Shown here piece by piece: positions 1-64,000 of a stretch of 64,000 bases of DNA. Both the position numbers and the translations under genes were made by a program. Source of the DNA: Deltaproteobacteria bacterium (lineage in GTDB: Bacteria; Myxococcota; Kuafuiibacteriia; Kuafuiibacteriales; Kuafuiibacteriaceae); the NCBI GenBank assembly GCA_040218735.1, contig JAVJQW010000040.1, positions 1 through 64,000 on the forward strand, written 5' to 3'. Numbering within the stretch: the stretch's first letter is position 1; each line of letters starts with the position of its first letter. A model generated the notes under the pieces. The model saw only the letters and a list, made by a program, of their open reading frames with translations. It did not search any database and was not told the origin of the DNA.

Positions 1-341
1 GGTCGTCGCCGGAACGGTCCCACGGACCACCGCGGCGGCATCGAGATCCCAGCCAACGATCCCGTTCTGGCAGCTTGGGATCTGAGGTCGAGAAAACGGA
101 CGAACGGGCGTCAGGCCGGGATGGGATCGAGAGACGAGACACCATCCTCGCACGCGCTCGGCGGAACGAACCAGCGCATCCACATCGAGGTCGCACGTCT
201 GTAGTGATCGGATATCGGACCGATGTTTGTGTTAGCCCTCCGGCGCCGCCCGACCGACTTTCCTTCCACGCAGTCCGAAGAGCCTCGTGAGCAACGGCGG
301 CCCCCATCAGAAGTGCGGAGTTGCCAAACGCACGGTCGGCA

Positions 342-640
342 GTGCGTGCTCGCCCGAGCGCCCGTTGACCGAGGTCCCAGTATGCGCGTTCCGCGGAAGC
401 CGCGATCATTCCATTTCGTGAGGCAGAGGGACGGTTGGGCCGGCGAGGTGGTGCTCGATGCCTTCGCGGAGGGTAGCCCCGACGGGGGAATGCGGTTGAG
501 CTTTCAGCTCCCGATATGTGTGTAGAAAACCTCCGCGACCTCCATGCCGCGCTCCGAGTGTGAGCTGAGCGGGTCTTCCGCCCGAGAACGGCCGCTGGCA
601 AAGCGCGTTCGGCGGCATTCGTAGTTATCGCGATCCTCGC
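342..640 (-). pseudogene. Degenerate 3' remnant of an IS66 transposase (TnpC) with putative right end
   Basis: Minus-strand pieces in shifting frames read ITTNAAERALPAAVLGRK / SERGMEVAEVFYT / HHLAGPTVPLPHEME*, collinear with the C-terminus of the adjacent IS66 copy (MTSNAAERALRGLVLGRS / SQRGTEAAAIFYS / AHLADQTVPLPHELA*). Confidence 0.8.
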
Positions 641-675
641 TACAGCACCGGCAGTGAACGACGTTCGCGGGGTAC

Positions 676-1935
676 GCCTCCGAAGAAGGCCAAGACGAAG
701 CAGAAGGGGCACGGGCCATCTCCGCAGCCCGAGCTCCTGCAGGAGCTCGTCGAACACGACCTCGACGACGCCGACAAAGTCTGCCCGACCTGCGGGCTCG
801 ACCTCGTCGAATTCGAAGGTCAGTACGTCGAGTCCGAAGGGGTCGACGTCGTTGGTCTGCAGTACGTCCTCAAGAAGCATCGAAGGAAGAAGTACCGTTT
901 GCCAATGCGGCTGCACCGTCGAGACTGCGGAGCCGCCGGCGCGATTGATTCCGGGCGGGCGCTACAGCACGGAGTTCGCCGTCCACGTCGCCGCGGACAA
1001 ATACGACGGCCACCTTCCGCTCGAGCGTCAGGCACGGCGGATGCGCCGCAGCGGCCTCACGGTGACGTCGCAGACGCTGTGGGATCAAACTTGGGCGCTC
1101 GCGGGCTGTTTCCGCGATGCGATCGATCGCCTGCGCCAGTACCTGCTGAGCAAGGAGTTGCTGCTCGCGGACGAGTCGCGTTGGCCGCTGCTGGGCGCGA
1201 AAGGTCGTAAGACGAAGAACTGGTTCGCGTGGACGCTCGCGTCGGAGGACGCCATCCTCCACCGGATTGAGGACACCCGCTCGAACGAGGCCTGCCGGTC
1301 GCTGCTCACCGGCTTCCGCGGCGTGCTCGTGACCGATGGCTACGTGGTCTACAAGAGCCTCGCGACCGAGATCGGGTACGTGCAGGCGCACCGTTGGAGC
1401 CACGCGCGTCGAAAGTTCATCGAGGCGGAGCCTTCGGCGTCGGACCTCTCAGCCAACTTCCTCGACGATATCGGCGAACTGTTCGGGATCGAACGCACCC
1501 TCGCCGAGCGCACGCTCGATCTGCCACCTGTCGAGGCCGTCCGTCTTCGAGAGCAGGTCCGCGACGAAGCAGAGTCGCGCGGTCGTGAACCGCATCGGCC
1601 GCCGAGCGATGGAGGCGAAGGTGCTCCCGCGAAGTCCTATCGCCCAGGCGATTAAGTACCTCGAGAACCGCTGGGACGGACTCGTGCGCTTCGTCGACGA
1701 CGGCCGCGTACCGATGACCTCGAACGCGGCCGAACGCGCTCTACGCGGGCTCGTCCTCGGACGCTCGAATCACATCGGCTCGCGCTCGCAGCGCGGAACA
1801 GAAGCGGCGGCGATCTTCTACTCGCTGATCGAGAGCGCGAAGCTGAACGACCTCGACCCCATCGCCTACCTCCGGACTGCCGCCGCCGCTCACCTGGCTG
1901 ATCAGACGGTGCCCCTCCCGCACGAACTCGCCTGA
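676..1935 (+). pseudogene. tnpC: IS66 family transposase TnpC, 5'-truncated, with two frameshifts (~898 and ~1570)
   Basis: KGHGPSPQPEL..CPTCG..KHRRKKYR, then CQCGC..KYDGHLPLERQ..LADES..VTDGY..WSHARRKF, then AIKYLENRW..SNAAERALR..FYSLIESAKLNDLDP: typical IS66 motifs spread across ORFs 654..1655 and 1336..1935. Confidence 0.92.
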
Positions 1936-2007
1936 GCACGCGGCCTCGCAACCTACTTCACCGCGCGCTCATTCACCCTGATGGGACGTCAAAGCAAGAC
2001 GCTCCAC

Positions 2008-2020
2008 GGCCAGGACGTAC
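2008..2020 (+). mobile_element. Putative IS66 right terminal inverted repeat
   Basis: GGCCAGGACGTAC ends 85 bp after the tnpC stop; 10/13 match to the reverse complement of 342..354, which lies downstream of the minus-strand remnant. Confidence 0.5.
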
Positions 2021-2158
2021 ACCAGACCGTGCGGAGCTGGACGGAATGGAACGGTGCAATCGGGAACGGATCGGAAGTCGCAGTGCTTGGAATCGCGATG
2101 CAATGCATCCCAAGAGTGCGTGATGCATGGTGAGTTGCGTTTCCCCGGCGGCGTGGTT

Positions 2159-2194
2159 CAAGTCCCTCTTCGGGATCTCCGGAAGAGGGACTTG
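2159..2194. repeat. Inverted repeat / hairpin
   Basis: Perfect 13-bp arms CAAGTCCCTCTTC and GAAGAGGGACTTG. Confidence 0.7.
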
Positions 2195-2448
2195 GTCACG
2201 GCGGCGCCCAGCGCTAAGGGCGCTGGCGCGCCCTTCGCGCTGGTCGACGCCTTAGCGCAAGTCCGCGCGACTCGTTGACTGGAGGGGGACGTGGCTGCCC
2301 GGCGGCTCGGGGCTGTGGACCTTCGCGCTGGTCGACGCCTCGCTCGAAGTCCCACGGCGACCCCAGCGCACCGTTCGACGTGATTCCGGCGAACTGTCGG
2401 GGTGAGCTTTGGGTTGTGGCGCCCGGGCGGACCTCTCAGGATCGCGGT

Positions 2449-3399
2449 ATGGCGTCCACGTCGCCGATACCTCGCGTGGCGTTGAATGCCGCCGACGCCG
2501 GCGAACGCCTGCTCGATGCGATGAGCCACGTCGGATTCGTGGCCATCGTGAATCACGGTGTTGCGCCCGAGGTCGTCAACGCAGCTTGCGCAGCAGCGGA
2601 CGCCTTCTTCGCGCTGCCGGCTGACGCAAAACGTAGAGTCACCACGCGCCGCTTCGAACCCACCGCCCTCAATGCGTACCGCGGCTACTTTCCGAGCAAC
2701 GTCAACGGCAAGGAGGGCTTCGACCTCGGCGAGCCGGACTTGCCGTCGGCCATGACGGGGCGCTTCGTCGAGCGCAACCACTTCCCCGACGAGCTCGCGC
2801 CGGTCCACCGTGCCGCGCTCGCGTCCTACTTCGCCGCGATGGCCGAGCTCGGCGAGCGCATCATCCGTTCGCTCGTCGCGGAGTTGGGCGGTGCCCCCGC
2901 TCGCATCGCGAGCGCGTTCGCGCGTCCCCGCGCGCTGTCCACGTTGAGGCTCAACCGCTACCCCGAACACACACCCGCATGGGGATGCTCGCCCGACGAC
3001 GGGGCGCCCCTCGCCTGCGAGGAGCACGTCGACAGCGGCTTCGTGACGATCGTGCACCAAGACCAACGCGGAGGACTCGAAGTTCGGTCGGACGACGGCG
3101 TGTGGACACCGGTCGAGCCGGACCCCAGCTGATTCGTCGTGAACACGGGCCTCGCGCTGTGTCGCATCACGAATGGGCGGCTCGCCGCTACGCGACATCG
3201 CGTCCGCCACGCAGAGACGGCGCGGCGCTCGATCCCCTTCTTCCTGGAGCCGCGCGCGGACTTCGTCGTGGCGCCGTCGTCCGTGGGGTTGCCGGGTCAC
3301 GAGGACGGCGCACCGACGTACGAGAGCTTTCTCGCGACGTCGCTCGCAAAGTTCGGCGAGTACGCTAGTTCGACCTCAGCCTCGTCGCGGCCGTCGTAA
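2449..3399 (+). pseudogene. 2OG-Fe(II) oxygenase (isopenicillin N synthase-like) interrupted by in-frame TGA at 3130..3132
   Basis: GFVAIVNHGV, FFALP, YRGY, KEGFD, LRLNRYP, HVDSG (HxD), GGLEV, then DPS*FVVNTG, HRV, RRSIPFF. ORFs 2275..3132 and 3139..3399 are in the same frame. Confidence 0.85.
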
Positions 3400-4642
3400 T
3401 CGCATCGACGACGTCCTGGGAGAATCCAAGCGCGAAGTAGAACCGGGGAAGACGGTCGGTGTCCGTCTCTAACGGAACTCCGTTTCGAGCCAACGTTCGG
3501 TTCGTAAGGCTAGGCGGTAGACGGACGATATTCACGAGCGCAACGCCGGCCCCCAGTGAAATTCCCGTTACCGGCTCGATGACTCCCCCGAAGTAGACTT
3601 CGTCGCCTGGGTTCCGTAGATCGAAGGAAGTTCCGATCTGAAGCCCGAACATGTCACGAGCGTCGAAGCCGCCGTCGAACGCAGACAACCGACGCTTGCG
3701 ACGTCCGCTGTAGAGCGTTACTCCGAATGCGGGAATGATGCGCCAATCCTCGTCTTCCTCGAGCAGACGATCGTCGGACCCTTCGAGCGGAATCGTCTGG
3801 ACGGTCGTCTGTCCGCGATAAACGAACGGGAGCAGAAGGTTGAACGAGAAGTAGTAGCGTCCATGATTGACCTGGAGCGTGACCTGGCCCGTCTTCTTCG
3901 CTCCCGAGTCCCCATTCTCGTACACCTCCACGTCGATGTAATCGGTGGTGGAGCCAACGGTCAGCGCCTTCTCGTCTTGCAGTTTGTAGAGGTCTGTCTT
4001 GGCGGAGCTGAGCGCTTCCGCCTTGAAAAGCGAGTCCTTGCTGGTGCGCTGGTTCACGGTGAGTGCAAATCCATCCGACGTCTGGTCGCCGAAGAGTTTG
4101 ACGACGATTCTGTCGTCGACGTTCAGCTCCGGTATCCGCTCGCCGTGGATCGGCCTCGCGTTAGTCGTGATGCAGATGGTCCAGGAGTCACTGCATCCCG
4201 CGTCGACGAAGATCTTGGCCTCCTCGGCCGTTCGCGCGTAGACCTCCACGCGTCGGACGATCTCCCCGAGCTCATCGAGGGCCGATTCTGCCGCAATCAA
4301 CGACTCCTTTACGTTTGAGCTGAGCGCGGTGACCGACTTCCTTTTTTCCTCGATCTTCGAACGTACTCCACTGGCCATCGTTTCCAGCTTCTCCCGCGCG
4401 TCAATCGCCTCGCGCGCCTCGTCCTTCTTCGCGCAGGCCTCTCTGGCGACGCTCACGATCTTGTCGATCTCTTTCTGCAGCTCCCCGAGGGATATCTTTG
4501 CGAGCTCCACGGAATCCGGGTCGCAATCGAGTGGCTCGATCGCCGGCGGTACGCTTGAGATCTGCGGCGCGACGCGGGTCGATCCGCACGCGACACAGAG
4601 GTGCAGAATGAGGAACCAGAGGCAACGTTCGGAACTCATCAT
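3365..4642 (-). CDS. Hypothetical lipoprotein: coiled-coil N-terminal half, beta-rich C-terminal half
   Basis: Start MMSSERCLWFLILHLCVAC (lipobox-like); ATGA overlap with the upstream stop and GGAGG RBS at 4646..4650; visibly more A/T-rich than the flanks. Confidence 0.75.
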   Translation of the reverse strand: MMSSERCLWFLILHLCVACGSTRVAPQISSVPPAIEPLDCDPDSVELAKISLGELQKEIDKIVSVAREACAKKDEAREAIDAREKLETMASGVRSKIEEKRKSVTALSSNVKESLIAAESALDELGEIVRRVEVYARTAEEAKIFVDAGCSDSWTICITTNARPIHGERIPELNVDDRIVVKLFGDQTSDGFALTVNQRTSKDSLFKAEALSSAKTDLYKLQDEKALTVGSTTDYIDVEVYENGDSGAKKTGQVTLQVNHGRYYFSFNLLLPFVYRGQTTVQTIPLEGSDDRLLEEDEDWRIIPAFGVTLYSGRRKRRLSAFDGGFDARDMFGLQIGTSFDLRNPGDEVYFGGVIEPVTGISLGAGVALVNIVRLPPSLTNRTLARNGVPLETDTDRLPRFYFALGFSQDVVDAITTAATRLRSN

Positions 4643-5235
4643 GTACCTCCGTCTCGCGCAGCGTCGGCGCCACCGTCTCGAGTAGCGGTGGCGCCACCGT
4701 CTCGCGTGGATCCGCCTCCATCGCGAAGTGAAACTCCGCCATCGACGTCGACCGACTGGCCGCCGTCGACTACGCCGCTGTCTGGCCCGCCTGCATCGCG
4801 ACTCGGGCGATCTCCGCGTGCGATGGCGAGTACGCGCGCTCGAAGGGCAATCCCCTCGCAGTTGTCTTCGGTCCCGAACCTCGAGAAGAGCGTCGCCTCG
4901 ACGACGGCACCGCTCTCGGATGGGAGAACCGTAAAGAAGCGTACCGCGCCTTCCGGAAGAACGATCGCGCCTTCCGGAGCGGTCGCCGGTCCGCTGATGT
5001 CCACACACGACACGCTTTGCGTCGCGGTGCTCGATGGCGCGACGTGTACGCCGCCTTGGGTACGCAGCTCGAGCGCGGTGCCACCTCGGGCGTGTGCAGC
5101 GACGATGACCCGCCCCGAATCAGCCGGCGGCTGCGTGTTCGAGAGCGTAAGTATGAGGAACGCCCGTTGGACGTCTTCCTCCGTCGACTCGCAGGCGGCC
5201 GCCAAAGCGGCGATGGCGAGCAGCGCTGCCCGCAT
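4639..5235 (-). CDS. Hypothetical lipoprotein with C-terminal RDGG/DAG repeats
   Basis: MRAALLAIAALAAAC lipobox; tail RDAGGPDSGVVDGG..RDGGGSTRDGGATATRDGGADAARDGGT. Confidence 0.75.
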   Translation of the reverse strand: MRAALLAIAALAAACESTEEDVQRAFLILTLSNTQPPADSGRVIVAAHARGGTALELRTQGGVHVAPSSTATQSVSCVDISGPATAPEGAIVLPEGAVRFFTVLPSESGAVVEATLFSRFGTEDNCEGIALRARVLAIARGDRPSRDAGGPDSGVVDGGQSVDVDGGVSLRDGGGSTRDGGATATRDGGADAARDGGT

Positions 5236-5409
5236 TCGAGTCACTCGTGTCCTCGAACGCCGGACGCACGTCAGATCGGAGCAGACTGGCACTGCCTCGC
5301 TCTACGACTCGAGAGCACCAGTTCTCTCGTCGTCTCGTCAGAAACCTGCCAAGCGTTTCGCGGCTCGGTGCGCGTCGAGTGATGAAACTCGGTCTCGGGG
5401 TACGAGGTC

Positions 5410-5429
5410 GAAGGACTTCGCGTTCCGCG
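5410..5429 (+). repeat. Dispersed repeat, copy 1
   Basis: GAAGGACTTCGCGTTCCGCG is identical to 5991..6010. Confidence 0.8.
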
Positions 5430-5486
5430 TGGGCCTCCGCGCGGTCGATCCGGCTACGTTGAGATCGCCCTGTCTCCGCGCCGATC

Positions 5487-5969
5487 TCAATCCACCGGCG
5501 CGACGCTCACCCACTCGATCGCGTGCGTCGTCTTCTCGATGCCGAGCAGAACACCGGCGCCGACGTCGACCACGTCCCAGGTCTCGACGGGGCGCGACCA
5601 GGCACCGTCGCTGGTGAACGACACGACGAGGTGACCCAGTCCGTCCGCGAAGGTCGCGGCTCCCGGCATGTCGAAGGTCTCGAGATGGACGTCGCCAGGC
5701 GCCGCCGCCGACTCGAACGCCTCCCGAAGGCCTACCGTGGGGGTCGCGTCCTCGGCGCCGACCCAGTCGAGGCAGATGGCGACGATACGCCGATCTTCGT
5801 CCGTGAAGATCTCGCTGCTCAGCCCCTTGACCCCCGCGGTCCGACCCTGCCGCGCGTCGCTGCCGGCGAGAGTGATACACAGATGGCGCCCTTTCGCGCG
5901 CTGCCAGTCAGCCGAACGCGGCGCGACGCGCGTGACGATATGCGCCCGGAGCGGTCCCCGCTTCCCCAC
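5487..5969 (-). CDS. Hypothetical acidic protein (start uncertain)
   Basis: The C-terminal ~115 aa look protein-like (EIFTDEDRRIVAICLDW..GVLLGIE); lies between two 20-bp direct repeats. Confidence 0.45.
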   Translation of the reverse strand: MGKRGPLRAHIVTRVAPRSADWQRAKGRHLCITLAGSDARQGRTAGVKGLSSEIFTDEDRRIVAICLDWVGAEDATPTVGLREAFESAAAPGDVHLETFDMPGAATFADGLGHLVVSFTSDGAWSRPVETWDVVDVGAGVLLGIEKTTHAIEWVSVAPVD

Positions 5970-5986
5970 GCCGATAGGCTAACCAA

Positions 5987-6018
5987 AGTTGAAGGACTTC
6001 GCGTTCCGCGGGATCATC
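5987..6018 (+). repeat. Dispersed repeat, copy 2
   Basis: AGTTGAAGGACTTCGCGTTCCGCGGGATCATC; 27/32 identical to 11125..11156. Confidence 0.8.
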
Positions 6019-6035
6019 AGCCTTCGGGTCACCCG

Positions 6036-6150
6036 TGCCGCAGGGACGACGCGATGACGGAGTCGAGCCGCGGGGGCGAGGATGCCGGGGTAGCGGACGA
6101 GGTGGAGGTTGGGGGGGCGGAACCTGCCAGGCGAGGCGGCGAATGGCCAT
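6036..6150 (-). pseudogene. Fragment of an IS91-like (Y2, rolling-circle) transposase
   Basis: MAIRRLAWQVPPP, frameshift in the G7 run at 6111..6117, then LHLVRYPGILAPAARLRHRVVP; matches the Y2 transposase motif RLAALVPPPRxHLVRYHGVLAP..LR..VVP. Confidence 0.7.
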
Positions 6151-6457
6151 AACGCCCTCCCGCTTCGCGGGAGCGCTTGGCGCAGCCCTCGGACACGCCG
6201 CATTCGCGGCGCGCCTCGGTCTCGAGCCACCCGTCCTCGAGGATCACGAGGCGATCACCGTCTTCGAGGTCTTCGACGTTCACGAAGCGACCGATGACCG
6301 CGCCCTGGTAGGGTCCACGCAGTTCGCTCATGATGAGGGACCTGCGCTCGCTGGATCCCGTCTACCCCCGACAGCGTGATTGATGTCCGACGACCCGTTG
6401 TCCTGCTAAGATCTTCGTCGCCGACGTAGCGGGCCGCTCCGCGCGCTCGGCCTACAG

Positions 6458-8005
6458 ATGCAGGCCTTCGCGGAGACGCTCCTCGCCCAGCTCGGCGCGT
6501 GTTACACGCTGGTGGTCGTGATTGCGGGCGGCGTGGCGTGGATCGCCAGCCGGCGCGCCGACCTCGGATCTCGCCGTCGGCTGAGACCGATCGCCGTCCT
6601 CGTCATCCTTCACATCGCGTTCGTCCTCGCGAGCGCGGCCTCCGTCGTGTTCGAGGTGCGGCTCGCGTCGACCTTACGCATCGCCGCCCTCGCGGTGGGG
6701 GGGATCGTGGTGGTGGGCATCGCGGTGTTCGGCGCGTTTGCTGCGATGGCTCGGCTCGGTTGGCCGGCGCCGCCCATCTTCCGGGATGTCGTCGCCGGTT
6801 TGGCGTTGTTCGCGACGTTGATCGCGGTCGCCGGCTACATGGGTATCGACGTCACGGGATTCGTCGCGACCTCCGCCGTACTCACCGCGGTGATCGGCCT
6901 CGCGCTCCAGGACACACTCGGGAATCTGGTGGCTGGCCTCGTCCTTCAGTCCGAGAGCTCCGTGAGCCTGGGGGACTGGGTCAAGGTCGGCGCCCACGTC
7001 GGACGCGTCGTCGACATGCGCTGGCGGTACACCGCAATCCTCACGCGCAACGGCGAAACCGTCTTCGTGCCCAACGGGAAGCTCGTCAAAGACGACGTGG
7101 TGCGGCTCGGCCGCGTCGAGGGCTCGTCGACGCAGTGGCGACGTTGGATCTATTTCAACGTCGACTTCCGGTTCGCGCCGCAGGACGTCATCACGACCGT
7201 TCAATCCGCGCTCGCGGCCGCCTCGATCAAAGGTGTCTCTCGAACCCCGGAACCCACCTGCGTGCTCATGGGATTCGAAGAGAGCTACGGACGCTTCGCC
7301 GTGCGCTACTGGCTGACCGATCTCCTCAACGACGATCCGACGGACAGCCTGGTTCGAACGCACGTCTACGCGGCGTTGAAACGCGCCGCCATTCCGATGT
7401 CGATGCCGGCGGAGGCTCGATTCATCACGAAGGAGACCGAGCATCGCCGCACGCGGAAAGCCGAAGCCGACGTGATGACGATGGTGCGGGCGCTGTCGGA
7501 CATCGAGTTGTTTCGGGAGCTCGACGCGACCGAGCGACGCGAGCTCGCTTCCGCCATGACGTACGCGCCGTTCGCCGCCGGGGAGACGATGAGTCGGTAC
7601 GGCGCCACCGCGAACTGGCTCTACTTGATCACGGAGGGCCAGGCGTCCGTACGCACGGGCACAGGGCCACATCCGGACGCAGAGGTCGCACGGCTGTCCG
7701 CGGGTGAGTTCTTCGGGGAGATGTCATTGCTGACCGGGGCGCCGCGAGAAGTCACCGTCGTCGCCGTGACCGACGTCGAGTGTTTTCGACTCGGCCGTGG
7801 AGCGTTCTCGACCCTGCTCACGCGGCGCCCGGAGATCGCGGAGCGTGTGGCCACGCTCTTGGCCGAACGCCAGCGCGCGCTTCAACAGGCGCGGGAAGCC
7901 GTAGCCACGGAGACGACCATCGCCCCCGACCCCGACGCCAACGTGATCCTCCGAGCCATCCGCCGGTTCTTCGGCCTGGGCGGTGAGGAGCAGACTCCGC
8001 AGTGA
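6458..8005 (+). CDS. MscS-family mechanosensitive channel with C-terminal cyclic-nucleotide-binding domain
   Basis: TM helices, SAVLTAVIGLALQDTLGNLVAG, GDWVKVG, VFVPNG; cNMP motif LSAGEFFGEMSLLTGAPR. Confidence 0.92.
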   Translation: MQAFAETLLAQLGACYTLVVVIAGGVAWIASRRADLGSRRRLRPIAVLVILHIAFVLASAASVVFEVRLASTLRIAALAVGGIVVVGIAVFGAFAAMARLGWPAPPIFRDVVAGLALFATLIAVAGYMGIDVTGFVATSAVLTAVIGLALQDTLGNLVAGLVLQSESSVSLGDWVKVGAHVGRVVDMRWRYTAILTRNGETVFVPNGKLVKDDVVRLGRVEGSSTQWRRWIYFNVDFRFAPQDVITTVQSALAAASIKGVSRTPEPTCVLMGFEESYGRFAVRYWLTDLLNDDPTDSLVRTHVYAALKRAAIPMSMPAEARFITKETEHRRTRKAEADVMTMVRALSDIELFRELDATERRELASAMTYAPFAAGETMSRYGATANWLYLITEGQASVRTGTGPHPDAEVARLSAGEFFGEMSLLTGAPREVTVVAVTDVECFRLGRGAFSTLLTRRPEIAERVATLLAERQRALQQAREAVATETTIAPDPDANVILRAIRRFFGLGGEEQTPQ

Positions 8006-8016
8006 GCCTGACGCGC

Positions 8017-8850
8017 TCAGGCCTCACTCCCCCCGACCTCGACGCGGTCGTCCGCCCGCACGTAGAGCACGCAGGCTCGCTCGACGCTGCATCCGAGCTC
8101 CAGCGCGCCGCTCGTGCCGGCATGGCTCCCCGGCGTCAGCGCCACCGGCTCGGACCCGCCGTGCTCCGCGGTACCGACGATGACCACGACGCGCAACTCG
8201 AGACCGCGCAAGGTGGCGGACGCGCCCGCGGGGATCGCGACGAACAGGCCGTTCGGTCCGTCGTCCGGCGCACCCCACAGATACGCGACCTTCGGACCAT
8301 CGAGCACGTCGTCCGGATGGTGCCAGACGACGTTGGAGGCGTGGACGTTCACGGGGTACTCCGTGCTGGGCGTCGCCTCGTCGGTCGGTTGCACGAGGTA
8401 GGGGCCGTCGTCGATCTCGACGTACGCGATCGTTGCGCTGCCCCGCGCCGAGGTGATGTGCGCGGCGCCCTTCGGCTGGGTCCAGAAGGAGCCCGCCGGC
8501 ATCCACATCGACTCGGCGGCGGGATCGTCGTTGTGGACCAGCCCCTCGATGACGACGCCACGGTAGGTGACGTTGTGAATGTGCGGGGGTGACGAGAACC
8601 CGTCCGCGAACCGTGCGAGGAAGCCGGACGGGCCGCGTTCCTTTCGATCCCCCCACAGGTCGGCCGCGCCGGGGCTCCTGTCGCCGCGCGCGGGGTTGAG
8701 GTGCCCCCAGACGACGTCGGACGCCGCGAGGATCCTCACGGGCCCGTCCGGTTCGGGGCGGGCCTCGGCGACGGTCGAGGTCGCACCGGCGCACCCCACC
8801 GCGAGCATGATGATCGTACAGCTCAGGATCTCACGCATCACTTCACGCAC
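8017..8850 (-). CDS. DUF4437-like double-cupin lipoprotein (start may be ATG 8838)
   Basis: LAVGC lipobox; [53 protein letters not shown]. Confidence 0.85.
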
Positions 8851-8893
8851 CCAGATTGCTTGGAAGCCGATCGACTCGACGAGTCGGATTCGC

Positions 8894-9925
8894 TCAGGCC
8901 TCGAAGCCGCTCAGGACGACCTTGCCGCGGGCGCCGCCGCGCTCCAGCAGCGCGTGGGCCTGCCGCAGGTTGTCGGCGGTGATTGCGCCGAGGTTCTGCG
9001 TCATCGTCGTCTTCAGGACGCCGGCGTCGACCAGCGTCGCGACCTCGGCGAGGAGCTTCCCTTGAGCATCGAGATCCGGCGTGCCGAACATCGAGCGGCT
9101 GAACATGAACTCCCAGTGCACCGACAGGCTCTTCCGCTTCATCGGCATCACGTCGAGCGAAGGCGGGTCGTCGATCAAGGCGAGCTCTCCGAACGGCGCG
9201 AGCACGTCGATGAACTGGTCGAGGTACTGGTCGGTGTGCGTCAGGCTCGCGACGTGTGTCACCGCGGGCACGCCGAGGTCCGCGAGTTGGGGTGCCAGCG
9301 GATGTCGATAGTCGACGACGTGATGCGCGCCGAGCGACGTCACCCACTCCCGGCTCGCGGACCGTCCGGCCGTCGCGACGACGGTCGCCCCGGTGAGTCG
9401 TGAAGCGAGCTGCACGAGGATCGATCCCACGCCGCCGGCCGCGCCCGAGATCAAGAGGACGTCGCCTTGGGGCTGCTTGCCCGGCGCAATGTGGAGTCGC
9501 TCGAACAGCAGCTCCCAGGCCGTGATCGCTGTGAGGGGGAGCGCGGCGGCTTCGGCCGCGCCGAGCGAAGTGGGCGCGTGCGAAGCGAGCCGCGCATCGA
9601 CACACTGAAGCGCTGCATTCGAGCCGGGGCGCTCGAGCGCACCCGCGTACCAGACACGTGCCCCGATCTCGAAGCCGCGGACCGATGCACCCGTCGCGAC
9701 CACGGTTCCGACGGCGTCCCACCCGAGCACCCGCGGCGACGTCGGCTTCACACCTCGCCGAATCTTGAAGTCGACCGGGTTGACCGAGACCGCCTCGACC
9801 CGGACCAGCAGGTCGTTCGGCCCCGGCTCGGGCGCCGGCAGCGTCGTCTCGACGAGCGCCTCGGGGTGGTCGATTGGAAGAGGATCGTTGTAGACGATGG
9901 CTTTCATGGAGTTCGTCTCGCTCAT
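8894..9925 (-). CDS. Zinc-type alcohol dehydrogenase-like / NADPH:quinone oxidoreductase (MDR superfamily)
   Basis: [54 protein letters not shown]. Confidence 0.93.
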
Positions 9926-9983
9926 GTCCACGGGTATACGGCCCGATTCGGACGATGGCGAGGCGTTGGAGATTGCATCAGTT

Positions 9984-10002
9984 TCAACGAAACGTTGATA
10001 AT
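9984..10002. promoter_or_regulatory. Palindromic operator overlapping the -10 element of lysR (candidate LysR site)
   Basis: TCAACG-AAA-CGTTGA between the divergent MDR and lysR genes; GATAAT (9997..10002) lies 7 nt before the TTG start. Confidence 0.6.
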
Positions 10003-10009
10003 CCGAGGG

Positions 10010-10927
10010 TTGAAGATCGAAGAGATGGCCCTGCTCGTTCGGGTCGCCGAGACGGGCTCGATGACGGTCTCAGCCCGGCAGCTCGACCTCACGCCTGCGG
10101 CCGTCAGTGCTGCCATTCGGCGAATCGAGCGAGCGCTCGGCGCCCGGATCTTCGAGCGGACGACGCGCTCGCTCCGTCCGACCGAAGAGGGCTTGGTCAT
10201 CATCGAGGGCTGTCGACACCTGGTCGAGCTGTGGCAACGGACGCTCGACGACGCGCGCGGACAGAGTGCGGAGATCGAAGGCACCGTGCATCTGTCGGCG
10301 CCGGCAGACACGACGTACCAGATCCTCGAAGACCTGGTCGCCGAGCTCTGTACGGTGCACGCGCGTCTTTGCGTCGTGCTCGACACGAGTGATGCCGTTC
10401 AGCACCTCCACCGCGAAGCTATCGACATGGCGATTCGCTACGGCCCGCTGCAAGACAGCACGCTGTCGGCGCGCAAACTGCTCGAGTGTCCCCACGTGCT
10501 GGTCGCCGCACCTTCGTACCTGAGGGCGAACGGCACGCCGCAGCGACCGGACGAACTCGTCGAACATCGCTGCCTCGTTCTGCAGACGTCGGGCGCGCCG
10601 ACGACGTGGCAGCTGCGCAACCAGCACGAAGTTCGAGTGGTCACCGTCGACAGTCCGCTCGTCGGCAACGGCTATCTCGTGCGGCGGTGGGCGCTCGCCG
10701 GAGAAGGAATCGCGTTCAAGAGCCTCTTCGACGTCATCGACGATCTCGAAGCCGGCCGCCTCGTGCAGGTCCTACGCGAGTACGCGAGCGACGTCAGCCC
10801 GATTCACGCGGTGTACCCGAGCCGCCGATTCCAGACCGCACGTGTCCGCGCGCTCCACGCCGCAATCTCGACGCGCTTCAGCGCGCGCGCCGATCGCTGC
10901 GCCGCGTGGATCCAGAAGCGAGGGTGA
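10010..10927 (+). CDS. LysR-family transcriptional regulator
   Basis: HTH GSMTVSARQLDLTPAAVSAAIRRIERALGARIFERTTRSLRPT; IDMAIRYG, AAPSYL..G.P; divergent from the MDR gene. Confidence 0.93.
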   Translation: MKIEEMALLVRVAETGSMTVSARQLDLTPAAVSAAIRRIERALGARIFERTTRSLRPTEEGLVIIEGCRHLVELWQRTLDDARGQSAEIEGTVHLSAPADTTYQILEDLVAELCTVHARLCVVLDTSDAVQHLHREAIDMAIRYGPLQDSTLSARKLLECPHVLVAAPSYLRANGTPQRPDELVEHRCLVLQTSGAPTTWQLRNQHEVRVVTVDSPLVGNGYLVRRWALAGEGIAFKSLFDVIDDLEAGRLVQVLREYASDVSPIHAVYPSRRFQTARVRALHAAISTRFSARADRCAAWIQKRG

Positions 10928-10989
10928 TTGGCGTCGGACGCACCTGGGGCGTGGAGCCGGAGCTGCGCCACAGCCAAATTGCGGCGGGC

Positions 10990-11114
10990 GAGGGCATCTC
11001 GGAGCAGCGACTGCCGTCGGCGATCACAACGCTTCCCAGTTCAGTCGCGAGTTCCGTCGAAAGTTCGGAACGTCCCCGCGCGAGTGGGCACGCGGAACTC
11101 GGGTCCACACGTAG
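10990..11114 (+). pseudogene. C-terminal remnant of an AraC-family regulator
   Basis: AATAVGDHNASQFSREFRRKFGTSPREW is the second AraC HTH signature; no intact upstream portion. Confidence 0.7.
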
Positions 11115-11124
11115 CGCCGCAGCG

Positions 11125-11156
11125 AGTTGAAGCACCTCGCGTTCCGGGAGATCCTC
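11125..11156 (+). repeat. Dispersed repeat, copy 3
   Basis: AGTTGAAGCACCTCGCGTTCCGGGAGATCCTC; 27/32 identical to 5987..6018. Confidence 0.7.
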
Positions 11157-11227
11157 CGGGGACCCGTACTTGTCGGGTGCGTCGAGTGGTTCTTTCAGGA
11201 ACGAGGCCGCGCAGCTTCGGCGGCGCG

Positions 11228-12535
11228 ATGATCGGCGCGGTCGCGGGGCTGCTCGTGGCCTGCAGCGCGACCGACGAGGTGTTCGTCGAGGTGCCCGCGG
11301 GCGTCGACCGGGTCGCTGTCTTCGAGCTCGTGCGCGGGGCGACCTTCCTCGGGGAGGGCACCGTTGTGACGGCGTCGGTGCTTCGGCCGGTCGACGAGGC
11401 GATCTTCGTGGAGGACCCCGAAGGCGCCGTCGTCGTGGTGGGCTACGGCGACGCACAGCTCGCCGACTACGCCGCGTCGTCGCTCGGGGCGACCGTTCGA
11501 TGGGCCGACGAAGGTGACGTGGTCGCGCTCCCGGAGCCCGCCTGGAGCGTGCGCGTCGACGGCGCCGAGCAGCGCTTCGACGCCGAGCTCCCACCGCTGT
11601 TCCTGCCCGCGCCGGAGCGACGCGCCGGGGGGTGGGCGTACGTCGCGAATCAGTACGGGAGCGTCGGGCCGCGTTTCCGCTATGGCATGACCTACGACCC
11701 TGTTCGGGATCGCGTCGTGTTGTTCGGCGGGGACAACAACAACACGACGACTCGGCTCAGCGACACGTGGATCTTCACGGATCGATGGCGCGCGGTCACC
11801 GCCACGACTGGCCCCTCCGAACGGTCCCTCGGTCAGCTCGCCTACGATCCCGCGGGCGGTCGCGTCCTCCTCTACGGTGGGTTCGGCGCGACCTCGGGCA
11901 GCCTCGCGGACACGTGGGCGTTCGACGACGGCTGGACGCGGCTCGAGCAGAACTCGGCCCCGGGGCGGCGCAGCGGCCACCGCATGGTGCTCGACGAACG
12001 GACGGGCCAGGTCGTCCTGTTCGGGGGTGTCTCCCAGGAAGTGACGACCGCCGAGACCTGGGTCTTCGACACCGACGGCTGGCGGGCGCTCCAGACGCCG
12101 CGCGCACCACCGGGGCGGCGGGACTTCGGGATGATCTACCACCCCGAGCGGTCCTCGATCCTGATCGTCGGGGGCGCCGACGAATACCAGGCGCGTGTGT
12201 TCGAGGACGCCTGGGAGCTCACGGAGTCCGGGTGGCGCCGCGCCGAAGCGTTCGACCTCGACTTCGGCCGGCGGTCCTTTGCGCTCGCGTGGGATCCAGA
12301 GCGCGCGCAGCTCGTCCTGCACGGCGGCTGGGACGGCACGACGTCGTTCGACGACACCTTGCTGCACGACGGTACGACGTGGCGGACGGCGCGGTTCGAA
12401 CAGGAGCTCTCCCAGCGGCGACGCCACCGGGCGGTCTACGTTCCGAGGATCGGCGCGGTGCTCACGGTCGGCGGGGAGTCGGGCTTCACCACGACGCCGA
12501 ACGACGTCCACGAATTTCGACCCCAATCGCTTTGA
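11228..12535 (+). CDS. Kelch-repeat beta-propeller lipoprotein
   Basis: MIGAVAGLLVAC lipobox; repeated YDP..RVVLFGG..DTW..W units. Confidence 0.85.
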   Translation: MIGAVAGLLVACSATDEVFVEVPAGVDRVAVFELVRGATFLGEGTVVTASVLRPVDEAIFVEDPEGAVVVVGYGDAQLADYAASSLGATVRWADEGDVVALPEPAWSVRVDGAEQRFDAELPPLFLPAPERRAGGWAYVANQYGSVGPRFRYGMTYDPVRDRVVLFGGDNNNTTTRLSDTWIFTDRWRAVTATTGPSERSLGQLAYDPAGGRVLLYGGFGATSGSLADTWAFDDGWTRLEQNSAPGRRSGHRMVLDERTGQVVLFGGVSQEVTTAETWVFDTDGWRALQTPRAPPGRRDFGMIYHPERSSILIVGGADEYQARVFEDAWELTESGWRRAEAFDLDFGRRSFALAWDPERAQLVLHGGWDGTTSFDDTLLHDGTTWRTARFEQELSQRRRHRAVYVPRIGAVLTVGGESGFTTTPNDVHEFRPQSL

Positions 12536-12815
12536 GCTCGCCCCGCGCCGCGTAGGCGCCGTTTCGCGATGAGGGTTTGATTTCTATGAGTGCCTCTGTG
12601 TTTTTTGAACAAAAACCAGCCAAGGTTATAGGCGTATTTTTGATGGGTCGTCCCCAGTTTTTATCGTAGCTGGCGCGCATGTCGATTGCACTTGCGTTGG
12701 GCTGAAAGTGCCGAAATTGCATCAGAAACAGCGGTTTCTTGCGGTTTCGGTAACTCGGTTCACCGGCTCGCCTCGACGGCTCCTTCTAAGCGATCGGGGT
12801 GCCGAGTTTTTGGTT

Positions 12816-12831
12816 TGGCATCGCAGTTGCT
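12816..12831 (+). promoter_or_regulatory. Sigma54 (-24/-12) promoter
   Basis: TGGCATCGCAGTTGCT has exact GG-N10-GC spacing; the G of the -12 GC is 15 nt before ATG 12844; A/T-rich upstream region. Confidence 0.75.
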
Positions 12832-12843
12832 GAATCGTTTTCC

Positions 12844-14607
12844 ATGCGAATCACCGACCCCACCCGAAACCGAAACAACTTCTCGCGCGTCACGAACAAC
12901 CCCAGCCCCCATCGCCCGGGGAACATCGGCACGAACACCCCCGTTGCCCGGTCGGCAGAGATCGCGACGATCGAAGCGCCCGGCGAAGCGACCGACGAGG
13001 CCTTCACCGAGCGCACCCACGCCGCGAACCCGATCGACCGAGAGGTCGCCGAGGCCAAGCGCGGTGCGCTCCCCGGTGCGAGCGCGGCGGGCATCGGCGC
13101 CAAGGCGGGCAACCCGCTCACCAAGAAGGAAGTGAAGGGCCGCGTCATCGTCAGCGCGACCCAGGGCAACGACGACATCACCGTCACCGCGCGGGCCAAG
13201 GGCGGCGTGACCATCACGAGCGGCGCGCACTCCATCGACCTGTCCTCGCGCGAAGCGAAGCGACTCGAGATCCGCGCGCTCGGCGGCGACGACCGCGTGA
13301 CCATCGCGCCGGACGTCCGCTACGGCATCTTCGTCGACGGCGGCAAAGGCAACGACGAGATCCGCGGCAGCAACGGCAAGAACCGAATCTACGGCGGCGA
13401 CGGAGACGACAAGCTCTACGGCGGCGACGCCATCGACTTCATCGAAGGCGGCAAGGGCAACGACGAGATCCACGGCGGCGCCGGCGACGATCGGATCGGC
13501 GGCGGCGCAGGCGACGACACGATCTACGGCGACGCCGACGACGACCACCTCTTCGGCGACGCCGGCAACGACACGATCGAGGGCGGCGACGACTACGACA
13601 TCATCGAAGGTGGCAAGGGCAACGACGTCATCCGCGGCGGCGGCGACGTCGACATCATCCGCGCCGGGCGCGGAGACGACGAGATTTACGGCGGCGCGGG
13701 CAACGACAAGCTCTACGGCCAGCAAGGCGACGACTACATCGAAGGCCAGGACGGCAACGACACGATGAACGGTGGCAAGGGCATCGACGTCATGTACGGC
13801 CTCGACGGCAACGACTCGCTGAGCGGAGAGGGCGGACGTGACTACCTCGACGGCGGCGAGGGCAACGATGGGATCCGGGGCGGTCGCGGTCGCGACCAGG
13901 TCCTCGGCGGCAAGGGCAAGGACAGACTACGTGGCGACCAGGGCCGCGACGTCCTCGCCGGCGGCAGCGACCAGGACGTCTACTCCGGCGGAAAGGGACG
14001 CGACGTCCTCTACCACCAGTCGGCGGACAAGGATCGATTGAATGGAACGAAGGGCGACACGCGTGTCGACGTCGACATGTCGACGGCGGTCGGCGTCAAC
14101 GTCCGGGTCGCCGGCGACGCGGAGTTCACGGCGCGCGTCGAATCCGACCTCGAGACCTACCGCTCGCTGCCGACGAGCCGCAGCTTGCTCTCGGACATGG
14201 ACGCGACGGGGCGGATCACGAACATCACGCCGACGACGGCCGGCAACTCCGCGCGGTTCACGGGCGGCGGGCTCATGACCGTCGGCAACACGGCGAACGG
14301 TCCGGGCAGCGACGTCAACGTGCGCTACAACCGGAGCAAGACGCGGCTCACCGGCATCAGCGGTTCGTGGGCGAAGCGTCCGCCGTCGGTCGGTCTGTTC
14401 CACGAGCTCGTGCACGCCAAGAACGCCAACGAGGGCTCCATCCCGCGCGGCAACACGGACGGCGTGCCGAACGCGGAGCGCATCGCAGTGGGCGGGCGCC
14501 CGATCGACCACGACAGCAACGCTGCGACGCCGCGGATCGATCCGAACAGCGACAACGAGAACACGTACCGCAAGCAGCTCGGCCTGCCCAAACGCCCCCA
14601 CTACTGA
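12844..14607 (+). CDS. RTX-like Ca-binding repeat protein with C-terminal zinc metallopeptidase (M91/NleD-like)
   Basis: Many GGxGxDxIx nonapeptides; PPSVGLFHELVHA (HExxH), NAERIAVG, NENTYRKQLGLPKRPHY; no signal peptide. Confidence 0.85.
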   Translation: MRITDPTRNRNNFSRVTNNPSPHRPGNIGTNTPVARSAEIATIEAPGEATDEAFTERTHAANPIDREVAEAKRGALPGASAAGIGAKAGNPLTKKEVKGRVIVSATQGNDDITVTARAKGGVTITSGAHSIDLSSREAKRLEIRALGGDDRVTIAPDVRYGIFVDGGKGNDEIRGSNGKNRIYGGDGDDKLYGGDAIDFIEGGKGNDEIHGGAGDDRIGGGAGDDTIYGDADDDHLFGDAGNDTIEGGDDYDIIEGGKGNDVIRGGGDVDIIRAGRGDDEIYGGAGNDKLYGQQGDDYIEGQDGNDTMNGGKGIDVMYGLDGNDSLSGEGGRDYLDGGEGNDGIRGGRGRDQVLGGKGKDRLRGDQGRDVLAGGSDQDVYSGGKGRDVLYHQSADKDRLNGTKGDTRVDVDMSTAVGVNVRVAGDAEFTARVESDLETYRSLPTSRSLLSDMDATGRITNITPTTAGNSARFTGGGLMTVGNTANGPGSDVNVRYNRSKTRLTGISGSWAKRPPSVGLFHELVHAKNANEGSIPRGNTDGVPNAERIAVGGRPIDHDSNAATPRIDPNSDNENTYRKQLGLPKRPHY

Positions 14608-14665
14608 GGCCGAAGCCGCGATCTCCACAACTTCTCCAGGAGCCCTCCAAGTCTCACGGGGTGCG

Positions 14666-15595
14666 ATGGGAGACGGTTGCGGCGTGCAAACCGCCACGTT
14701 CCCACCCTACGCCTTACTGGCGCTCGTCATCACGACGACCGGATGTCCCGAGGACGCCCCGGAGCCCTACACACCGACCGTCCGCGACGGAGGCATCGCG
14801 CGCGATGCCGGGACCGCCCGCGACGGCGGTTCGACCCCGATGGCCTGCGCGCCGGCCAACGCCCAGCTCGTCCGCGGTGACTTCAACGGCGACGGGCTCG
14901 CCAACGTCGCCGACGCGGTCGCCATCGAGGCGCACCTCTTTCGTGCGGGCCCCGCGCCGGTGTGCTCCGAGGCGGCGGACTTCAACCGCGACACTCGCCT
15001 CGAAGCCGACGACGCGACGACGCTGACGACCTGGCTCACGACCGGCGGACAGGTGCTCACTGGGTACCTCCGCGACAGCGCGTGTGACGACATCTCGACG
15101 TACTGGCCGTCGGCCCCCTGCGCGCCGCTCGCCTGGATCTGGCTGGAGCCGAGCGCGGGGGACGCACCGTTGAGCGCCAAGATTCGCATCGCGATCGACC
15201 ACCCCACGGTCGACGTCCAGGGGTGGTCCACATCCATCGGCGCGAGCGGATGCACGATCGACGCGATCACCACCGAAGGCACCGTCGCGGCCGAGGTGTG
15301 GGACGAGCCGCCGGGCTTACGTCACCTCGGCTACAACGCATCACTTCCGGTGGAGCACGGCGCGATCAGCTACGTGATCATGTCGTTCTCGGAGCCGGTC
15401 GTCATCGCCGCCGACTCCACGCCGACACCCGTCCTCGAGCTCTCGGTCTCCGCCACCGCGTGCGGCCGTTGCCAGCTCGGCGTGATCGACGGGCTGAGTT
15501 GGACCGGTGAACCCATCGACAGCGTAATCGTCGCCAACGGCGTCGGCTACCGAACCTCAGGAATGACCACGGAGTTCGACCCATGTTCGCTATGA
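14666..15595 (+). CDS. Lipoprotein with dockerin-like Ca-binding repeats and a cohesin-like beta domain (start may be GTG 14684)
   Basis: LLALVITTTGC lipobox; RGDFNGDGLANVADAVAI..LF and ADFNRDTRLEADDA. Confidence 0.7.
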   Translation: MGDGCGVQTATFPPYALLALVITTTGCPEDAPEPYTPTVRDGGIARDAGTARDGGSTPMACAPANAQLVRGDFNGDGLANVADAVAIEAHLFRAGPAPVCSEAADFNRDTRLEADDATTLTTWLTTGGQVLTGYLRDSACDDISTYWPSAPCAPLAWIWLEPSAGDAPLSAKIRIAIDHPTVDVQGWSTSIGASGCTIDAITTEGTVAAEVWDEPPGLRHLGYNASLPVEHGAISYVIMSFSEPVVIAADSTPTPVLELSVSATACGRCQLGVIDGLSWTGEPIDSVIVANGVGYRTSGMTTEFDPCSL

Positions 15596-17349
15596 GTACT
15601 CGGGCACGTCGTGCCGACCACATCTCTCGATTCGTCCCCGCGCTCGCCGCGACGTTGCTCATCGCCTGCGATCGGGCCCCGGAGCTCGCCGAGCCCCGAG
15701 CGGAGCAGCGCGAAGCTCGGTCGTCGCTCCCGCTCCAGCGCCGCGCCACGACGCAGCTCGGCGGTGGTCTCTCGGTCGACCTCGAACCCATCGAGATCTT
15801 CTCGCATGCGTCACTCGACTTCCTCCGCCGCGAGCCGCCCCAGGGCGTGCGCCGCGTTTGGACCCCGCCGTCCCCCGTCGCAGAGATGGCCGCGCCGCTG
15901 GTCGGAGGGCGGCTGGTGCAGGGCGGCGATGAGCGCCTGCGGGCCGCGCTCGAAGCGCTCCCGCCCGAGCGACGTGCGCTCGGCGTGCGCGGCCTGACCG
16001 CCGATGCGCTCCGGTACGACAACGACGCAAACCGGATCTGCAATGCACCGCTCGTCGACTTCGAGATTCGCGAGGGAGGCCAGACGTTCGAGGCGCGCTA
16101 CGAGGGCTCCTCGCTCTTCTGGCACGGCGAGCCCGCGCCGGACCTCTACGCGTTGTCGTCGACGTGCACCGACGCGCTCCTCGCCACGGGCGGCGCACTC
16201 GATGACGCCGTGAACAACGGGTGCGCTCCCGCCGACGCGGCCGCGCACTTTCAACGCGGCAGCCGGTGCCGCACGTGCCTCGAAGCCGACGGCGACCACG
16301 CAAGGTGCGTTGCGGAGGGGCAGTGCAGGGTCGAGATGGCGCGGTCCGTCGAGACCACGATCGACGGACGCCGCGCGTGGGCCGACGTCGTCCGCGCGCC
16401 GACGCTCGCGTGCGCTCCGAACTACATGACCGAGACGGTCTACCTGACCCGCGACCTCGGCGACGACAACGTCCCTCCCGGGCCCTTCGATCACAAAGTC
16501 ATCGAGCACCTGTGCTTCGAGTTCTGGCACGAGGACTCCGGCCGAACGCGTCTGCACTGCGCGGAGCGGCCTCCCGAGTACATGGGCATCATCCACTTCG
16601 CGATCGCCGATCTACTCATCGCTCGCGTGAAGTGGATCCGACGCCCGGGCGAAGACTCGACGCCTTACTTCCACCGCGTCGCGACGCCGCGATCGATGGA
16701 GATCGACGGCATGACCTTCGTGGGTTCGCCGCTCTACCCGGGCAAGCTCGCGGAGGTCTCCGAGACGCCCGGCTGGGGTTACGAGCCCTACAAGGACCGC
16801 CCCGACGGGAAGAGCCTCGCGCGTGACTACCTCGCGGTGATCGCGTTGAAGACCGCGACGACGATCGACGGCGTTCCGATCAACATCTACAACCGAAACC
16901 TCTGCGACGACGCGGACTGGAAGGGGCCCGACGCGATGGGTCGGTACTTCTGTCCGACCGCGGACCGCGGCCCGGGCGGCCCGCCCGACGTCGACCGATG
17001 GGCCTACGACTGGACGGTCCAAACGCATCGCATCGACCCGCTGGACATCGAGATCTTCCCGCTGGTGACCTTGGGTTCGACGGGGCGCTTCGATCCCAGC
17101 ATCCCCGGCGGTCACGTTCCGCACATTCTGGGTACGGAGTCACTCGCGAACCCGAACTGGGACAACTGCGCGTGGCCGGAGATGTTCACGCCGGACGAGA
17201 TCGCGAACCAGGACGGCGCTGGGTTCGACCCACTCACGTACACGGCGCAAACCTATCGCTTCGGCAAGGATCCGGACCTCGACCTCCGCGCCGTGCTCGC
17301 CACGAACTGGCGACGCGGGTTCTGCTTCGAACCCATCCCGGGTCTTTGA
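15592..17349 (+). CDS. Hypothetical Cys-rich lipoprotein
   Basis: LAATLLIAC lipobox; ATGA overlap with the upstream gene; long ORF with typical codon bias. Confidence 0.75.
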   Translation: MSTRARRADHISRFVPALAATLLIACDRAPELAEPRAEQREARSSLPLQRRATTQLGGGLSVDLEPIEIFSHASLDFLRREPPQGVRRVWTPPSPVAEMAAPLVGGRLVQGGDERLRAALEALPPERRALGVRGLTADALRYDNDANRICNAPLVDFEIREGGQTFEARYEGSSLFWHGEPAPDLYALSSTCTDALLATGGALDDAVNNGCAPADAAAHFQRGSRCRTCLEADGDHARCVAEGQCRVEMARSVETTIDGRRAWADVVRAPTLACAPNYMTETVYLTRDLGDDNVPPGPFDHKVIEHLCFEFWHEDSGRTRLHCAERPPEYMGIIHFAIADLLIARVKWIRRPGEDSTPYFHRVATPRSMEIDGMTFVGSPLYPGKLAEVSETPGWGYEPYKDRPDGKSLARDYLAVIALKTATTIDGVPINIYNRNLCDDADWKGPDAMGRYFCPTADRGPGGPPDVDRWAYDWTVQTHRIDPLDIEIFPLVTLGSTGRFDPSIPGGHVPHILGTESLANPNWDNCAWPEMFTPDEIANQDGAGFDPLTYTAQTYRFGKDPDLDLRAVLATNWRRGFCFEPIPGL

Positions 17350-17431
17350 CTGTTGAACGTCGCGTCGAGGCAGGGGCTGGACGACGCGTACGTGGGCGTC
17401 GGCGGGTGCTCGGCCGAATCCGATCGACGGT

Positions 17432-18718
17432 TCACGGGACTCGGAGCTCCGCCGTCCACAGCTCCGCCGACGCAACGTCGTACAGCACCGTGTTCGGCGG
17501 CAGGAAGAGCATGCCTTCGACGTCACCGCGGGACAGGCGCATCGCGCTGCACTCGGTGCCGCTGTCGGGTTCGATGAAGCCCTGACGACCGTCCGCGCCG
17601 CCGTAGAGGACGCCGCGCGGGTGTGCGATCGCGTGGTCGATGTCGCGGAGGACGCTCTCGAAAGTCAGCACGGGCCGCCACGCGCCTTCGTCGTGCTCGA
17701 GGAGGTAACGAATCGCGTCCTTGTCGACCGCGAGGAGGAAGGTGCGTTCGCGGAGCGCGACCGCGTTCATCACCTTCACGCCGGTGCCGAGCTCTTCACT
17801 CACGGGCTCCAGGGAACGCTCCGTCCCTCGCCATCGCTCGATGAGATGGCGCTCGGACGTCACCAACACGCCGCCGCCCGAGGTCCACGTCACGCGGTAG
17901 CGTCCGCCGGGCACATCGGTCGTACCCAACGGCGTCCACGACCCTCCCGCGTACCGGGCGAGCGCTCCGGCGTCGGTGATCGCGTAGGCCGTGGTTCCGT
18001 CGGGGCCCGTGGCGATGTCGACGACCGGCGCGCCGAGGTGCAACGTCGCGCCGACGCTCAGGCGCTCCGGGTCGTCGAGCCGTCCGACGCGGCCGTCGTC
18101 GAACCCGACGAACGAACCCGCGAAGCGCGAGAGAGGGGAGGTCGAGGTGTCGATGGTCTGAAGGGCGCCGTCCCGGAGCCGGTGCAGCGCGAACCGGTCT
18201 GCGATGCGCACGGACCCGTCGGCGTCCGCAGCCATTCCTACGATGAGCTCGTCGAACGCCACGTCGATGCGCGCGACGACGTAGGTCGGGCAAGAGAACG
18301 CGAGTCCCGGCGCCGCGTCCGCGCTCGGCGTGAACGTCGACCACGCCGAGACCGCACCGCTATCGAAGCGCGCCGACCACGCCGCGTTCGCGGGCGGCAT
18401 TCGAACGTCTCCTTCGTCGAGTGGTCCGGGACGCACGAACAGCTCCGTCGGCGTGCCCGAGAACAGGCGAGCCTCGAGGTTGGCGGCGTCGACCTCGGAG
18501 AGCTGTGTCGCGAGCTGCACGGAGTCGCCCGGCTCCACGACGTAGTGCTCGGTGGTCATCGGCGCGCGCAGCGTGAGGAGCTGCGTGCCCCGATCGAAGT
18601 CCGGCGGCGGGTCGAACTCGATGCGCAGCCGTTCCACGCCGCCGTCGCTACAGCCGAGCGCCAGGACGATCGCTACCGCACCGCGCCGCACGGTGTTCCT
18701 CGTCCGGGGCGTTGGCAC
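17432..18718 (-). CDS. Hypothetical lipoprotein, probable beta-propeller C-terminus
   Basis: AIVLALGC lipobox; repeating beta-strand/GxW pattern. Confidence 0.7.
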   Translation of the reverse strand: MPTPRTRNTVRRGAVAIVLALGCSDGGVERLRIEFDPPPDFDRGTQLLTLRAPMTTEHYVVEPGDSVQLATQLSEVDAANLEARLFSGTPTELFVRPGPLDEGDVRMPPANAAWSARFDSGAVSAWSTFTPSADAAPGLAFSCPTYVVARIDVAFDELIVGMAADADGSVRIADRFALHRLRDGALQTIDTSTSPLSRFAGSFVGFDDGRVGRLDDPERLSVGATLHLGAPVVDIATGPDGTTAYAITDAGALARYAGGSWTPLGTTDVPGGRYRVTWTSGGGVLVTSERHLIERWRGTERSLEPVSEELGTGVKVMNAVALRERTFLLAVDKDAIRYLLEHDEGAWRPVLTFESVLRDIDHAIAHPRGVLYGGADGRQGFIEPDSGTECSAMRLSRGDVEGMLFLPPNTVLYDVASAELWTAELRVP

Positions 18719-19482
18719 AGGTCGAACGAAGTCATCGGGCCGTCATCCGACGCGGCGACGACGGCGACCGTGACCGCGGCGGCGGCGACGACCGCGGCGC
18801 CGATCCCCGCCCACAACCACAAGGACGTTCCGCTCGGTTCCAGCGATACACGCTGCGTGGTCTCCACGCCGGCCAAGATGCGAACCTCCAGGCTCGCGGT
18901 CTCGTGGTCGTCTGCGGCGACCTCCAGGCGATGCGTGCCCGGGAGCAAGAGGACACGCGGAAGATCGAGCGGGGTGTCGTCGATCTTCACCGCCGCGTCG
19001 TCGGGGCTGCGTTCGATGCGCAGCGCGCCGTGCGACGGGTGGCCCGCCGCGTCGAGCGCCGCGCGGAGCTCGTCGACGATCGCGCGACGTGGTGTTCGGG
19101 TGTTGGGATCGATCTCAGCGAAGTGGCGTTCGAGGCGCCGCCCCGCTCGGGTGTCGACGATGTCGACGGCGACGCCGATGTGATCGGCGCGCGCCTCGAC
19201 GATCGCGACCACGACCCGACTGAACACATCCGGGGTGGCTTCGACGATACACGCCAAGTCACCCGCGCATTCGAGGAGGCGGACTCGATCGGGCTCGGCC
19301 AGGACCGTGGCCTCGAGGGAGGGGGTGAAGTCGAAGACCTCCGCCACGTCGACCTCGAGCTCGGCGCCGACCGACCGAATCGCGACCGCGGTCGCCTGCG
19401 GCGCGGAAGCGGCCGACATCGCGGTGAGCGCAGCAAGGAGCACGGCGCGTCGATGCTGCCTGGTGACTCGACTTGGGTCCAT
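18673..19482 (-). CDS. PEGA-domain protein with C-terminal TM helix
   Basis: Signal-like N-terminus; GALRIERSPDDAAVKIDD..LLPGTHRLEV; WLWAGIGAAVVAAAAV. Confidence 0.75.
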   Translation of the reverse strand: MDPSRVTRQHRRAVLLAALTAMSAASAPQATAVAIRSVGAELEVDVAEVFDFTPSLEATVLAEPDRVRLLECAGDLACIVEATPDVFSRVVVAIVEARADHIGVAVDIVDTRAGRRLERHFAEIDPNTRTPRRAIVDELRAALDAAGHPSHGALRIERSPDDAAVKIDDTPLDLPRVLLLPGTHRLEVAADDHETASLEVRILAGVETTQRVSLEPSGTSLWLWAGIGAAVVAAAAVTVAVVAASDDGPMTSFDLCQRPGRGTPCGAVR

Positions 19483-19514
19483 GTACCGTCGCGACGGGCC
19501 ACGGCCCGCCCGTG

Positions 19515-20987
19515 ATGACGGACCGGACGGAATCGACCTTCGGCGCCTATACGCTGCACGAACGTATCGGAATGGGCGGAATGGCGGAGGCCTACGTCGC
19601 GACCCGCGAAGGCTCGACGACGCCCTGCGTGCTGAAGCTGATTCGAGACGCGGACAACGCGCTCGCCCTCGCGCGGATGCGTCAGGAAGCACACGCCGGG
19701 ATCCACCTCGCGCACGACAACGTGGTGCGGACCCTCGACGCGGGGACCATCGCGGGCACGTTCTACATCGCGGTCGAGCTGATCGTCGGCGAAGATCTCC
19801 GGCGCGTCGGCGAGTGGTTCACCGTGAACGGCGAGCGCGCGCCGGTCGCGTTCGTCGTCGGTGTGATGCGACAGGCGTTGGCGGGGCTCGCCTACGCGCA
19901 CTCCGCGAAGGGGCCGGACGGCGCTCCGCTCGGTGTCGTTCACCGCGACCTCTCGCCGGGGAACCTGATGATCGACCAAGCCGGGTGCCTCAAGATCATC
20001 GACTTCGGGCTGGTGCACGCGGAGCTCGGCGATCCGAGGACGCGCCCCGGGATGTTGATGGGCACGCTCGCGTACATCTCCCCCGAGCAGGCGAGGGGAG
20101 AGACGGTCGACGGTCGGGGCGACCTGTACGCGCTGTCCGTCGTGGCCTACGAGCTCCTCGCCGGGCGTCGCGTGGCGCGCGGGATTCGGCCGGCCGACGT
20201 CGTACGATCGATCCTGACCGACACCACGCGACCGGTCGAAGAGCTCCGTGATGAGGTGCCGCCGCAGCTGGCGCGCGCGCTCGGTCGTGGCCTCGAAAAG
20301 GAGCGCGACGACCGCTACGCCGACGCCGCGGAGTACCTCGCCGCGCTCGAGGGGCTCGAGGCTCACGACGCCGACGCCATCGCGGCGCACATGCACGAAG
20401 CGTTTCCCGAGCTCGCCGACCGACGCACACGCTGGACTTCGATCGGAGACCAGGAGCCGACGCAGGTACCCACCCGCGCCGCGCCCGCGCCGCCGCGCCC
20501 AGACCCGCCGTCGCCGCGCCTCGCGCCGGTTATTCTCGCGGCGATCGCCGTGGCGATCGTCGCTGTGGTCGCGACGGTGGCGTGGATGAGCACACCACCG
20601 CCCGCGCCGCTCCTGGCGACGCCGACGTCCCCCGCGGTCGAACCGAAGCCTGCGGTGACGCCCAAGGCCGCCGCGCCACCCGAAACGTCGCCGCGCCCGA
20701 CGCCGCCGCGCACGACGCCACCGCGAAGGCCCCCGCCGCGCCGGTTGCGCAGGGCGCCGCCCGCGCCGGCCGACGAGGTGAAGGTCGAACGCGCCACCCC
20801 GGACGAACGCATCGCGCGACTCGACGCACGCCTTCGGCGCCTCGACGCGCGCGGCGTCGATCCGGAGCGGACCGAACGCCTGCGCGCCGACCTCACGTTC
20901 GTACGCGCCTCGGGGAACGCACGCCCCGAGGCCCTCGACCGCCTCGAGCGCGCCGTCGACCACCTCGAGCGCGGCGCCGATCCGTGA
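19515..20987 (+). CDS. Membrane Ser/Thr protein kinase with Pro-rich C-terminus
   Basis: IGMGGMAEAY, VLK, HRDLSPGN, DFG, YISPE, DLYAL; TM helix; PPRRPPP region. Confidence 0.93.
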   Translation: MTDRTESTFGAYTLHERIGMGGMAEAYVATREGSTTPCVLKLIRDADNALALARMRQEAHAGIHLAHDNVVRTLDAGTIAGTFYIAVELIVGEDLRRVGEWFTVNGERAPVAFVVGVMRQALAGLAYAHSAKGPDGAPLGVVHRDLSPGNLMIDQAGCLKIIDFGLVHAELGDPRTRPGMLMGTLAYISPEQARGETVDGRGDLYALSVVAYELLAGRRVARGIRPADVVRSILTDTTRPVEELRDEVPPQLARALGRGLEKERDDRYADAAEYLAALEGLEAHDADAIAAHMHEAFPELADRRTRWTSIGDQEPTQVPTRAAPAPPRPDPPSPRLAPVILAAIAVAIVAVVATVAWMSTPPPAPLLATPTSPAVEPKPAVTPKAAAPPETSPRPTPPRTTPPRRPPPRRLRRAPPAPADEVKVERATPDERIARLDARLRRLDARGVDPERTERLRADLTFVRASGNARPEALDRLERAVDHLERGADP

Positions 20988-22172
20988 TCAGTCCACGTTG
21001 TCGTAGACGGCCTTCTCGAAGTCGAAGTAGCCGCCCACCGACGTCGGGTCCGCGAACGGGAAGATCTGCGTCGCCCAGTAACCGCCCAGGCCGTTCTCCC
21101 GATCGATCCAGTAGTAGAGGTTCGCGAGCCCCGCCCACGCGAGCGCGCCCGCCGGACGCCCGGTCGGCGCGTCCTCTTCGTTGATCATGAACGTGAGCGC
21201 CCAGGTCTTCGGCATGCCGGGGAAGAACTCGGCGTCGTTCGACAGCGCCGGGTTCACGCCCGGGAGCATCTTGATGTTCATCCCCTCCGGCAGGTGGTTC
21301 TTGCACGCCATCTGTACGGTCTCGGGCTTCAGGACGCGCTCGCCGCCCGCCGCCTTGCCGTCGTTCAGCCACATGCGGATGAACTTCACGTAGTCGTCCG
21401 CCGTCCCGTACAGACCGTGTCCGGACATGTGGATCTCGGGCTCCGACGTGAGCTCGAAGTCGCTCATCGGGTCGAGGCTCCCGTCTGCGTTGCGCGCGTG
21501 GATGCGCGAGAGCCGCGAGCGCATGTCCGACGTCATCGTGAACGCGGTCGAGGTCATGCCGAGCGGTCCGAAGATCCGTTCTTCGAAGACGTCGCCGAGG
21601 CGCTTGCCCGTGATCCCTTCGACCACCATGCCCGCCCAGTCGATGTTCGTTCCGTACTCCCACTGCTCTCCCGGGTCGAAGAGCAGCGGCGTCTCGATCG
21701 ACGCCCACGACGAAGCGAGGACGCTCGGCTGCCCGTGGTCGTTTGCGAGCCGCGTGTAGTCCTCGTTGAAGAAGTCGTACGCGAACCCCGCCGTGTGGGT
21801 GAGGAGGTGACGCGTCGTGATGTCGCGCTTCGGCGCGCGCAGCTTCGGCTGGCCCTCGGCGTCGAAGCCCTCGAGCACCTTCAGCTCGCCGATGCGCGGC
21901 ACGTACTTCTTCGCCGGCGCGTCCAAGTCGAGCTTCCCCTCCTCCACGAGCTGGAGGCACGCGGTGCCGCCGATCGCCTTCGTCGTGGAGAAGATCGCGC
22001 AGACGGTGTCGGTGGTGAACGCCGTGTCCTGCCCCAGGACGCGCTCGCCGCGGGCGCCCTCGTAGATGTTCTCCTCGCGGTTCGTCGCGATCGCCGCGAC
22101 CCCGGGGACCCGCGGAGACCCAAAGACCACGCCCTCCAGGACACTATCCAGCGCTGTGCTCAGTTTGCTCAT
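20988..22172 (-). CDS. Serine hydrolase, beta-lactamase family (esterase; methyl acetate hydrolase-like)
   Basis: IFSTTK (SxxK), [32 protein letters not shown]. Confidence 0.92.
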
Positions 22173-22313
22173 GTTCTGACCTCCCCCGGCGCCGGACGGC
22201 GTCGGGCTCCAAACGATTGAAAGTAGAGGTGAACGGTAGCGCTGGCCCCGACAGGGAATAACCGCCGCGCGGCGCGATCCGTCCGCGTTGGATCCGCCAA
22301 ATGGCGGTCGGGC

Positions 22314-23351
22314 TCAGCGGCGTTCGGAGGGGGGCGGGAGATCGAGGACCGACGAGTGACGCAGCCGCCAGGCGAGGAACGCGAGCCCGATCCGGGTGCG
22401 GCCGATGCCGTCCATCGGGTCGAAGGGGAGCGCGTCGCGGATGGTCTCGAGCCGCGTCTGCATGGTGCTGTGGTGCACCTCGGCGAGCCGCGACGCCTCA
22501 CGGACGGACGCGGAGCGGAGCAGGGCGTCGAGGGTCGCGACCGCCCACGGGTACTGCATGACGTCTTCGAGCTCTTCGACGTCGAGCAGGGGCCGCTCGA
22601 TCGAGCACTGCGCGAGCAGCTCCACCAGTCCGCCGTAGTCATCGGCGACGACGATCGGGATGTCCGGGATCGCGCAGAGCCGCAAACTCACCAGCGCGGT
22701 CGAAAACGATCGATGCAGCGCGTCCGCCGGCATCGCTGCGCCGACGCCGCACGGGCGCGCGTCGACGCGTGTGATCTCGGCGGGGACCACGCCGACATGC
22801 ATCGGCCCGAAGCGCGTGGGCACGACGTCCTCGAGCATCTCGGGGTGATGATTCCACGTCGCGAACAGCGGCAGGCTCAGCACGCGGTAGCGGCCGCGCG
22901 CCGAGAGGCCGAGCTTGGCGGCCGCGGCGCGTCGCTGTTGGGGGTCGACCTCGGCGTCGAGGAGGGCCCCCAGGCGGAGGAGCGGATCCTCCGGCTTGCG
23001 CCCGTGCCGAATCTCGAGCGCGAGCGCGAGGCGCTCGAGGATCATCGTGTCGTTGGCTTGCGCAGTACAGTCCCGCTCGAGCCACACGCACAGGCCATCG
23101 GACGTCAGCGCGTTCGGGTGTGGCGTCGCGTCGCCTTCGCTCAGCACTTCTCCGCTCGGCGCGACGCGCATCGCGCTCTGGGGTGACGCCCGTGCGTAGC
23201 CGGCGACGCAGCCCGACAGCGACGCCGCCGCGCCGAGGAGCGCCTGCGTGTTGACGCCACCACGAACCAGCTCGTCGAAACACGCGATGACGCGGAGCGC
23301 GAGGCTCGCGTTCGGGTCGAGCGTCTTGAGTCGTGCCAGGAGCTCTTGCAC
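22314..23351 (-). CDS. PucR/CdaR-like regulator with C-terminal HTH
   Basis: MQELLARLKTLDP..ALRVIACFDELV; SVREASRLAEVHHSTMQTRL. Confidence 0.8.
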   Translation of the reverse strand: MQELLARLKTLDPNASLALRVIACFDELVRGGVNTQALLGAAASLSGCVAGYARASPQSAMRVAPSGEVLSEGDATPHPNALTSDGLCVWLERDCTAQANDTMILERLALALEIRHGRKPEDPLLRLGALLDAEVDPQQRRAAAAKLGLSARGRYRVLSLPLFATWNHHPEMLEDVVPTRFGPMHVGVVPAEITRVDARPCGVGAAMPADALHRSFSTALVSLRLCAIPDIPIVVADDYGGLVELLAQCSIERPLLDVEELEDVMQYPWAVATLDALLRSASVREASRLAEVHHSTMQTRLETIRDALPFDPMDGIGRTRIGLAFLAWRLRHSSVLDLPPPSERR

Positions 23352-23361
23352 GGCGTCCTAT

Positions 23362-24366
23362 TCAATCCGCCAGGACGCGCGACATCCAAGCGTTTCGCGT
23401 CGCTATCATGCCACGGGACAGGGCGGTGTGCGGCGCGAAGATGTCGAACGCGTGGAATCCGCCGGGCCACACGTGGAGCTCGGCGTGCCCGCCCGCGTTC
23501 CACAACGCGTCCGCGTACGCGACGGCTTCGTCTCGAAAAATCTCGGCGCTGCCCACATCGAGAAACGCGGGCGGGAGGTCGTGCAGCTCGGTCGCGCGGG
23601 CGGGTGCGGCGTACGGCGAGACGTCCGGGCCGCCGCGCCGTTCACCGAGCAGGGCGCTCCAGCCGGTTTCGTTGCTCACGCGATCCCACACGCCGATCCC
23701 GTCGAACTGGTTCGTCGACTTCGTGACCCCGCGGTCGTCCAACATTGGATAGTCGAGGAGCTGACCGCACAGGCGTGGGCCGCCGCGATCGCGCGCCGCG
23801 ATCGCCGCGCCCGCGGCGAGGCCTCCGCCGGCGCTGGCTCCGGCGATCAGCAGGCGGTCGAGGTGTATGCCGAGCGCCTCGGCGTCGGAGGCGACCCACT
23901 CCAGCGCCGCGTAGACGTCCTCGCGCGGGTACGGGTCACGGTGTTCCGGTGCGAGTCGATACTCGATCGACACCAGTACGACGCCGAGCTGCTCCACGAA
24001 GTCGAGCATGCGATCCAATCCACTGAAACGATCGCCGAACATCAGGCCGCCCGAGTGCACGAAGAGGATGCCGGGGCGCGCGCCCAAGGCCTCGGTGTGG
24101 CGGAAGATGGATGCCTCGAGCTCGTGCCCCTCGTAGCCGAAGAACGTGCGCTCCTCGCAACGAATGGGGCGACCGGTGATCAGCGCGTCGAGCGGCGGGC
24201 CCGCGTAGGAGATGCGCATGAAGTCGATCAGGTCGGGGGTGATCGTCGGCGGGAACATGCCGCCCACGATCGCGAGCCCCGCGCGGAGCTCGGGATCGAA
24301 CGCAGGCCGGCCGGGCGAGGGTTCTTGGTCGACGCCGAAGAGAAAGCCCGGTGCGTGATCGCTCAT
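23362..24366 (-). CDS. Alpha/beta hydrolase, HSL-like esterase
   Basis: HSGG, EYRLAPEH, GASAGG, PMLDDR, HVWPGGFHAF. Confidence 0.93.
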   Translation of the reverse strand: MSDHAPGFLFGVDQEPSPGRPAFDPELRAGLAIVGGMFPPTITPDLIDFMRISYAGPPLDALITGRPIRCEERTFFGYEGHELEASIFRHTEALGARPGILFVHSGGLMFGDRFSGLDRMLDFVEQLGVVLVSIEYRLAPEHRDPYPREDVYAALEWVASDAEALGIHLDRLLIAGASAGGGLAAGAAIAARDRGGPRLCGQLLDYPMLDDRGVTKSTNQFDGIGVWDRVSNETGWSALLGERRGGPDVSPYAAPARATELHDLPPAFLDVGSAEIFRDEAVAYADALWNAGGHAELHVWPGGFHAFDIFAPHTALSRGMIATRNAWMSRVLAD

Positions 24367-24503
24367 GACGCCCTGTTTTCTACCGCGAACGTCTCGGGCG
24401 GGGAACGCTGGGCCCGGTGCGTCGTCGCGGGTCCGGTCTTTGGCGCTTCGGGTCCGCGACGTCGCGCCGCGCTCACGCGAAGGTGTTCGTCAGGAGGCCA
24501 ACC

Positions 24504-24790
24504 GTGAGCACGCCGATGACCGTCGAATCCCTTCGCATCCGACCCGAAGACCAAGAGTCCACCGCCAGCGACATGAAGATCGTCGCGCGCAACGCCGCGC
24601 TCGGCGGTCACTACTCCGTGATGCAGGGCGCCGTTCGGCCCAAGGAGATCCTGGCCTTCCACACCCACCACAATGAAGACCAACACATGTACATCATCTC
24701 AGGTGAGTTGCACTTCGAGGTGGGGGGCGCCGACCGAGGCCGCGTACGTCGAGACGTCGACGCAAGGGGGCTTCGAGCGCTTCGTCGAGC
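24504..24790 (+). pseudogene. Truncated cupin-domain gene
   Basis: AGGAGG RBS and GTG start; HTHHNEDQHMYIISGELHFEVGG, then loss of the second cupin motif and a frame change (YVETSTQGGFERFVE). Confidence 0.65.
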
Positions 24791-24820
24791 ATCCTCTCCG
24801 ACGCCCTCGAGACGCGGATC

Positions 24821-25326
24821 GTGAAGGAGGAGGGCGTGGCCGCGCTCGTGACCCGTCACCCTTCGGACGTTCTGGACGATGGCGCTGGCGCCGAGGTCGG
24901 GCTCGCGCTCGGCGTGCGTTTCGTGCGCGCCCACGCACCGAGCCGCGGCTGTTCGCGTACATCGAGGCGCACCTTCAGAATGCCGTCGACGCGCTCACCC
25001 GGAGTGATGAGCTGGTCGAAATCCGCGACGCCGTCGCGAAGAACGTCGCGATCCAGGAGTACGGTGCGAAAGCGCTCGCGAGTCGGCTCCGCCTCTCGCT
25101 ACGGGCGCTACAGCGTGAGGTGTCGAGACACGGGACGACCGTGCGTGCGTTGCTGGACGAGGCGCGGTGTGCGCAGGCCAAACGGCTCCTCCAGGATCGT
25201 CGCCTCAGCGTCGATGAGATCGCCTTCGTGCTGAGTTACTCGGACGAGCGTGCGTTCCGCCGCGCCTTCAAGCGCATGACGGGCGAGAGCCCCGCGCAGT
25301 TCCGGCGCCGTCAGTCGTTGTCGTAG
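24821..25326 (+). pseudogene. AraC-family regulator, 5'-deleted
   Basis: LASRLRLSLRALQREV..GTTVRALLDEAR..SVDEIAFVLSYSDERAFRRAFKRMTGESPAQFR; N-terminal domain only in fragments. Confidence 0.75.
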
Positions 25327-26411
25327 ACGAAGACGTCCGTGTTGAAGACCTGTCCGGGGCCGACGCCGCCCGGACAGACGAAGTCCCAGCCCGAGAAGAT
25401 GTACATCTTGCCGTCGACGACGGCGGACGCGCTTCGTTTGAGACGAACCGCTCCGGCGGCGTCGTGACGACGCCAGCGCTTCTGCACGAGATGAAACGAC
25501 CAGATCTCGTTGGAGACGTTCTGCAGGAACGGCGCGTTGCACCCCGTGGTCCCGCCGGGGATGTCGCCCCCGTGAATGAACAGGCGTTGTCCGATACGCG
25601 CCGCCGCTCCGTAGTTGCGGTGCAGCGGGAGGTCTTTCGCGGGGGCGGGCGTCGCGTCGATCCACTGCTGCGCGGCGACGTCGTACTGCCAGACGTCTTC
25701 GAGGATCACGAAGTCGAAGGTGGTGAAGTCGAGCGCTTCGCCGCCGTACAGCGTCAACTTGCCTTGTTTGAGCGTCTGACCGGCGCTCGCAACGTGCCGG
25801 CCGGGAGGCGCGCCGGCCGCGCCGTCGGGGCTGTGGAGCGTCCAGAGGTTCGTGCCGAAGTCGTACGACCACAGGTCGTTCCGGAACTGAAAGAACTGCG
25901 TGATGCCGCCGAACACGTAGAGTTTGTCGCCGTCGGCCCACATCGAGGCGCCGGAGCGGGCGTCGGGACCCGCGTTGCTCGCGACGATCTCCGTCCACGT
26001 GTTGTCTCCGGGTGCGTAGACCCAGAGGTCGTCGAACACCGAGAAGACCTGAAACGTCGGGTCGTAGACCGAACCTCCGAACACCGCGAGGACGCCGCGC
26101 CCTTCGTGACCCGCGGCCGCCGCAAACGTGCGCGCTGGCGGCGACGTCGCCGGGGAGAGTCGAGTCCAGGCCCCAGTGGTCGTGTCGAACCGGTAGGTGT
26201 CGTCGTAGAAGGTGTTGGTGAAGGACGCGAAGTCATCGAGCAGCCCACCGAACAGATAGACCTGAGTACCGAGCGAACCCACCGCCGGTGTCGTGCGCCC
26301 GGACGGGACGTCGCCGGTTCCGACGACGCGGGTGAATGTCTGGGCGTAGGACGTCGTGTGGACGAATGAGATCAGCGCGAAGCCGAACGAGAAGATGCCG
26401 AAGCGGCGCAT
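25311..26411 (-). CDS. Secreted Kelch-repeat protein
   Basis: GGAGG RBS; signal peptide MRRFGIFSFGFALISFVHTTSYA; six YxFGG..DLWxYD..W repeats. Confidence 0.88.
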   Translation of the reverse strand: MRRFGIFSFGFALISFVHTTSYAQTFTRVVGTGDVPSGRTTPAVGSLGTQVYLFGGLLDDFASFTNTFYDDTYRFDTTTGAWTRLSPATSPPARTFAAAAGHEGRGVLAVFGGSVYDPTFQVFSVFDDLWVYAPGDNTWTEIVASNAGPDARSGASMWADGDKLYVFGGITQFFQFRNDLWSYDFGTNLWTLHSPDGAAGAPPGRHVASAGQTLKQGKLTLYGGEALDFTTFDFVILEDVWQYDVAAQQWIDATPAPAKDLPLHRNYGAAARIGQRLFIHGGDIPGGTTGCNAPFLQNVSNEIWSFHLVQKRWRRHDAAGAVRLKRSASAVVDGKMYIFSGWDFVCPGGVGPGQVFNTDVFVYDND

Positions 26412-26475
26412 GTGTTGAACCTCCGGTCGCCATTCGAGACGTATTCGAACGGAGCGCGAAGGGGGCCCGACTCGG

Positions 26476-26495
26476 AAAGGTCGGCGAAACCGACC
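26476..26495 (-). terminator. Possible intrinsic terminator
   Basis: GGTCGG-TTTCG-CCGACC-TTT just after the stop at 26506. Confidence 0.45.
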
Positions 26496-26505
26496 GTGAG
26501 CCGAC

Positions 26506-27762
26506 TCAGGGCGCGGCGTCGCGATAGAGGTCGAGGCCCGGGCCGTAGAACCCATCGTCACCGTAGAGCGCGAAGTTGTCCCACGCGTTGCTCCCCGGGT
26601 TCGTCTCCCAGGACAACCAGAGCGCCTGCGTGAGCCCCTCGTCGAGCTGGACCTGGATGAGCGCCTCGTTCATCGCCGCGGCGGCTGCCTCTGGGTTCTC
26701 GGCGCGAATCGCGTCCGGGGACGGGCCACCTTCGGTGGAGAGCGCGGTGGGATCGTAGCCGAGGATCTCCGCGGCCATCGCCTCGTAGTCTTCGCTCACC
26801 TCCGGTCCGTAACCCATGTGCCCGCGTGCGCAGCCGCAGTTCGGGTCCGGGTCCGTCGACTCGTTGTCGGGCCATGAGTACGTGTGCGTTGGGATCCAAC
26901 CCACGAGCTGTTCACCTGGCTCTTCACGGCTCGCGATTTCTTCGACGAGCGCGACGAAATATTCCTGCGCGCTGTAGACGCCGAACGTGTCGTCGTTGAA
27001 GTACGTCGCTCCACCCGCCATGGGCGGGATGCCGATCACCGCGTTGGTCCCGGCGACGGCGTCGTTCACCGCCTCGACCGCCCAGGCTTGGTTCTCGATG
27101 CTCGTCTCGAAGTAGCGGTTGCGGCTCTCCGGATCGTTGATGTCCACGCGGTGCGCGCCTTCGATGTTCGGCTCGTTGCCGACCTGAATCAGCTCGATAC
27201 CGACGTTGTTGGCGAGGTGCGCCGCGGCGGCCGACATCTGATCGATGAGGTTCTGATCCCACTGGTCGGGCGTGACCGGCGTGTACAGCCGGACGACCGG
27301 CGTGATGCCCGCCTCGCGCAACGCTTCGAGCAACTGGTCTTGCGCCTGGTAGTTGTTCACGTCGACGAGGACGACGGCGTAACCGGCGCCGAGCTCCTGC
27401 GCCTGCCGAATGCCCTCCGTCACCGCGTCGTTCGGCATCGGCGTGCTGGTGCTGCTCGCGTCCCAGTGGACCCCGATGCGTCCGTTGACGAAGACACCGT
27501 CCGCAACCTCGAACGGCGCGTACACCGAGCTGGTGTTCGTCGTCTGCGCGTCGAAGATGCCGACGGCGCCCTCCGTCGCGATCCCGTCGGGGGGCTCGGT
27601 CGGTTGATCCTGCTGAGGCAGCGGCGGGTTCGTGAGCGCGATCTGCTGCTGCAGCGTGGCTTGGAGGTCGGCCTGAAGCTGCTCCTGGATGATCTGCTCC
27701 TGGATGTCCGTTTCGTGTGTCTCGTTCGGTGCGTGGTTGTGTTCGTTGATCGCGAGTCCCAT
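26506..27762 (-). CDS. Putative clan GH-A glycoside hydrolase with Gln/Pro-rich N-terminal extension
   Basis: GITPVVRLY, IQVGNEPN (acid/base), PTHTY, LSTEGG (nucleophile-like); no signal peptide. Confidence 0.7.
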   Translation of the reverse strand: MGLAINEHNHAPNETHETDIQEQIIQEQLQADLQATLQQQIALTNPPLPQQDQPTEPPDGIATEGAVGIFDAQTTNTSSVYAPFEVADGVFVNGRIGVHWDASSTSTPMPNDAVTEGIRQAQELGAGYAVVLVDVNNYQAQDQLLEALREAGITPVVRLYTPVTPDQWDQNLIDQMSAAAAHLANNVGIELIQVGNEPNIEGAHRVDINDPESRNRYFETSIENQAWAVEAVNDAVAGTNAVIGIPPMAGGATYFNDDTFGVYSAQEYFVALVEEIASREEPGEQLVGWIPTHTYSWPDNESTDPDPNCGCARGHMGYGPEVSEDYEAMAAEILGYDPTALSTEGGPSPDAIRAENPEAAAAAMNEALIQVQLDEGLTQALWLSWETNPGSNAWDNFALYGDDGFYGPGLDLYRDAAP

Positions 27763-27775
27763 GCACCATCGAGTT

Positions 27776-27791
27776 AGCAAGGCGGAGACCA
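27776..27791 (-). promoter_or_regulatory. Sigma54 (-24/-12) promoter
   Basis: TGGTCTCCGCCTTGCT on the minus strand, GG-N10-GC; the G of the -12 GC is 16 nt before ATG 27762. Confidence 0.65.
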
Positions 27792-27968
27792 ACGTTCGGA
27801 GGCGGATCTTGCGCTCCACCGTGTGCAGTCGCCCGCGTCCACGCGCGAGAGAGCAACGCGCCGGGTGCACCTTGCCCATGCGGCCTCGGGCGGAGCACGC
27901 ACGCTCCGGGGTGAGAGCGTGCGTGCCGGGTTGGCGCGATCGTCGAACGAACAGTACGCTCGGCCGTC

Positions 27969-30740
27969 TTGGCCAACCTCGAACGCAGGCTGGATCTGTC
28001 CGCCGTGGTCGCGATCAGCATCAGCGCGATGTTGGGGAGCGGCATCTTCGTGTTGCCCGGGATCGCAGCCGCCAAGACCGGGCCGTCCGTCTGGCTGGCC
28101 TACCTCGTCGCGGGCCTGTGTGTGCTGCCCGCGGCGTTGTCGAAGGGGGAGCTCGCGACCGCCATGCCCTCGGCCGGCGGAACGTACATCTACCTCGACC
28201 GAACGTTTGGTCCGCTCGTCGGAACCATCTCGGGGCTCGGGCTGTGGCTGTCGCTGCTCCTGAAGAGCAGCTTCGCGCTCCTCGGCCTCGGCGTGTACCT
28301 GCTCGTCGTCGTCGACGTCCCGGTCAGACCCGTCGCCCTCGCGTTCCTCGGCGCGATCGTCCTTCTGAACATCGTCGGGGTCAAAGGGGTCGGTCGCGTC
28401 CAGAAGTTCGTCACGGCGGTCGCGCTCGCGATGCTCGTCGTGCTCACGCTCACCGGCGTCTTCGGCCTCGAGCAACAGAACTTGGAGAATGGGTTCCCGC
28501 TGGGCGCGCTGGGTTTCGTCGACGCGGTGGGTTTCGTCGTCATCTCCTACGCGGGGGTCACGAAGGTCGCGGCGATCGCCGAGGAGGTGAAGAACCCAGC
28601 CCGTAACTTACCCGCGGGCATGCTGTTGTCGCTGATCATCGTCATGATCATCTACAGCCTCGTCGCCTTCGTGATGGTGGGGGGCTTGGGGCTGGAAGCG
28701 CTCAGCGGCGACCTCCACCCAATCTATGCGCTCGCCGTTTCCCAGAACTTCCCCACGCCGTTCACGATCGGAGTCGCCGTCATTGGCACGTTGACCATGG
28801 TTTCGATGGCGACGGCCGGGCTCCTCGCCGGCTCGCGCTTTCCGTTCGCGATGAGTCGCGACGATCTCTTGCCGCCCGTCCTGAAGGGCATTCATCAGCG
28901 CTTCCTCACGCCCATTCCGGCGATCCTCGCGACGGGCGCGATCATGTTCGCGGCGATTGCGTTCCTGGAGATCGAGAAGATCGCCAAGCTCGCGTCGGCC
29001 TTTATGTTGATGATGTTCGGCGCCGTGAACCTCGCCGTCATCATCCTGCGCGAGACCGGCGTGCAGTGGTACAAGCCGGCGTTTCGATCGCCGCTCTATC
29101 CGTGGGTTCAGATCTTCGGGGTCGTCACCAACCTCGGGCTCATCGCCGTCATGGGGCCGTTGGCAGTGGCCGCTGGCGTGAGTATCGCGGTTCCGGGGCT
29201 CTTCCTGTTCCTGCTCTACGGACGTAAGCGTGTCACCCGGTCCGGCGTGCTGACCAAGCGACTCAGCCGCCAGGAGATGTTGAAGTCGAACCCCGGTGGC
29301 GCGGTGCCGCGGTCTGGTAACGACGTGCGGCCGCTCGAGACCGAGGAGCCGGAGGAAGCCGCGGTCGTCGTGGCGCTGTTCGGCAAGGAACGCAGCCCCG
29401 AGATCCTCGTGGAGCTCGGGCAGGGTCTGGCGCACGGCGGCCGCATCGAGGTCGTCTACCTCACCGAGGTCCCAGAGCAGTCGATCCTGTCCGGGTGGGA
29501 GGAGGATCCGACGTGTGCTTCGGTGCGCCGTCGCATTCAGGCGATGGCGGAGACAAACGAGGTCGAGCTCGATTTCGAGGCGCTCCCGACCTACGACCAG
29601 ATCGACACCGTGCATCGCTACGCGTCTCGGCTGAACTGCGAGTGGGTCGTGATGGAGTGGAGCGGGCGGGCGCGGGACGCCTTCACGATCGGCAACCCCA
29701 TCGGTTGGTTGAAGGACCACCTCCCCGCGAACCTGGCGCGCTTTCACGACGCCGGAGTTCGATACATTCGAAAGATCCTCGTCCACGCCGAGCCGGGTGC
29801 GAACGATGCGCTGGTCGCTTACACCGCCGACAAACTCGCCCGGGAGCACGGCGCCTCGCTGACGTTCATCCGATACGTGCCGCAGGACGCCGACGCATCA
29901 CGCGAGGCTTCCGAGAAGGAGTACCTCGAGCAGATCCGTCAGCTCTGCGAGGTGGACGCGGAGATCATGATCGCGCGCGGCAAGAGCGAAGCCGAGGTGA
30001 TCGCGACGCAGAGCGCGTTCTTCGACCTGCTGGTCACGACCGAGGTGCGTCAGCGCTCCATCGTCAGCCGCGTCGTCGGGACGATCAGCGACCGCCTCAG
30101 CGAGTCGGCGGTGGCGTGCTCCGTCCTGCGGGTGCTCAGCCCGCCCAACGCGACCCACCAGGCGCTCGAACGCATCCGTGCGCGACCGAACACCCGCTGG
30201 AAGAGCGCGACCCTCGCGAGTTACTTCGACGCGGACCTCATTCGTGCCCAGCTGCCCGCCCAGAAGAAGGACGCGCTGTTCCTGCAGATGGCGCGTGCGC
30301 TGAGCGAGGCGAAGGGCTCCGACCTGCAGTCGGATCAGATCCTGGCGTCGCTCTGGGAGCGCGAGCGGAGCCTCAACACCGGGATCGGCAACGGCATCGC
30401 GTTGCCGCACGCGACGGTCCCGACCATGGCCGGCACTCGGGTGGGCGTCTTCACGTGTCGCGAGCCCATCGACTACGGCGCCGCCGATGGTGTTCCGGTC
30501 GATGTGTTCGTCGTGACGATCGGCGGGCCGAGCGACCGGAACGCGCACCTCGACGTCCTCGCTTCGATGTCGAAGATGCTCAGCCGCACCGATCTCCTCA
30601 GCCGGCTACGCGCCGCGGAGACGACGGAGGCGATCTTCGAAGCCGTCCACTCCGCGGACGACGCCGTCGGCGGCGACACCGCACCGGCGCGCCCGGCCGC
30701 CTCCGAACCCGCAGAGCGGGTGGAGCAGGGCACGGACTGA
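27969..30740 (+). CDS. APC amino acid permease fused to USP-like domains and a PTS EIIA domain
   Basis: GSGIFVLPG, ELATAMPSAGG, AEEVKNP, P.FRSPLYP; two USP-like segments; ERERSLNTGIGNGIALPH. Confidence 0.9.
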   Translation: MANLERRLDLSAVVAISISAMLGSGIFVLPGIAAAKTGPSVWLAYLVAGLCVLPAALSKGELATAMPSAGGTYIYLDRTFGPLVGTISGLGLWLSLLLKSSFALLGLGVYLLVVVDVPVRPVALAFLGAIVLLNIVGVKGVGRVQKFVTAVALAMLVVLTLTGVFGLEQQNLENGFPLGALGFVDAVGFVVISYAGVTKVAAIAEEVKNPARNLPAGMLLSLIIVMIIYSLVAFVMVGGLGLEALSGDLHPIYALAVSQNFPTPFTIGVAVIGTLTMVSMATAGLLAGSRFPFAMSRDDLLPPVLKGIHQRFLTPIPAILATGAIMFAAIAFLEIEKIAKLASAFMLMMFGAVNLAVIILRETGVQWYKPAFRSPLYPWVQIFGVVTNLGLIAVMGPLAVAAGVSIAVPGLFLFLLYGRKRVTRSGVLTKRLSRQEMLKSNPGGAVPRSGNDVRPLETEEPEEAAVVVALFGKERSPEILVELGQGLAHGGRIEVVYLTEVPEQSILSGWEEDPTCASVRRRIQAMAETNEVELDFEALPTYDQIDTVHRYASRLNCEWVVMEWSGRARDAFTIGNPIGWLKDHLPANLARFHDAGVRYIRKILVHAEPGANDALVAYTADKLAREHGASLTFIRYVPQDADASREASEKEYLEQIRQLCEVDAEIMIARGKSEAEVIATQSAFFDLLVTTEVRQRSIVSRVVGTISDRLSESAVACSVLRVLSPPNATHQALERIRARPNTRWKSATLASYFDADLIRAQLPAQKKDALFLQMARALSEAKGSDLQSDQILASLWERERSLNTGIGNGIALPHATVPTMAGTRVGVFTCREPIDYGAADGVPVDVFVVTIGGPSDRNAHLDVLASMSKMLSRTDLLSRLRAAETTEAIFEAVHSADDAVGGDTAPARPAASEPAERVEQGTD

Positions 30741-30752
30741 GTCTTGTCGCCT

Positions 30753-31652
30753 ATGAGCTTCGATGATCTTCGCCGTCCGGGACAGACCGGACCGTATTGG
30801 CTCCTCGTGATCCTCGGCCTGCCGGGCGGAATGATCGCGGCCGCGCTCGAGCGCTGGGAGCTCGCGGCGCTTGCGCTCGTGGTGGTGCTCGTGGCGCTCG
30901 GCCTCATCGCGCGCGTGCGGGCGTTGGAGATCCCGCAGAACCTCGGCCCGGTCGCCGCCCTGCTCGGGCTCATCTGGGGCATGAACTACTTCCTCGGGGA
31001 CGGCGAGACGTACTCGTTGGTGGTGTTCGTCGTCGCGACGACGTTCTTCGTCGGGAGCGGGGGCGTCCTCGTCGCGCAGCTGTTCGTACGCGATCGTTTC
31101 CCGGACAAACTCGCGGAGCGGTTCGGCGCCGAGGCGACGTGTGAGCTCGACGGCGTGCGCTTCGTCGTCGTCGTCTTGGACGAAGCGATCGAGCTGTGGG
31201 CGCAGAACGGTTGGAGTCGGCCCCGCGCGCTCGACGTCACCCTCAGTCACGCTTCGGGCCGACGTCTGTTGTCGCAGCTCGCGGCGCCCGATATGGACCT
31301 GTCGTTCGAGGGGCAACACCACCTCGACCTTCCGCCGGGGAGCCTCGCGCAGCTCAGAGTCCCGGTGCGATTCCACCCGGGCACCACGGGACGACGTCGC
31401 GTCGTGATTCGTCCGCGCGTCGCCTACGCGGAGCGTGGTCGACGACTGTTCCGGACGCGGCGCGCCGAGATCGTCGACCCGGACATCGTTTCGCAGGTGC
31501 TGGCGCCCCACGAGCAGGACAAGGTGGAGCGAAACCTGACGGCGGAGTGGGAGGTCGACCCCTCGATGGGCCGAGCGCGAACGGAGCAAGAGGAGCGCGC
31601 GTCGTTGCGGATCGTCTGGACGCCGGACGGGCACCAGATTCGTGACGTGTGA
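30753..31652 (+). CDS. Hypothetical membrane protein (about 4 TM helices plus a soluble domain)
   Basis: Hydrophobic N-terminal half; co-oriented with its neighbours. Confidence 0.65.
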   Translation: MSFDDLRRPGQTGPYWLLVILGLPGGMIAAALERWELAALALVVVLVALGLIARVRALEIPQNLGPVAALLGLIWGMNYFLGDGETYSLVVFVVATTFFVGSGGVLVAQLFVRDRFPDKLAERFGAEATCELDGVRFVVVVLDEAIELWAQNGWSRPRALDVTLSHASGRRLLSQLAAPDMDLSFEGQHHLDLPPGSLAQLRVPVRFHPGTTGRRRVVIRPRVAYAERGRRLFRTRRAEIVDPDIVSQVLAPHEQDKVERNLTAEWEVDPSMGRARTEQEERASLRIVWTPDGHQIRDV

Positions 31653-31690
31653 ACCTGGCTCCTCCGGCGCCGCGACGCTACGCTCTGGGT

Positions 31691-33793
31691 ATGCGGGCTT
31701 GGGTGCTCGTCGCGTTGGGCGTCGTCGGCTGCGGCCCGCTCGTCATCCCTCGCGCGGAGGCGCCCGAAGGGGCCTACGGAGAGATCCTCCTCGTCGGTGA
31801 CGAACGCGAGGTGGTCGCGGCGTTTGCTTCGGACCCCGACTCCCCGACCACGTTCGACCCGACGACCGTCTCCGGCGTCGAACGTGCCGAGGTGTTCTTC
31901 GTCGCCGACCACATCGACGGACGCGGGCTCGCGCCGGGCCCGTTCGAGCTCGGCGGCGAGCTCGTCACCCCGCTCGACGCCGAGGTGATCGACCTCAATG
32001 ACGACGTGTCGTGGAGGAGCGGCCCAGTCCTCTGGGAGGAGCGACTTCGGTTGCCGCCCGTCGACGTGACGCGCTGCCTCGACTTCGACCACTGCTTCGC
32101 GGACCAGGTCTGTGGCCCCTGCGATCGTCTGCGGACACCTTCGGAGCCGATGCCGCCCGAGCCGCCTGTCGTCGACTGCCCGCCGGGTTGGACGTCGGTC
32201 CCCGACGGCGACTTCAGCCATTGCCGGCCGTTCGCGGTCGTACCCATGGACGCGTGCCCGCCGGGCGCCGGACGTTTCCCGGGCGGTGATGCGTGTGTCG
32301 GTGTCGCGGCGGCCTGTGCGGGCGATGGGTGGCCCGCGGACCTGCCGCCGGACGCGGTGTTCGTCTCCGCGAGCGCCACCAGCTCCGGTGACGGCTCGCG
32401 GGCGCGACCCTTCGCGCGTGTGCAGGACGCCGAGGTCGCGATCAGCGGCGGTGGCGCGACCGTCGCGCTGAGCGTCGGAACCCACTCGCTCGGCATCGTC
32501 GAGTTGACCGGGACGGCGACGATCGTCGGAGCGTGCGCCGACACGCTGCTCGACGCACAGCTCGATCTCCGCGGAGACTTCGTGGTCCGCAGCCTCGTCC
32601 TCGTCGGGAGCGTGCGCTCGCAGGGGACGCTGGTCGTCGAGGATGTTGCCGTCGTCGAGGCCGGACCGGCGCCCACCGCGATCCGGGGGAGCGTTGGCGA
32701 GCTTCGGCTGTCGTCCGTCTCGGTCAACGCGCCGCGCGCGGAGGGGATTCGCACGAACGAGGGCGTTCGCATCGACGCGCAGCGCGTCTACGTGGGGCCG
32801 GGGGCGGGCGAGGGCATCATCATCCAAGGTGAGGAGAGTCAGCTCATCGACGCGTTCGTCGAAGGACGCGGTTCGTTCGGGGTGCAGGTCCTCTTCGCGA
32901 CGGGCGCCGTGATTCGAAACGTCGGCGTGCTGCGCAATCGCGAAGACGCCGTTCGCATCGACGCGAGCCGCAGCGTGACGATCGAGAACCTGTGGGTCCA
33001 GGACCTGGACCGAGCCTCGGGCGTCGCCGTCGTCGAGAGTCAGAACGTCGGTATCGACAACGCGTGGTTCGTCAACGGGAGCTACGGCGACGTCGCGACG
33101 AGCGTCTCGCAAGTGAGGTTGCAGGACGTGGTCGTCGTGGATGCGGGGCCGTACGACAGCGAGGACGATGACGCGGACCCCGGTTCGCTGTGGGTTCGTG
33201 GCTCGACGGTTTCGGTCCAGCGCGCGGCGTTCCTCCGGCCGCAGAAGAATGCACTCTTTCCGCGCACCAGCGTGCTGAGCGCTGAGGACGTCAGCGTGAT
33301 CGATCACGTGCGTGCGGCCCTCGAAGTCACCGAGAGCGACGCCGTCCTGCGCCGGGCGCGTCTGTCCGCGGCCCCGGCGCCCGTCTGTGGCGGCCACGAA
33401 GGGGCCGGCGTGCGGTCTACGCGCGGCTTGGTGCGGCTGGAGGACGTCGCGATCGATTCGAGCGCGTCGCCGGGGCTGTTCCTCGACGAGACCTACGATA
33501 CACAGCTCCTCGCTGCGGAGCGTCTGCGTGTCCACCGCACCGTCGGATGTGGGGGTGACGCGGTATTCATCGGCGGCGGGTGGTCGAGCGCGCTGAGCCA
33601 CGTCGACCTTTCATCGGAGGCCGGGACGGCGCTCACCTTCGACGCGTTGGGGAGCCTCGAGCTAGCGACGTCACGCATCGCGGACAGCATGGTCGGCATC
33701 ATGGTCTCGTCGAACGTCGACGCCCTCCGACTCGTCGATGGCGTACGGTTCGAGGGCAACGTTCGCGCCTTCGTCCAGAGCGACCCGAACTGA
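31691..33793 (+). CDS. Lipoprotein with Cys-rich segment and right-handed beta-helix
   Basis: MRAWVLVALGVVGC; CPPGW..CP.G; VFVSASATSSGDGSRARPF..Q.A; beta-helix periodicity. Confidence 0.8.
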   Translation: MRAWVLVALGVVGCGPLVIPRAEAPEGAYGEILLVGDEREVVAAFASDPDSPTTFDPTTVSGVERAEVFFVADHIDGRGLAPGPFELGGELVTPLDAEVIDLNDDVSWRSGPVLWEERLRLPPVDVTRCLDFDHCFADQVCGPCDRLRTPSEPMPPEPPVVDCPPGWTSVPDGDFSHCRPFAVVPMDACPPGAGRFPGGDACVGVAAACAGDGWPADLPPDAVFVSASATSSGDGSRARPFARVQDAEVAISGGGATVALSVGTHSLGIVELTGTATIVGACADTLLDAQLDLRGDFVVRSLVLVGSVRSQGTLVVEDVAVVEAGPAPTAIRGSVGELRLSSVSVNAPRAEGIRTNEGVRIDAQRVYVGPGAGEGIIIQGEESQLIDAFVEGRGSFGVQVLFATGAVIRNVGVLRNREDAVRIDASRSVTIENLWVQDLDRASGVAVVESQNVGIDNAWFVNGSYGDVATSVSQVRLQDVVVVDAGPYDSEDDDADPGSLWVRGSTVSVQRAAFLRPQKNALFPRTSVLSAEDVSVIDHVRAALEVTESDAVLRRARLSAAPAPVCGGHEGAGVRSTRGLVRLEDVAIDSSASPGLFLDETYDTQLLAAERLRVHRTVGCGGDAVFIGGGWSSALSHVDLSSEAGTALTFDALGSLELATSRIADSMVGIMVSSNVDALRLVDGVRFEGNVRAFVQSDPN

Positions 33794-33823
33794 CGACGCG
33801 ACGAACTGGGACAAGAGCGCAGG

Positions 33824-33843
33824 CTGCGGACACGAGTCCGCAG
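33824..33843. repeat. Intergenic GC hairpin
   Basis: CTGCGGAC-ACGA-GTCCGCAG, perfect 8-bp stem with no U-tract. Confidence 0.5.
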
Positions 33844-33937
33844 GCGTGAAGGGTGATCCGGTGTGGACCGCTCTCCGCAACCTGGGTTGCAGGTGAGCAA
33901 GCGGCGTTGGAACGGTTCCTGATGGTGGCGTCCGGCT

Positions 33938-35089
33938 ATGAAGAACTGCCGACGTGCACCTCTCCCCCTCACCTTCGTGACCGGCGCGCTCCTCGTCGCG
34001 TGCGGCGGCGCGCCGAGCGACTCCGCCGAGCTCTCCGAAGACACCGCGTCCGTCACGGTACGCGACCGCTTCGCCGCGTGGTTCGCCGACTACAACGAGG
34101 GGCAGGGGACCGCCTACCTCGATACGCCCTACCGGGTCCGGCGACGTGGTGACTCGCGCTACCCGGACGCGCCGGCGCACGCGCACCACCGGTCGATGCA
34201 GTACGGCCCGTTCCCGCGGAACGTGCTCGACGTGTGGAGCCTGAACAGCGACGCGCCCACGCCGCTCGCGATCTTCATCCACGGGGGTGGGTTCAACGAC
34301 AACGACAAGGAGTCGATTCACCGCTCGCGTACGAACATTCTGCGGCTGCTCGAGGCCGGGGTCTCCGTCGCGTCGATCAGCTACCGTATCGCCTATCGCG
34401 ATCCGGACGCGGCCCTCGAAGCTCCCATCCCGAACGACATCGGCGAGGTCCACGATGAGAACGGCACCCGCGTCGACTACATCCTCCGCGACTGCGCACG
34501 CGCCGTGCAGTTCCTCCGGCACCGCGCCGACCTGTTGAACATCGACCCGTCGCGCATCGGCGCGTGGGGCCCGTCCGCGGGGGCGGGCTGCACGGTGTGG
34601 GTTGGCACGGTGCCGAACCTCGCGGTGTCAGGGCACAGCGACCCGGTGCTTCGGCAGTCGACGCGCATCGCCGTGATGGGGCACGAGAACGGGCAGCCGA
34701 CGTACGACTGGGGGCGCTGGCCGGAGCTGCTCGACATGAGCGAGGACTTCGTCTTCGACACCATCGGTCGCGAGCCCGTGCGTCTGTTGCAGATGGAGAT
34801 GGATGACTTCCGGTTCACTCGAGCGGGTCGAGACCTCGCGTACATCCTCGACTACTACCGGCACCTCGGTCGGAACGACCCTCCGTTGTTCACCGTCAAC
34901 GGAGGGCGGGACGTGGACGAGCCGAACGCGTCGGCGAGCCAGATCATCCACCACCCGCGGGCGCACGTCGCGCTGTACGACAAGTGCGTGGCGTCGGGCG
35001 GAACGTGTGAGATCGATACGGTCATCGAGAGCACGGACTACCCCGGGACCACCGTCCACTTCCTCGCGGAGCAGCTCCTCGCACCCTGA
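33938..35089 (+). CDS. Alpha/beta hydrolase (esterase-type) lipoprotein
   Basis: LLVAC lipobox; YGP..RNVLDVW, IHGGGF, SISYR, RIGAWGPSAGA, IHHP. Confidence 0.85.
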   Translation: MKNCRRAPLPLTFVTGALLVACGGAPSDSAELSEDTASVTVRDRFAAWFADYNEGQGTAYLDTPYRVRRRGDSRYPDAPAHAHHRSMQYGPFPRNVLDVWSLNSDAPTPLAIFIHGGGFNDNDKESIHRSRTNILRLLEAGVSVASISYRIAYRDPDAALEAPIPNDIGEVHDENGTRVDYILRDCARAVQFLRHRADLLNIDPSRIGAWGPSAGAGCTVWVGTVPNLAVSGHSDPVLRQSTRIAVMGHENGQPTYDWGRWPELLDMSEDFVFDTIGREPVRLLQMEMDDFRFTRAGRDLAYILDYYRHLGRNDPPLFTVNGGRDVDEPNASASQIIHHPRAHVALYDKCVASGGTCEIDTVIESTDYPGTTVHFLAEQLLAP

Positions 35090-35118
35090 CGCTCGTGACG
35101 CGACGATGGACAGCTGCT

Positions 35119-37158
35119 TCAGCGGTCGACGTCGTTGGAGCGGTCGATGACCCGGAAGGTGAGCGTCCCCATGAAGCGGTGGTCGGTTATCAGCTCCGAC
35201 CCCGTCAGGCGCAGCCGCGTGTAGCTCGCTTCGAGCGACAGCTCCCCGCGGTCCTCGAACGCACGGCCCACGCCGAGGAGCGCACGCCAGGATGGCTGCG
35301 TGGGGTCCAGGTCGGGCTCCCGCCCTCGGCCCGCCTTGGGCATCACCACCTGAAGGCCGCCGGCGCCGCCCAGCGTCCAACGCCAAGCTCCCGGCTCCAG
35401 GACCAAGGCGCCACGCAAGCGGATCGGGACGAGATCGACCTGGCGCCACGCGCTCGTTCCGCTCCCGTCGCGGTGACGTGACCAGCCCACCTCGGCGCCG
35501 AAGTCCGCGTTCAGCAACCCGACGATCGGAATCCGCGCGCCGTAGTCCGCGCTGACGACGGGCTGCGCGTCCCCGTCCACCGGGAGCGCTACGCCGAGCC
35601 GCAGTCCGAGCCCGAAGCGAGGCGCCCTGCGCGGTGGGCTGGGTTCGGCACGCACGACGATGGGAGCGGCCTGCGGCGGAGGAGGCGGGGCTGCGGGCTC
35701 GACCGGCAGCGCCTGGGCGTTCACCACCAGGCGCTCCGACGTCGACCACGCAGCGTCTCGTGCCTCGAGCTGATAGTCGATCGTGTGCCGACCCGCGTCG
35801 ACGGGCACGCGCCACACCCCGTCCGTCACCGTGCCCGTCGCGCTCGTGAGCCGCACACCGCTCGGGAGGGCCAACGCGATCTCCTGAGGGGCGTCCAGCT
35901 CGATCACGCCGTCCGTCACCGTCGGCGCCGCGCTCGACGTCGCGACCGCTTCGAGCACGATGAGCGGCCGACCGACGCTCGCTTCGCCGACGAGTCCGCG
36001 CGAATCACGGCCGCGGAGCACCACCTCGTAGGCGCCGTCCGCGAGCGCGAAGAGGCGCGTGTGATCGGTGGCGGTGAGCGTGCGGAGGACTCGTCCGTCG
36101 GCGTCCGGGCGCGCGTCGCGAACCTCGAGGACGGCGACCGTCGCGGTACCGACGAGCTCCCAGCGAAGCTCCTCCTGGCTCGGAGTGAGGGTCACGATCG
36201 CACCCGACTTCGCCCACTTTGGGGCGTCGGGGAGGCGGGTCGGCTCCTCCGGAGCTTCGCCCACCTTGACCCGCGTCCCGAAGCCTCGGTTCACGTCGAC
36301 GCTCTTGCCGCGCGCCGAGACGCGCGACTTCCCGCGATACACGGAGACGGTGTTGCTCTTCTTGAGTGCGTCGTACCCGATGCGCGTGCTCTTCGACGCG
36401 ACGTCGATCGTGGCCGCCGGCGAGCGAATCGCGACGGGGTGATCCTCGTTGGCGAGCGCCGCGAGGAGCGTGCCTTCCTCCAGCACCACATCCTCGAGAC
36501 GGTGCCTTTCGACATCGGACGCAGCGCGCCCCCGGTAGATGACGACGAGCGACTCTTCCCCGAGGCGGAGTCGATCCATCGTGCGGAACGTGACCTCACC
36601 CGCCGACTCCGGGAGCGTCCGCACCCGGAACATCTCGTCGAGCGGCATGTTGAGCGCGGCGGCACGCCAGTCCACTCCCGAGGGTTCACGCGCCTGAACC
36701 TCCCGGTGGACCCACGACACCCACGCGGGCGGCGAGGTCTGAACCTCGCCGGTCGCGACCCACACTTCGACGCGGCGATTTCGGGCGTGCGCGGCGCGGT
36801 TCCTTCGGCGCGTGAGGGGTTCGCGTTCACCGACCGAGGTGACGTCCATGGAACGCGCGTCCACGCCGAGCTCGGTGAGACGTGTGGCGACGGTGCGCGC
36901 GCGCCGCAGGCCGAGGCGTTCGTTGCGCTTCGCACTTCCGGTGGTGTCGGTGTGCCCGACGATTCGGATGCGGTCGACGGCCCCGTCGGCGAGCTTCTTC
37001 GCGATGCGCTTCAGGGCATCACGGTCACCGTCGACGAGTCGTGCGCCGCCCGCTTGGAACCGAACCGTTGCGAGGTGGACGGGGGGCCCGGCGTTGGCCT
37101 CCGTCGCGAAGAGTGTCGCAGCGGCGACGAAAAACAGTGGGGTGCGTAGTCGCATCAT
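35119..37158 (-). CDS. OmpA-like peptidoglycan-binding + FecR-like + C-terminal beta-barrel-like protein
   Basis: Signal peptide; IVGHTDTTGS..NERLGLRRA, NRRVE; VRTLPESAGEVTF..LRLGEES (FecR-like); ATGA overlap with the cyclase gene. Confidence 0.85.
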   Translation of the reverse strand: MMRLRTPLFFVAAATLFATEANAGPPVHLATVRFQAGGARLVDGDRDALKRIAKKLADGAVDRIRIVGHTDTTGSAKRNERLGLRRARTVATRLTELGVDARSMDVTSVGEREPLTRRRNRAAHARNRRVEVWVATGEVQTSPPAWVSWVHREVQAREPSGVDWRAAALNMPLDEMFRVRTLPESAGEVTFRTMDRLRLGEESLVVIYRGRAASDVERHRLEDVVLEEGTLLAALANEDHPVAIRSPAATIDVASKSTRIGYDALKKSNTVSVYRGKSRVSARGKSVDVNRGFGTRVKVGEAPEEPTRLPDAPKWAKSGAIVTLTPSQEELRWELVGTATVAVLEVRDARPDADGRVLRTLTATDHTRLFALADGAYEVVLRGRDSRGLVGEASVGRPLIVLEAVATSSAAPTVTDGVIELDAPQEIALALPSGVRLTSATGTVTDGVWRVPVDAGRHTIDYQLEARDAAWSTSERLVVNAQALPVEPAAPPPPPQAAPIVVRAEPSPPRRAPRFGLGLRLGVALPVDGDAQPVVSADYGARIPIVGLLNADFGAEVGWSRHRDGSGTSAWRQVDLVPIRLRGALVLEPGAWRWTLGGAGGLQVVMPKAGRGREPDLDPTQPSWRALLGVGRAFEDRGELSLEASYTRLRLTGSELITDHRFMGTLTFRVIDRSNDVDR

Positions 37159-38930
37159 GATTCCTCGGAAGGGCTCTCGACGACCCGAAGCGGCAACGTG
37201 TTCGTGCCTCGGTGATCGATGTCGGAGGTCGGACTCGCCGGACCGATCGAGCGCACGTGGACGAGCCGTGGATGGGCGATGAGGTCCGCGCCGATCCGTT
37301 GCGCCGCCGCCACGTTCACGACCGCCGTGGACGGCTTGGCGACCTGCTGAAGGTCCGCGGCCTCCGCGACGAGCGGACCGACGACGGAGATCTCGTTCGC
37401 CGCGTCGACGCGCCCGACGATCGCGCGCCCGACCGCGATCCCCATCGAGATCGTCACCGACGTCGACCGTCCCTGTTCGGTCCAGCGTTCGAAGACGTGA
37501 TCCGCCGACGCGAGCACGGCCACCGCCGCCATGGCCGCGTTGCGCGCGTAGTCGGCGTGGGCCGAAGCCGTGAAGATCCCGATGATCGCGTCGCCGGAGA
37601 AGTGATCGATTCGGCCCCCCGCATCCTCGAGTGCGCCGCAGGCTGCCGCGTAGAGCTCCCCGAGCACGGCGACCAAGTTCTCCTTCGACCCCTCGTTCCA
37701 GCGGTCTTGGTCGGCGAGGTCGATGTACAGCAGCGCCACGTCCTCTTCGGTGCCGTTCTCGACGACACGGAACTCCTTCGTCAGGAGCTGGTGGAGCACC
37801 GTGGGCGGGAGGAAACGCGCCATCCTCAGGCGGAGCTGTGTCGTCGACTGACTGGCGCGCCGGTGATGTTCGACGACCTCGAGCGCTTCGTTGAACGCGT
37901 CGCGAAGCACCGCGATTTCGGCGGTTGCGCGCGTGTCGACGGAGCCGCGAAAGCCGTCGCGTGCCGCCCGTCGCACCGAGCTCGTCAGGCGACGAATCGG
38001 CTCCGTGACGTGACGCGCCAGCCACAGCGCGACGATCCCCGCGGCGAGCGCGGCGACCAGGGCGAGGAGCCAGACCCGACGGCGCACCCGCTCGAGCGAC
38101 GCCAGCGCGGCCGACTCCGGCCGCGAAACGCCGACGTGCCAGCCGAGCTTGGGCACTGACACGGCTGCGACGAGGACCGGGCCTCGTTCCGTCTCGATGC
38201 GTTGAACCACGCCGGCCTCGAGCGTCCCCAGGAGCGGTCGGTCACTCCCGCGTTCGAAGCCCACGAAGGGCGACTCCGTCGACGCGACACCGGAGGCGTC
38301 CGGGCGGCTCGACGCGATATACGTGAGTGTGCCGTCGACGACGTCGACTTCGCCGTCGACGCCCAAGAAGCGGTCCCGCAGCGTACGAACGGTCGCCTCG
38401 ACCCGCTTGATCTCGAGCGGCGCGGCGAGATAACCGAGCGTCTCGTCTCCGCGACGCCAAGCCACGACCACGGGGCACGCCGACGCGCCAGGCTCGAGAC
38501 GGCCCGGAGTGAATCGCTCCACCCGCGCGCGGCGTCGGGTCTCTTCGTCGAGTCGACTCGGGAGCTGGTCTTGGCCGCTCTCGACCGCGACGCGTGAGTC
38601 GAGGGCCCCCTCCGCATCGTAGATCGCGATCTGCGATGCGCGACCTGCGGCGACGATCGCGCGCAACAGGACGCGGCGCCGTTCGAACGGGAGCTCGTCG
38701 GCGTCGAGGATGCGCTCGGCCTCTTCGAGGGATCCGACGCGTGCGTCGAGCTCCGCGGCGATCGCTTCATCGACACGCGTTGCGAGTGCGAGGTGGACGT
38801 TCTGGGCCTCCTCCACCAGGCCGGAGCGATTCGCGTCGATGACGAAGTAACCCAACGCGACGGCGGGAGGGAGCGCGACGGCGAGGTGCGTCAACAACGC
38901 GCGATGAAGGAAGTGACCGCGTCGCTCCAC
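37155..38930 (-). CDS. Class III nucleotide cyclase-like receptor (TM-Cache-TM-HAMP-cyclase), catalytic motifs degenerate
   Basis: VTEPIRRL..EIAVLRDAFN (HAMP), MARFLP, ALLYIDL, IDHFSGDAI, MGIAVG..VG, VVGPLVAEAADLQ. Confidence 0.85.
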   Translation of the reverse strand: MERRGHFLHRALLTHLAVALPPAVALGYFVIDANRSGLVEEAQNVHLALATRVDEAIAAELDARVGSLEEAERILDADELPFERRRVLLRAIVAAGRASQIAIYDAEGALDSRVAVESGQDQLPSRLDEETRRRARVERFTPGRLEPGASACPVVVAWRRGDETLGYLAAPLEIKRVEATVRTLRDRFLGVDGEVDVVDGTLTYIASSRPDASGVASTESPFVGFERGSDRPLLGTLEAGVVQRIETERGPVLVAAVSVPKLGWHVGVSRPESAALASLERVRRRVWLLALVAALAAGIVALWLARHVTEPIRRLTSSVRRAARDGFRGSVDTRATAEIAVLRDAFNEALEVVEHHRRASQSTTQLRLRMARFLPPTVLHQLLTKEFRVVENGTEEDVALLYIDLADQDRWNEGSKENLVAVLGELYAAACGALEDAGGRIDHFSGDAIIGIFTASAHADYARNAAMAAVAVLASADHVFERWTEQGRSTSVTISMGIAVGRAIVGRVDAANEISVVGPLVAEAADLQQVAKPSTAVVNVAAAQRIGADLIAHPRLVHVRSIGPASPTSDIDHRGTNTLPLRVVESPSEES

Positions 38931-38931
38931 C

Positions 38932-40062
38932 TCAGGCGCCCTCCACGAAGAAGAGCTGGAACAACACCAGGGCCATCGCGACCAAGAAGGCCGCGAGGAG
39001 CGCCAGCCACATCCGATGGGCGTAGGCGCCGTCCTCGTCGAACGGGTCCTTCACGCCCGGATCGCTCGCGGCGCGTTCCTTGGGGAGATCGGACGACTCG
39101 CTGACGAGCGCGCGTTGCGCGCGAGCCTTCGCCCAGTCGAAGCGGCGCCCCGCCCAAGAACCACCGGGGGCGGTGAGGTCGGTGTCCGAATCCGTGCACT
39201 GCCCGGCGAGGATCGCCTCGACCTCGTCCGCAAAGGCGTCCGCCGATGCGTGGCGTCGCTCGCGCTCCGTGTCGAGGGCACGATGGAGGACGCGGTGCAG
39301 CCGGACGGCGACGTCGCGCTCCAGCTCGAGGCCGCCCTGCGCGACGGCCTGTACGAACGGTGGCGGCGGCTGGGAGCACGTCGCCATCATCGAGGCCATG
39401 GGCGTGTCCCCCGACCACGGCGTTTGCCCGGTGAGGAGCTCGTAGGCGACGACGGCGAGGGAGAAGACATCCGCGCGCGCATCGACGCGATGACCGAGGA
39501 TCTGCTCGGGTGCCATGTAACGCGGGGTGCCGTTGGTGACGTCGGTGCGGGTGAGGCGGTAACCGGCGACCTTCGAGATTCCGAAGTCGAGGAGCTTCAC
39601 GCCGCCGTCGTCGGTCACGAAGATGTTCGACGGCTTCACGTCACGGTGGAACACCTGCACGTCGTGGGCGGCCTGGAGGGCGCGTGCGACGCGGACGATC
39701 ACCCGCAAGCGATCCCGGAAGCCGAAGCGGAAGTCGTACTGGAGCTGAGAGAGGTCGACCCCGTCGAGGAGCTCCATCGCGATCCAGAGGACCTCGGGGG
39801 TCTCGCCGTAGTCGTAGACCCGAACGATGTCCGGGTGTTGGATCCGCAAGCCGAGTTGCGCCTCGAGCTCGAAGCGATCGCGAGTCGTCTTGGAGAGCGA
39901 CGTGGCGATCACCTTGATCGCGAAGCGCTCGTCGTCGATGACCCGGCGGGCCCGGTAGACGGTCGCGATCCCCCCGGACCCGAGGAGGGCTTCGAGCTCG
40001 TAGCCCTCGAGATCGAGGGTTTCGACACCGAAGGGCATCGGGACGGAGGTCACGTCCGACAT
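38932..40062 (-). CDS. Ser/Thr protein kinase with C-terminal TM helix
   Basis: LGSGGIATVY, AIK, HRDVKPSN, DFG, YMAPE, DVFSL. Confidence 0.93.
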   Translation of the reverse strand: MSDVTSVPMPFGVETLDLEGYELEALLGSGGIATVYRARRVIDDERFAIKVIATSLSKTTRDRFELEAQLGLRIQHPDIVRVYDYGETPEVLWIAMELLDGVDLSQLQYDFRFGFRDRLRVIVRVARALQAAHDVQVFHRDVKPSNIFVTDDGGVKLLDFGISKVAGYRLTRTDVTNGTPRYMAPEQILGHRVDARADVFSLAVVAYELLTGQTPWSGDTPMASMMATCSQPPPPFVQAVAQGGLELERDVAVRLHRVLHRALDTERERRHASADAFADEVEAILAGQCTDSDTDLTAPGGSWAGRRFDWAKARAQRALVSESSDLPKERAASDPGVKDPFDEDGAYAHRMWLALLAAFLVAMALVLFQLFFVEGA

Positions 40063-40209
40063 CGAGCGGCGCGGTGAGCAACTCTTGGGCCGCGGCGTGG
40101 GGCGCAAGGCTGGGGCTCGAGAGTGCGTCGACGTGTGTCACCCGTGAGACAGACTGGCACGCCTTCGGTCGGTGTCGCGTTTCGCTCCGCGCTGGTTAAG
40201 CTAGCCGAG

Positions 40210-40992
40210 ATGATCTTGGAGTGGTGGGCGGACCGGCGTCGTCGAGCGATCCTCGCGGAGCCGTTTCCCGACGCCTACCGCGCGATCCTCGCGGCCAACG
40301 TTCCGCACGTCGAACTGCTCGATGACGACGAGCGCACCGAGCTCGAACGCATGGTGCAGGTCTTCGTCGCCGAGAAGAACTGGGAGGGGTGCGGCGGCCA
40401 AGAGATCGACGACGAGGTCAAGGTCACCGTCGCCGGGCAGGCTTGCCTCCTGATCCTCGGACTCGACCACACGCTCTACCGCAACGTCGAATCGATCCTC
40501 GTGTACCCGAGCACGGTCGTCGCGCCCGAGACCGAGGTGCCGGGCACCCTCGCGCGGGGCGGCGTGCCCATCCTCGGGCAGGTGATGCGCGGCGGACCGG
40601 TGATCCTCGCGTGGGACGCCGTCAAACACGGCGCGCACAACCCGGGCGACGGAAAGAACGTCGTCTACCACGAGTTCGCCCACAAGCTGGATCTCCTCGA
40701 CGGCGCGGCCGACGGGACCCCGCCGCTCGACCGCGAACAGTACGACGCGTGGGTCGACGCGTGCGGGCGCGCGTACGTGGAGCTCGTCGCGCGCTCCGAA
40801 CGGAACCGCAAGACCTTCCTCGACGACTACGGCGCCACCAACGAGGCCGAGTTCTTCGCGGTCGCGACCGAGTTCTTCTTCGAGAAACCCACGCAGATGC
40901 GAAAGAAACACCCGGCGCTGTACGCGGTCCTTCGCGACTTCTACCGACAAGACCCCGCCGAACGACGGGTGCGCGCCGATCAGTCCGCGTAG
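40210..40992 (+). CDS. Zinc-dependent peptidase, MtfA/M90 family
   Basis: VAGQACLL, ILVYP, NVVYHEFAHKLD, YGATNEAEFFAVATEFFFEKP, FYRQDP. Confidence 0.9.
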   Translation: MILEWWADRRRRAILAEPFPDAYRAILAANVPHVELLDDDERTELERMVQVFVAEKNWEGCGGQEIDDEVKVTVAGQACLLILGLDHTLYRNVESILVYPSTVVAPETEVPGTLARGGVPILGQVMRGGPVILAWDAVKHGAHNPGDGKNVVYHEFAHKLDLLDGAADGTPPLDREQYDAWVDACGRAYVELVARSERNRKTFLDDYGATNEAEFFAVATEFFFEKPTQMRKKHPALYAVLRDFYRQDPAERRVRADQSA

Positions 40993-42158
40993 GTGCGGCG
41001 CCCCAGCCACTGCGGTCGGCCGACGCGCGTCGGGCCCGCCTGCTGCCGCAGCACCTTGCGCGGCCCGTCTTCCACGCGGACCGTCACGAGCTCGGCTGCG
41101 CCCTCGTCGGTCGCTCGAATGTAAGCGACCCGGCTGCCGTCCGGGGACCACGCGGGGTGCCCCGCCGCAAACGTCGGGCCCACGACGTCGAGGGTGTTCG
41201 AGTCCAGCTCCGACGTGAGCACCGAGAGGGCGATCGCGGAGTCGTCCGTCATCACGTCGAGGTACGCGAGCGTGTCGTCCGTCGGGGACCACTGCACCTG
41301 CGGCTGCGCGTCGAGCGCGAGCTCGAGTAACGTCTCGATCTCTCGCGTCCGCACGTCGAAGCGGCCGACGACCCACGCGTCCTCGGCGAGGTACGTGACC
41401 GCGAGGTACTCGCCGGAGCGGTCGTAGACGGGGCGTTGCAGCGGAACGGCGCCGGGCGGATCGAACACGGTCTGCACCGCGCCCGTCGCGACATTCGCGA
41501 TGCGGAGCACACCCTCCGCGCCCAGGAACGCCGCGTACGCGAGTGACTCGCCGTTCGGTGAGAACGTGGGACGCACGCGCGGGATGTCGCTCCCGGTGAC
41601 CGTGAACGCGTCGATCGACCGCACGTTGCCGTCGAGATCCACGATGGAGATCTCCCACTTCGCGCCGCCCACGTCGTACGAGACGAACGCGAGTGACTTC
41701 CCGTCCGGGCTCCACGTGGGCTGTCCGGGCTGCGTTCCACCGACCAGCGTGACCAAGTGTTGCGGCTCCTGGGTCCAGAGATCCATTCGGTAGAGCTGCC
41801 AACCGGACTCGTAGGTGACGTACGCGATCTCGTGACCGTTCGGGCTCACCGCAACCTGTCCTGCGGTGGGGAAGGTGCCCGACAGTTTGACGAGGCGCGC
41901 CGCGTATCCGGACTCGCCGTCGACGACGTACAACGACGGCACGTCGTCTTCGAGGTCCTCCACGACCAGCGCGGAGCACCCCCCTTCATCGATCCTCAGC
42001 TCGGGATCACACGTGCGGAACGCGACGTCTGTCTCGGGCGCCTCGGGCAGCGCTTCGAACGCCTGAGGCTCTTCCGCTTGGTAGAGCACCGGCGTCTCGC
42101 CGCAAGCGGCGAGCAAGGGGATCCAACACAGGAGCGAGACGCTCCGCTGCATCGACAT
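40980..42158 (-). CDS. TolB-like (PD40) beta-propeller lipoprotein
   Basis: PLLAAC lipobox; repeats PTWSPDGKSLAF, PTFSPNGESLAY, PAWSPDGSRVAY. Confidence 0.85.
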   Translation of the reverse strand: MSMQRSVSLLCWIPLLAACGETPVLYQAEEPQAFEALPEAPETDVAFRTCDPELRIDEGGCSALVVEDLEDDVPSLYVVDGESGYAARLVKLSGTFPTAGQVAVSPNGHEIAYVTYESGWQLYRMDLWTQEPQHLVTLVGGTQPGQPTWSPDGKSLAFVSYDVGGAKWEISIVDLDGNVRSIDAFTVTGSDIPRVRPTFSPNGESLAYAAFLGAEGVLRIANVATGAVQTVFDPPGAVPLQRPVYDRSGEYLAVTYLAEDAWVVGRFDVRTREIETLLELALDAQPQVQWSPTDDTLAYLDVMTDDSAIALSVLTSELDSNTLDVVGPTFAAGHPAWSPDGSRVAYIRATDEGAAELVTVRVEDGPRKVLRQQAGPTRVGRPQWLGRRTYAD

Positions 42159-42207
42159 CGTAGAGTGGGTGGTGTGGCGCGTGGCCACGATTCAAAAAAA
42201 ACGTCCG

Positions 42208-42336
42208 TTGATCGGCGTCAGCGTCGTCGCCGGCGGCATCGAAGCCGTGAACTGTCCGATCCTCGTCGGCATCGTCGCATCGTGGTTCGTGTCGCCGCTC
42301 CTCGTGATCTACAGCCTGCTCACGCGGATCTTCTGA
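42208..42336 (+). pseudogene. Remnant of a PiT-family phosphate transporter C-terminus
   Basis: LIGVSVVAGGIEAVNCPILVGIVASWFVSPLLVIYSLLTRIF* resembles the PiT segment G.G...GG..AVNW..L..IVASWxxSP; below the ORF-track cutoff. Confidence 0.55.
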
Positions 42337-42351
42337 GCTACCATCACGTCG

Positions 42352-43389
42352 ATGCGATGCAAGGAGACCGCGTTCTCGGGTCTGCGCCTGGAACGCATCC
42401 GCGCTTCGAAGCAGTTCGACGGCGCGGCGTTCTCGAACCCGACCGGCAAGGGCCCCTCGCTGAAGGGCAACCCGTTGCCGATGCTCGGGGAGTACTTCTT
42501 TGGCAAGAACCAGCGCATGCCGCCGGGGCCGCTCCCGCTCGAACGACCGCACGACGCGTGGCGGGCTCCGATCGAGTCGGGCCTGCGCGTGACGTGGCTC
42601 GGACACTCGACGGTGCTCCTCGAGATCGACGGCTACCGCGTCCTCACGGACCCGGTCTTCGGGGCGCGCGCTTCGCCGCTCGCCTTCGCGGGGCCGAAGC
42701 GTTTTCACCCGGTCCCCGCAGAGCTGGACGAGCTCCCACCGATCGACGTCGTGGTGCTGTCCCACGATCACTACGACCACCTCTGCCGCGACACGATGCG
42801 GCGCCTCGCGAAGGCCGAGATGCCGATCGTGACCTCGCTGGGCGTCGGTGCGCGGCTGGAGGCGATTGGGGTCGCGAATGAGCGCATCCACGAGCTCGAC
42901 TGGAACGAATACGTCGACGTCCGGGGCCTGAGGATCACGGCGACGCCCTGTCAGCACTTCTCGGGGCGCGGCGCGTCGGACCGGAACAAGACGCTGTGGT
43001 CGTCGTGGGTGCTGCGCACGGATCATCACCGCGTGTTCTTCTCGGGGGACACGGGGCTCACCGAGATGTTCCGGACGATCGGCGACGCGCACGGTCCCTT
43101 CGATCTCGTGATGCTGGAGATCGGCGCGTTCCACGAGAGCTGGGGCGACATCCACCTCGGCCCGCACAACGCGATGAAGGTGTTCTCGATGCTCGGCGGC
43201 GGCACGCTCCTCCCCGTGCACTGGGGGACCTTCAACCTCGCGCTGCACGACTGGGACGACCCCGGGGAGACGATCCTCCGCCTCGGCGAAGAGCAGGGGC
43301 AGCGCGTGCTCACGCCGCGGCTGGGCCAGGTGTTCGAGCCGGCGCAGGTAGAGCGCTTCGAGGCGTGGTGGCGCGCCGTGGGCGCCTGA
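42352..43389 (+). CDS. MBL-fold metallo-hydrolase (NAPE-PLD/RomA-like)
   Basis: TWLGHST, LTDPVF, SHDHYDH, PCQHFSGR, FSGDTG, PVHWGTF. Confidence 0.92.
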   Translation: MRCKETAFSGLRLERIRASKQFDGAAFSNPTGKGPSLKGNPLPMLGEYFFGKNQRMPPGPLPLERPHDAWRAPIESGLRVTWLGHSTVLLEIDGYRVLTDPVFGARASPLAFAGPKRFHPVPAELDELPPIDVVVLSHDHYDHLCRDTMRRLAKAEMPIVTSLGVGARLEAIGVANERIHELDWNEYVDVRGLRITATPCQHFSGRGASDRNKTLWSSWVLRTDHHRVFFSGDTGLTEMFRTIGDAHGPFDLVMLEIGAFHESWGDIHLGPHNAMKVFSMLGGGTLLPVHWGTFNLALHDWDDPGETILRLGEEQGQRVLTPRLGQVFEPAQVERFEAWWRAVGA

Positions 43390-43436
43390 ACGTTCCTGCA
43401 ATCGGCGCGTAATCGTCCCGCTGCGCGCAGGGCTTC

Positions 43437-44990
43437 ATGATGGTCTTCGCGATGACCGTCCGTGAGTCGACCAAAACCCAGGAGAACCGCTGGCGTCGCC
43501 TTCGCCTGCAGGAGGAGGACCGCACGCCGCCTCCTCCTCCGCCTCCGGCTCCGACGACGACCACCGCGCCCGAGGCGCCCGCGTTTCGGCCCTCCGACGC
43601 GACGGTGCGCGACGCACGTCAGCGCCTGACGCAGGACCCGAGCTTCAACTTCCTCGCGTTTCGGCTCCAGAACGATCTCGACGCGCGTGACGCCGACCAG
43701 GCCGCAGCGGACGAAGCGGTCGCGACGATTCGCGAGGAGTTCTCCGAGGACGTCGATCAGGACGACCTCGAGCACATCAGCGAGGTGTGGGCGGGGCTGA
43801 CGCCGGAGCAGGCGCAGGCGGCGTTCGACGAGCTCACCGACGACGAGATCGACAAGTGGGGGAGCGAGGCGCAGCGCTCGACGTTCTGGACCGACAACGG
43901 TCTGACCGGTAACCAGCAGCAGGCGCTCTTCGACGACCTCGCGACGAAGCTCACCGCGGATCAGCTGAAGGAGGTCGCCGTCGCGTTCGACAACCGCGGG
44001 CGCATGGAGGACGCGGTTCGCGAGCACGCGCCGAGCGAGGTACGTACCGAGTACCTCGCGGGCGCTCCGTCGGATCCGATCACGGTGCTGAACCTAAACG
44101 TCTCGGGCGGCCACGGGAACAAACCGTACGACTCCGACGGCATGGACCCCGGCGACATCGACGAGCTCGCGACGCGCATCATCGAGGGCGACGCGGACGT
44201 CGCGACGCTGCAGGAGGTCTGGGAGCAGGACCTGCCGGCGCTCGAGCGCGAGCTCGAAGAGCGAACCGGCGACGAGTGGGATCTGCACTTCGCGGAAGCG
44301 AGCAAGAAGGTCCGCTTCGACGACGACCTGTTCGCGACGGCGCACCTGAACCAGCCGTTCGGCAACGCGGTGCTCGTCCGGCGCGGGGAGGGCGTGGCGT
44401 ACTCCGAGATCGCGGGGCGCGAGAAGATCGACTCCCCCGGCGAGGTCGGAGACGGCTCGGACGGGCGCTCCGCGATCGCGGTGCGAGTGCACACGGCGGA
44501 CGGCGGTTCCTTCGTCGTCGCGACGGCGCACACCGACACGGCGGGGGACATCGCGGACCCCGAGGAGCGCGCGCGGGAGATCGCCGAGGTGCGGCGGTTC
44601 GCGGAGGGGGTCGCGGGGGACGATCCGGTCGTCGTGACCGGAGACTTCAACGCGGTCATCGACGGCGACGACGCGACGGCGGAGGCGCTGCAGGACTATG
44701 TCGACGCGGGGTACGCGGACGCCGGCGACATCGGCCCGACCTCCGACTTCGGCTCCGGGCGGCGCATCGACTTCGTCTTCACGGGCGAGGGGATCATCGC
44801 GGGTGACCCCGAGCGGCTCGACGGCGACTCGCCGGACCACGAGGGCCAGGACGCGGACCTCGCGGACCACGACGGCATCCTCGTCGACATCTCCGTGCCG
44901 ACGGACGGCGAGGGCATCGCCCCCGACGATATCCCGGAGGGCAGCGACTTCGAGCGTGGGCAGGGCGGCGTCGACGACGACTATCGCTGA
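43437..44990 (+). CDS. Endonuclease/exonuclease/phosphatase (EEP) domain protein with Pro-rich and helical N-terminal region
   Basis: TVLNLNV, ATLQEV, FGNAVL, VATAH, VTGDFN, RIDFVF, ADH; no signal peptide. Confidence 0.82.
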   Translation: MMVFAMTVRESTKTQENRWRRLRLQEEDRTPPPPPPPAPTTTTAPEAPAFRPSDATVRDARQRLTQDPSFNFLAFRLQNDLDARDADQAAADEAVATIREEFSEDVDQDDLEHISEVWAGLTPEQAQAAFDELTDDEIDKWGSEAQRSTFWTDNGLTGNQQQALFDDLATKLTADQLKEVAVAFDNRGRMEDAVREHAPSEVRTEYLAGAPSDPITVLNLNVSGGHGNKPYDSDGMDPGDIDELATRIIEGDADVATLQEVWEQDLPALERELEERTGDEWDLHFAEASKKVRFDDDLFATAHLNQPFGNAVLVRRGEGVAYSEIAGREKIDSPGEVGDGSDGRSAIAVRVHTADGGSFVVATAHTDTAGDIADPEERAREIAEVRRFAEGVAGDDPVVVTGDFNAVIDGDDATAEALQDYVDAGYADAGDIGPTSDFGSGRRIDFVFTGEGIIAGDPERLDGDSPDHEGQDADLADHDGILVDISVPTDGEGIAPDDIPEGSDFERGQGGVDDDYR

Positions 44991-45051
44991 TCCGAGGGCG
45001 GAGAAATTCGGTCGCGCCTCGTTCGCGCGCGTCTGCTAGGCTCCGCGCCCC

Positions 45052-46764
45052 ATGCGATGGTCCGAGACCTTCATCCCCACGCTCCGCAACGATCCCGCTG
45101 ACGCGGAGGCCGCCTCGCACAAACTCATGGTGCGCGCCGGGCTCATTCGGCAGTTGGGCTCCGGTATCTACTCGTACCTCCCGATCGGGTGGCGCGTCGC
45201 GCGGAAGGCCGAGGCGATCGTGCGTGAGGAGATGGATGCGATCGGCGCGCAGGAGTTCTACCTGCCGGCGCTGCACCCTGCGGAGGTGTGGAAGGAGTCC
45301 GGGCGCTGGGACGCGATCGGCGGCGAGATGTTCCGCCTCAAGGACCGCAAGGACGCCGAGATGTGCCTCGGGATGACGTGCGAGGAGATCTTCACGTTCC
45401 TCGCGCGCGACGGGCTCAACTCGTACAAGCAGCTCCCGCAGATCTGGTACCAGATCCAGTGCAAGTTCCGCGACGAGCCGCGCCCGAAGTCGGGTGTGCT
45501 GCGCGGACGGCAGTTCACGATGAAGGACTCCTACTCCTTCGACAAGGACTGGGCCGGGCTGGACGCGTCGTTCGACAAACACGCCGTCGCGTACAAGAAG
45601 ATCTTCGACCGGTGTGGCATCGACTCGATCCCCGTCGAGGCTTCGTCGGGTGCGATGGGCGGGAGTGAGTCCGTCGAGTTCATGGCGCGCTCGACGGCGG
45701 GCGAGGACTGGATCGCGCGCTGCTCCGGGTGTGACTACTCCGCGAACGTGGAGCGCGCGGTGTCGGCCGTCGAGCCGATCGTCGACGAGCCGGACGACGC
45801 CGCGGTCGAGAAGTTCCCGACGCCCGGCATCCGCACCATCGCTGCCCTCGTCACGTTCGAGGGCGGCGCTGCGGCGGACCGGCAGATCAAGACGCTGGTG
45901 TTCATGAAGCGCACCGAGGAGGGGGAGTCGCCGGTGCTGCTCCTCATCCAGGGCGACGACGAGCTCAACGAGGTCGGCGCGATCGACGCGGTGGGCGCGG
46001 GCCTGCGGCCGGCGCACGAAGAAGAGATCGTGAAGGCGCTCGGCGCGAAGCCCGGGAGCCTCGGCGCGGTCGGCGTGAAGGACATCCCGATCTACGCGGA
46101 CAAACGCCTGAAGGGGCGCGTGGGGATGACGACCGGCGCCAACCACGACGACCACCACGTGCGCCACGTGAGCATCGAGCGCGACATCGCGGTCACCGAG
46201 TGGGCAGACCTGCGGCTGGTTCGCGACGGGGAGCCTTGCACCAAGTGCGGCAAGGCGCTGGAGCTGCAGAAGGCGATCGAGATCGGGCACATCTTCAAGC
46301 TGGGGCTTCGTTACTCCGAGAGCATGAAGGCCTCGGTGATCGACGAGAACGGCAAGCTCCAGCCCGTGGTGATGGGGTCGTACGGGATCGGCATCGACCG
46401 CATCGTCGCGGCGGCGATCGAAGCGCACCACGACGACAAGGGCATCCGCTGGCCGCTGTCGCTCGCGCCCTACAAGGTCGTCGTCGCGCCCATCAAGCTG
46501 AACGACGACGCGCAGCGCGAGGCGAGTGAGAAGCTCTACGGCGAGCTGAAGGCGCTGGGCATCGAGGTGATCTACGACGACCGCAACGAACGCCCCGGCG
46601 CGAAGTTCAAGGACCACGAGCTGGTCGGCATCCCGTTCCGCGTGGTGACGGGGCGCGGGCTCGCCGACGGTCAGGTGGAGCTGTACGACCGGTACGCGGA
46701 CGAGAAGAAGGACGTCCCGCTCGCGGAGGTCGTCGATCTCTTGAAAGAGCGCCTGAAACTCTAG
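45052..46764 (+). CDS. proS: Proline--tRNA ligase with INS editing domain
   Basis: SHKLMVRAGLIRQ, WKESGRW, KFRDEPRP, FTMKDSYSF, IEIGHIFKLG, MGSYGIG, DDRNERPG.KF.D.ELVGIP. Confidence 0.98.
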   Translation: MRWSETFIPTLRNDPADAEAASHKLMVRAGLIRQLGSGIYSYLPIGWRVARKAEAIVREEMDAIGAQEFYLPALHPAEVWKESGRWDAIGGEMFRLKDRKDAEMCLGMTCEEIFTFLARDGLNSYKQLPQIWYQIQCKFRDEPRPKSGVLRGRQFTMKDSYSFDKDWAGLDASFDKHAVAYKKIFDRCGIDSIPVEASSGAMGGSESVEFMARSTAGEDWIARCSGCDYSANVERAVSAVEPIVDEPDDAAVEKFPTPGIRTIAALVTFEGGAAADRQIKTLVFMKRTEEGESPVLLLIQGDDELNEVGAIDAVGAGLRPAHEEEIVKALGAKPGSLGAVGVKDIPIYADKRLKGRVGMTTGANHDDHHVRHVSIERDIAVTEWADLRLVRDGEPCTKCGKALELQKAIEIGHIFKLGLRYSESMKASVIDENGKLQPVVMGSYGIGIDRIVAAAIEAHHDDKGIRWPLSLAPYKVVVAPIKLNDDAQREASEKLYGELKALGIEVIYDDRNERPGAKFKDHELVGIPFRVVTGRGLADGQVELYDRYADEKKDVPLAEVVDLLKERLKL

Positions 46765-47594
46765 TAGAGCGTGATCGACGGATCCGCGTAGCCCTCACCG
46801 ACGACACCGTCCGCGATGGGATAGGAACGTAGCCCCGTCGTGTCCCAGTCGTTGAAGAACGTCCCGTGGGGGTCTTCGTAGACCGAAACGACGAACGTGG
46901 CGCCCCCAGCGTCCCAGCGGGTGTCGATGATCCAAGCGGTCGTCGTCGCGCTCGGCACGACGAGCTCCGAGGACCATTGCACGCCGTCCGCCGACGTCCG
47001 ACAAACGAGGCGACTCCCGGTGCGCGGGTCGGGCATGCCGCCTGCGGTTGCCGCAGAGGGGCTCCCAGTGAAGTGGACCCAACACACGAGATACACGCCG
47101 TCCGGCGCTCGGACCGCGTGCGGCATGAAGTACCAATCGGGTCCCGCGATCGAGCTCGCGCCGCCCGCGGAGCTCAGGAGGAGCTCGACCCCGGCGGAGG
47201 ACGCACGTGAGACGATGGCGTCGGGTGCGCTGTGCTCCACGGGCATTGCTGTGTCGGGCGATGACGAGTCGAACCGAAAGTGGATCGTCACGTTGGGATC
47301 GAGCCCGTCCGGGTACACGTTGGTGCCCTCGGGCCGACCGATGCTGGAGTGCTCGGGGCACGCGTAGCACACGCCTCCGTCATCGCAAGGCACACTCGAG
47401 CAGCCCATGGGTTCGCCAGCATCTTCCTCGCCGATGCTGGCGTCCGATGAGACACCGGCGTCGCGCGATGTCGATGCGTCGACTGGGACGTTGGCGTCTG
47501 GGCCCGTGCGGTTCGAAGGCGGTGCATCGTCGTCCGGACACGCGCTGAGCGCGAGGGCGGCGACGATCATGAACGTACGTTTCACCAGAATCAC
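46761..47594 (-). CDS. Hypothetical lipoprotein
   Basis: GTGA overlap with the upstream stop and GGAGG RBS; AALALSAC lipobox; DAG linker; Cys cluster. Confidence 0.7.
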   Translation of the reverse strand: MILVKRTFMIVAALALSACPDDDAPPSNRTGPDANVPVDASTSRDAGVSSDASIGEEDAGEPMGCSSVPCDDGGVCYACPEHSSIGRPEGTNVYPDGLDPNVTIHFRFDSSSPDTAMPVEHSAPDAIVSRASSAGVELLLSSAGGASSIAGPDWYFMPHAVRAPDGVYLVCWVHFTGSPSAATAGGMPDPRTGSRLVCRTSADGVQWSSELVVPSATTTAWIIDTRWDAGGATFVVSVYEDPHGTFFNDWDTTGLRSYPIADGVVGEGYADPSITLY

Positions 47595-49987
47595 GGTGAG
47601 CCTCCACAGGACGGGCTCGAGTTGTTCGAGCAGAATCGTTCCGCGTAGCCCTCGAATGAGAATGGGCCGATTCGAATCGGTTGAATACTCACATCGGCGC
47701 AGAGGCACCCGCGCAAGTTCTCATCGGTACAACTTAGGCCGATGGGTTGTGCGACGGATCCCTCTACGACGAGGCTTGCGCTCGCGCCTGGGGTCGCGAC
47801 GCTACAGTCGCAGCATGAGCCGCCCGAAAAGGCGCCGTTCGTGCCCCGGCACTGGGAGCATTCGAGCACCCGCTTGATCCATCGAGTACACAATCGCGCA
47901 AAGCCGGAGCCACCGCCGTACACCGCAGCTCCGATCTCGGCGCACACGCCACCACGGCAGTCCGCCGGGGCGTCGCGACCCCGATGCGTAAGGAGTGTTC
48001 CGGCGGCGCGTGCCTCGATGCCAACCTCGTAGGTGAGGCCGATATCGAGCCCGGACCGCTTGCGGATCCTCGACCCACTGACGAAGGCTCCGATCGTCCC
48101 GGAGAGTGTGGCGTGGCAACACTGCGTCGCCGAATCACAGAAGGCGAGCGGGGGCTCCTCGCACCGGAGCGTCGATGAACACGTGCGCTCCAGGCTCAAC
48201 CGCGCGCGCGCTTGAATTGGGGTGGGCGGTATGCGCGCTTCGATGAACCCGGTTGCCATCGACGACTCGCCGCACATGCCGTCGTCGGTTAGCTCGCTAT
48301 CGAGGTCGGTCGATACTCCGATGGCGAAGATCGAGGGAAGCTCTGCCGAGAGCTCGAAGGCTGGCACGACGGCCAGGGGTGGCGGCCCGCCCATCGTACA
48401 CACGGCCGTTCCGTCGACACGTCCGGATGACGGAGCCAAAAGGATGGCCCACTCGGTCGGATTCGTCAGGCTCGCGGAGAAGGCCACCGAGCCCCGATCG
48501 TTGAATCCGGTGGCTCTGCCGTCATTCGTGGAGACGGAACTGGGCGGTGACGGGTTGATGACGGCACGTACGACACCGCCGAAGTCGACGGACTCACCGT
48601 GCATCACGATCGTATCCACCGCGGCGCTGCGTGAAACGAAGAGCCCGCTTCCGTTCGAAGTCCTGGCTCCGAAAGCCAGTTGTCCGCGACGGTTGATCGC
48701 CGGAAGGGTGTCGAGCACGCCCATCGTTTCGCTCGGGTCTCCCGGGGCCGGATCACCCGGAACCCACACGACATCGAGTGTGTTCCCGGGCGGCGCTCCA
48801 TCGAGCGAGTAGCCGACACTTCCTGGTGATCCGGATACGAGGTAGTTCCGCGCGTCGCTCGCTCCGAGCCACGCGACCATTTGGCCGGACCCGTGGGCAT
48901 GACTGCGCGCGCCCACGGATGTGATCGTTGCACCGGTCCCGGATAGTTCTTGCCCCGTGACCAATACCGCATGGCCCGCGCTTGAAACTATGCCATCGCG
49001 GAACTCGAACCCAGAGCTCGTCGGGATTCGCAACTCCGCTGCAAAATACTGGGTGCCGCCGCTCCCGAAGATAGCCGGACCTCGATTGGCGCCCGTCGAG
49101 AGGCTGTAGATGATCGACGGCTCGTCCTCCTCGTTCTTCTTCTTGGCTGGTCGAACTGGAAGTCCGGTAAGCTCATCTCCGACCAAGACACTGGGAGTTG
49201 TTCCTAGGGCGTGGTAGGTCGGGCACGGCGTCGTGCTCGTCTGCACCAGCGCTACGCGATAACCGATGTGCCGGCCGCTGCTCAGTGCGACGTCGTACAA
49301 CGCGGAGACTTCGCAGTTCTCGAAGGGGCCCGGATCTCCGATTTTCAGTACAGGTGAGAGCCCGCCCCCAGAGCTTCGAAAGACGCCGTACTGACCCATC
49401 GCATCCGTTGCCATCATGGCGACGGTTCCGCTCTGGTAGCGAATGAGATCGGAATAGAAGCTCTCGACGTCGGCGCCGCGCCGAGCCATGAGTCGAGCTC
49501 CGCTGGGCGTTCCCTCGAACAGACCGACGGACTGCCCTTCGGGTAGGGCGGGGCCCCTCAGCTGCGCGAAGAAGAGGACGTGGTCATTGCGTCCGGCCCA
49601 TAGACTGTCACCACGGCTGTATTGCGGAAAACTCGCGAAGACTGTGCCGGACTCCGTACCCGGCGCTGGCTCTCCTTCGCGCGCGATGAGTTTGAGATCG
49701 TCACCGACGCATCCGGCTACCCATATCGCCTCATCGTCTTGTCCCACCGTGGGGCCTGATATCGACGCGCGGAATGCGACCCGATCGTCGGGCGACAGCG
49801 CAAAGTTGGCGACGCCGGTAAAGACGGCGCCGTCGGCGGCTGGGAGTTTGGGTTCGTCGAAGGCCGCCATGCCAGGCTCGACCACGATGCAGAGGGGCTC
49901 GGCGGCGGACGACGGCGGACTGACCGTGACAGATGCAGCCACCGCGACGACTGCCAGGGCATGTCCTTCGCGAAACTGCGAGATCAT
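47591..49987 (-). CDS. Secreted protein with NxxGxxAF-type propeller repeats and a Cys-rich C-terminal domain
   Basis: Signal-like N-terminus; LIAREGEPAPG, AINRRGQLAF, FNDRGSVAF; numerous Cys in the last ~270 aa. Confidence 0.75.
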   Translation of the reverse strand: MISQFREGHALAVVAVAASVTVSPPSSAAEPLCIVVEPGMAAFDEPKLPAADGAVFTGVANFALSPDDRVAFRASISGPTVGQDDEAIWVAGCVGDDLKLIAREGEPAPGTESGTVFASFPQYSRGDSLWAGRNDHVLFFAQLRGPALPEGQSVGLFEGTPSGARLMARRGADVESFYSDLIRYQSGTVAMMATDAMGQYGVFRSSGGGLSPVLKIGDPGPFENCEVSALYDVALSSGRHIGYRVALVQTSTTPCPTYHALGTTPSVLVGDELTGLPVRPAKKKNEEDEPSIIYSLSTGANRGPAIFGSGGTQYFAAELRIPTSSGFEFRDGIVSSAGHAVLVTGQELSGTGATITSVGARSHAHGSGQMVAWLGASDARNYLVSGSPGSVGYSLDGAPPGNTLDVVWVPGDPAPGDPSETMGVLDTLPAINRRGQLAFGARTSNGSGLFVSRSAAVDTIVMHGESVDFGGVVRAVINPSPPSSVSTNDGRATGFNDRGSVAFSASLTNPTEWAILLAPSSGRVDGTAVCTMGGPPPLAVVPAFELSAELPSIFAIGVSTDLDSELTDDGMCGESSMATGFIEARIPPTPIQARARLSLERTCSSTLRCEEPPLAFCDSATQCCHATLSGTIGAFVSGSRIRKRSGLDIGLTYEVGIEARAAGTLLTHRGRDAPADCRGGVCAEIGAAVYGGGSGFARLCTRWIKRVLECSQCRGTNGAFSGGSCCDCSVATPGASASLVVEGSVAQPIGLSCTDENLRGCLCADVSIQPIRIGPFSFEGYAERFCSNNSSPSCGGSP

Positions 49988-50060
49988 GTGACCCACGATG
50001 ACATGTTCAGAGATACGCGACCACGCGGGGATCGCCCATCGACGGTGCGGATATCAGAGA

Positions 50061-51029
50061 TCAACTCCGGACGGCGGCGATGGTGTCGCGGATGAGCTGC
50101 GCCATCGCGTCGTTGCCCGCGCCCGAGAGGTGCAGGCCGTCGCCGCCGTCGGTGTTCGCGCCGGCGATCTGGGACCAGTCGGCCACGAACATGTTGGGGC
50201 GGCGCGCGGCTTCCTGCGCGATGACGTCGTTGATGGCGGCGTTGCCGTCGTAATACGACTGGCCGTAGCTCGCGCCGTTCGGGCGTTGGGTTTGGGTGTT
50301 GACCCACACCACCGTCGGCGGCGGGTTCAACGTGGCGAGCTGGTCCATCGTCTCCGGAACGAAGCGCGCGTAGTCGTTGTGGTTGCTGCCGAGCTCGAGG
50401 ACGAGCACGTCGGCGCCGGACTGCTCGGCCATCTGTCGGATCTCTGCGGGGGAGACGTGGTGGCCTGCGCCGCTGCCGTTGATCGCGCGTCCGCCTGCGG
50501 CGTCGATGGTGACGTCGGCGGCGCCCGCGCCGCGCAGAGCGGCTTCGGTCTGCCCGCGCGCGCCGACCATGAGGGAGTCGCCGATGACGTGGACGTCGAG
50601 GTTCTCGAGGCCCTGGCCCGGCGGGAGGTTGGACGCCGCGGTCGGTGCGGCGCTCGGCGCCGTCGTCGGCGCGGGGGCGCCGCCGCTGCCCCAGGAGGTC
50701 GGCTGCGGTCCGTTCGCGAAGCTCGCGCCCGGGAGCTGACCGGCCTGTCGGGGCGCCGCGTCCTGCCGGTGCATGTCGTTCGCGAGGTAGTCGATCAGCA
50801 GGCTCACGAGCGCCGCGGTGGCGAGCGCCTCGAAAAACTGCATCGGGTCCTGCTGCTGCTGAAGCCACGCCTGGATGTCGTCGTCGGGCGCCGCGCCGAT
50901 GGTCGCCTGATCCTCGGGTGCGAAGAGCTGCGGGAGCGTCTGCTCGGCCGGCAGCAGGTCGGCCCACGGCTGCGCGGGGCCCCATAACCAAGGGTTCAGG
51001 ACGCCGAAGTCATTCGCGCGCGAGACCAT
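50061..51029 (-). CDS. SGNH-hydrolase domain protein with low-complexity N-terminal extension
   Basis: VIGDSL, DAAGGR, LELGSN, DGLHL; no signal peptide. Confidence 0.8.
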   Translation of the reverse strand: MVSRANDFGVLNPWLWGPAQPWADLLPAEQTLPQLFAPEDQATIGAAPDDDIQAWLQQQQDPMQFFEALATAALVSLLIDYLANDMHRQDAAPRQAGQLPGASFANGPQPTSWGSGGAPAPTTAPSAAPTAASNLPPGQGLENLDVHVIGDSLMVGARGQTEAALRGAGAADVTIDAAGGRAINGSGAGHHVSPAEIRQMAEQSGADVLVLELGSNHNDYARFVPETMDQLATLNPPPTVVWVNTQTQRPNGASYGQSYYDGNAAINDVIAQEAARRPNMFVADWSQIAGANTDGGDGLHLSGAGNDAMAQLIRDTIAAVRS

Positions 51030-51084
51030 GCCGACACGATGCCGGATGGTGTGGGTGAGTGTCGCTTACGCGGCGAACGTAAGG

Positions 51085-52098
51085 TCAGCGCCAGCCGTCG
51101 AGCGCGCCGGGCTTCACGCGGAGGTACAGCGCGCCGAACGTGTGGATCGCGCTGGTCGCCATCACCACGTGCTCCCCGACGTCGCGCCCCGCGGCGACCG
51201 CCTCGCGGAGGACGACGAACGGGTCCGCTGCGCCGAGGTGGCCGTAGCGGTCGAGCGTGCCGAAGGTTTGCTCGGGACCGAGGCCGATCGTCTCGCGCAC
51301 GGCGGCGATCACCTTGGGGGCGGTCTGGTTCGTGAGCAGGAAGTCGGGTCGCTCGATGCCGGCGGCTTCACACACGTTGCGGATCGAACGCTCGTAGCTC
51401 GTGATGTAGACCGGCTTGAAGACTTCGACGAACTGCTCGCGGTCCGTGCACTGACGGCAGTGCATCCCTTCGCGCAGCGTCTCTTCACTCGGCGGGTTCC
51501 TCGTCCCGCCGGCCGGGATGAAGAAGTAGTCGTTGAGGTGCGGGTACGTGACGAACGACGCCGGCCCGATCTCGATACCTCCGCCCGCCCGCACGACCGC
51601 AGCCGCGCCGCCGTCCGCGTGACCGAGGGCCTGCGCGGGGCGCGTGCGTTCGTAGTCGATCGACGGCGTCCATCGCTCGGCCGCGACGATCAGCGCCGCG
51701 CGCGGTGTCGACGCGCACCACTTCTTCGCGATGTCGAGCCCGGTGAGGCCGCCCGCGCAGCCCGCCGCGAGGTCGTAGCCGAAGCCGTCGCGGATGCCGA
51801 CCTCGTTCATGATCTTCGCGGCCATCGACCACGACGGGACGTAGTCGCGGCTGATGCTCACGCAGATGACGAGCCCAACGTCCTCGGGCGCGACCCCCGC
51901 GTGCTCCAGCGCGCGGCGCGCAGCGGCCGCGCCGATCGTGGAGGGGTGATCGTCGGGGCCGCCAATCGCCTTCTCGCCTAGGCCGAGCTCCTCGCGGAGG
52001 ACCTGCTCGTCGATGCCCGACCGGCGCGCGATCTCCGCGGCGGTCATCCGCCCCTCGGGGACGTGCACTCCGATACCCGCGATGCCGGCGCTCTCCAT
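51085..52098 (-). CDS. 3-oxoacyl-ACP synthase III-like (thiolase fold) with non-canonical active site
   Basis: IAGIGVHVP, YDLAAGCAGG, ADGGAAAVV, LTNQ, YGHLGAAD. Confidence 0.85.
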   Translation of the reverse strand: MESAGIAGIGVHVPEGRMTAAEIARRSGIDEQVLREELGLGEKAIGGPDDHPSTIGAAAARRALEHAGVAPEDVGLVICVSISRDYVPSWSMAAKIMNEVGIRDGFGYDLAAGCAGGLTGLDIAKKWCASTPRAALIVAAERWTPSIDYERTRPAQALGHADGGAAAVVRAGGGIEIGPASFVTYPHLNDYFFIPAGGTRNPPSEETLREGMHCRQCTDREQFVEVFKPVYITSYERSIRNVCEAAGIERPDFLLTNQTAPKVIAAVRETIGLGPEQTFGTLDRYGHLGAADPFVVLREAVAAGRDVGEHVVMATSAIHTFGALYLRVKPGALDGWR

Positions 52099-52134
52099 GG
52101 TCGTGTTCGAGTCTGCGCGGGATCGGACGAAACG

Positions 52135-53388
52135 TCACGCGCCGCCGAAGACACCTTCGGCGAGTGTCCCGGCGCGTTCCATGCGCGGGTGCGCGTCGAC
52201 CTCGCCGAGCAGCGCCTCGGAGGCGAGGACGGTGTCGAGCTCGAGTGTGTTCTTGATGCGCACGATGCGAGCGTCGGCGGGCGCGAGCCCGACGAGCGAC
52301 CTCAGCGCGAGGTCGACCGCGATGCGTTCGGACGGCGCGACCACCGGGAGGCGCCCGGCTTCGATCACCGTCGAGCCGACGACGTTGGTGTACGTCGTCT
52401 TCCAGTCGATCGCTTCGAACAGCCGGTTGGTGATCACGTCGACGAGGCCCACGCCGATCGCGTTGCCGTGGCTCGCTTCGGTGAGTCGCGTGACGACGAT
52501 GCGTTCGATGAACGGCGCGAGCGCGCCGCGGACCGCGCCCTGTTTGCGGTCGGCGACGAGCGCGTCGAAGCCGGCACCGCTGATGTCCTTGCCCATCTCC
52601 TCGATCACGAGGACGTCGAGGCGGTCGAAGAGGAGGCGCCCCATCATCTGGCGGGCGACCTCGAGGAGCTCCGGCTCGCGGTCGAACATCCGCGCGCCCG
52701 CGAGCACCTCCGCGTCGGCGATGTGTCCGTAGGCGTCCTCGACGAGCGCGACGCCGAACAGGAACGGCGTCGCCGCGACGATCGTCTTCGCGACCTCTTC
52801 GAGGACGCCACAGAACGCGTCGGCCGGGACGTTCCCGTGCAGCGTCGACGCGCTCATGCGTTTGCCGGTCCCGACCGCGAGCATCTTCACGAGCCCGCTC
52901 TCGACGCGGCCGTGGAAGTGCGTGTGCGGTTTGATGCGGTTGACGAGGACGATGCCGTCGGCGTCGAGCGCCTCCGCGCCGACGTGTACGTCGAGGCCGC
53001 GCACCTGGCCGACGACCTTCGTGTCCATCGTGGCGCGGACCGGCGCGCCGACGGAGACCTCGTCGACGCCGAGCGCGGCGAGCACTTCGATCTGGCCGTC
53101 CGCGGTCGCGGCGCCGTGGGTGCCCATCGCGGGGAAGACAAACGGCTCGGCACCGGCGCGTTTCAGCTGTTCGACGACGGCGCCGACGATCGAAGCGATG
53201 CCCGGGATGCCGCGGCTGCCCACGCCGACGGCGATACGTCCTGCGGCCTTCGGCTGCAGCGCGCCGATCTGCTCGGCGATGTGCCGCGCCGGATCTTCGA
53301 GCTCACGGCGTTCGAACGTCTGACGCACCGAGGCCATGCGCGGCAGCGCGCGCGGCGCGCCCCAGTCGAGATCGAGATCGGCGAACAC
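52135..53388 (-). CDS. LarA-like (lactate racemase domain / DUF2088-type) protein
   Basis: IAVGVGSRGI, PAMGTHG, NRIKPHT.F.G..ESGLVKM.AVG.GK, GKDISGAG.D, SHGNAIG.G. Confidence 0.8.
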   Translation of the reverse strand: MFADLDLDWGAPRALPRMASVRQTFERRELEDPARHIAEQIGALQPKAAGRIAVGVGSRGIPGIASIVGAVVEQLKRAGAEPFVFPAMGTHGAATADGQIEVLAALGVDEVSVGAPVRATMDTKVVGQVRGLDVHVGAEALDADGIVLVNRIKPHTHFHGRVESGLVKMLAVGTGKRMSASTLHGNVPADAFCGVLEEVAKTIVAATPFLFGVALVEDAYGHIADAEVLAGARMFDREPELLEVARQMMGRLLFDRLDVLVIEEMGKDISGAGFDALVADRKQGAVRGALAPFIERIVVTRLTEASHGNAIGVGLVDVITNRLFEAIDWKTTYTNVVGSTVIEAGRLPVVAPSERIAVDLALRSLVGLAPADARIVRIKNTLELDTVLASEALLGEVDAHPRMERAGTLAEGVFGGA

Positions 53389-53390
53389 GG

Positions 53391-53924
53391 CTACAGCTCT
53401 AACAGGCGTTCGACCCCTTCGACGATCTGCTCGGCGCGTCGTTCGAGGAGCGCGTCGGAGACGTTCTGGATCGGGTGGTCGAGGACGATGCGCGGGAACG
53501 TCGCCTCGGGGCGCCAGTGGGAGAGGTGGCGCTCGAGCACGTCGACGAACGGCTCCGTCACGACGACGACCGCCGCTGCGCCTTTCAGGTGAAGTTGAAC
53601 CGCGTCGAGCGAACCGCCCGCTGAGCAGCTCCCTCAGTCGAAGACGCCGAGGATCAGGAGGCCCTGCTCCTCGGCGATGCGCTCCAGGGTGTGGTCGCTC
53701 TCGCGACGGGTGATGCGCGCCTTCTTCGTGAGCCCGGTGATCTTCACGCCGCGCGCTTCGAGGCGGCGGCCGACGTCGTCCAGGATGCGGCGCGAGTTGG
53801 GTTTGCCGGAGTCGACGAAGTGCACCTCGCGGGTGTTCTTCGGCGTGTGAATCGGGAGCGGACGCGGGCGCGGCGTGGGGTTCGGATCGATCAGGATCTC
53901 ACACTGCGGTTCGAAGTCGCGCAT
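53391..53924 (-). CDS. UGSC-family selenoprotein, 177 aa, Sec at TGA 53634..53636
   Basis: ..LILGVFD-TGA-GSCSAGGSLDAVQLHLKGAAAVVVVTEPFVD..RIVLDHPIQN..RRAEQIVEGVERLLEL*; the frame stays open to a TAG 2 nt before the next gene; DSGKPNS motif upstream. Confidence 0.88.
53597..53631 (-). promoter_or_regulatory. Bacterial SECIS-like hairpin
   Basis: After the UGA: lower stem GAGCUGC/GCGGUUC, upper stem CGGGC/GCUCG, apical GGUUC starting at +19. Confidence 0.75.
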
Positions 53925-53931
53925 CAGCAGG

Positions 53932-54969
53932 TCACCGAGTCCGGTCCATGATGAAGACCTCCGCGTCCGGTCGCAACTCGACGGCGTGGGTGATGTTGCC
54001 GACCCACCCCGGGATCACCGCGGAGAACTTCCCCGCGGCGCCGCCGGACTCGAGGAACGTGAGCTGCTCGTAGGACCGCAGCGGCGAGCGCGGCGCTTCG
54101 GGGTCGACGGACATCCGTGGATCCGGATCGGCGGGGACCCGACCGAGTCGAACCAGCTCCGGGCCGGGGCGCTTCGAGTGTTCGAAGACGAAACGCCGCG
54201 CGTCGTCGCGATCGAAGGCCTCGCAGATCAGGCTCGCGTGCTCGGGTGCGAGCACGACGGTGTAGCCGCCCGTCTGCCAGTAGAAGTTGGTGGAGCCGTA
54301 GTGGGCGATCGTCCCGGCGATCGTCTCGAGGAGTATCTCGGCGCTCGACGCGTAGTGGTTGTTGACGCTGTTCGGCCCCTCCGCGGCGGTGATGGTGATC
54401 GCGGATTGCTCGGGGTCGAGGCCGAACTGATCGTGATACCGCGTCCACCGCGTCTGTTCGTGCTCCGCGACGCAGAACGAGATGCGCCCCGGGTGACCCA
54501 GCACGCCGAATTCTTCGAGGATGCCGCCGGCGCGCCCGCAGAAGTGACGCACCATGTTCGCGAAGCGCCCGACGGTGAGGTTGATGCGCGCGCTGCCGCC
54601 GAGGGTGTTCGCGCCGCTCGCGAAGCCGAGCTCTTGGACGATCGGCCCGCTGACGATCACCAACACCGCGCACCCGCCGGTCGTGACGGCGACGCCGTTG
54701 ATGTTGAAGCTCGGCGCGAGCAACAGCCGAGTGAGCGGGCGTAGCACCGGCGCGTATTCGTCGCGGCACCCAGCCATCACGGCGATCGCCGCGACCTGGA
54801 TCGCGCGCACTTCGAGCCCGTAGTCGTCGAGCTCGACGAGGGTCTCGGTCGCCGACCACCCCAGCGCCGCGAGCATCGATTCGACGCGGCTCCCGTAGGG
54901 CGGGACGACCGGGAGGCCGTCGCTCCACCCGCGTTCGAAGCAGGCTTCGATGTCGTTGTCGAGCGCCAC
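53932..54969 (-). CDS. Conserved GWxDGLPVVPP protein (usual neighbour of UGSC proteins)
   Basis: RGWSDGLPVVPP, AVMAGC..EY.PVL, VTTG...LVIVSGPI, N.TVGR, LGHPG..SFCVAE; GTG start. Confidence 0.82.
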   Translation of the reverse strand: MALDNDIEACFERGWSDGLPVVPPYGSRVESMLAALGWSATETLVELDDYGLEVRAIQVAAIAVMAGCRDEYAPVLRPLTRLLLAPSFNINGVAVTTGGCAVLVIVSGPIVQELGFASGANTLGGSARINLTVGRFANMVRHFCGRAGGILEEFGVLGHPGRISFCVAEHEQTRWTRYHDQFGLDPEQSAITITAAEGPNSVNNHYASSAEILLETIAGTIAHYGSTNFYWQTGGYTVVLAPEHASLICEAFDRDDARRFVFEHSKRPGPELVRLGRVPADPDPRMSVDPEAPRSPLRSYEQLTFLESGGAAGKFSAVIPGWVGNITHAVELRPDAEVFIMDRTR

Positions 54970-54982
54970 GGTCGTCGCGTCG

Positions 54983-55016
54983 ATTATGACTTCTCGGCTC
55001 CCCCAGTCCAATGGAC
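54983..55016 (-). promoter_or_regulatory. Sigma70-like promoter with palindromic operator
   Basis: TTGGAC-17-CATAAT on the minus strand; palindrome GTCCA-A-TGGAC (55006..55016) overlaps the -35. Confidence 0.6.
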
Positions 55017-55041
55017 GACGTTCTGCGGTAGGCTGCGCGCG

Positions 55042-55734
55042 ATGCGCACCGTGACGATCGCCGACCGCTTCCGAGGCCCGCCCGACTCTGCAAACGGCGG
55101 GTATGCGTGCGGCGTGGTCGCTGCGGCGCTCGAGACGTCCGAGCCCGTGCAGGTCACGCTGCGGAGCCCGCCTCCGTTGGATACGCCGCTGTCGATCGTC
55201 GAGGTCGAGGGCGGTGTTGAGATGAAACACGGTGAGACAGTCGTCGCCGAAGGGCGTACGAGCACGCTCGATCTCGAGGTGCCGGCGGCCGTGGATCGCG
55301 CGACGGCCGAGGTCGCGCAGAAGAACTTCGTCGGGTTCGAGAACCACTTCCTCCCGACGTGTTTTGTGTGCGGAACGAAGCACGAGCAAGACGGCTTGCG
55401 CATCTTCCCCGGGCGCGTCGAAGGGCGCGAGCTCGCGGCGGCTCCGTGGGATCCGACGCCGGACCTCTACGAAGGCGGGCGCATCGCGTCGGTGTTCATG
55501 TGGTCGGCGCTGGACTGCCCGTCGTGCTTCGGCGCGTTCATCACCGAGCCGGTGCTGCTCGGACGACTCGTCGCGCAGATCGACGAGCGGCCGCCCCAGG
55601 GGGAGAAGCTCGTCGCGGTGGGGTGGCCCATCGAGCGCGACGGGCGAAAGATCTTCGCGGGCTCGGCGATCTTCGGCGAGGACGGTCGGGTCTTGGGGAA
55701 GGCGTTCGCGACCTGGATCGCGTTCAAGCGCTGA
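55042..55734 (+). CDS. Double hotdog-fold thioesterase-like protein
   Basis: RFRGPPDSANGGYACG, VTLRSPPPLD, CFVCG, WSALDCP, GRKIFAGSA. Confidence 0.85.
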   Translation: MRTVTIADRFRGPPDSANGGYACGVVAAALETSEPVQVTLRSPPPLDTPLSIVEVEGGVEMKHGETVVAEGRTSTLDLEVPAAVDRATAEVAQKNFVGFENHFLPTCFVCGTKHEQDGLRIFPGRVEGRELAAAPWDPTPDLYEGGRIASVFMWSALDCPSCFGAFITEPVLLGRLVAQIDERPPQGEKLVAVGWPIERDGRKIFAGSAIFGEDGRVLGKAFATWIAFKR

Positions 55735-55735
55735 C

Positions 55736-56386
55736 TCACTTCCGCTTCGTCGCCTTCTTCTTCGTGACCTTCTTCTTCGCGGTCCTCTTCTTCGTCGGCG
55801 GGTGGAACGACTCGCCGCACGCGAGCATCTGCACGAACTTCGCGATCTTCTTCTCCCGGGCCTCGGGTTTGATCGCATCGTGGATCCGGTAGAGGAACGC
55901 GAAGCGGTTGTTGCGGTCGATCGCTTCGAACGCCGCCTTCGCCTTCTTGTTGGCGTCGAGCGCCGCGGCGAAGTCATCGGGGACCTGGATCGTGGAGTGG
56001 GAGTCGTACGCGCGCTCCCAGCGCCCATCCGCCTTCGCCGCTTCGACCTGGGCGAGCCCCGCCTTGCGCATCTTCTTCTTCGCGATCAGCTCCTCGGCGA
56101 TCCCGCGGTTGATCTTGGACCACTTGCTCCGCTTGCGGCGCGGGGTGACGCGGATGATGAAGTAGTCGTCGTCCCAGGTCTTTCGCTGCCCGTCGATCCA
56201 CCCGTACATCAGCGCGCCCTCGCGCGTTTGTTCGTAGGTGATGGTGCGAACGTCCCGCCCCTTCTTGCCCAGTTTGACCCACAGCCCCGCGTCGCGTGTG
56301 TGCTCTACGCGCAGCCAGGCCACCCACGCGGCCATGGTCGCGAAGGCGATGACCTCCAGGTCTTTGTGCGTTTCGGTCTCGGGCAT
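55736..56386 (-). CDS. YdeI/OmpD-associated family protein with Lys-rich tail
   Basis: ALMYGWIDG, TPRRKRSKWSKIN, AKADGRW, VPDDF..AL; tail KKRTAKKKVTKKKATKRK. Confidence 0.9.
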   Translation of the reverse strand: MPETETHKDLEVIAFATMAAWVAWLRVEHTRDAGLWVKLGKKGRDVRTITYEQTREGALMYGWIDGQRKTWDDDYFIIRVTPRRKRSKWSKINRGIAEELIAKKKMRKAGLAQVEAAKADGRWERAYDSHSTIQVPDDFAAALDANKKAKAAFEAIDRNNRFAFLYRIHDAIKPEAREKKIAKFVQMLACGESFHPPTKKRTAKKKVTKKKATKRK

Positions 56387-56480
56387 CGTTCGGGGCTCCT
56401 CGGATCGGTGTCGTCGAGATCCACCGGCACATCGCCGGTTGTTCCGTACGCCGGGCGCGACCGTCACGGTCCGGCGGCGC

Positions 56481-56496
56481 TGGCACGGCGTTTGTA
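56481..56496 (+). promoter_or_regulatory. Sigma54-like promoter
   Basis: TGGCACGGCGTTTGTA: perfect -24 box, -12 box TTGT instead of TTGC; the -12 G is 15 nt before ATG 56509. Confidence 0.6.
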
Positions 56497-56508
56497 GTCG
56501 ATGTCGGT

Positions 56509-57603
56509 ATGCGTGTCGTTTCTCATCTGTTCAACCGTGACAGCAACAGTGACGTCTTCCGCTTCGGCAACCGGTCGTCGCTGACCCAGGAGCCCGGCGG
56601 GCGGTTCACCTTCCGGGCGGGGCCGGGTGACAACCGCATCGACGTCCGCAAGGTGTCCGGTCGCGAAGACGACTTCTACGAGGTGCGCGTCGACGACGAA
56701 CGGTTCCGCCTCACGCAGGACCAGATGCGGCGTCTGACGATCAAGGGCGGCGGCGGCGACGACACGATCCGCATCGACCCGAGCGTCGACGTCCCGATCC
56801 GCGTCGAGGGCAACACCGGCGGCGACACCATCATCAACGGCTCGAACGGCGCCCACCTGGCCGGCGGCGACGGCAACGACTTCATCAGCAGCCACGGACA
56901 CTTCGTCCGAATCCACGGCGGCGCGAAGGGTGATCTGATCGACGCTCACGGCAACGGCGTCGAGGTCCGCGGCGGGAACGGTAACGACACCATCAACCTC
57001 ACCGGACGCGGGAACGTCGCGTACGGTGGCCTCGGCGCGGACGGCATCTCCGCCCAGGGCGACGGCCACGCGCTCTACGGCGGCGGCGGCGCCGACGATC
57101 TCGAGCTGCACGGCAACGGCGGGATGATGCGCGGCAATCGCGGCCGCGATCGGCTGCGCGCCGTCGGCGACGCCAACGACCTCGGCGGCGGGCTCGGCCG
57201 CGACGTCCTCCGCGGCTACGGCGACGCGAACATCCTGCGGGGCGGCGCGGGAATGGACGACCTCGAGGTCCAGGGCTTCGGCAACCGGCTGCGCGGCAAT
57301 ACCGGGCCGGATCGCCTCCGCGCCGCGGGCGCGTCGAACCGGTTGGAGGGGGGCTGGGGCTACGACCTCGTCGAGGCGGTGGGCGCGTTCAACTTCGCCA
57401 ACGGCGGGCCCGGTCCGGACGTGGTGAATGCCTTCGGGCCGGGCAGCTTCGCGACGGGCGGGCTCGGCTGGGACAACGTGAACGGGCAGGGGGCGTGGGG
57501 TGAGTTCTTCGAGGCGCCGTACCGTCACCCGGGGCGTCTGCTCGGGCAGATGATCTCGGCGGCCGACACGTTCCTGATGCGCGTCGCCGGCTGGGGCCTC
57601 TAG
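56509..57603 (+). CDS. RTX-like Ca-binding Gly-rich repeat protein
   Basis: Regular 18-aa units containing GGxGxD; the N-terminal domain resembles that of 12844..14607. Confidence 0.8.
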   Translation: MRVVSHLFNRDSNSDVFRFGNRSSLTQEPGGRFTFRAGPGDNRIDVRKVSGREDDFYEVRVDDERFRLTQDQMRRLTIKGGGGDDTIRIDPSVDVPIRVEGNTGGDTIINGSNGAHLAGGDGNDFISSHGHFVRIHGGAKGDLIDAHGNGVEVRGGNGNDTINLTGRGNVAYGGLGADGISAQGDGHALYGGGGADDLELHGNGGMMRGNRGRDRLRAVGDANDLGGGLGRDVLRGYGDANILRGGAGMDDLEVQGFGNRLRGNTGPDRLRAAGASNRLEGGWGYDLVEAVGAFNFANGGPGPDVVNAFGPGSFATGGLGWDNVNGQGAWGEFFEAPYRHPGRLLGQMISAADTFLMRVAGWGL

Positions 57604-57607
57604 CCGA

Positions 57608-58195
57608 TCAGTACACGTCCCAGACGAAGCGCGCGCCGACCAGGTACTGGTGGTCGTAGCGGCGGCGGTTGCCGACGAAGAAGTCCGCGCGCAAGAAGGC
57701 TTGCAGCTCGTTCTCGCGGCCCTGCCCGTCCAAGCGCACGTGCGCGATGACCTCTGGGCCGATCGCGAAGCCGAGCTCGTCGCCGTCGTAGGCGCCGGTC
57801 ACACGCATGCCGCCGGAGACGAGTGACCACCCCGCGCCGATGTGCGCGGCGGCGAACGCGGCTTCGCGTCGAAACATCCAGCCGCCCTCCGCGCCGAGCA
57901 CGAGCACGAGATCACTCGTCGCGATCGAAGGGAGATCCGCGACGCGGTACCCGCTCGGCAGCGCCGGTCGACGTGCGCCCAGCGCGGTGGCGTAGAAGCC
58001 GACCGCGAGCCCGCCCTCCAGCGCGCCGTCCGACAGGCCGACGGTCGCCGCGCCGGTCGGTCCGGCCGTCACCACGTCGGCGATCGCGTGGTTGGCCGTG
58101 CGCGCCGCGTCGCTCCCGTACCGCTGCGCGATGTTGTCGGTGATGGCGCTACAGCCCGTCAGGCCCACCACCAGCGCCGCCCAGAACACCCGCAT
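57608..58195 (-). CDS. Hypothetical lipoprotein, possible outer-membrane beta-barrel
   Basis: VVGLTGC lipobox; amphipathic strands; ends VGARFVWDVY. Confidence 0.65.
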   Translation of the reverse strand: MRVFWAALVVGLTGCSAITDNIAQRYGSDAARTANHAIADVVTAGPTGAATVGLSDGALEGGLAVGFYATALGARRPALPSGYRVADLPSIATSDLVLVLGAEGGWMFRREAAFAAAHIGAGWSLVSGGMRVTGAYDGDELGFAIGPEVIAHVRLDGQGRENELQAFLRADFFVGNRRRYDHQYLVGARFVWDVY

Positions 58196-58304
58196 CGCGA
58201 GCGCCTCTGTACTCCACCGGGCCGCGTCGGAAAACTCGCCTGGGGGTTCTTGACGACCGGTTGGTATGCCGACAGATTGCGCGCCCCATAGGAGGGAAAC
58301 CGCA

Positions 58305-59054
58305 ATGACCGATACCCACTACACCCCCGGGCGCTTCGTCTGGCACGAGGTCGCCACCCCCGACATCGAAGGCACCAAGAAGTTCTACGGCGCGCTCTTC
58401 GGCTGGAGCTTCAACGAGGTCCCGATGCCCGACGGGGCGTACACGATGATCATGAACGGCGAAGCCCCGGTCGGTGGGGTCTTCGACATCAAGAAGCTCC
58501 CCAACGACAAGGTCCCGCCCCACTGGATGGGCTACGTCTCGGTGCCGAACGTCGACGAGGCGGTCGCCGCGGCGAAGTCGGTCGGCGGCACGATCGGCCT
58601 CGAGCCGATGGACATCCCGAACGTGGGCCGGATGGCGGTCATCGGCGACGGCCAGCACGCGTACACGACGGCCTTCAAGTCCGCGCAGGGGGATCCGCCC
58701 GTCGTCGAGCAGCCCGGCGCCGGCACGTTCTGCTGGGAGACCCTCAACACCGCGGACATCGACGCCGCGAAGGCGTTCTACCCGAAGGTGTACGGCTGGC
58801 AGGTCGGTGACTTCCACGGGATGACCACTTTCCAGGTCGGCGACAAGGGCATCGCCGACGCGCAGAAGACCCAGGGCGAGATGCCCTCGCACTGGCTGTC
58901 GTTCGTCGTGGTGCCGGACCTCGCTGCCGCGCGGAACACCGTCGGCGAGCAGGGTGGCAAGGTGATCGTCGAGGAGATCCCGATCCCCGACGTCGGCAAG
59001 ATCGCGATCGTCTCCGACAACGTCGGCGCCTTCGTCGGCCTCTTCGAGCGCTGA
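58305..59054 (+). CDS. VOC/glyoxalase family protein (two domains)
   Basis: GRFVWHE..TPD....KFYGALFGW, HWMGYVSV, PMDIP.VGR; second repeat; AGGAGG RBS. Confidence 0.92.
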   Translation: MTDTHYTPGRFVWHEVATPDIEGTKKFYGALFGWSFNEVPMPDGAYTMIMNGEAPVGGVFDIKKLPNDKVPPHWMGYVSVPNVDEAVAAAKSVGGTIGLEPMDIPNVGRMAVIGDGQHAYTTAFKSAQGDPPVVEQPGAGTFCWETLNTADIDAAKAFYPKVYGWQVGDFHGMTTFQVGDKGIADAQKTQGEMPSHWLSFVVVPDLAAARNTVGEQGGKVIVEEIPIPDVGKIAIVSDNVGAFVGLFER

Positions 59055-59062
59055 GCCCGACC

Positions 59063-59968
59063 TCACTTCGCGAGGGCCAGCGTTCGCTCCAGTAGACGGC
59101 GCGCGCGCTGGTCCTCCGGCCGAAGCACGGCCGCCCGCTCGAAGTGATTCACGGCGCGTTCGAACGCGCCGCGCCGCAGGAGCAACACGCCCAAGTTCAG
59201 GTGGGCCGTGGACGCCTCCGGCGCGTACGCGAGCGCGCGCTCGTAGTGCAAGAGCGCCGCCTCTTCGTTCCCGACGCGCGCCATCGCGACGCCGAGGTTG
59301 TTCCACCCGCGATAGAAGCCGTCCTCGAGGCGCACCGCGCGTGTGAAGTCAGCGGCGGCGGCGGTCCAGGGGAGGGCGCGCTTCGCCGCGTCCGCTTGTG
59401 CGAGGCGCATGAAGCCGCGGTTGTTGTAGTAGTGCGCGATCGCCTGGCGGTCGCTGATGGTGTTCCAGCGGCGGCGGATGCCGGTGCCGTACTCCATCGC
59501 GACGAAGCCGTCCGGGTGTTGGACGACCGCGGTGATGTGGCTGCTGCGCACGATCATCGACCAGCGTTCGTAGCGGACGTTCTCGTGGTCGTACTCCGCG
59601 AACTCGGCGCGCAACCCGAGCGCGCGCGCGAGGCCGACGACGATGGCGGCGTACGAGAAGCAGTTGCCGCGTCGGCGTTCGAGGGCCTCGTTCGCGGTGA
59701 GGCTCGCGTGTGCGTCGTACTGCACGTCGAAGCCGTCCGGATCGTTGAGCAGATCGATCAGCGCCTGCGCACGGTTGGCGTCGCCCTGCACGAGCACGAG
59801 CTCTTCGCGGGCGCGCTTCACCCAAGCGGGATCCACCTCGAAGGGGATCACCAGCTCGTCGGGGGCGAGCACCGTCGACAGCTCGCGCTTCAGCTCCACG
59901 TTCGGCGGCGCGGGCGTCGAGGCACACGCCGCGGACAGCACCAGGACAGCCGCGCAGCACCACCTCAT
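59063..59968 (-). CDS. Transglutaminase-like + TPR lipoprotein
   Basis: LSAAC lipobox; RRGNCFSYA..LARALG, SHI; HYYNNRG, WNNLGV, AHLNLG. Confidence 0.85.
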   Translation of the reverse strand: MRWCCAAVLVLSAACASTPAPPNVELKRELSTVLAPDELVIPFEVDPAWVKRAREELVLVQGDANRAQALIDLLNDPDGFDVQYDAHASLTANEALERRRGNCFSYAAIVVGLARALGLRAEFAEYDHENVRYERWSMIVRSSHITAVVQHPDGFVAMEYGTGIRRRWNTISDRQAIAHYYNNRGFMRLAQADAAKRALPWTAAAADFTRAVRLEDGFYRGWNNLGVAMARVGNEEAALLHYERALAYAPEASTAHLNLGVLLLRRGAFERAVNHFERAAVLRPEDQRARRLLERTLALAK

Positions 59969-60039
59969 GCCGTCCAGCATACCAGATGGTATCGGGGTAG
60001 ATCGCGCCCCCGAGGACGTACAAGCTCTCGGACTCCCCC

Positions 60040-63000
60040 ATGCACATTCGACTCACACCCCTGCTGATCGCGCTCGCCTGTCCCGTCACCGCCTGGGCCC
60101 AGACGGTCGTCCCGCCTGGAAACCTCGTGGGTTCGCAGACCTGGACCCCCGGCGCTTCGCCGTACGTGCTCGCCGGTGACCTCACGGTCCCGGCCGGCAT
60201 CACGCTCACGATCCAGGCCGGCACCACCGTCACCCTCGGCCCGGGCGACACCCTCGGGTCGGGCTTGGACAGCGCGCGCACCGAGCTGTCGGTGCTCGGG
60301 ACGATCGTCGTGAACGGGACGCCCGCGAGCCCGGTGACGTTCGACTCCGGCGCGGTCGGCCCCGCGACGTCCGACTTCTACGGCATCGTGCTGCAGGCCG
60401 GGAGCACGGCGACGCTATCGAATGCGGTCGTCGAGCACGGTCACCGCTGCATCGAGGACCACTCGACCGGAGCGACCATCACCAACGTCGACGCGATCGA
60501 TTGCAGCTACGGCTACTACGTCGTCGGCGGCTCACCGACGATCACCGGCGGCGCGATCGAGGACGGGAGCAGCTACGGCATCTACGCGACGACGAGCGCC
60601 AACGTCACCGCGTCCGGGCTGCGTGTGCGGAACAACTCCAGCTACGGCGTCTACGCGCTGAACGCTTCGTTCGCGCTCACCGGTTCGCTGATCGAAGGCA
60701 ACGGCAGCCACGGCGTCTACTACCGCAGCTCGAGCGGCTCACACACGACGTCGCTCCAACACAACACGATCTACGACAACGGCACGTACGGCGTGTACCT
60801 CTACGAACAGTCCGGCACGTTGACGGTGACGATGCGCGACAACGTCGTGCTCGACAACAGCTCGACGGGCGTCGTGCGCTCGGGCTCGCCGATCTCCACC
60901 ATCTCGCACAACCTCGTCTACGGACACTCCACGAACTACTCCGGCGCCTCCCCGGGGACGGGCGGTGTCACCGAGAACCCGCTCCTCGTGAACGCGGCGA
61001 GCGGTGACTTCCGGCCGACTTCACGCTCGGGCGCGCGCATGGCGGCGTCGGACGGGATGGACATCGGCGCGTTCGCGTACGACGGCGCGGTGACGCCGGC
61101 GCTGGTCGGCCACCTGTTCGTCAACACGACGCTCACCGCCGCGGCGTCGCCGCACATGGTGACGGGCGATCTCACGATCGAGCCGAACGTCACGCTCACG
61201 ATCGAGCCGGGCGCCGTCGTCCGGTTTGCCTCGGGCACGGATCAGATGGGCGCCAACGCGGACACGAGCCGGACCGAGCTTCGCGTCGCGGGTACCCTCG
61301 TCGCGGACGGGACCACCACGCTCCCGATCGTGATGGAGAGCGCCGCCGCGTCTCCGTCGCGCGGCGATTGGTATGGCGTGCACTTCTTGGCCGGCGCGTC
61401 GTCGTCGATCATCGACTTCGCGTCGATTCGCTTCGCGCGGTACGGCGTGCACAGCAACGCACCCGCGGGGACGACCGTGCAGCGTACGACGATCGAGGAG
61501 TCCTCCTCGTACGGCGTGTACGTCACGACCGGCGCGCTCGATCTCGACCAAGCGATCGTCCGCGACAACTCGAGCTACGGCGTCTACTACCTGAACGGGA
61601 GCGGCTCGATCACCGGCTCGCAAATCTACGACAACGGGAGCCACGGCGTGTACGCGCGCAGCTCGAGCGGGAGCCACAACGTCTCGATCCTCGGGAACAC
61701 GATCGCCGAGAACGGCACCTACGGCGCGTATCTGTACGAGCAGTCGGGCACCCTCACCACGACGTTCCGCGACAACCTCGTCCTATCGAACAGCTCGACG
61801 GGCGTGGTGCGTTCGGGCTCGCCGATCTCCACGATCACCTACAACCTCGTGTGGGGGCACTCGACGGACTACTCGGGTGCGTCCCCGGGGACGGGCGGCG
61901 TGACCGAGAACCCGCTGGTCGTGGACCGGGTCGGCCGTGACTTCCGCGTGACCTCGAACTCCCCCGCGCGCAACCACGCGTCGGACGGCACGGACATCGG
62001 CGCCATCGCGTTCGACGGGACGCCGACGGTCGGCGTGCACGGGCACCTGTACACGAACACGACGTGGAGCTCGGTCGGCGGCCCAATCGATGTTCTCGGC
62101 GACATCACGATCGAGCCGGGCGTCACGCTCACCATCGCGGCGGGCACCGAGCTGCGCTTCGCGGCCGGCGCGGACAGCATGGGCGGAAACGCCGCGACGG
62201 ATCGCACCGAGCTGATCGTGTTGGGGCGCCTCGTAGCGGACGGCACGACGCCTTCGCCGGTGGTCTTCCGCAGCGCGTCGACCACGCCCAGCCGGGGTGA
62301 CTGGTACGGCGTGCGGCTCACGAGCTCTGCGGCGAACTCGTCGATCGACAACGCCGAGATCAGCCACGCGCGTTACGGCGTCCATTCGCAGGCGCCGAAC
62401 ACCACCTCCGTCACGCAGTCGCGCGTGCACGAGTCGTCGTCGTACGGGATGTACATCGACGGCGGCGCGCTCGTCGTCGACGGCACGCGGGTCTACGACA
62501 ACGGGAGCTACGGCGTGTACGCGCTCAACGCATCGGCGACGCTGACGAACCTCGTCGTGCACGAGAACGGCTCGCACGGGATCTACGCGCGCAGCTCGAG
62601 CGGCAGTCACAACGTCGTGCTCAACAACCTCACGGTCTGGAACAACGGGACGTACGGCGTCTATCTGTACGAGCAGTCCGGCACGTTGACGGTGTCGCTG
62701 CGGAACTCGATCGTCGCGGAGAACAGCTCGACCGGCGTCGTCCGATCCGGCTCCCCGATCTCCACGATCAACTACAACAACGTGTGGGGCCACACGACGG
62801 ACTACTCGGGCGCGAGCGGCGGCACCGGCGCGATCAGCGCCAACCCGCAGTTCGTGAACACGATGCTCGACAACTTCTACTTGCTCCCGAGCTCCACGAG
62901 CATCGACGCCGCGGACCCGACGACCGCTGCCGCCTCGGACTTCGACGGCACGGCGCGCCCGCTCGACGGCAACGGCAACACGATGGCGGTGCCGGACCTC

Positions 63001-64000
63001 GGCGCGTTCGAGTACAACCCGTCCGCGAACCGCTGGCCGATCGCCGACGCCGGCTCCGACCGCGTCGTGACGAGCGGGCTCCCCGTCGCGTTCGACGGCA
63101 CCGGGTCCTTCGATCCCGACGGCACGGTGATGAACTACGTCTGGGACTTCGGCGATGGCTCCATGGCCTCCGGCGCGACGGTGATGCACACCTTCGCGGG
63201 CGGCACGGACCGCACCGTCACGCTGACGGTCACGGACAACGCGGGCGCGATCGACGTCGACGCGATCGCGGTGGAGGTGAACCTCCCGCCGAACGCCGAC
63301 GCCGGCCCGCAGCGCTTCGCGGACCCCGCGGAGATCGTCACGTTCAACGGCAACGGCTCCACGGACAGCGACGGGACGATCGTCGCGTACCTGTGGGACT
63401 TCGGCGACGGGGCCACCGCGAGCGGCCAGTCGGTCACGCACCAGTACGCGACCGGCGGGCAGTACACGGTGACGCTCACCGTGACGGACGACGACGGCGC
63501 GACGGGCGTCGCGACGACGACCGCGAACATCACCGGAAACGACGGCGCGCCGCCGAGCATCGTGCACACGCCGATCACCGCAGCGCAGCCGGCGGGCACG
63601 GCGGTCACGATCTCCGCGGAGGTCACGGACTCGTCGGGTGTGGCGAGCGTCGCGCTCTACTTCCGGACGCAGGGGGCGCCCGCGTTCTCCGCGGCGCCGA
63701 TGGGGAACACCGCGGGTGCGACGTACCAGGTCGACATCCCCGCGGGCAGCGTCGCGGCGCCGGGTGTGGAGTATTACATTCAAGCGACCGACTCCGCGGC
63801 GTCGAGCAACACCGGCACGAACCCGCCGGGTGCGCCGGGCTCCGTGCACACGTTCACGGTGGCGGCGCCGGCCGGGCCGTCGATTACCCACGTGCCGGTG
63901 GGCGACGGGCAGGCGGCCGGGCAGTCCGTCGGCATCGCGGCGACGGTGACCTCCGGGACGCCGCTCGCCTCCGTCACGCTCTACTACCGAACGCAGGGGG
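60040..64000 (+). CDS. Giant secreted protein (3' partial): three beta-helix modules, two PKD domains, Ig-like repeats
   Basis: Signal peptide MHIRLTPLLIALACPVTAWA; SPY...GDLTV..G.TLTI; DIGAF; FDGTGSFDPDG...YVWDFGDG; open to the window end, so absent from the ORF track. Confidence 0.9.
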   Translation, partial: MHIRLTPLLIALACPVTAWAQTVVPPGNLVGSQTWTPGASPYVLAGDLTVPAGITLTIQAGTTVTLGPGDTLGSGLDSARTELSVLGTIVVNGTPASPVTFDSGAVGPATSDFYGIVLQAGSTATLSNAVVEHGHRCIEDHSTGATITNVDAIDCSYGYYVVGGSPTITGGAIEDGSSYGIYATTSANVTASGLRVRNNSSYGVYALNASFALTGSLIEGNGSHGVYYRSSSGSHTTSLQHNTIYDNGTYGVYLYEQSGTLTVTMRDNVVLDNSSTGVVRSGSPISTISHNLVYGHSTNYSGASPGTGGVTENPLLVNAASGDFRPTSRSGARMAASDGMDIGAFAYDGAVTPALVGHLFVNTTLTAAASPHMVTGDLTIEPNVTLTIEPGAVVRFASGTDQMGANADTSRTELRVAGTLVADGTTTLPIVMESAAASPSRGDWYGVHFLAGASSSIIDFASIRFARYGVHSNAPAGTTVQRTTIEESSSYGVYVTTGALDLDQAIVRDNSSYGVYYLNGSGSITGSQIYDNGSHGVYARSSSGSHNVSILGNTIAENGTYGAYLYEQSGTLTTTFRDNLVLSNSSTGVVRSGSPISTITYNLVWGHSTDYSGASPGTGGVTENPLVVDRVGRDFRVTSNSPARNHASDGTDIGAIAFDGTPTVGVHGHLYTNTTWSSVGGPIDVLGDITIEPGVTLTIAAGTELRFAAGADSMGGNAATDRTELIVLGRLVADGTTPSPVVFRSASTTPSRGDWYGVRLTSSAANSSIDNAEISHARYGVHSQAPNTTSVTQSRVHESSSYGMYIDGGALVVDGTRVYDNGSYGVYALNASATLTNLVVHENGSHGIYARSSSGSHNVVLNNLTVWNNGTYGVYLYEQSGTLTVSLRNSIVAENSSTGVVRSGSPISTINYNNVWGHTTDYSGASGGTGAISANPQFVNTMLDNFYLLPSSTSIDAADPTTAAASDFDGTARPLDGNGNTMAVPDLGAFEYNPSANRWPIADAGSDRVVTSGLPVAFDGTGSFDPDGTVMNYVWDFGDGSMASGATVMHTFAGGTDRTVTLTVTDNAGAIDVDAIAVEVNLPPNADAGPQRFADPAEIVTFNGNGSTDSDGTIVAYLWDFGDGATASGQSVTHQYATGGQYTVTLTVTDDDGATGVATTTANITGNDGAPPSIVHTPITAAQPAGTAVTISAEVTDSSGVASVALYFRTQGAPAFSAAPMGNTAGATYQVDIPAGSVAAPGVEYYIQATDSAASSNTGTNPPGAPGSVHTFTVAAPAGPSITHVPVGDGQAAGQSVGIAATVTSGTPLASVTLYYRTQG

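Follow-up and report, generated by a model that had tools for sequence, protein, structure and literature searches.

What kind of system is encoded by the four consecutive genes between positions 51085 and 54969 of the window, the 64,000-nt stretch of DNA analysed here? The initial annotation had read them as an undescribed selenium- and possibly nickel-dependent pathway for acyl or hydroxy-acid thioesters, accompanied by a divergently oriented hotdog-type gene. Its description of the parts holds. The four products are an unnamed partner protein, a UGSC selenoprotein, a LarA-family enzyme and an atypical KAS III, and ORF calls place all four genes on the minus strand in that order, separated by 7 nt (partner to UGSC), 2 nt (UGSC to LarA-like) and 36 nt (LarA-like to KAS III-like). 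The hotdog-type gene (55042-55734, plus strand) lies back-to-back with this set, as described. An assembly artefact cannot explain this arrangement, because single contigs from two other studies, X2 (69,051 nt) and X10 (51,158 nt), cover positions 51000-55800 without gaps. Over these ~4.8 kb, X2 and X10 show 53 and 193 differences from the window, respectively, with gene order kept and no indels.

As for the selenoprotein, its gene (53391..53924, minus strand) specifies 177 residues in a single frame, reading GVFD-U-GSCSAGG around the motif, if the in-frame TGA at codon 97 (53634..53636, minus strand) is translated as Sec. The product would thus carry a Sec97-Gly-Ser-Cys100 motif. It matches Pfam PF24696 over residues 26-175 with 90.7 bits (cut-off 25), while its score on the stricter equivalog model NF041046 of NCBIfam is 79.9 bits, under the cut-off of 125, and we therefore assign it to a divergent UGSC subfamily. 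Its predicted structure is flavodoxin-like (pLDDT 90). Translation table 11 instead yields two ORFs, of 96 and 56 aa, which would be small and unrelated if the TGA were a genuine stop. The hairpin downstream of the TGA might be thought to favour such a stop, since its single-sequence fold is no better than that of shuffles (z -0.9). We nevertheless consider a genuine stop extremely improbable, because protein conservation continues on either side of the TGA, the Pfam match runs across it, and, of 61 orthologs, 51 have TGA at the aligned position and eight a Cys codon (TGC in seven, TGT in one), the motif being missing in the remaining two. Moreover, the hairpin is conserved. This SECIS-like element (53605..53621, minus strand), predicted by RNAalifold to begin 13 nt past the TGA and to comprise six pairs and a 5-nt loop, GGUUC, has each of its pairs standard in 20-22 of 22 orthologs, and three pairs have changed on both sides. 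Finally, the genome holds the full Sec machinery (selA, selB, selD and tRNA-Sec).

The partner gene (53932..54969, minus strand) most likely starts at the GTG at 54969, since the resulting length of 345 aa agrees with a database cluster (P0002) and with the N-termini of 24 homologs. Neither Pfam nor NCBIfam profile searches returned a match for this protein, which belongs to an unnamed family with 1468 relatives at E<=0.001 among the 8000 candidates scored. Alignment of homologs (A1) reveals the motifs GWSDGLPVVPPY, VMAGC, VTTGG, GHPGR, AEH and EGPNSVNNHY, and the protein was modelled by AF2 with a pLDDT of 83. An association of this family with UGSC may have been seen before. An excerpt of the 2008 paper by Zhang and Gladyshev mentions a fusion between UGSC and a domain termed "Unknown_1" (PMC2398784), which we infer to be the partner family. 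The UGSC family is still listed as of unknown function in an excerpt of a 2026 review (PMC13188914).

How widely is this gene set conserved? We retrieved 68 partner loci from many phyla with two peptide patterns derived from close homologs, a set that samples one subfamily. UGSC adjoins the partner in 61 of these loci, and 55 of the 61 also contain a KAS III-fold gene, arranged as partner>UGSC>KAS in 47 loci, KAS>partner>UGSC in three, divergently in four and convergently in one. At the majority of module loci the trio stands alone or with selA/selB and regulators. The predicted co-occurrence of UGSC with KAS III-like genes is thus borne out, whereas that with LarA-like genes is not: neither LarA group 22, the class to which the enzyme in the window is assigned below, nor canonical LarA occurs in any of the 68 partner loci. 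Reciprocally, partner, UGSC and KAS were all absent from 80 loci of LarA-group-22 homologs, so the four-gene order is not conserved elsewhere, an outcome that the initial annotation had itself named as refuting its proposal. This shows that partner, UGSC and a KAS III-fold protein form a widespread three-gene core, and that no conserved pathway unites all four genes. In sister subfamilies, a partner-family gene lies next to UGSC in 13 of 14 hand-picked paralog loci, and UGSC-partner fusions occur as single frames (L175 and L179, with the same frame in L176 and L180), from which we conclude that the two proteins act jointly. No KAS gene was found in these 14 loci, whose neighbours include genes for CoA-transferase III, AMP-ligase, enoyl-CoA hydratase and TctC carboxylate receptors. 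With the UGSC family, the protein in the window has in common its U/C-G-S-C motif, the PF24696 match, the alternation of Sec and Cys and a single unnamed domain as neighbour or fusion partner, and its subfamily differs from the 14 paralog loci in being tied to a KAS III-fold gene.

The KAS III-fold protein (337 aa; 51085..52098, minus strand) passes the cut-offs of both Pfam ACP_syn_III (38.6 bits) and ACP_syn_III_C (41.7 bits). It resembles FabH in its fold, in these two domains and in a nucleophilic Cys in an A-x-C-x-G context. However, every NCBIfam FabH model remains under its cut-off (for example 114.9 versus 292 for TIGR00747 and 116.5 versus 249 for NF006829). In an alignment with solved FabH chains, the Cys is kept, while the FabH His position is occupied by Asn (TNQTA) and the Asn position by His (YGHLGA). 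This swap, from Cys/His/Asn to Cys/Asn/His, is invariant in the 55 full-length orthologs from the module. Among all aligned rows, the Cys is present in 57/57 and the Asn and His in 55/57, the other two rows being cut by contig ends. Judging from these residues and scores, the module KAS should not be named FabH.

The gene lying between UGSC and KAS (52135..53388, minus strand) encodes a LarA-superfamily enzyme of 417 aa. It scores 453.1 bits (cut-off 400) on NCBIfam NF052515, "nickel pincer cofactor-dependent isomerase, group 22," a label that we did not find in the main text of either of two papers on the LarA superfamily and that is therefore NCBIfam's own. The LarA of L. plantarum has a tetrad made of two catalytic His, a Lys that tethers the cofactor and a His that binds Ni. 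Four residues that are invariant in 23 homologs of the protein in the window, H91, H155, K168 and H184, align with the GLH, EPH, GGRK and TFH motifs of canonical LarA, in an hhalign match that is weak (probability only 45%, E 2e-4). As the initial annotation suggested should be checked, larB, larC and larE are all in the genome, the first two as neighbours on contig C28 and larE on contig C70. While the NF052515 score and the three cofactor genes fit a LarA-type enzyme, other features set the protein far from canonical LarA: the Pfam Lar_N domain scores only 17.4 bits (cut-off 23.3), LarA_C was undetected in the same search, and DUF362 is above its cut-off with 30.3 bits. A profile of the 23 homologs found none of the solved structures at E<=0.01. 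The protein probably acts as a racemase or epimerase of 2-hydroxy acids that uses the nickel-pincer cofactor.

Could the four genes nevertheless work as an obligate selenium- and nickel-dependent pathway, to which the LarA-type enzyme contributes an integral step and the hotdog gene belongs as a fifth member? The tight gaps behind one promoter-like site, the intact order in two independent contigs and the presence of larB, larC and larE would all fit. We regard this as very improbable. Group 22, canonical LarA and the hotdog gene are each missing from the 68 partner loci, as are the three core genes from the 80 group-22 loci, and three other module-bearing genomes have no group-22 gene anywhere (0/3). 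Among 61 related genomes, such a gene is found in one, that of the window itself. Furthermore, the lar cofactor genes can be explained by two further Lar_N genes in this genome. LarA group 22 is a lineage-specific insertion between UGSC and KAS. As it was near the module in no other case, it may be no more than a passenger.

Nevertheless, the neighbours of the core elsewhere hint at a related chemistry. Genes for D-2-hydroxyacid dehydrogenases (2-Hacid_dh) occur in 10 of the 68 partner loci, in at least five arrangements, a count in which related genomes are not independent. In Phytohabitans (L017), such a gene sits between UGSC and KAS, precisely the slot of LarA in the window, and this is the sole gene-sized gap among the 47 partner>UGSC>KAS loci. 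A monocarboxylate-type MFS transporter is encoded in 11/68 loci, its best model being an L-lactate MFS with a score under the cut-off of that model. In addition, two distant Bacillota pairs adjoin genes for beta-hydroxyacid dehydrogenases or SDRs. Because a D-2-hydroxyacid dehydrogenase lies in or beside the module elsewhere, once in the LarA slot, and because a lactate-type transporter is a common neighbour, the substrate of the module may be a 2-hydroxy or 2-oxo monocarboxylic acid. This assignment is a thin one, since the dehydrogenase genes are present at only ~15% of module loci. The proposal of an acyl or hydroxy-acid thioester module thus survives in part: dehydrogenases and transporter recur by the core, but LarA is not a conserved member.

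Taken together, these findings are best explained, with a probability of about 0.5, if a selenoenzyme module of three genes, conserved widely, has been elaborated at this locus at the level of the species, through local insertion of a LarA-type gene. On our reading, the trio would be a unit that depends on selenium and acts on a 2-hydroxy or 2-oxo acid as well as the thioester of that acid, and LarA a local add-on that sets the stereochemistry of the substrate. The partner would be an enzyme, UGSC would provide a Sec97-x-x-Cys100 redox pair and KAS an acyl-accepting Cys. In a mechanism modelled by analogy on glycine reductase, the acid would be bound and activated by the partner, whereupon the UGSC selenolate would bond covalently to the alpha-carbon or carbonyl of the acid. 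Resolution of this adduct by Cys100 would create a Se-S bond, the KAS Cys would capture the acyl product as a thioester, and the thioredoxin system would re-reduce the Se-S bond. The only role of LarA group 22 would be to turn the "wrong" hydroxy-acid enantiomer into the usable one. If so, the inserted LarA-type gene hints at what the UGSC unit works on.

The model for this scheme deserves comment. In the glycine reductase system (Grd), protein C contains a thiolase/KAS III-like subunit, which accepts the acyl group in thioester form, and thioredoxin is the reductant. The trio, as proposed, would share with Grd (glycine/sarcosine/betaine reductase) and Prd (D-proline reductase) a UxxC selenoprotein and a separate substrate-activating subunit. 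The analogy to Grd is one of composition only and consists in a selenoprotein with a UxxC motif, an uncharacterised catalytic subunit and a Cys protein of thiolase fold. The trio is not itself a member of these systems, since UGSC and partner fall outside the Pfam families GRDB (PF07355) and Gly_reductase (PF09338), with no match at E<=0.01, and there is no glycine-reductase family among the 13 NCBIfam matches of KAS. Many hosts of the module appear, by their names only, to be aerobic heterotrophs, so a Grd-like energy-conserving role is not obvious. We put forward, tentatively, that the trio might be a selenoenzyme that resembles glycine reductase, is driven by thioredoxin and occurs in mostly aerobic bacteria. 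In that case, UGSC would use its Sec/Cys pair as a carrier borne on the protein, much like selenoprotein A or a lipoyl arm, to take a group from the 2-hydroxy or 2-oxo acid that the partner has activated and to pass the acyl to the KAS Cys, while LarA group 22 and the D-2-hydroxyacid dehydrogenases would both supply substrate and could replace one another. If true, an orphan selenoprotein that is among the commonest in aquatic metagenomes would thereby gain its first function.

Two other views of the trio have to be weighed against a hydroxy-acid unit. One is that LarA is an unrelated passenger and that the trio has no connection with hydroxy acids, serving for example in thiol/selenol redox or detoxification, with a KAS that handles no acyl group. 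Such a trio would fit the 58 of 68 loci that have no 2-Hacid_dh match, and the variable company of group 22 elsewhere, where the 80 loci include SDR genes in nine and clusters of canonical LarA, 2-Hacid_dh and ABC-transporter ATPases in six each. It would also fit the description of UxxC motifs as typical of redox proteins in an excerpt of the 2008 paper (PMC2398784). What makes us doubt it, without calling it far-fetched, is the dehydrogenase in the UGSC-KAS slot of Phytohabitans and the recurrence of such genes in several arrangements, together with the lactate-type transporter, the acyl-CoA and carboxylate genes around the sister subfamilies, and the acyl-accepting Cys kept in every KAS row. 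The same KAS protein could instead be taken to catalyse a Claisen-type C-C condensation in a biosynthetic trio, where partner and UGSC would reduce or tailor the product, be it a lipid, a signal or a small natural product. Condensing enzymes have this fold and these Pfam domains, and Asn and His are retained though swapped, so that an oxyanion or decarboxylation site may persist. We find this rather unlikely, because all FabH models are far under their cut-offs and the conserved neighbours comprise no ACP, malonyl-transferase or other biosynthetic genes; they are transporters, regulators, selA/selB and catabolic acyl-CoA enzymes. We therefore retain, as the best explanation, the conserved selenoenzyme module with a locally inserted LarA.

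The divergent gene, which encodes 230 aa, is outside the conserved module, as this hotdog-like gene occurs in none of the 68 partner loci. Its product had no match in Pfam or NCBIfam, 4HBT included; in the ESM Atlas, the closest clusters bear the automatic names thioesterase or PaaI, and only 11% of their members carry 4HBT. It is probably a PaaI/hotdog-type thioesterase. Between its start and the partner GTG lie 72 nt. The initial annotation had put the four genes behind a single promoter with a palindromic operator. There is a candidate promoter upstream of the partner, a sigma-70-like consensus match (TGGACT-16 nt-CATAAT; 54983..55010, minus strand) that is the sole such site in 5 kb, with 0.1 expected from shuffles. 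With 14 nt between the end of its -10 element and the GTG, it would give a very short leader. The operator is less convincing: the 5+1+5 palindrome GTCCATTGGAC (55006..55016), which was read by eye and overlaps the -35 element, is weak and was not reported by a repeat finder with a seed of 6. The sole palindrome that this program returned is a different one, 75% complementary, at 55026-55051.

The minus strand of the window carries, between 51085 and 54969, four co-oriented genes (ORF reading). The first (53932-54969) encodes a protein of 345 aa outside any named family, hereafter the partner, whose GTG start is that found in the database cluster holding it (P0002) and agrees with 24 homologs. 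It is followed after 7 nt by the gene for a 177-aa UGSC-family protein (53391-53924), the frame of which is open only if the TGA at 53634-53636 is read as Sec in an FD-U-GSC motif, 2 nt farther by the gene for a 417-aa LarA-superfamily protein (52135-53388), and after another 36 nt by the gene for a 337-aa KAS III-fold protein, hereafter KAS (51085-52098). The three gaps are as given in the initial annotation. A gene for a 230-aa protein (55042-55734, plus strand) diverges from the four. The sigma-70-like site immediately upstream of the partner start is the only one in 5 kb; as for the palindromic operator proposed there, a palindrome is present, but it is a 5+1+5 element that is at most weakly unusual and of doubtful weight. 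An Rfam search of 50900-56000 returned nothing but two subthreshold chance matches. Since contigs of two other studies, with 53 and 193 differences, respectively, each run unbroken and indel-free across 51000-55800, the four-gene arrangement is real and kept in close relatives.

The initial annotation had read these four genes, together with the divergent gene, as a candidate Se- and possibly Ni-dependent pathway. However, the four-gene order is not conserved. We surveyed 68 partner loci on one-genome-per-species contigs (several of them MAGs, related genomes not being independent), which were found with two peptide patterns and retrieved by alignment of partner homologs; because the patterns were taken from close homologs, these loci are a sample of one subfamily. 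Their hosts are Gamma-, Beta- and Alphaproteobacteria, Myxococcota, Actinomycetota, Acidobacteriota, Binatia, and others. When neighbors were detected by tblastn with the window proteins at fixed thresholds (E≤1e-5), UGSC was found in 61/68 loci, and of the expected co-occurrences with KAS-like and LarA-like genes, the former held (56/68) but the latter did not, LarA group 22 (the NF052515 enzyme) being found in 0/68. At the same threshold, the divergent hotdog-like gene and both genes flanking the window module were likewise found in 0/68. A canonical LarA query gave 0/68 as well. The one KAS-positive locus lacking a UGSC match (L063) does so because its contig ends there. In the reverse direction, partner, UGSC and KAS were found in none of 80 metagenome loci (617 kb in total) representing the best 80 of at least 585 group-22 relatives among at least 599 pattern matches. 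Among 61 related genomes, group 22 occurs in one, the window's own, and UGSC in four, and no group-22 gene was found in three module-bearing genomes (Rhodocyclaceae, Nocardia, and Luminiphilus records).

The conserved unit is instead a three-gene core composed of partner, UGSC, and KAS. Among the 61 loci holding both partner and UGSC, the order partner>UGSC>KAS on one strand is seen in 47, while KAS precedes the pair (KAS>partner>UGSC) in 3, is divergent in 4, and is convergent in 1. The six loci without KAS comprise one contig end, two in which UGSC is truncated beside selA, one with nothing within 8 kb, and two distant Bacillota UGSC>partner pairs. Median identity to the window proteins falls from 54% (partner) to 38% (UGSC) and 33% (KAS). 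We favor, with a probability of roughly 0.85, a three-gene module into which LarA was inserted in a lineage-specific manner. In the two loci with truncated UGSC (L055 and L059, at about 9084-9251), the first ~56 UGSC residues alone are detectable, directly followed by selA on the opposite strand; UGSC has probably decayed there, and KAS has gone as well.

As for KAS, its description as an atypical KAS III is borne out. The protein contains both FabH Pfam domains, yet falls below the cut-off of every curated FabH model. In comparison with solved FabH chains, the Cys is kept, while Asn occupies the position of the FabH His and His that of the FabH Asn. The Cys is present in 57/57 aligned KAS rows and the swapped Asn and His in 55/57, the other two being truncated. 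This conservation places the window KAS firmly within a clade specific to the module. KAS is thus not FabH, which corrects database names. Neither the partner nor the divergent gene product matches any Pfam or NCBIfam family. The hotdog assignment of the latter finds an echo in its closest ESM-Atlas clusters, auto-named thioesterase or PaaI, which serve as a lead only.

The UGSC protein scores 90.7 bits against Pfam PF24696 and 79.9 bits against the NCBIfam UGSC model, below the cut-off of 125, and is therefore a divergent member of its family. UGSC matches occur in 31/301 genomes of the order around a module-bearing genome (G061), and 8/301 have at least 11 matches each, almost all with one in-frame TGA (both tallies include an unpublished genome, G268). 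This implies that these eight genomes have very large selenoproteomes derived from one family. The majority of paralogs reach 140-195 bits, compared with about 83-93 for the module type. In a hand-picked, nonrandom sample of 14 paralog loci, a partner-family gene (29-36% identity) lies beside UGSC in 13/14 and KAS in 0/14. Moreover, two loci (L175:5060-6661 and L179:5073-6680) display one frame running through a single TGA, in which a UGSC domain at the N-terminal end leads into a partner domain, for about 530 aa in all, and a UGSC-partner frame is shared by L176 and L180 too. In the L175 and L179 fusions, the only partner Cys kept is Cys68 of the VMAGC motif, the N-terminal Cys10 and Cys144 not being retained. 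No partner relative longer than 605 aa was found, which is weak evidence; fusions of about 530-600 aa exist. Since the pair recurs in 13/14 paralog loci and in fused frames without KAS, it is the general unit, and KAS marks one UGSC subfamily. The "UGSC/Unknown_1 fusion" in a passage of the 2008 GOS paper already hints at the pair as a unit (PMC2398784). Other neighbors at the paralog loci include TctC-type carboxylate receptors (5/14), CoA-transferase III, AMP-ligase, enoyl-CoA hydratase, beta-hydroxyacid dehydrogenase, and MmgE/PrpD.

Across the 61 loci, the codon at the Sec position is TGA in 51, TGC in 7, and TGT in 1, with no motif in 2. Downstream of the TGA, third codon positions are conserved as well among orthologs, and a 6-bp hairpin can be drawn, the pairs of which form in 20-22 of 22 sequences, with compensatory changes at 3 pairs. 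The window hairpin region has G and U at positions 23 and 24 (numbering from the U of UGA), which matches the E. coli fdhF SECIS rule. Over 53605-53636 in the window and its counterparts in orthologs, the 30 nt 3' of the Sec codon are near-identical from Gammaproteobacteria to Actinomycetota. The genome encodes selA, selB, selD, and tRNA-Sec. Its selD match, which lies outside the window (contig C18:152317-153240), holds one in-frame TGA, read as Sec, which makes SelD a probable selenoprotein in its own right. Natural Cys variants of UGSC are found in isolates of, e.g., Phytohabitans, Pandoraea, and Nocardia, and would permit expression without Sec machinery.

The LarA-like protein passes the threshold of the model NF052515 ("nickel pincer cofactor-dependent isomerase, group 22"). 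Pfam assigns it to DUF362, its Lar_N match being below threshold. Its H91, H155, K168, and H184, invariant across 23 homologs, align to the GLH, EPH, GGRK, and TFH motifs of a canonical LarA (hhalign probability only 45%, E 2e-4); the roles of these counterparts are presumably those known from the L. plantarum enzyme. The group-22 profile matched no solved structure at E≤0.01, and the label "group 22" is absent from the main text of the LarA-superfamily papers examined. The cofactor genes that the initial annotation had left to be checked are encoded in the genome, LarB adjoining LarC and LarE being present as well, together with two other Lar_N genes. Elsewhere (among the best 80 of at least 585 relatives), group-22 genes have no fixed neighbor: canonical LarA (Lar_N and LarA_C) is found in 6/80 and SDR in 9/80, 2-Hacid_dh is among the neighbors, and one locus (L079) has two group-22 copies apparently in tandem.

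The genes accompanying the module hint at its substrate. Neighbors across the 68 partner loci include selB (18), selA (15), a PucR-type regulator (15), AMP-ligase (13), and an MFS transporter (11) whose top score is to an L-lactate MFS model, under the model cut-off. A 2-Hacid_dh gene is found in 10/68 loci, 9 of them with the pair, in at least five arrangements. In Phytohabitans (L017), this dehydrogenase lies between UGSC and KAS, which are 1178 nt apart; no other of the 47 partner>UGSC>KAS loci has a gap that could hold a gene, and the slot is the very one of LarA group 22 in the window. Two Bacillota pairs adjoin beta-hydroxyacid dehydrogenase or SDR genes. None of 2-Hacid_dh, selA, selB, PucR-type regulator, AMP ligase, CoA-transferase III, thiolase, and lactate-type MFS was found in the 64-kb window (E≤1e-6). 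The hydroxy-acid and thioester theme first proposed for the locus survives in the dehydrogenase (10/68) and the transporter (11/68). Together with the KAS link, recurrent 2-hydroxy-acid enzymes and a lactate-type transporter suggest 2-hydroxy/2-oxo monocarboxylates and thioesters as substrates. This accessory-gene pattern is moderate evidence that the module acts on a 2-hydroxy or 2-oxo carboxylic acid, a substrate class to which we give slightly less than even odds, and that LarA was added locally to set the stereochemistry of that acid. Orphan LarA group 22 thereby gains a possible physiological context, in this species only.

Structural models give an uneven picture. UGSC (pLDDT 90) is predicted to be flavodoxin-like, with U-x-x-C at a strand-to-helix junction and generic matches (TM about 0.46), while the partner (pLDDT 83) has no convincing structural relative, and its profile found none among solved structures (best E 0.59). 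We considered whether the partner might be a [4Fe-4S] hydro-lyase, because class I fumarate hydratases are its best Foldseek matches (E 1.2e-4), although with a TM of just 0.28/0.20. However, no match exceeded Z 7.0 when VIA-align was run against 48,161 chains (fumarase alpha subunit Z 6.4, one domain), and hhalign of the partner profile with nine class I fumarases gave a probability of 0.2%. Since neither the profile comparison nor Cys conservation supported the likeness, this candidate was rejected.

A mechanism for the trio can be sketched by analogy with glycine reductase, the protein C of which presumably contains a KAS III-like subunit. The partner, whose Cys68 of VMAGC is kept even in fusions, would bind and activate the acid; Sec97 of UGSC would form a covalent intermediate, which Cys100 would resolve to a Se-S bond; the acyl product would be caught as a thioester on the KAS Cys, and UGSC would be re-reduced by thioredoxin. 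While this logic is copied from glycine reductase, membership of the Grd/Prd families is excluded at sequence level, and we consider such a mechanism unlikely, if worth stating. A Bacillota MAG that also has a distant UGSC-partner pair contains a locus (L186, G365:C81, 4507-7226) in which GRDB-family and Gly_reductase-family genes adjoin an aldehyde dehydrogenase gene. The GRDB match has no internal stop codon, and the 8-kb contig lacks protein C genes, so that the locus may represent a noncanonical Grd/Prd-like system.

UGSC has been counted since 2008 among the most abundant selenoprotein families in aquatic metagenomes (PMC2398784), and a passage of a 2026 review still lists it as uncharacterized (PMC13188914). 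The portions of the UGSC literature examined, e.g., of these two papers, make no mention of a KAS III neighbor. The present analysis adds the firm association of one UGSC subfamily with a KAS III-fold protein whose active site has been remodeled, which provides a three-protein set to reconstitute. Elsewhere in the window, directly downstream of a GDSL-like hydrolase gene (50061-51029), lies a gene (47591-49996, minus strand) whose 801-aa product contains DUF7453, NxxGxxAF repeats, and a very Cys-rich C-terminal third; it appears unrelated to the module.

Follow-up and report, generated by a model that had tools for sequence, protein, structure and literature searches.

The window analysed here, 64,000 nucleotides of contig JAVJQW010000040.1 from a deltaproteobacterial genome (assembly GCA_040218735.1), carries on its minus strand what is very probably a genuine selenoprotein gene of the UGSC family, in which the UGA at codon 97 would be read as selenocysteine (Sec) by way of a hairpin and whose product would serve as a redox subunit together with the protein of an adjoining partner gene (Table 1). 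The frame, the family match, the conservation of TGA or Cys at the codon, the covarying hairpin, the Sec machinery of the genome and the gene neighbourhood are shown directly; Sec insertion, the redox role and the physical partnership are inferences. In the excerpted text of the GOS analysis by Zhang and Gladyshev (PMC2398784), UGSC-containing proteins rank as a major family of predicted selenoproteins in aquatic metagenomes, marked by a UxxC motif and lacking a known function, and a 2026 review (PMC13188914, likewise as excerpted) still describes them as uncharacterised; the preliminary description of the locus, which gave the family the same motif and no settled function, is in line with both. 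The family has been in print since 2008 and is covered by Pfam and NCBIfam models, and the locus adds a divergent member to it. What is added here is the definition of a subfamily and of its shortfall against the NCBIfam model NF041046, a SECIS element that is supported by covariation and lost in Cys forms, a predicted fold, and an association with a FabH-like gene.

Table 1. Coordinates of the UGSC locus and its neighbours in the window
Feature	Position	Strand	Details
UGSC-family selenoprotein CDS, full read-through	53391..53924	-	177 aa, Sec at residue 97, TAG included
In-frame UGA, putative Sec codon 97, motif D-U-G-S-C	53634..53636	-	
Core SECIS stem-loop, mRNA nt 17-31 (U of UGA = 1)	53606..53620	-	5-bp stem, loop GGUUC, G23 53614, U24 53613
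Extended two-stem form	53597..53631	-	Lower stem nt 6-12/34-40 around core hairpin
Partner gene, 345 aa	53932..54969	-	GTG 54969 start; alternative TTG 55011; ends in TGA
Nickel-pincer-cofactor-dependent isomerase, group 22 (LarA-like)	52135..53388	-	NF052515 453.1 bits, cut-off 400
FabH-like (KAS III superfamily) gene	51085..52098	-	Pfam ACP_syn_III + ACP_syn_III_C

Reading frame, family and relatives

The minus-strand frame opens with the ATG at 53924 and runs for 96 codons to a TGA (53636-53634), downstream of which 80 sense codons lead to a TAG (53393-53391) 2 nt short of the GTG (53388) that starts the next gene. The 96-aa ORF, the 80-codon extension and the 2-nt gap had all been given in the preliminary description, and the same coordinates were re-found on the minus strand. 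With the TGA translated as U, the product of 177 residues reads ...GVFD-U-GSC-SAGGSLDAV... across the codon, which places the motif at D96-U97-G98-S99-C100. The partner gene ends 7 nt before the selenoprotein ATG at a TGA of its own (53934-53932), so that TGA also serves as a normal stop codon within this operon. ORF calling with translation table 11 splits the locus into the 96-aa ORF and a 56-aa ORF (GTG 53561 to 53391), and standard gene callers almost certainly split the gene in this way or truncate it to the 96-aa fragment.

The Pfam UGSC profile (PF24696) matched the read-through protein at 90.7 bits (gathering score 25) over residues 26-175, that is, across the TGA and over profile positions 21-170 of 172. 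The NCBIfam model NF041046, ‘UGSC family (seleno)protein’, aligned over profile positions 3-146 of 147 with 79.9 bits, under its curated cut-off of 125. When the entire assembly (11.6 Mb in 70 contigs, 96.5% complete) was searched in six frames, a single UGSC locus emerged, at 82.9 bits and with one TGA inside the match. In an alignment of the window protein with 27 relatives (A3), the identities to the window protein were 34-49%, conserved residues lay on both sides of U97, and D96-U97-G98-S99-C100 were invariant columns; all 28 sequences matched PF24696. Against NF041046, each of eight subfamily relatives scored between 66.4 and 90.1 bits, below 125 in every case, so that with the window protein counted nine of nine sequences tried fell at 66-90 bits, under the cut-off.

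The subfamily shares with the UGSC family, as represented by PF24696, NF041046 and the excerpts of PMC2398784, the D-U-G-S-C motif, the Sec column, a domain match that extends along the entire protein, an H-P-[IMT]-Q motif further on and a predominance of Sec over Cys forms (255 Sec against 21 Cys forms in the GOS analysis, as excerpted, versus 70:3 here). It differs in what follows the motif: canonical proteins continue with T-S-C-S-V-H-D, whereas the subfamily reads S-[SA]-G-[SG]-S-L-D (DUGSCS-x-G-x-S-L-D in full), and the third Cys of the canonical U-G-S-C-T-S-C is absent from the window protein, where the residues are U-G-S-C-S-A-G-G-S. The partner genes differ as well, those of canonical loci being 27-35% identical to those of the subfamily over the main aligned segment, compared with 49-61% within the subfamily, and so does the neighbourhood, since a FabH-like neighbour was found in 0/20 phylum loci (flanks of about 1.5 kb) but in 61/81 loci of the subfamily. 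Judged by its sequence, the gene is a divergent UGSC subfamily member, a relative of the NF041046 equivalog set that lies outside the NCBI threshold. The original assignment to the UGSC family thus holds, with PF24696 matching on both sides of the TGA, and is refined to a divergent subfamily below the NF041046 cut-off.

The codon itself was followed through 81 related loci, 80 of them metagenome loci fetched with the partner alignment A1 and one a genome-contig locus fetched with a single partner protein as query. A UGSC-like gene lies directly 3' of the partner in 76; three of these contigs break off short of the motif, which leaves 73 that cover it. TGA within D-U-G-S-C-S was found in 70/73 and a Cys codon (TGC or TGT) within D-C-G-S-C-S in the remaining three, so that the homologues carry C or U at this codon. 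Similarity on both sides of the codon had been proposed as a check; when the two halves of the read-through protein were used separately in tblastn, the N- and the C-half each matched homologues in the same frame, and both matched in one frame at 68 of the 73 loci (65 TGA, 3 Cys). A UGSC profile search of 401 genomes sampled from the phylum gave matches at E<=0.001 in 15 genomes and over the cut-off in 13. One TGA lies inside 13 of the 16 over-cut-off matches; the three TGA-free matches are two genes in one genome (G212) and one partial C-terminal match, and the G212 gene recovered by motif search has Cys at the Sec column. The motif was checked in 11 phylum loci besides that of the window, all of which read D-U-G-S-C-[TS]-S-[CWG].

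Strain variation was read from contigs of three DNA runs, belonging to three studies, which differ from the window at 10 to 27 sites each over 53300-54100 and at none over 53593-53666, the segment with both TGA and hairpin. Counted in the read-through frame, the differences 3' of the TGA comprise 10 synonymous and 4 non-synonymous changes, and those 5' of it 9 and 0, respectively; one run has TGA where the window has the TAG stop. TGC or TGG in reads had been named as a finding that would speak against Sec, and the three independent assemblies keep TGA. A metatranscriptome run (X19) yielded three short contigs on the stretch, one of which, 151 nt long, spans the TGA and may derive from DNA; for transcription of the gene it is at most a weak hint.

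The hairpin downstream of the UGA and the Sec machinery

In the window, nt 17-21 pair with nt 27-31 and enclose the loop G22-G23-U24-U25-C26, which starts 19 nt after the UGA. Over 45 nt, the two-stem fold (this core plus 6-12/34-40) reaches -16.6 kcal/mol, and a competing hairpin that includes the UGA (1-4/28-31 plus 6-14/18-26) is 2.4 kcal/mol more stable at -19.0 kcal/mol; the 67-nt fold has a z-score of -0.87 and is not unusually stable. It is the comparison of related sequences, and not the single-sequence fold, by which the hairpin is shown to be real. For this comparison, the 66 nt from the TGA onwards were aligned from 45 distinct relatives' sequences and the window (46 in all), and the first 33 nt proved far more conserved than the following 33. 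Pairing of the core stem 17-21/27-31 is complete (100% of cells, 46/46 distinct sequences), and that of the longer stem 15-21/27-33 extends to 97.8% of 322 cells, versus 24-41% when the 3' partners are slid by one to three columns. The window's upper stem has only 5 bp because A15/C33 and G16/A32 are unpaired; pairs 15:33 and 16:32 do form in the relatives (42-43/46).

Compensatory changes were seen at 18:30, from G:C or G:U to C:G in two sequences, and at 21:27, from C:G to U:A, again in two. None of 500 shuffles equalled the observed pairing or covariation score of stem 15-21/27-33, and 6/500 reached the count of two compensatory pairs, figures that are not probabilities since the sequences are related to one another. 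RNAalifold, unaided, returned stem 17-21/27-31 with a 5-nt loop. The hairpin of minimum free energy in the single sequence, tried as a candidate, had no compensatory changes and 91.3% pairing, a level reached by 500/500 shuffles, and the 17-21/27-31 stem was preferred to it. The loop consensus is [A/G/C]-G-U-[U/G]-C with G23 and U24 invariant among the 46 sequences; the three Cys-encoding relatives have lost 3, 4 and 5 of the 7 pairs, their loop reads AGCGC and the hairpin is gone. Synonymous variation is suppressed over the same segment, with the top codon at 92-100% at codons +4 to +8 and +10, compared with 31-72% for four- and six-fold degenerate codons further downstream; codon +9 is the exception, and its variable base is the pairing partner of position 18.

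A SECIS just 3' of the UGA was what the preliminary description had suggested looking for, and a conserved, covarying hairpin sits at the position given. Of the two-stem structure with an apical GGU at +19 that had been drawn there, the position and the core stem are borne out; the lower stem 6-12/34-40 is paired in 55.9% of cells across the relatives, with some covariation at 6:40 and 9:37, and the two-stem fold is not the thermodynamic optimum of the window's own sequence. The window has 1260 TGA trinucleotides, counted over both strands; the exact geometry (stem 17-21/27-31 with G23 and U24) occurs at 3 of them, and among these three only the TGA at 53636-53634 ends an ORF; the other two, at 17977 (+) and 63232 (-), end none and were set aside as chance matches. 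An Rfam search of 53300-54000 at E<=10 gave nothing relevant, its two sub-threshold matches being chance ones on the other strand. In the Escherichia coli fdhF SECIS, as described in the excerpted text of PMC8659212, the upper stem-loop spans nt 15-31, lies 11 nt from the UGA and presents G23 and U24 in its loop. The hairpin described here resembles it in lying within the coding sequence immediately 3' of the UGA, at about nt 15-31, with a conserved apical G23/U24. It differs in that no bulged U17 is evident, the stem 15-21/27-33 being continuous in most relatives, in the mere 5 bp of the window stem and in the lack of an Rfam model match; SelB binding here is putative.

The genome encodes the complete machinery for Sec insertion. 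selA (493 bits), selB (341 bits) and selD (326 bits) were found in the same genome, all above curated cut-offs, together with a tRNA-Sec at 70.4 bits (gathering score 47) that ARAGORN also reports as tRNA-SeC with the anticodon tca; the search for selA, selB, selC and selD that had been advised therefore found all four. The selD gene of this genome has an in-frame TGA of its own, in S-G-G-U-A-A-K, and the hairpin 3' of that UGA likewise carries G23-U24 in its loop.

Neighbouring genes and predicted structures

In the window, the genes follow one another as partner, UGSC gene, nickel-pincer isomerase, FabH-like gene and a weak GDSL-like ORF. The 345-aa partner had no match in Pfam or NCBIfam. 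Among 8000 candidates scored, 1468 were homologous at E<=0.001, those with names being called ‘hypothetical protein’, and the best homologues were 49-61% identical; Denitratisoma, Pandoraea, Nocardia and Phytohabitans are among the named carriers. By tblastn, 17 of the 20 phylum loci have the partner next to the UGSC gene, as do 76 of the 81 loci for which the partner served as the query. C10, C68, H159, H205 and H244 are among the residues invariant in the partner. A structural model of the partner (pLDDT 87.4) was matched by Foldseek to class I fumarate hydratase with an E-value of 8.5e-5, but the TM score of 0.31 and the rmsd of 16.6 led us to reject this fold. A wide VIA-align search with the partner gave no chain at Z 5 (the best reached 4.5, and fumarate hydratase 4.2 over 189 residues), and no PDB entry matched its sequence.

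Gene order by itself suggests a physical partnership between the partner and the UGSC protein. The two genes lie in different frames in the loci examined, and a search for longer partner homologues (605-2000 aa) found no fusion of the two; the best 120 hits near the partner's own length measure 302-375 aa. A cluster of the ESM Atlas (429 aa, PF24696 in 41% of its members, score 0.88) offers a hint of a fusion and is recorded here as a lead. Occasional fusion of UGSC proteins to a domain named ‘Unknown_1’ is mentioned in the excerpts of the GOS analysis (PMC2398784).

At 61 of the 81 related loci, the pair has the FabH-like gene as a neighbour. The product of that gene in the window scored 188.7 bits against NCBIfam NF005308, below the cut-off of 315, and its homologues keep Cys114 (60/60), Asn257-Gln258 (57/57) and His287 (56/56). 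The LarA-like isomerase, by comparison, was found by tblastn in 0/81 related loci, and we discounted it as part of the system and regard it as a local insertion. With the pair kept, the FabH-like gene at 61/81 and the isomerase at 0/81, the conserved unit is the partner plus the UGSC gene, usually accompanied by the FabH-like gene.

The AlphaFold2 model of the UGSC protein, built on alignment A3 (pLDDT 92.7, pTM 0.85), is a regular (beta-alpha)5 domain. U97 lies in the model between strand 3 (residues 89-95) and helix 3 (98-113), and C100 falls in the opening turn of that helix. Redox-active sites of the dithiol or selenol-thiol type usually take this form, with a U-x-x-C pair placed where a strand passes into a helix, and the model is consistent with a redox role for the Sec97-Cys100 pair. 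The best PDB matches in Foldseek were flavodoxins, FMN reductases, and receiver and TIR domains, with E-values from 1.4e-4 and TM scores of 0.43-0.48; thioredoxin was absent from the top 50, and a PDB search by sequence found no relative of the UGSC protein with a solved structure. On this model, the predicted fold appears flavodoxin-like rather than thioredoxin-like. Thioredoxin-fold selenoproteins with UxxC or CxxU motifs (Trx-, Prx- and DsbA-like) share with the UGSC model the placement of U-x-x-C at a strand-to-helix junction, but the model differs from them in its (beta-alpha)5 architecture and its flavodoxin-like matches. A thioredoxin-like fold was suggested for UGSC proteins in the GOS paper (PMC2398784, as excerpted), and that suggestion is not supported by the model, because it is (beta-alpha)5 and the Foldseek top 50 are without thioredoxin.

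Rival readings, proposed mechanism and significance

If the TGA were a true stop, the locus would encode a 96-aa protein followed by a separate 56-aa ORF or a non-coding spacer. Table 11 calling does yield exactly these two ORFs, and a TGA does end the gene just upstream; yet the Pfam UGSC domain crosses the TGA, the C-half alone finds downstream genes in the frame of the N-half at 68 loci (65 TGA, 3 Cys), the strain variation 3' of the TGA is mostly synonymous in the read-through frame, and three relatives with a Cys codon read straight through, all of which makes termination at this codon highly improbable. A Cys codon that has mutated to TGA, leaving a pseudogene, or has been misread as TGA in the assembly must also be considered, as TGA is one base away from TGC and TGT and Cys forms do occur (3/73, and two genes in G212). 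Against this, TGA is the majority state, in 70/73 relatives, the SECIS hairpin is intact here and lost in the Cys forms, the contigs of three other studies are unchanged at 53634-53636, and the Sec machinery is complete; we consider decay or error to be exceedingly unlikely.

The UGA might, lastly, be read through but decoded as Trp, Cys or Gly, by near-cognate or recoded read-through, in place of Sec. Near-cognate read-through of UGA occurs at a low level in bacteria, and this is what speaks for the idea. The code is standard, however, since TGA ends the partner gene of this very operon; moreover, the SelB-type hairpin with G23-U24 covaries with TGA and is gone where Cys is encoded, and the relatives without TGA carry Cys, the usual counterpart of Sec. 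Decoding by another amino acid has, in our view, scarcely any chance of being correct.

Under the preferred reading, a UGSC protein with Sec at position 97, a ribosome arriving at UGA codon 97 would meet SelB carrying Sec-tRNA(Sec) and tethered to the mRNA by the small hairpin, whose stem starts 13 nt after the UGA and whose loop would offer G23 and U24. Sec insertion itself we infer from the known bacterial Sec pathway; once Sec is inserted, translation would proceed through the 80 further codons. In the resulting protein, the Sec97-Cys100 pair would be placed to cycle between the selenol/thiol and the selenenylsulfide states. The UGSC protein would most likely join the partner of about 340 aa in a two-part enzyme and act as its redox-active subunit, and in the subfamily a FabH-like enzyme would often accompany the pair.

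Similar arrangements are known from the Grd and Prd systems, in which a selenoprotein works with a larger companion subunit encoded beside the selenoprotein gene. GrdC may be a FabH-like protein, a point for which no paper was found in the literature searched, and the NCBIfam search listed no Grd family for the FabH-like protein of the window. The U-x-x-C motif is common to the UGSC protein and to GrdB and PrdB (PrdB being listed as UxxC in the GOS table of PMC2398784, as excerpted), a likeness that is an analogy only: Pfam GRDB matched none of the 28 A3 sequences at E<=10, and the Foldseek top 50 contain no Grd or Prd entry. If glycine reductase, with its B, A and C proteins, is taken as a loose model, the UGSC subfamily protein, the partner and the FabH-like protein might form one undescribed selenium-dependent enzyme system, in which the partner would bind or activate the substrate, Sec97-Cys100 would reduce it, and a thioester would be passed to the Cys of the FabH-like protein (the set Cys114/Asn257/His287). 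We put this forward as a speculative proposal that is, on balance, unlikely to be right as it stands.

For a selenoprotein specialist, the locus holds nothing surprising and is a correct but ordinary catch. It is, for all that, a clean example of its kind, in which all of the Sec machinery is present, the minimal SECIS is well defined and the partner gene is fixed. Since the whole subfamily falls below the NCBIfam model that rescues UGSC genes, public genomes probably under-annotate its genes. The predicted flavodoxin-like fold, if the model is right, corrects the printed suggestion of a thioredoxin-like one. UGSC proteins count among the most abundant predicted selenoprotein families in aquatic metagenomes according to the excerpted texts of PMC2398784 and PMC13188914, and for this subfamily the partner and the subfamily-specific FabH-like neighbour provide concrete proteins to co-express and assay.

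Genes surrounding the UGSC gene

The gene encoding the LarA-like isomerase separates the UGSC gene from the FabH-like gene, and was found in none of the 81 related loci fetched via the partner gene, the one directly upstream of the UGSC gene. Proteins of the FabH-like group (from the window and 61 related loci) keep Cys114, Asn257-Gln258 and His287. Judging by FabH motifs, the Asn and His appear to be swapped with respect to the Cys-His-Asn triad of FabH. The match of the last ORF to GDSL/SGNH hydrolases (28.1 bits) was below the cut-off of 32.9. Searches of Pfam and NCBIfam matched the 230-aa ORF to no family; a homologue (48% identity) was detected near the partner gene in a single related locus, L045.

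Coordinates and assignments of selD and of the genes neighbouring the UGSC gene
Feature	Location	Strand	Remarks
selD	source genome G000, contig C18:152317-153240 (locus L010)	-	selenoprotein gene, S-G-G-U-A-A-K
FabH-like gene	window 51085-52098	-	counterparts in 61 related loci
Nickel-pincer-cofactor isomerase group 22, LarA-like	window 52135-53388	-	NF052515, 453 bits
230-aa ORF	window 55042-55734	+	divergently oriented, no family match
Last ORF of apparent operon	window 50061-51029	-	sub-threshold GDSL/SGNH hydrolase matches only

UGA codons and the N-terminal tail

SelD of the source genome is itself a selenoprotein, and the hairpin 3' of its UGA carries the loop CGGGU, so that G23-U24 lie as far from the UGA as they do in the UGSC gene. 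A related strain (sequencing run X6) has TGA in place of the TAG stop that ends the UGSC gene here (window 53391-53393); its UGSC gene would thus contain one Sec-UGA and one stop-UGA. At the N-terminus (residues 8-18 of the window protein), a proline-rich tail, L-V-D-P-I-P-R-P, is conserved across the subfamily (alignment A3, 28 sequences), often preceded by S-C-G-D-x-S-C-E, of whose cysteines the window protein retains only C8. Confidence of the structural model is low over the tail, which might act as a docking segment.

Subfamily members with cysteine

Three metagenome loci, L075, L095 and L109, encode Cys members with the motif D-C-G-S-C-S-A-S-S-A-[VI]-D, and in all three the hairpin is gone. 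These are natural Sec-to-Cys conversions, and could serve as expression-friendly stand-ins for the Sec forms.
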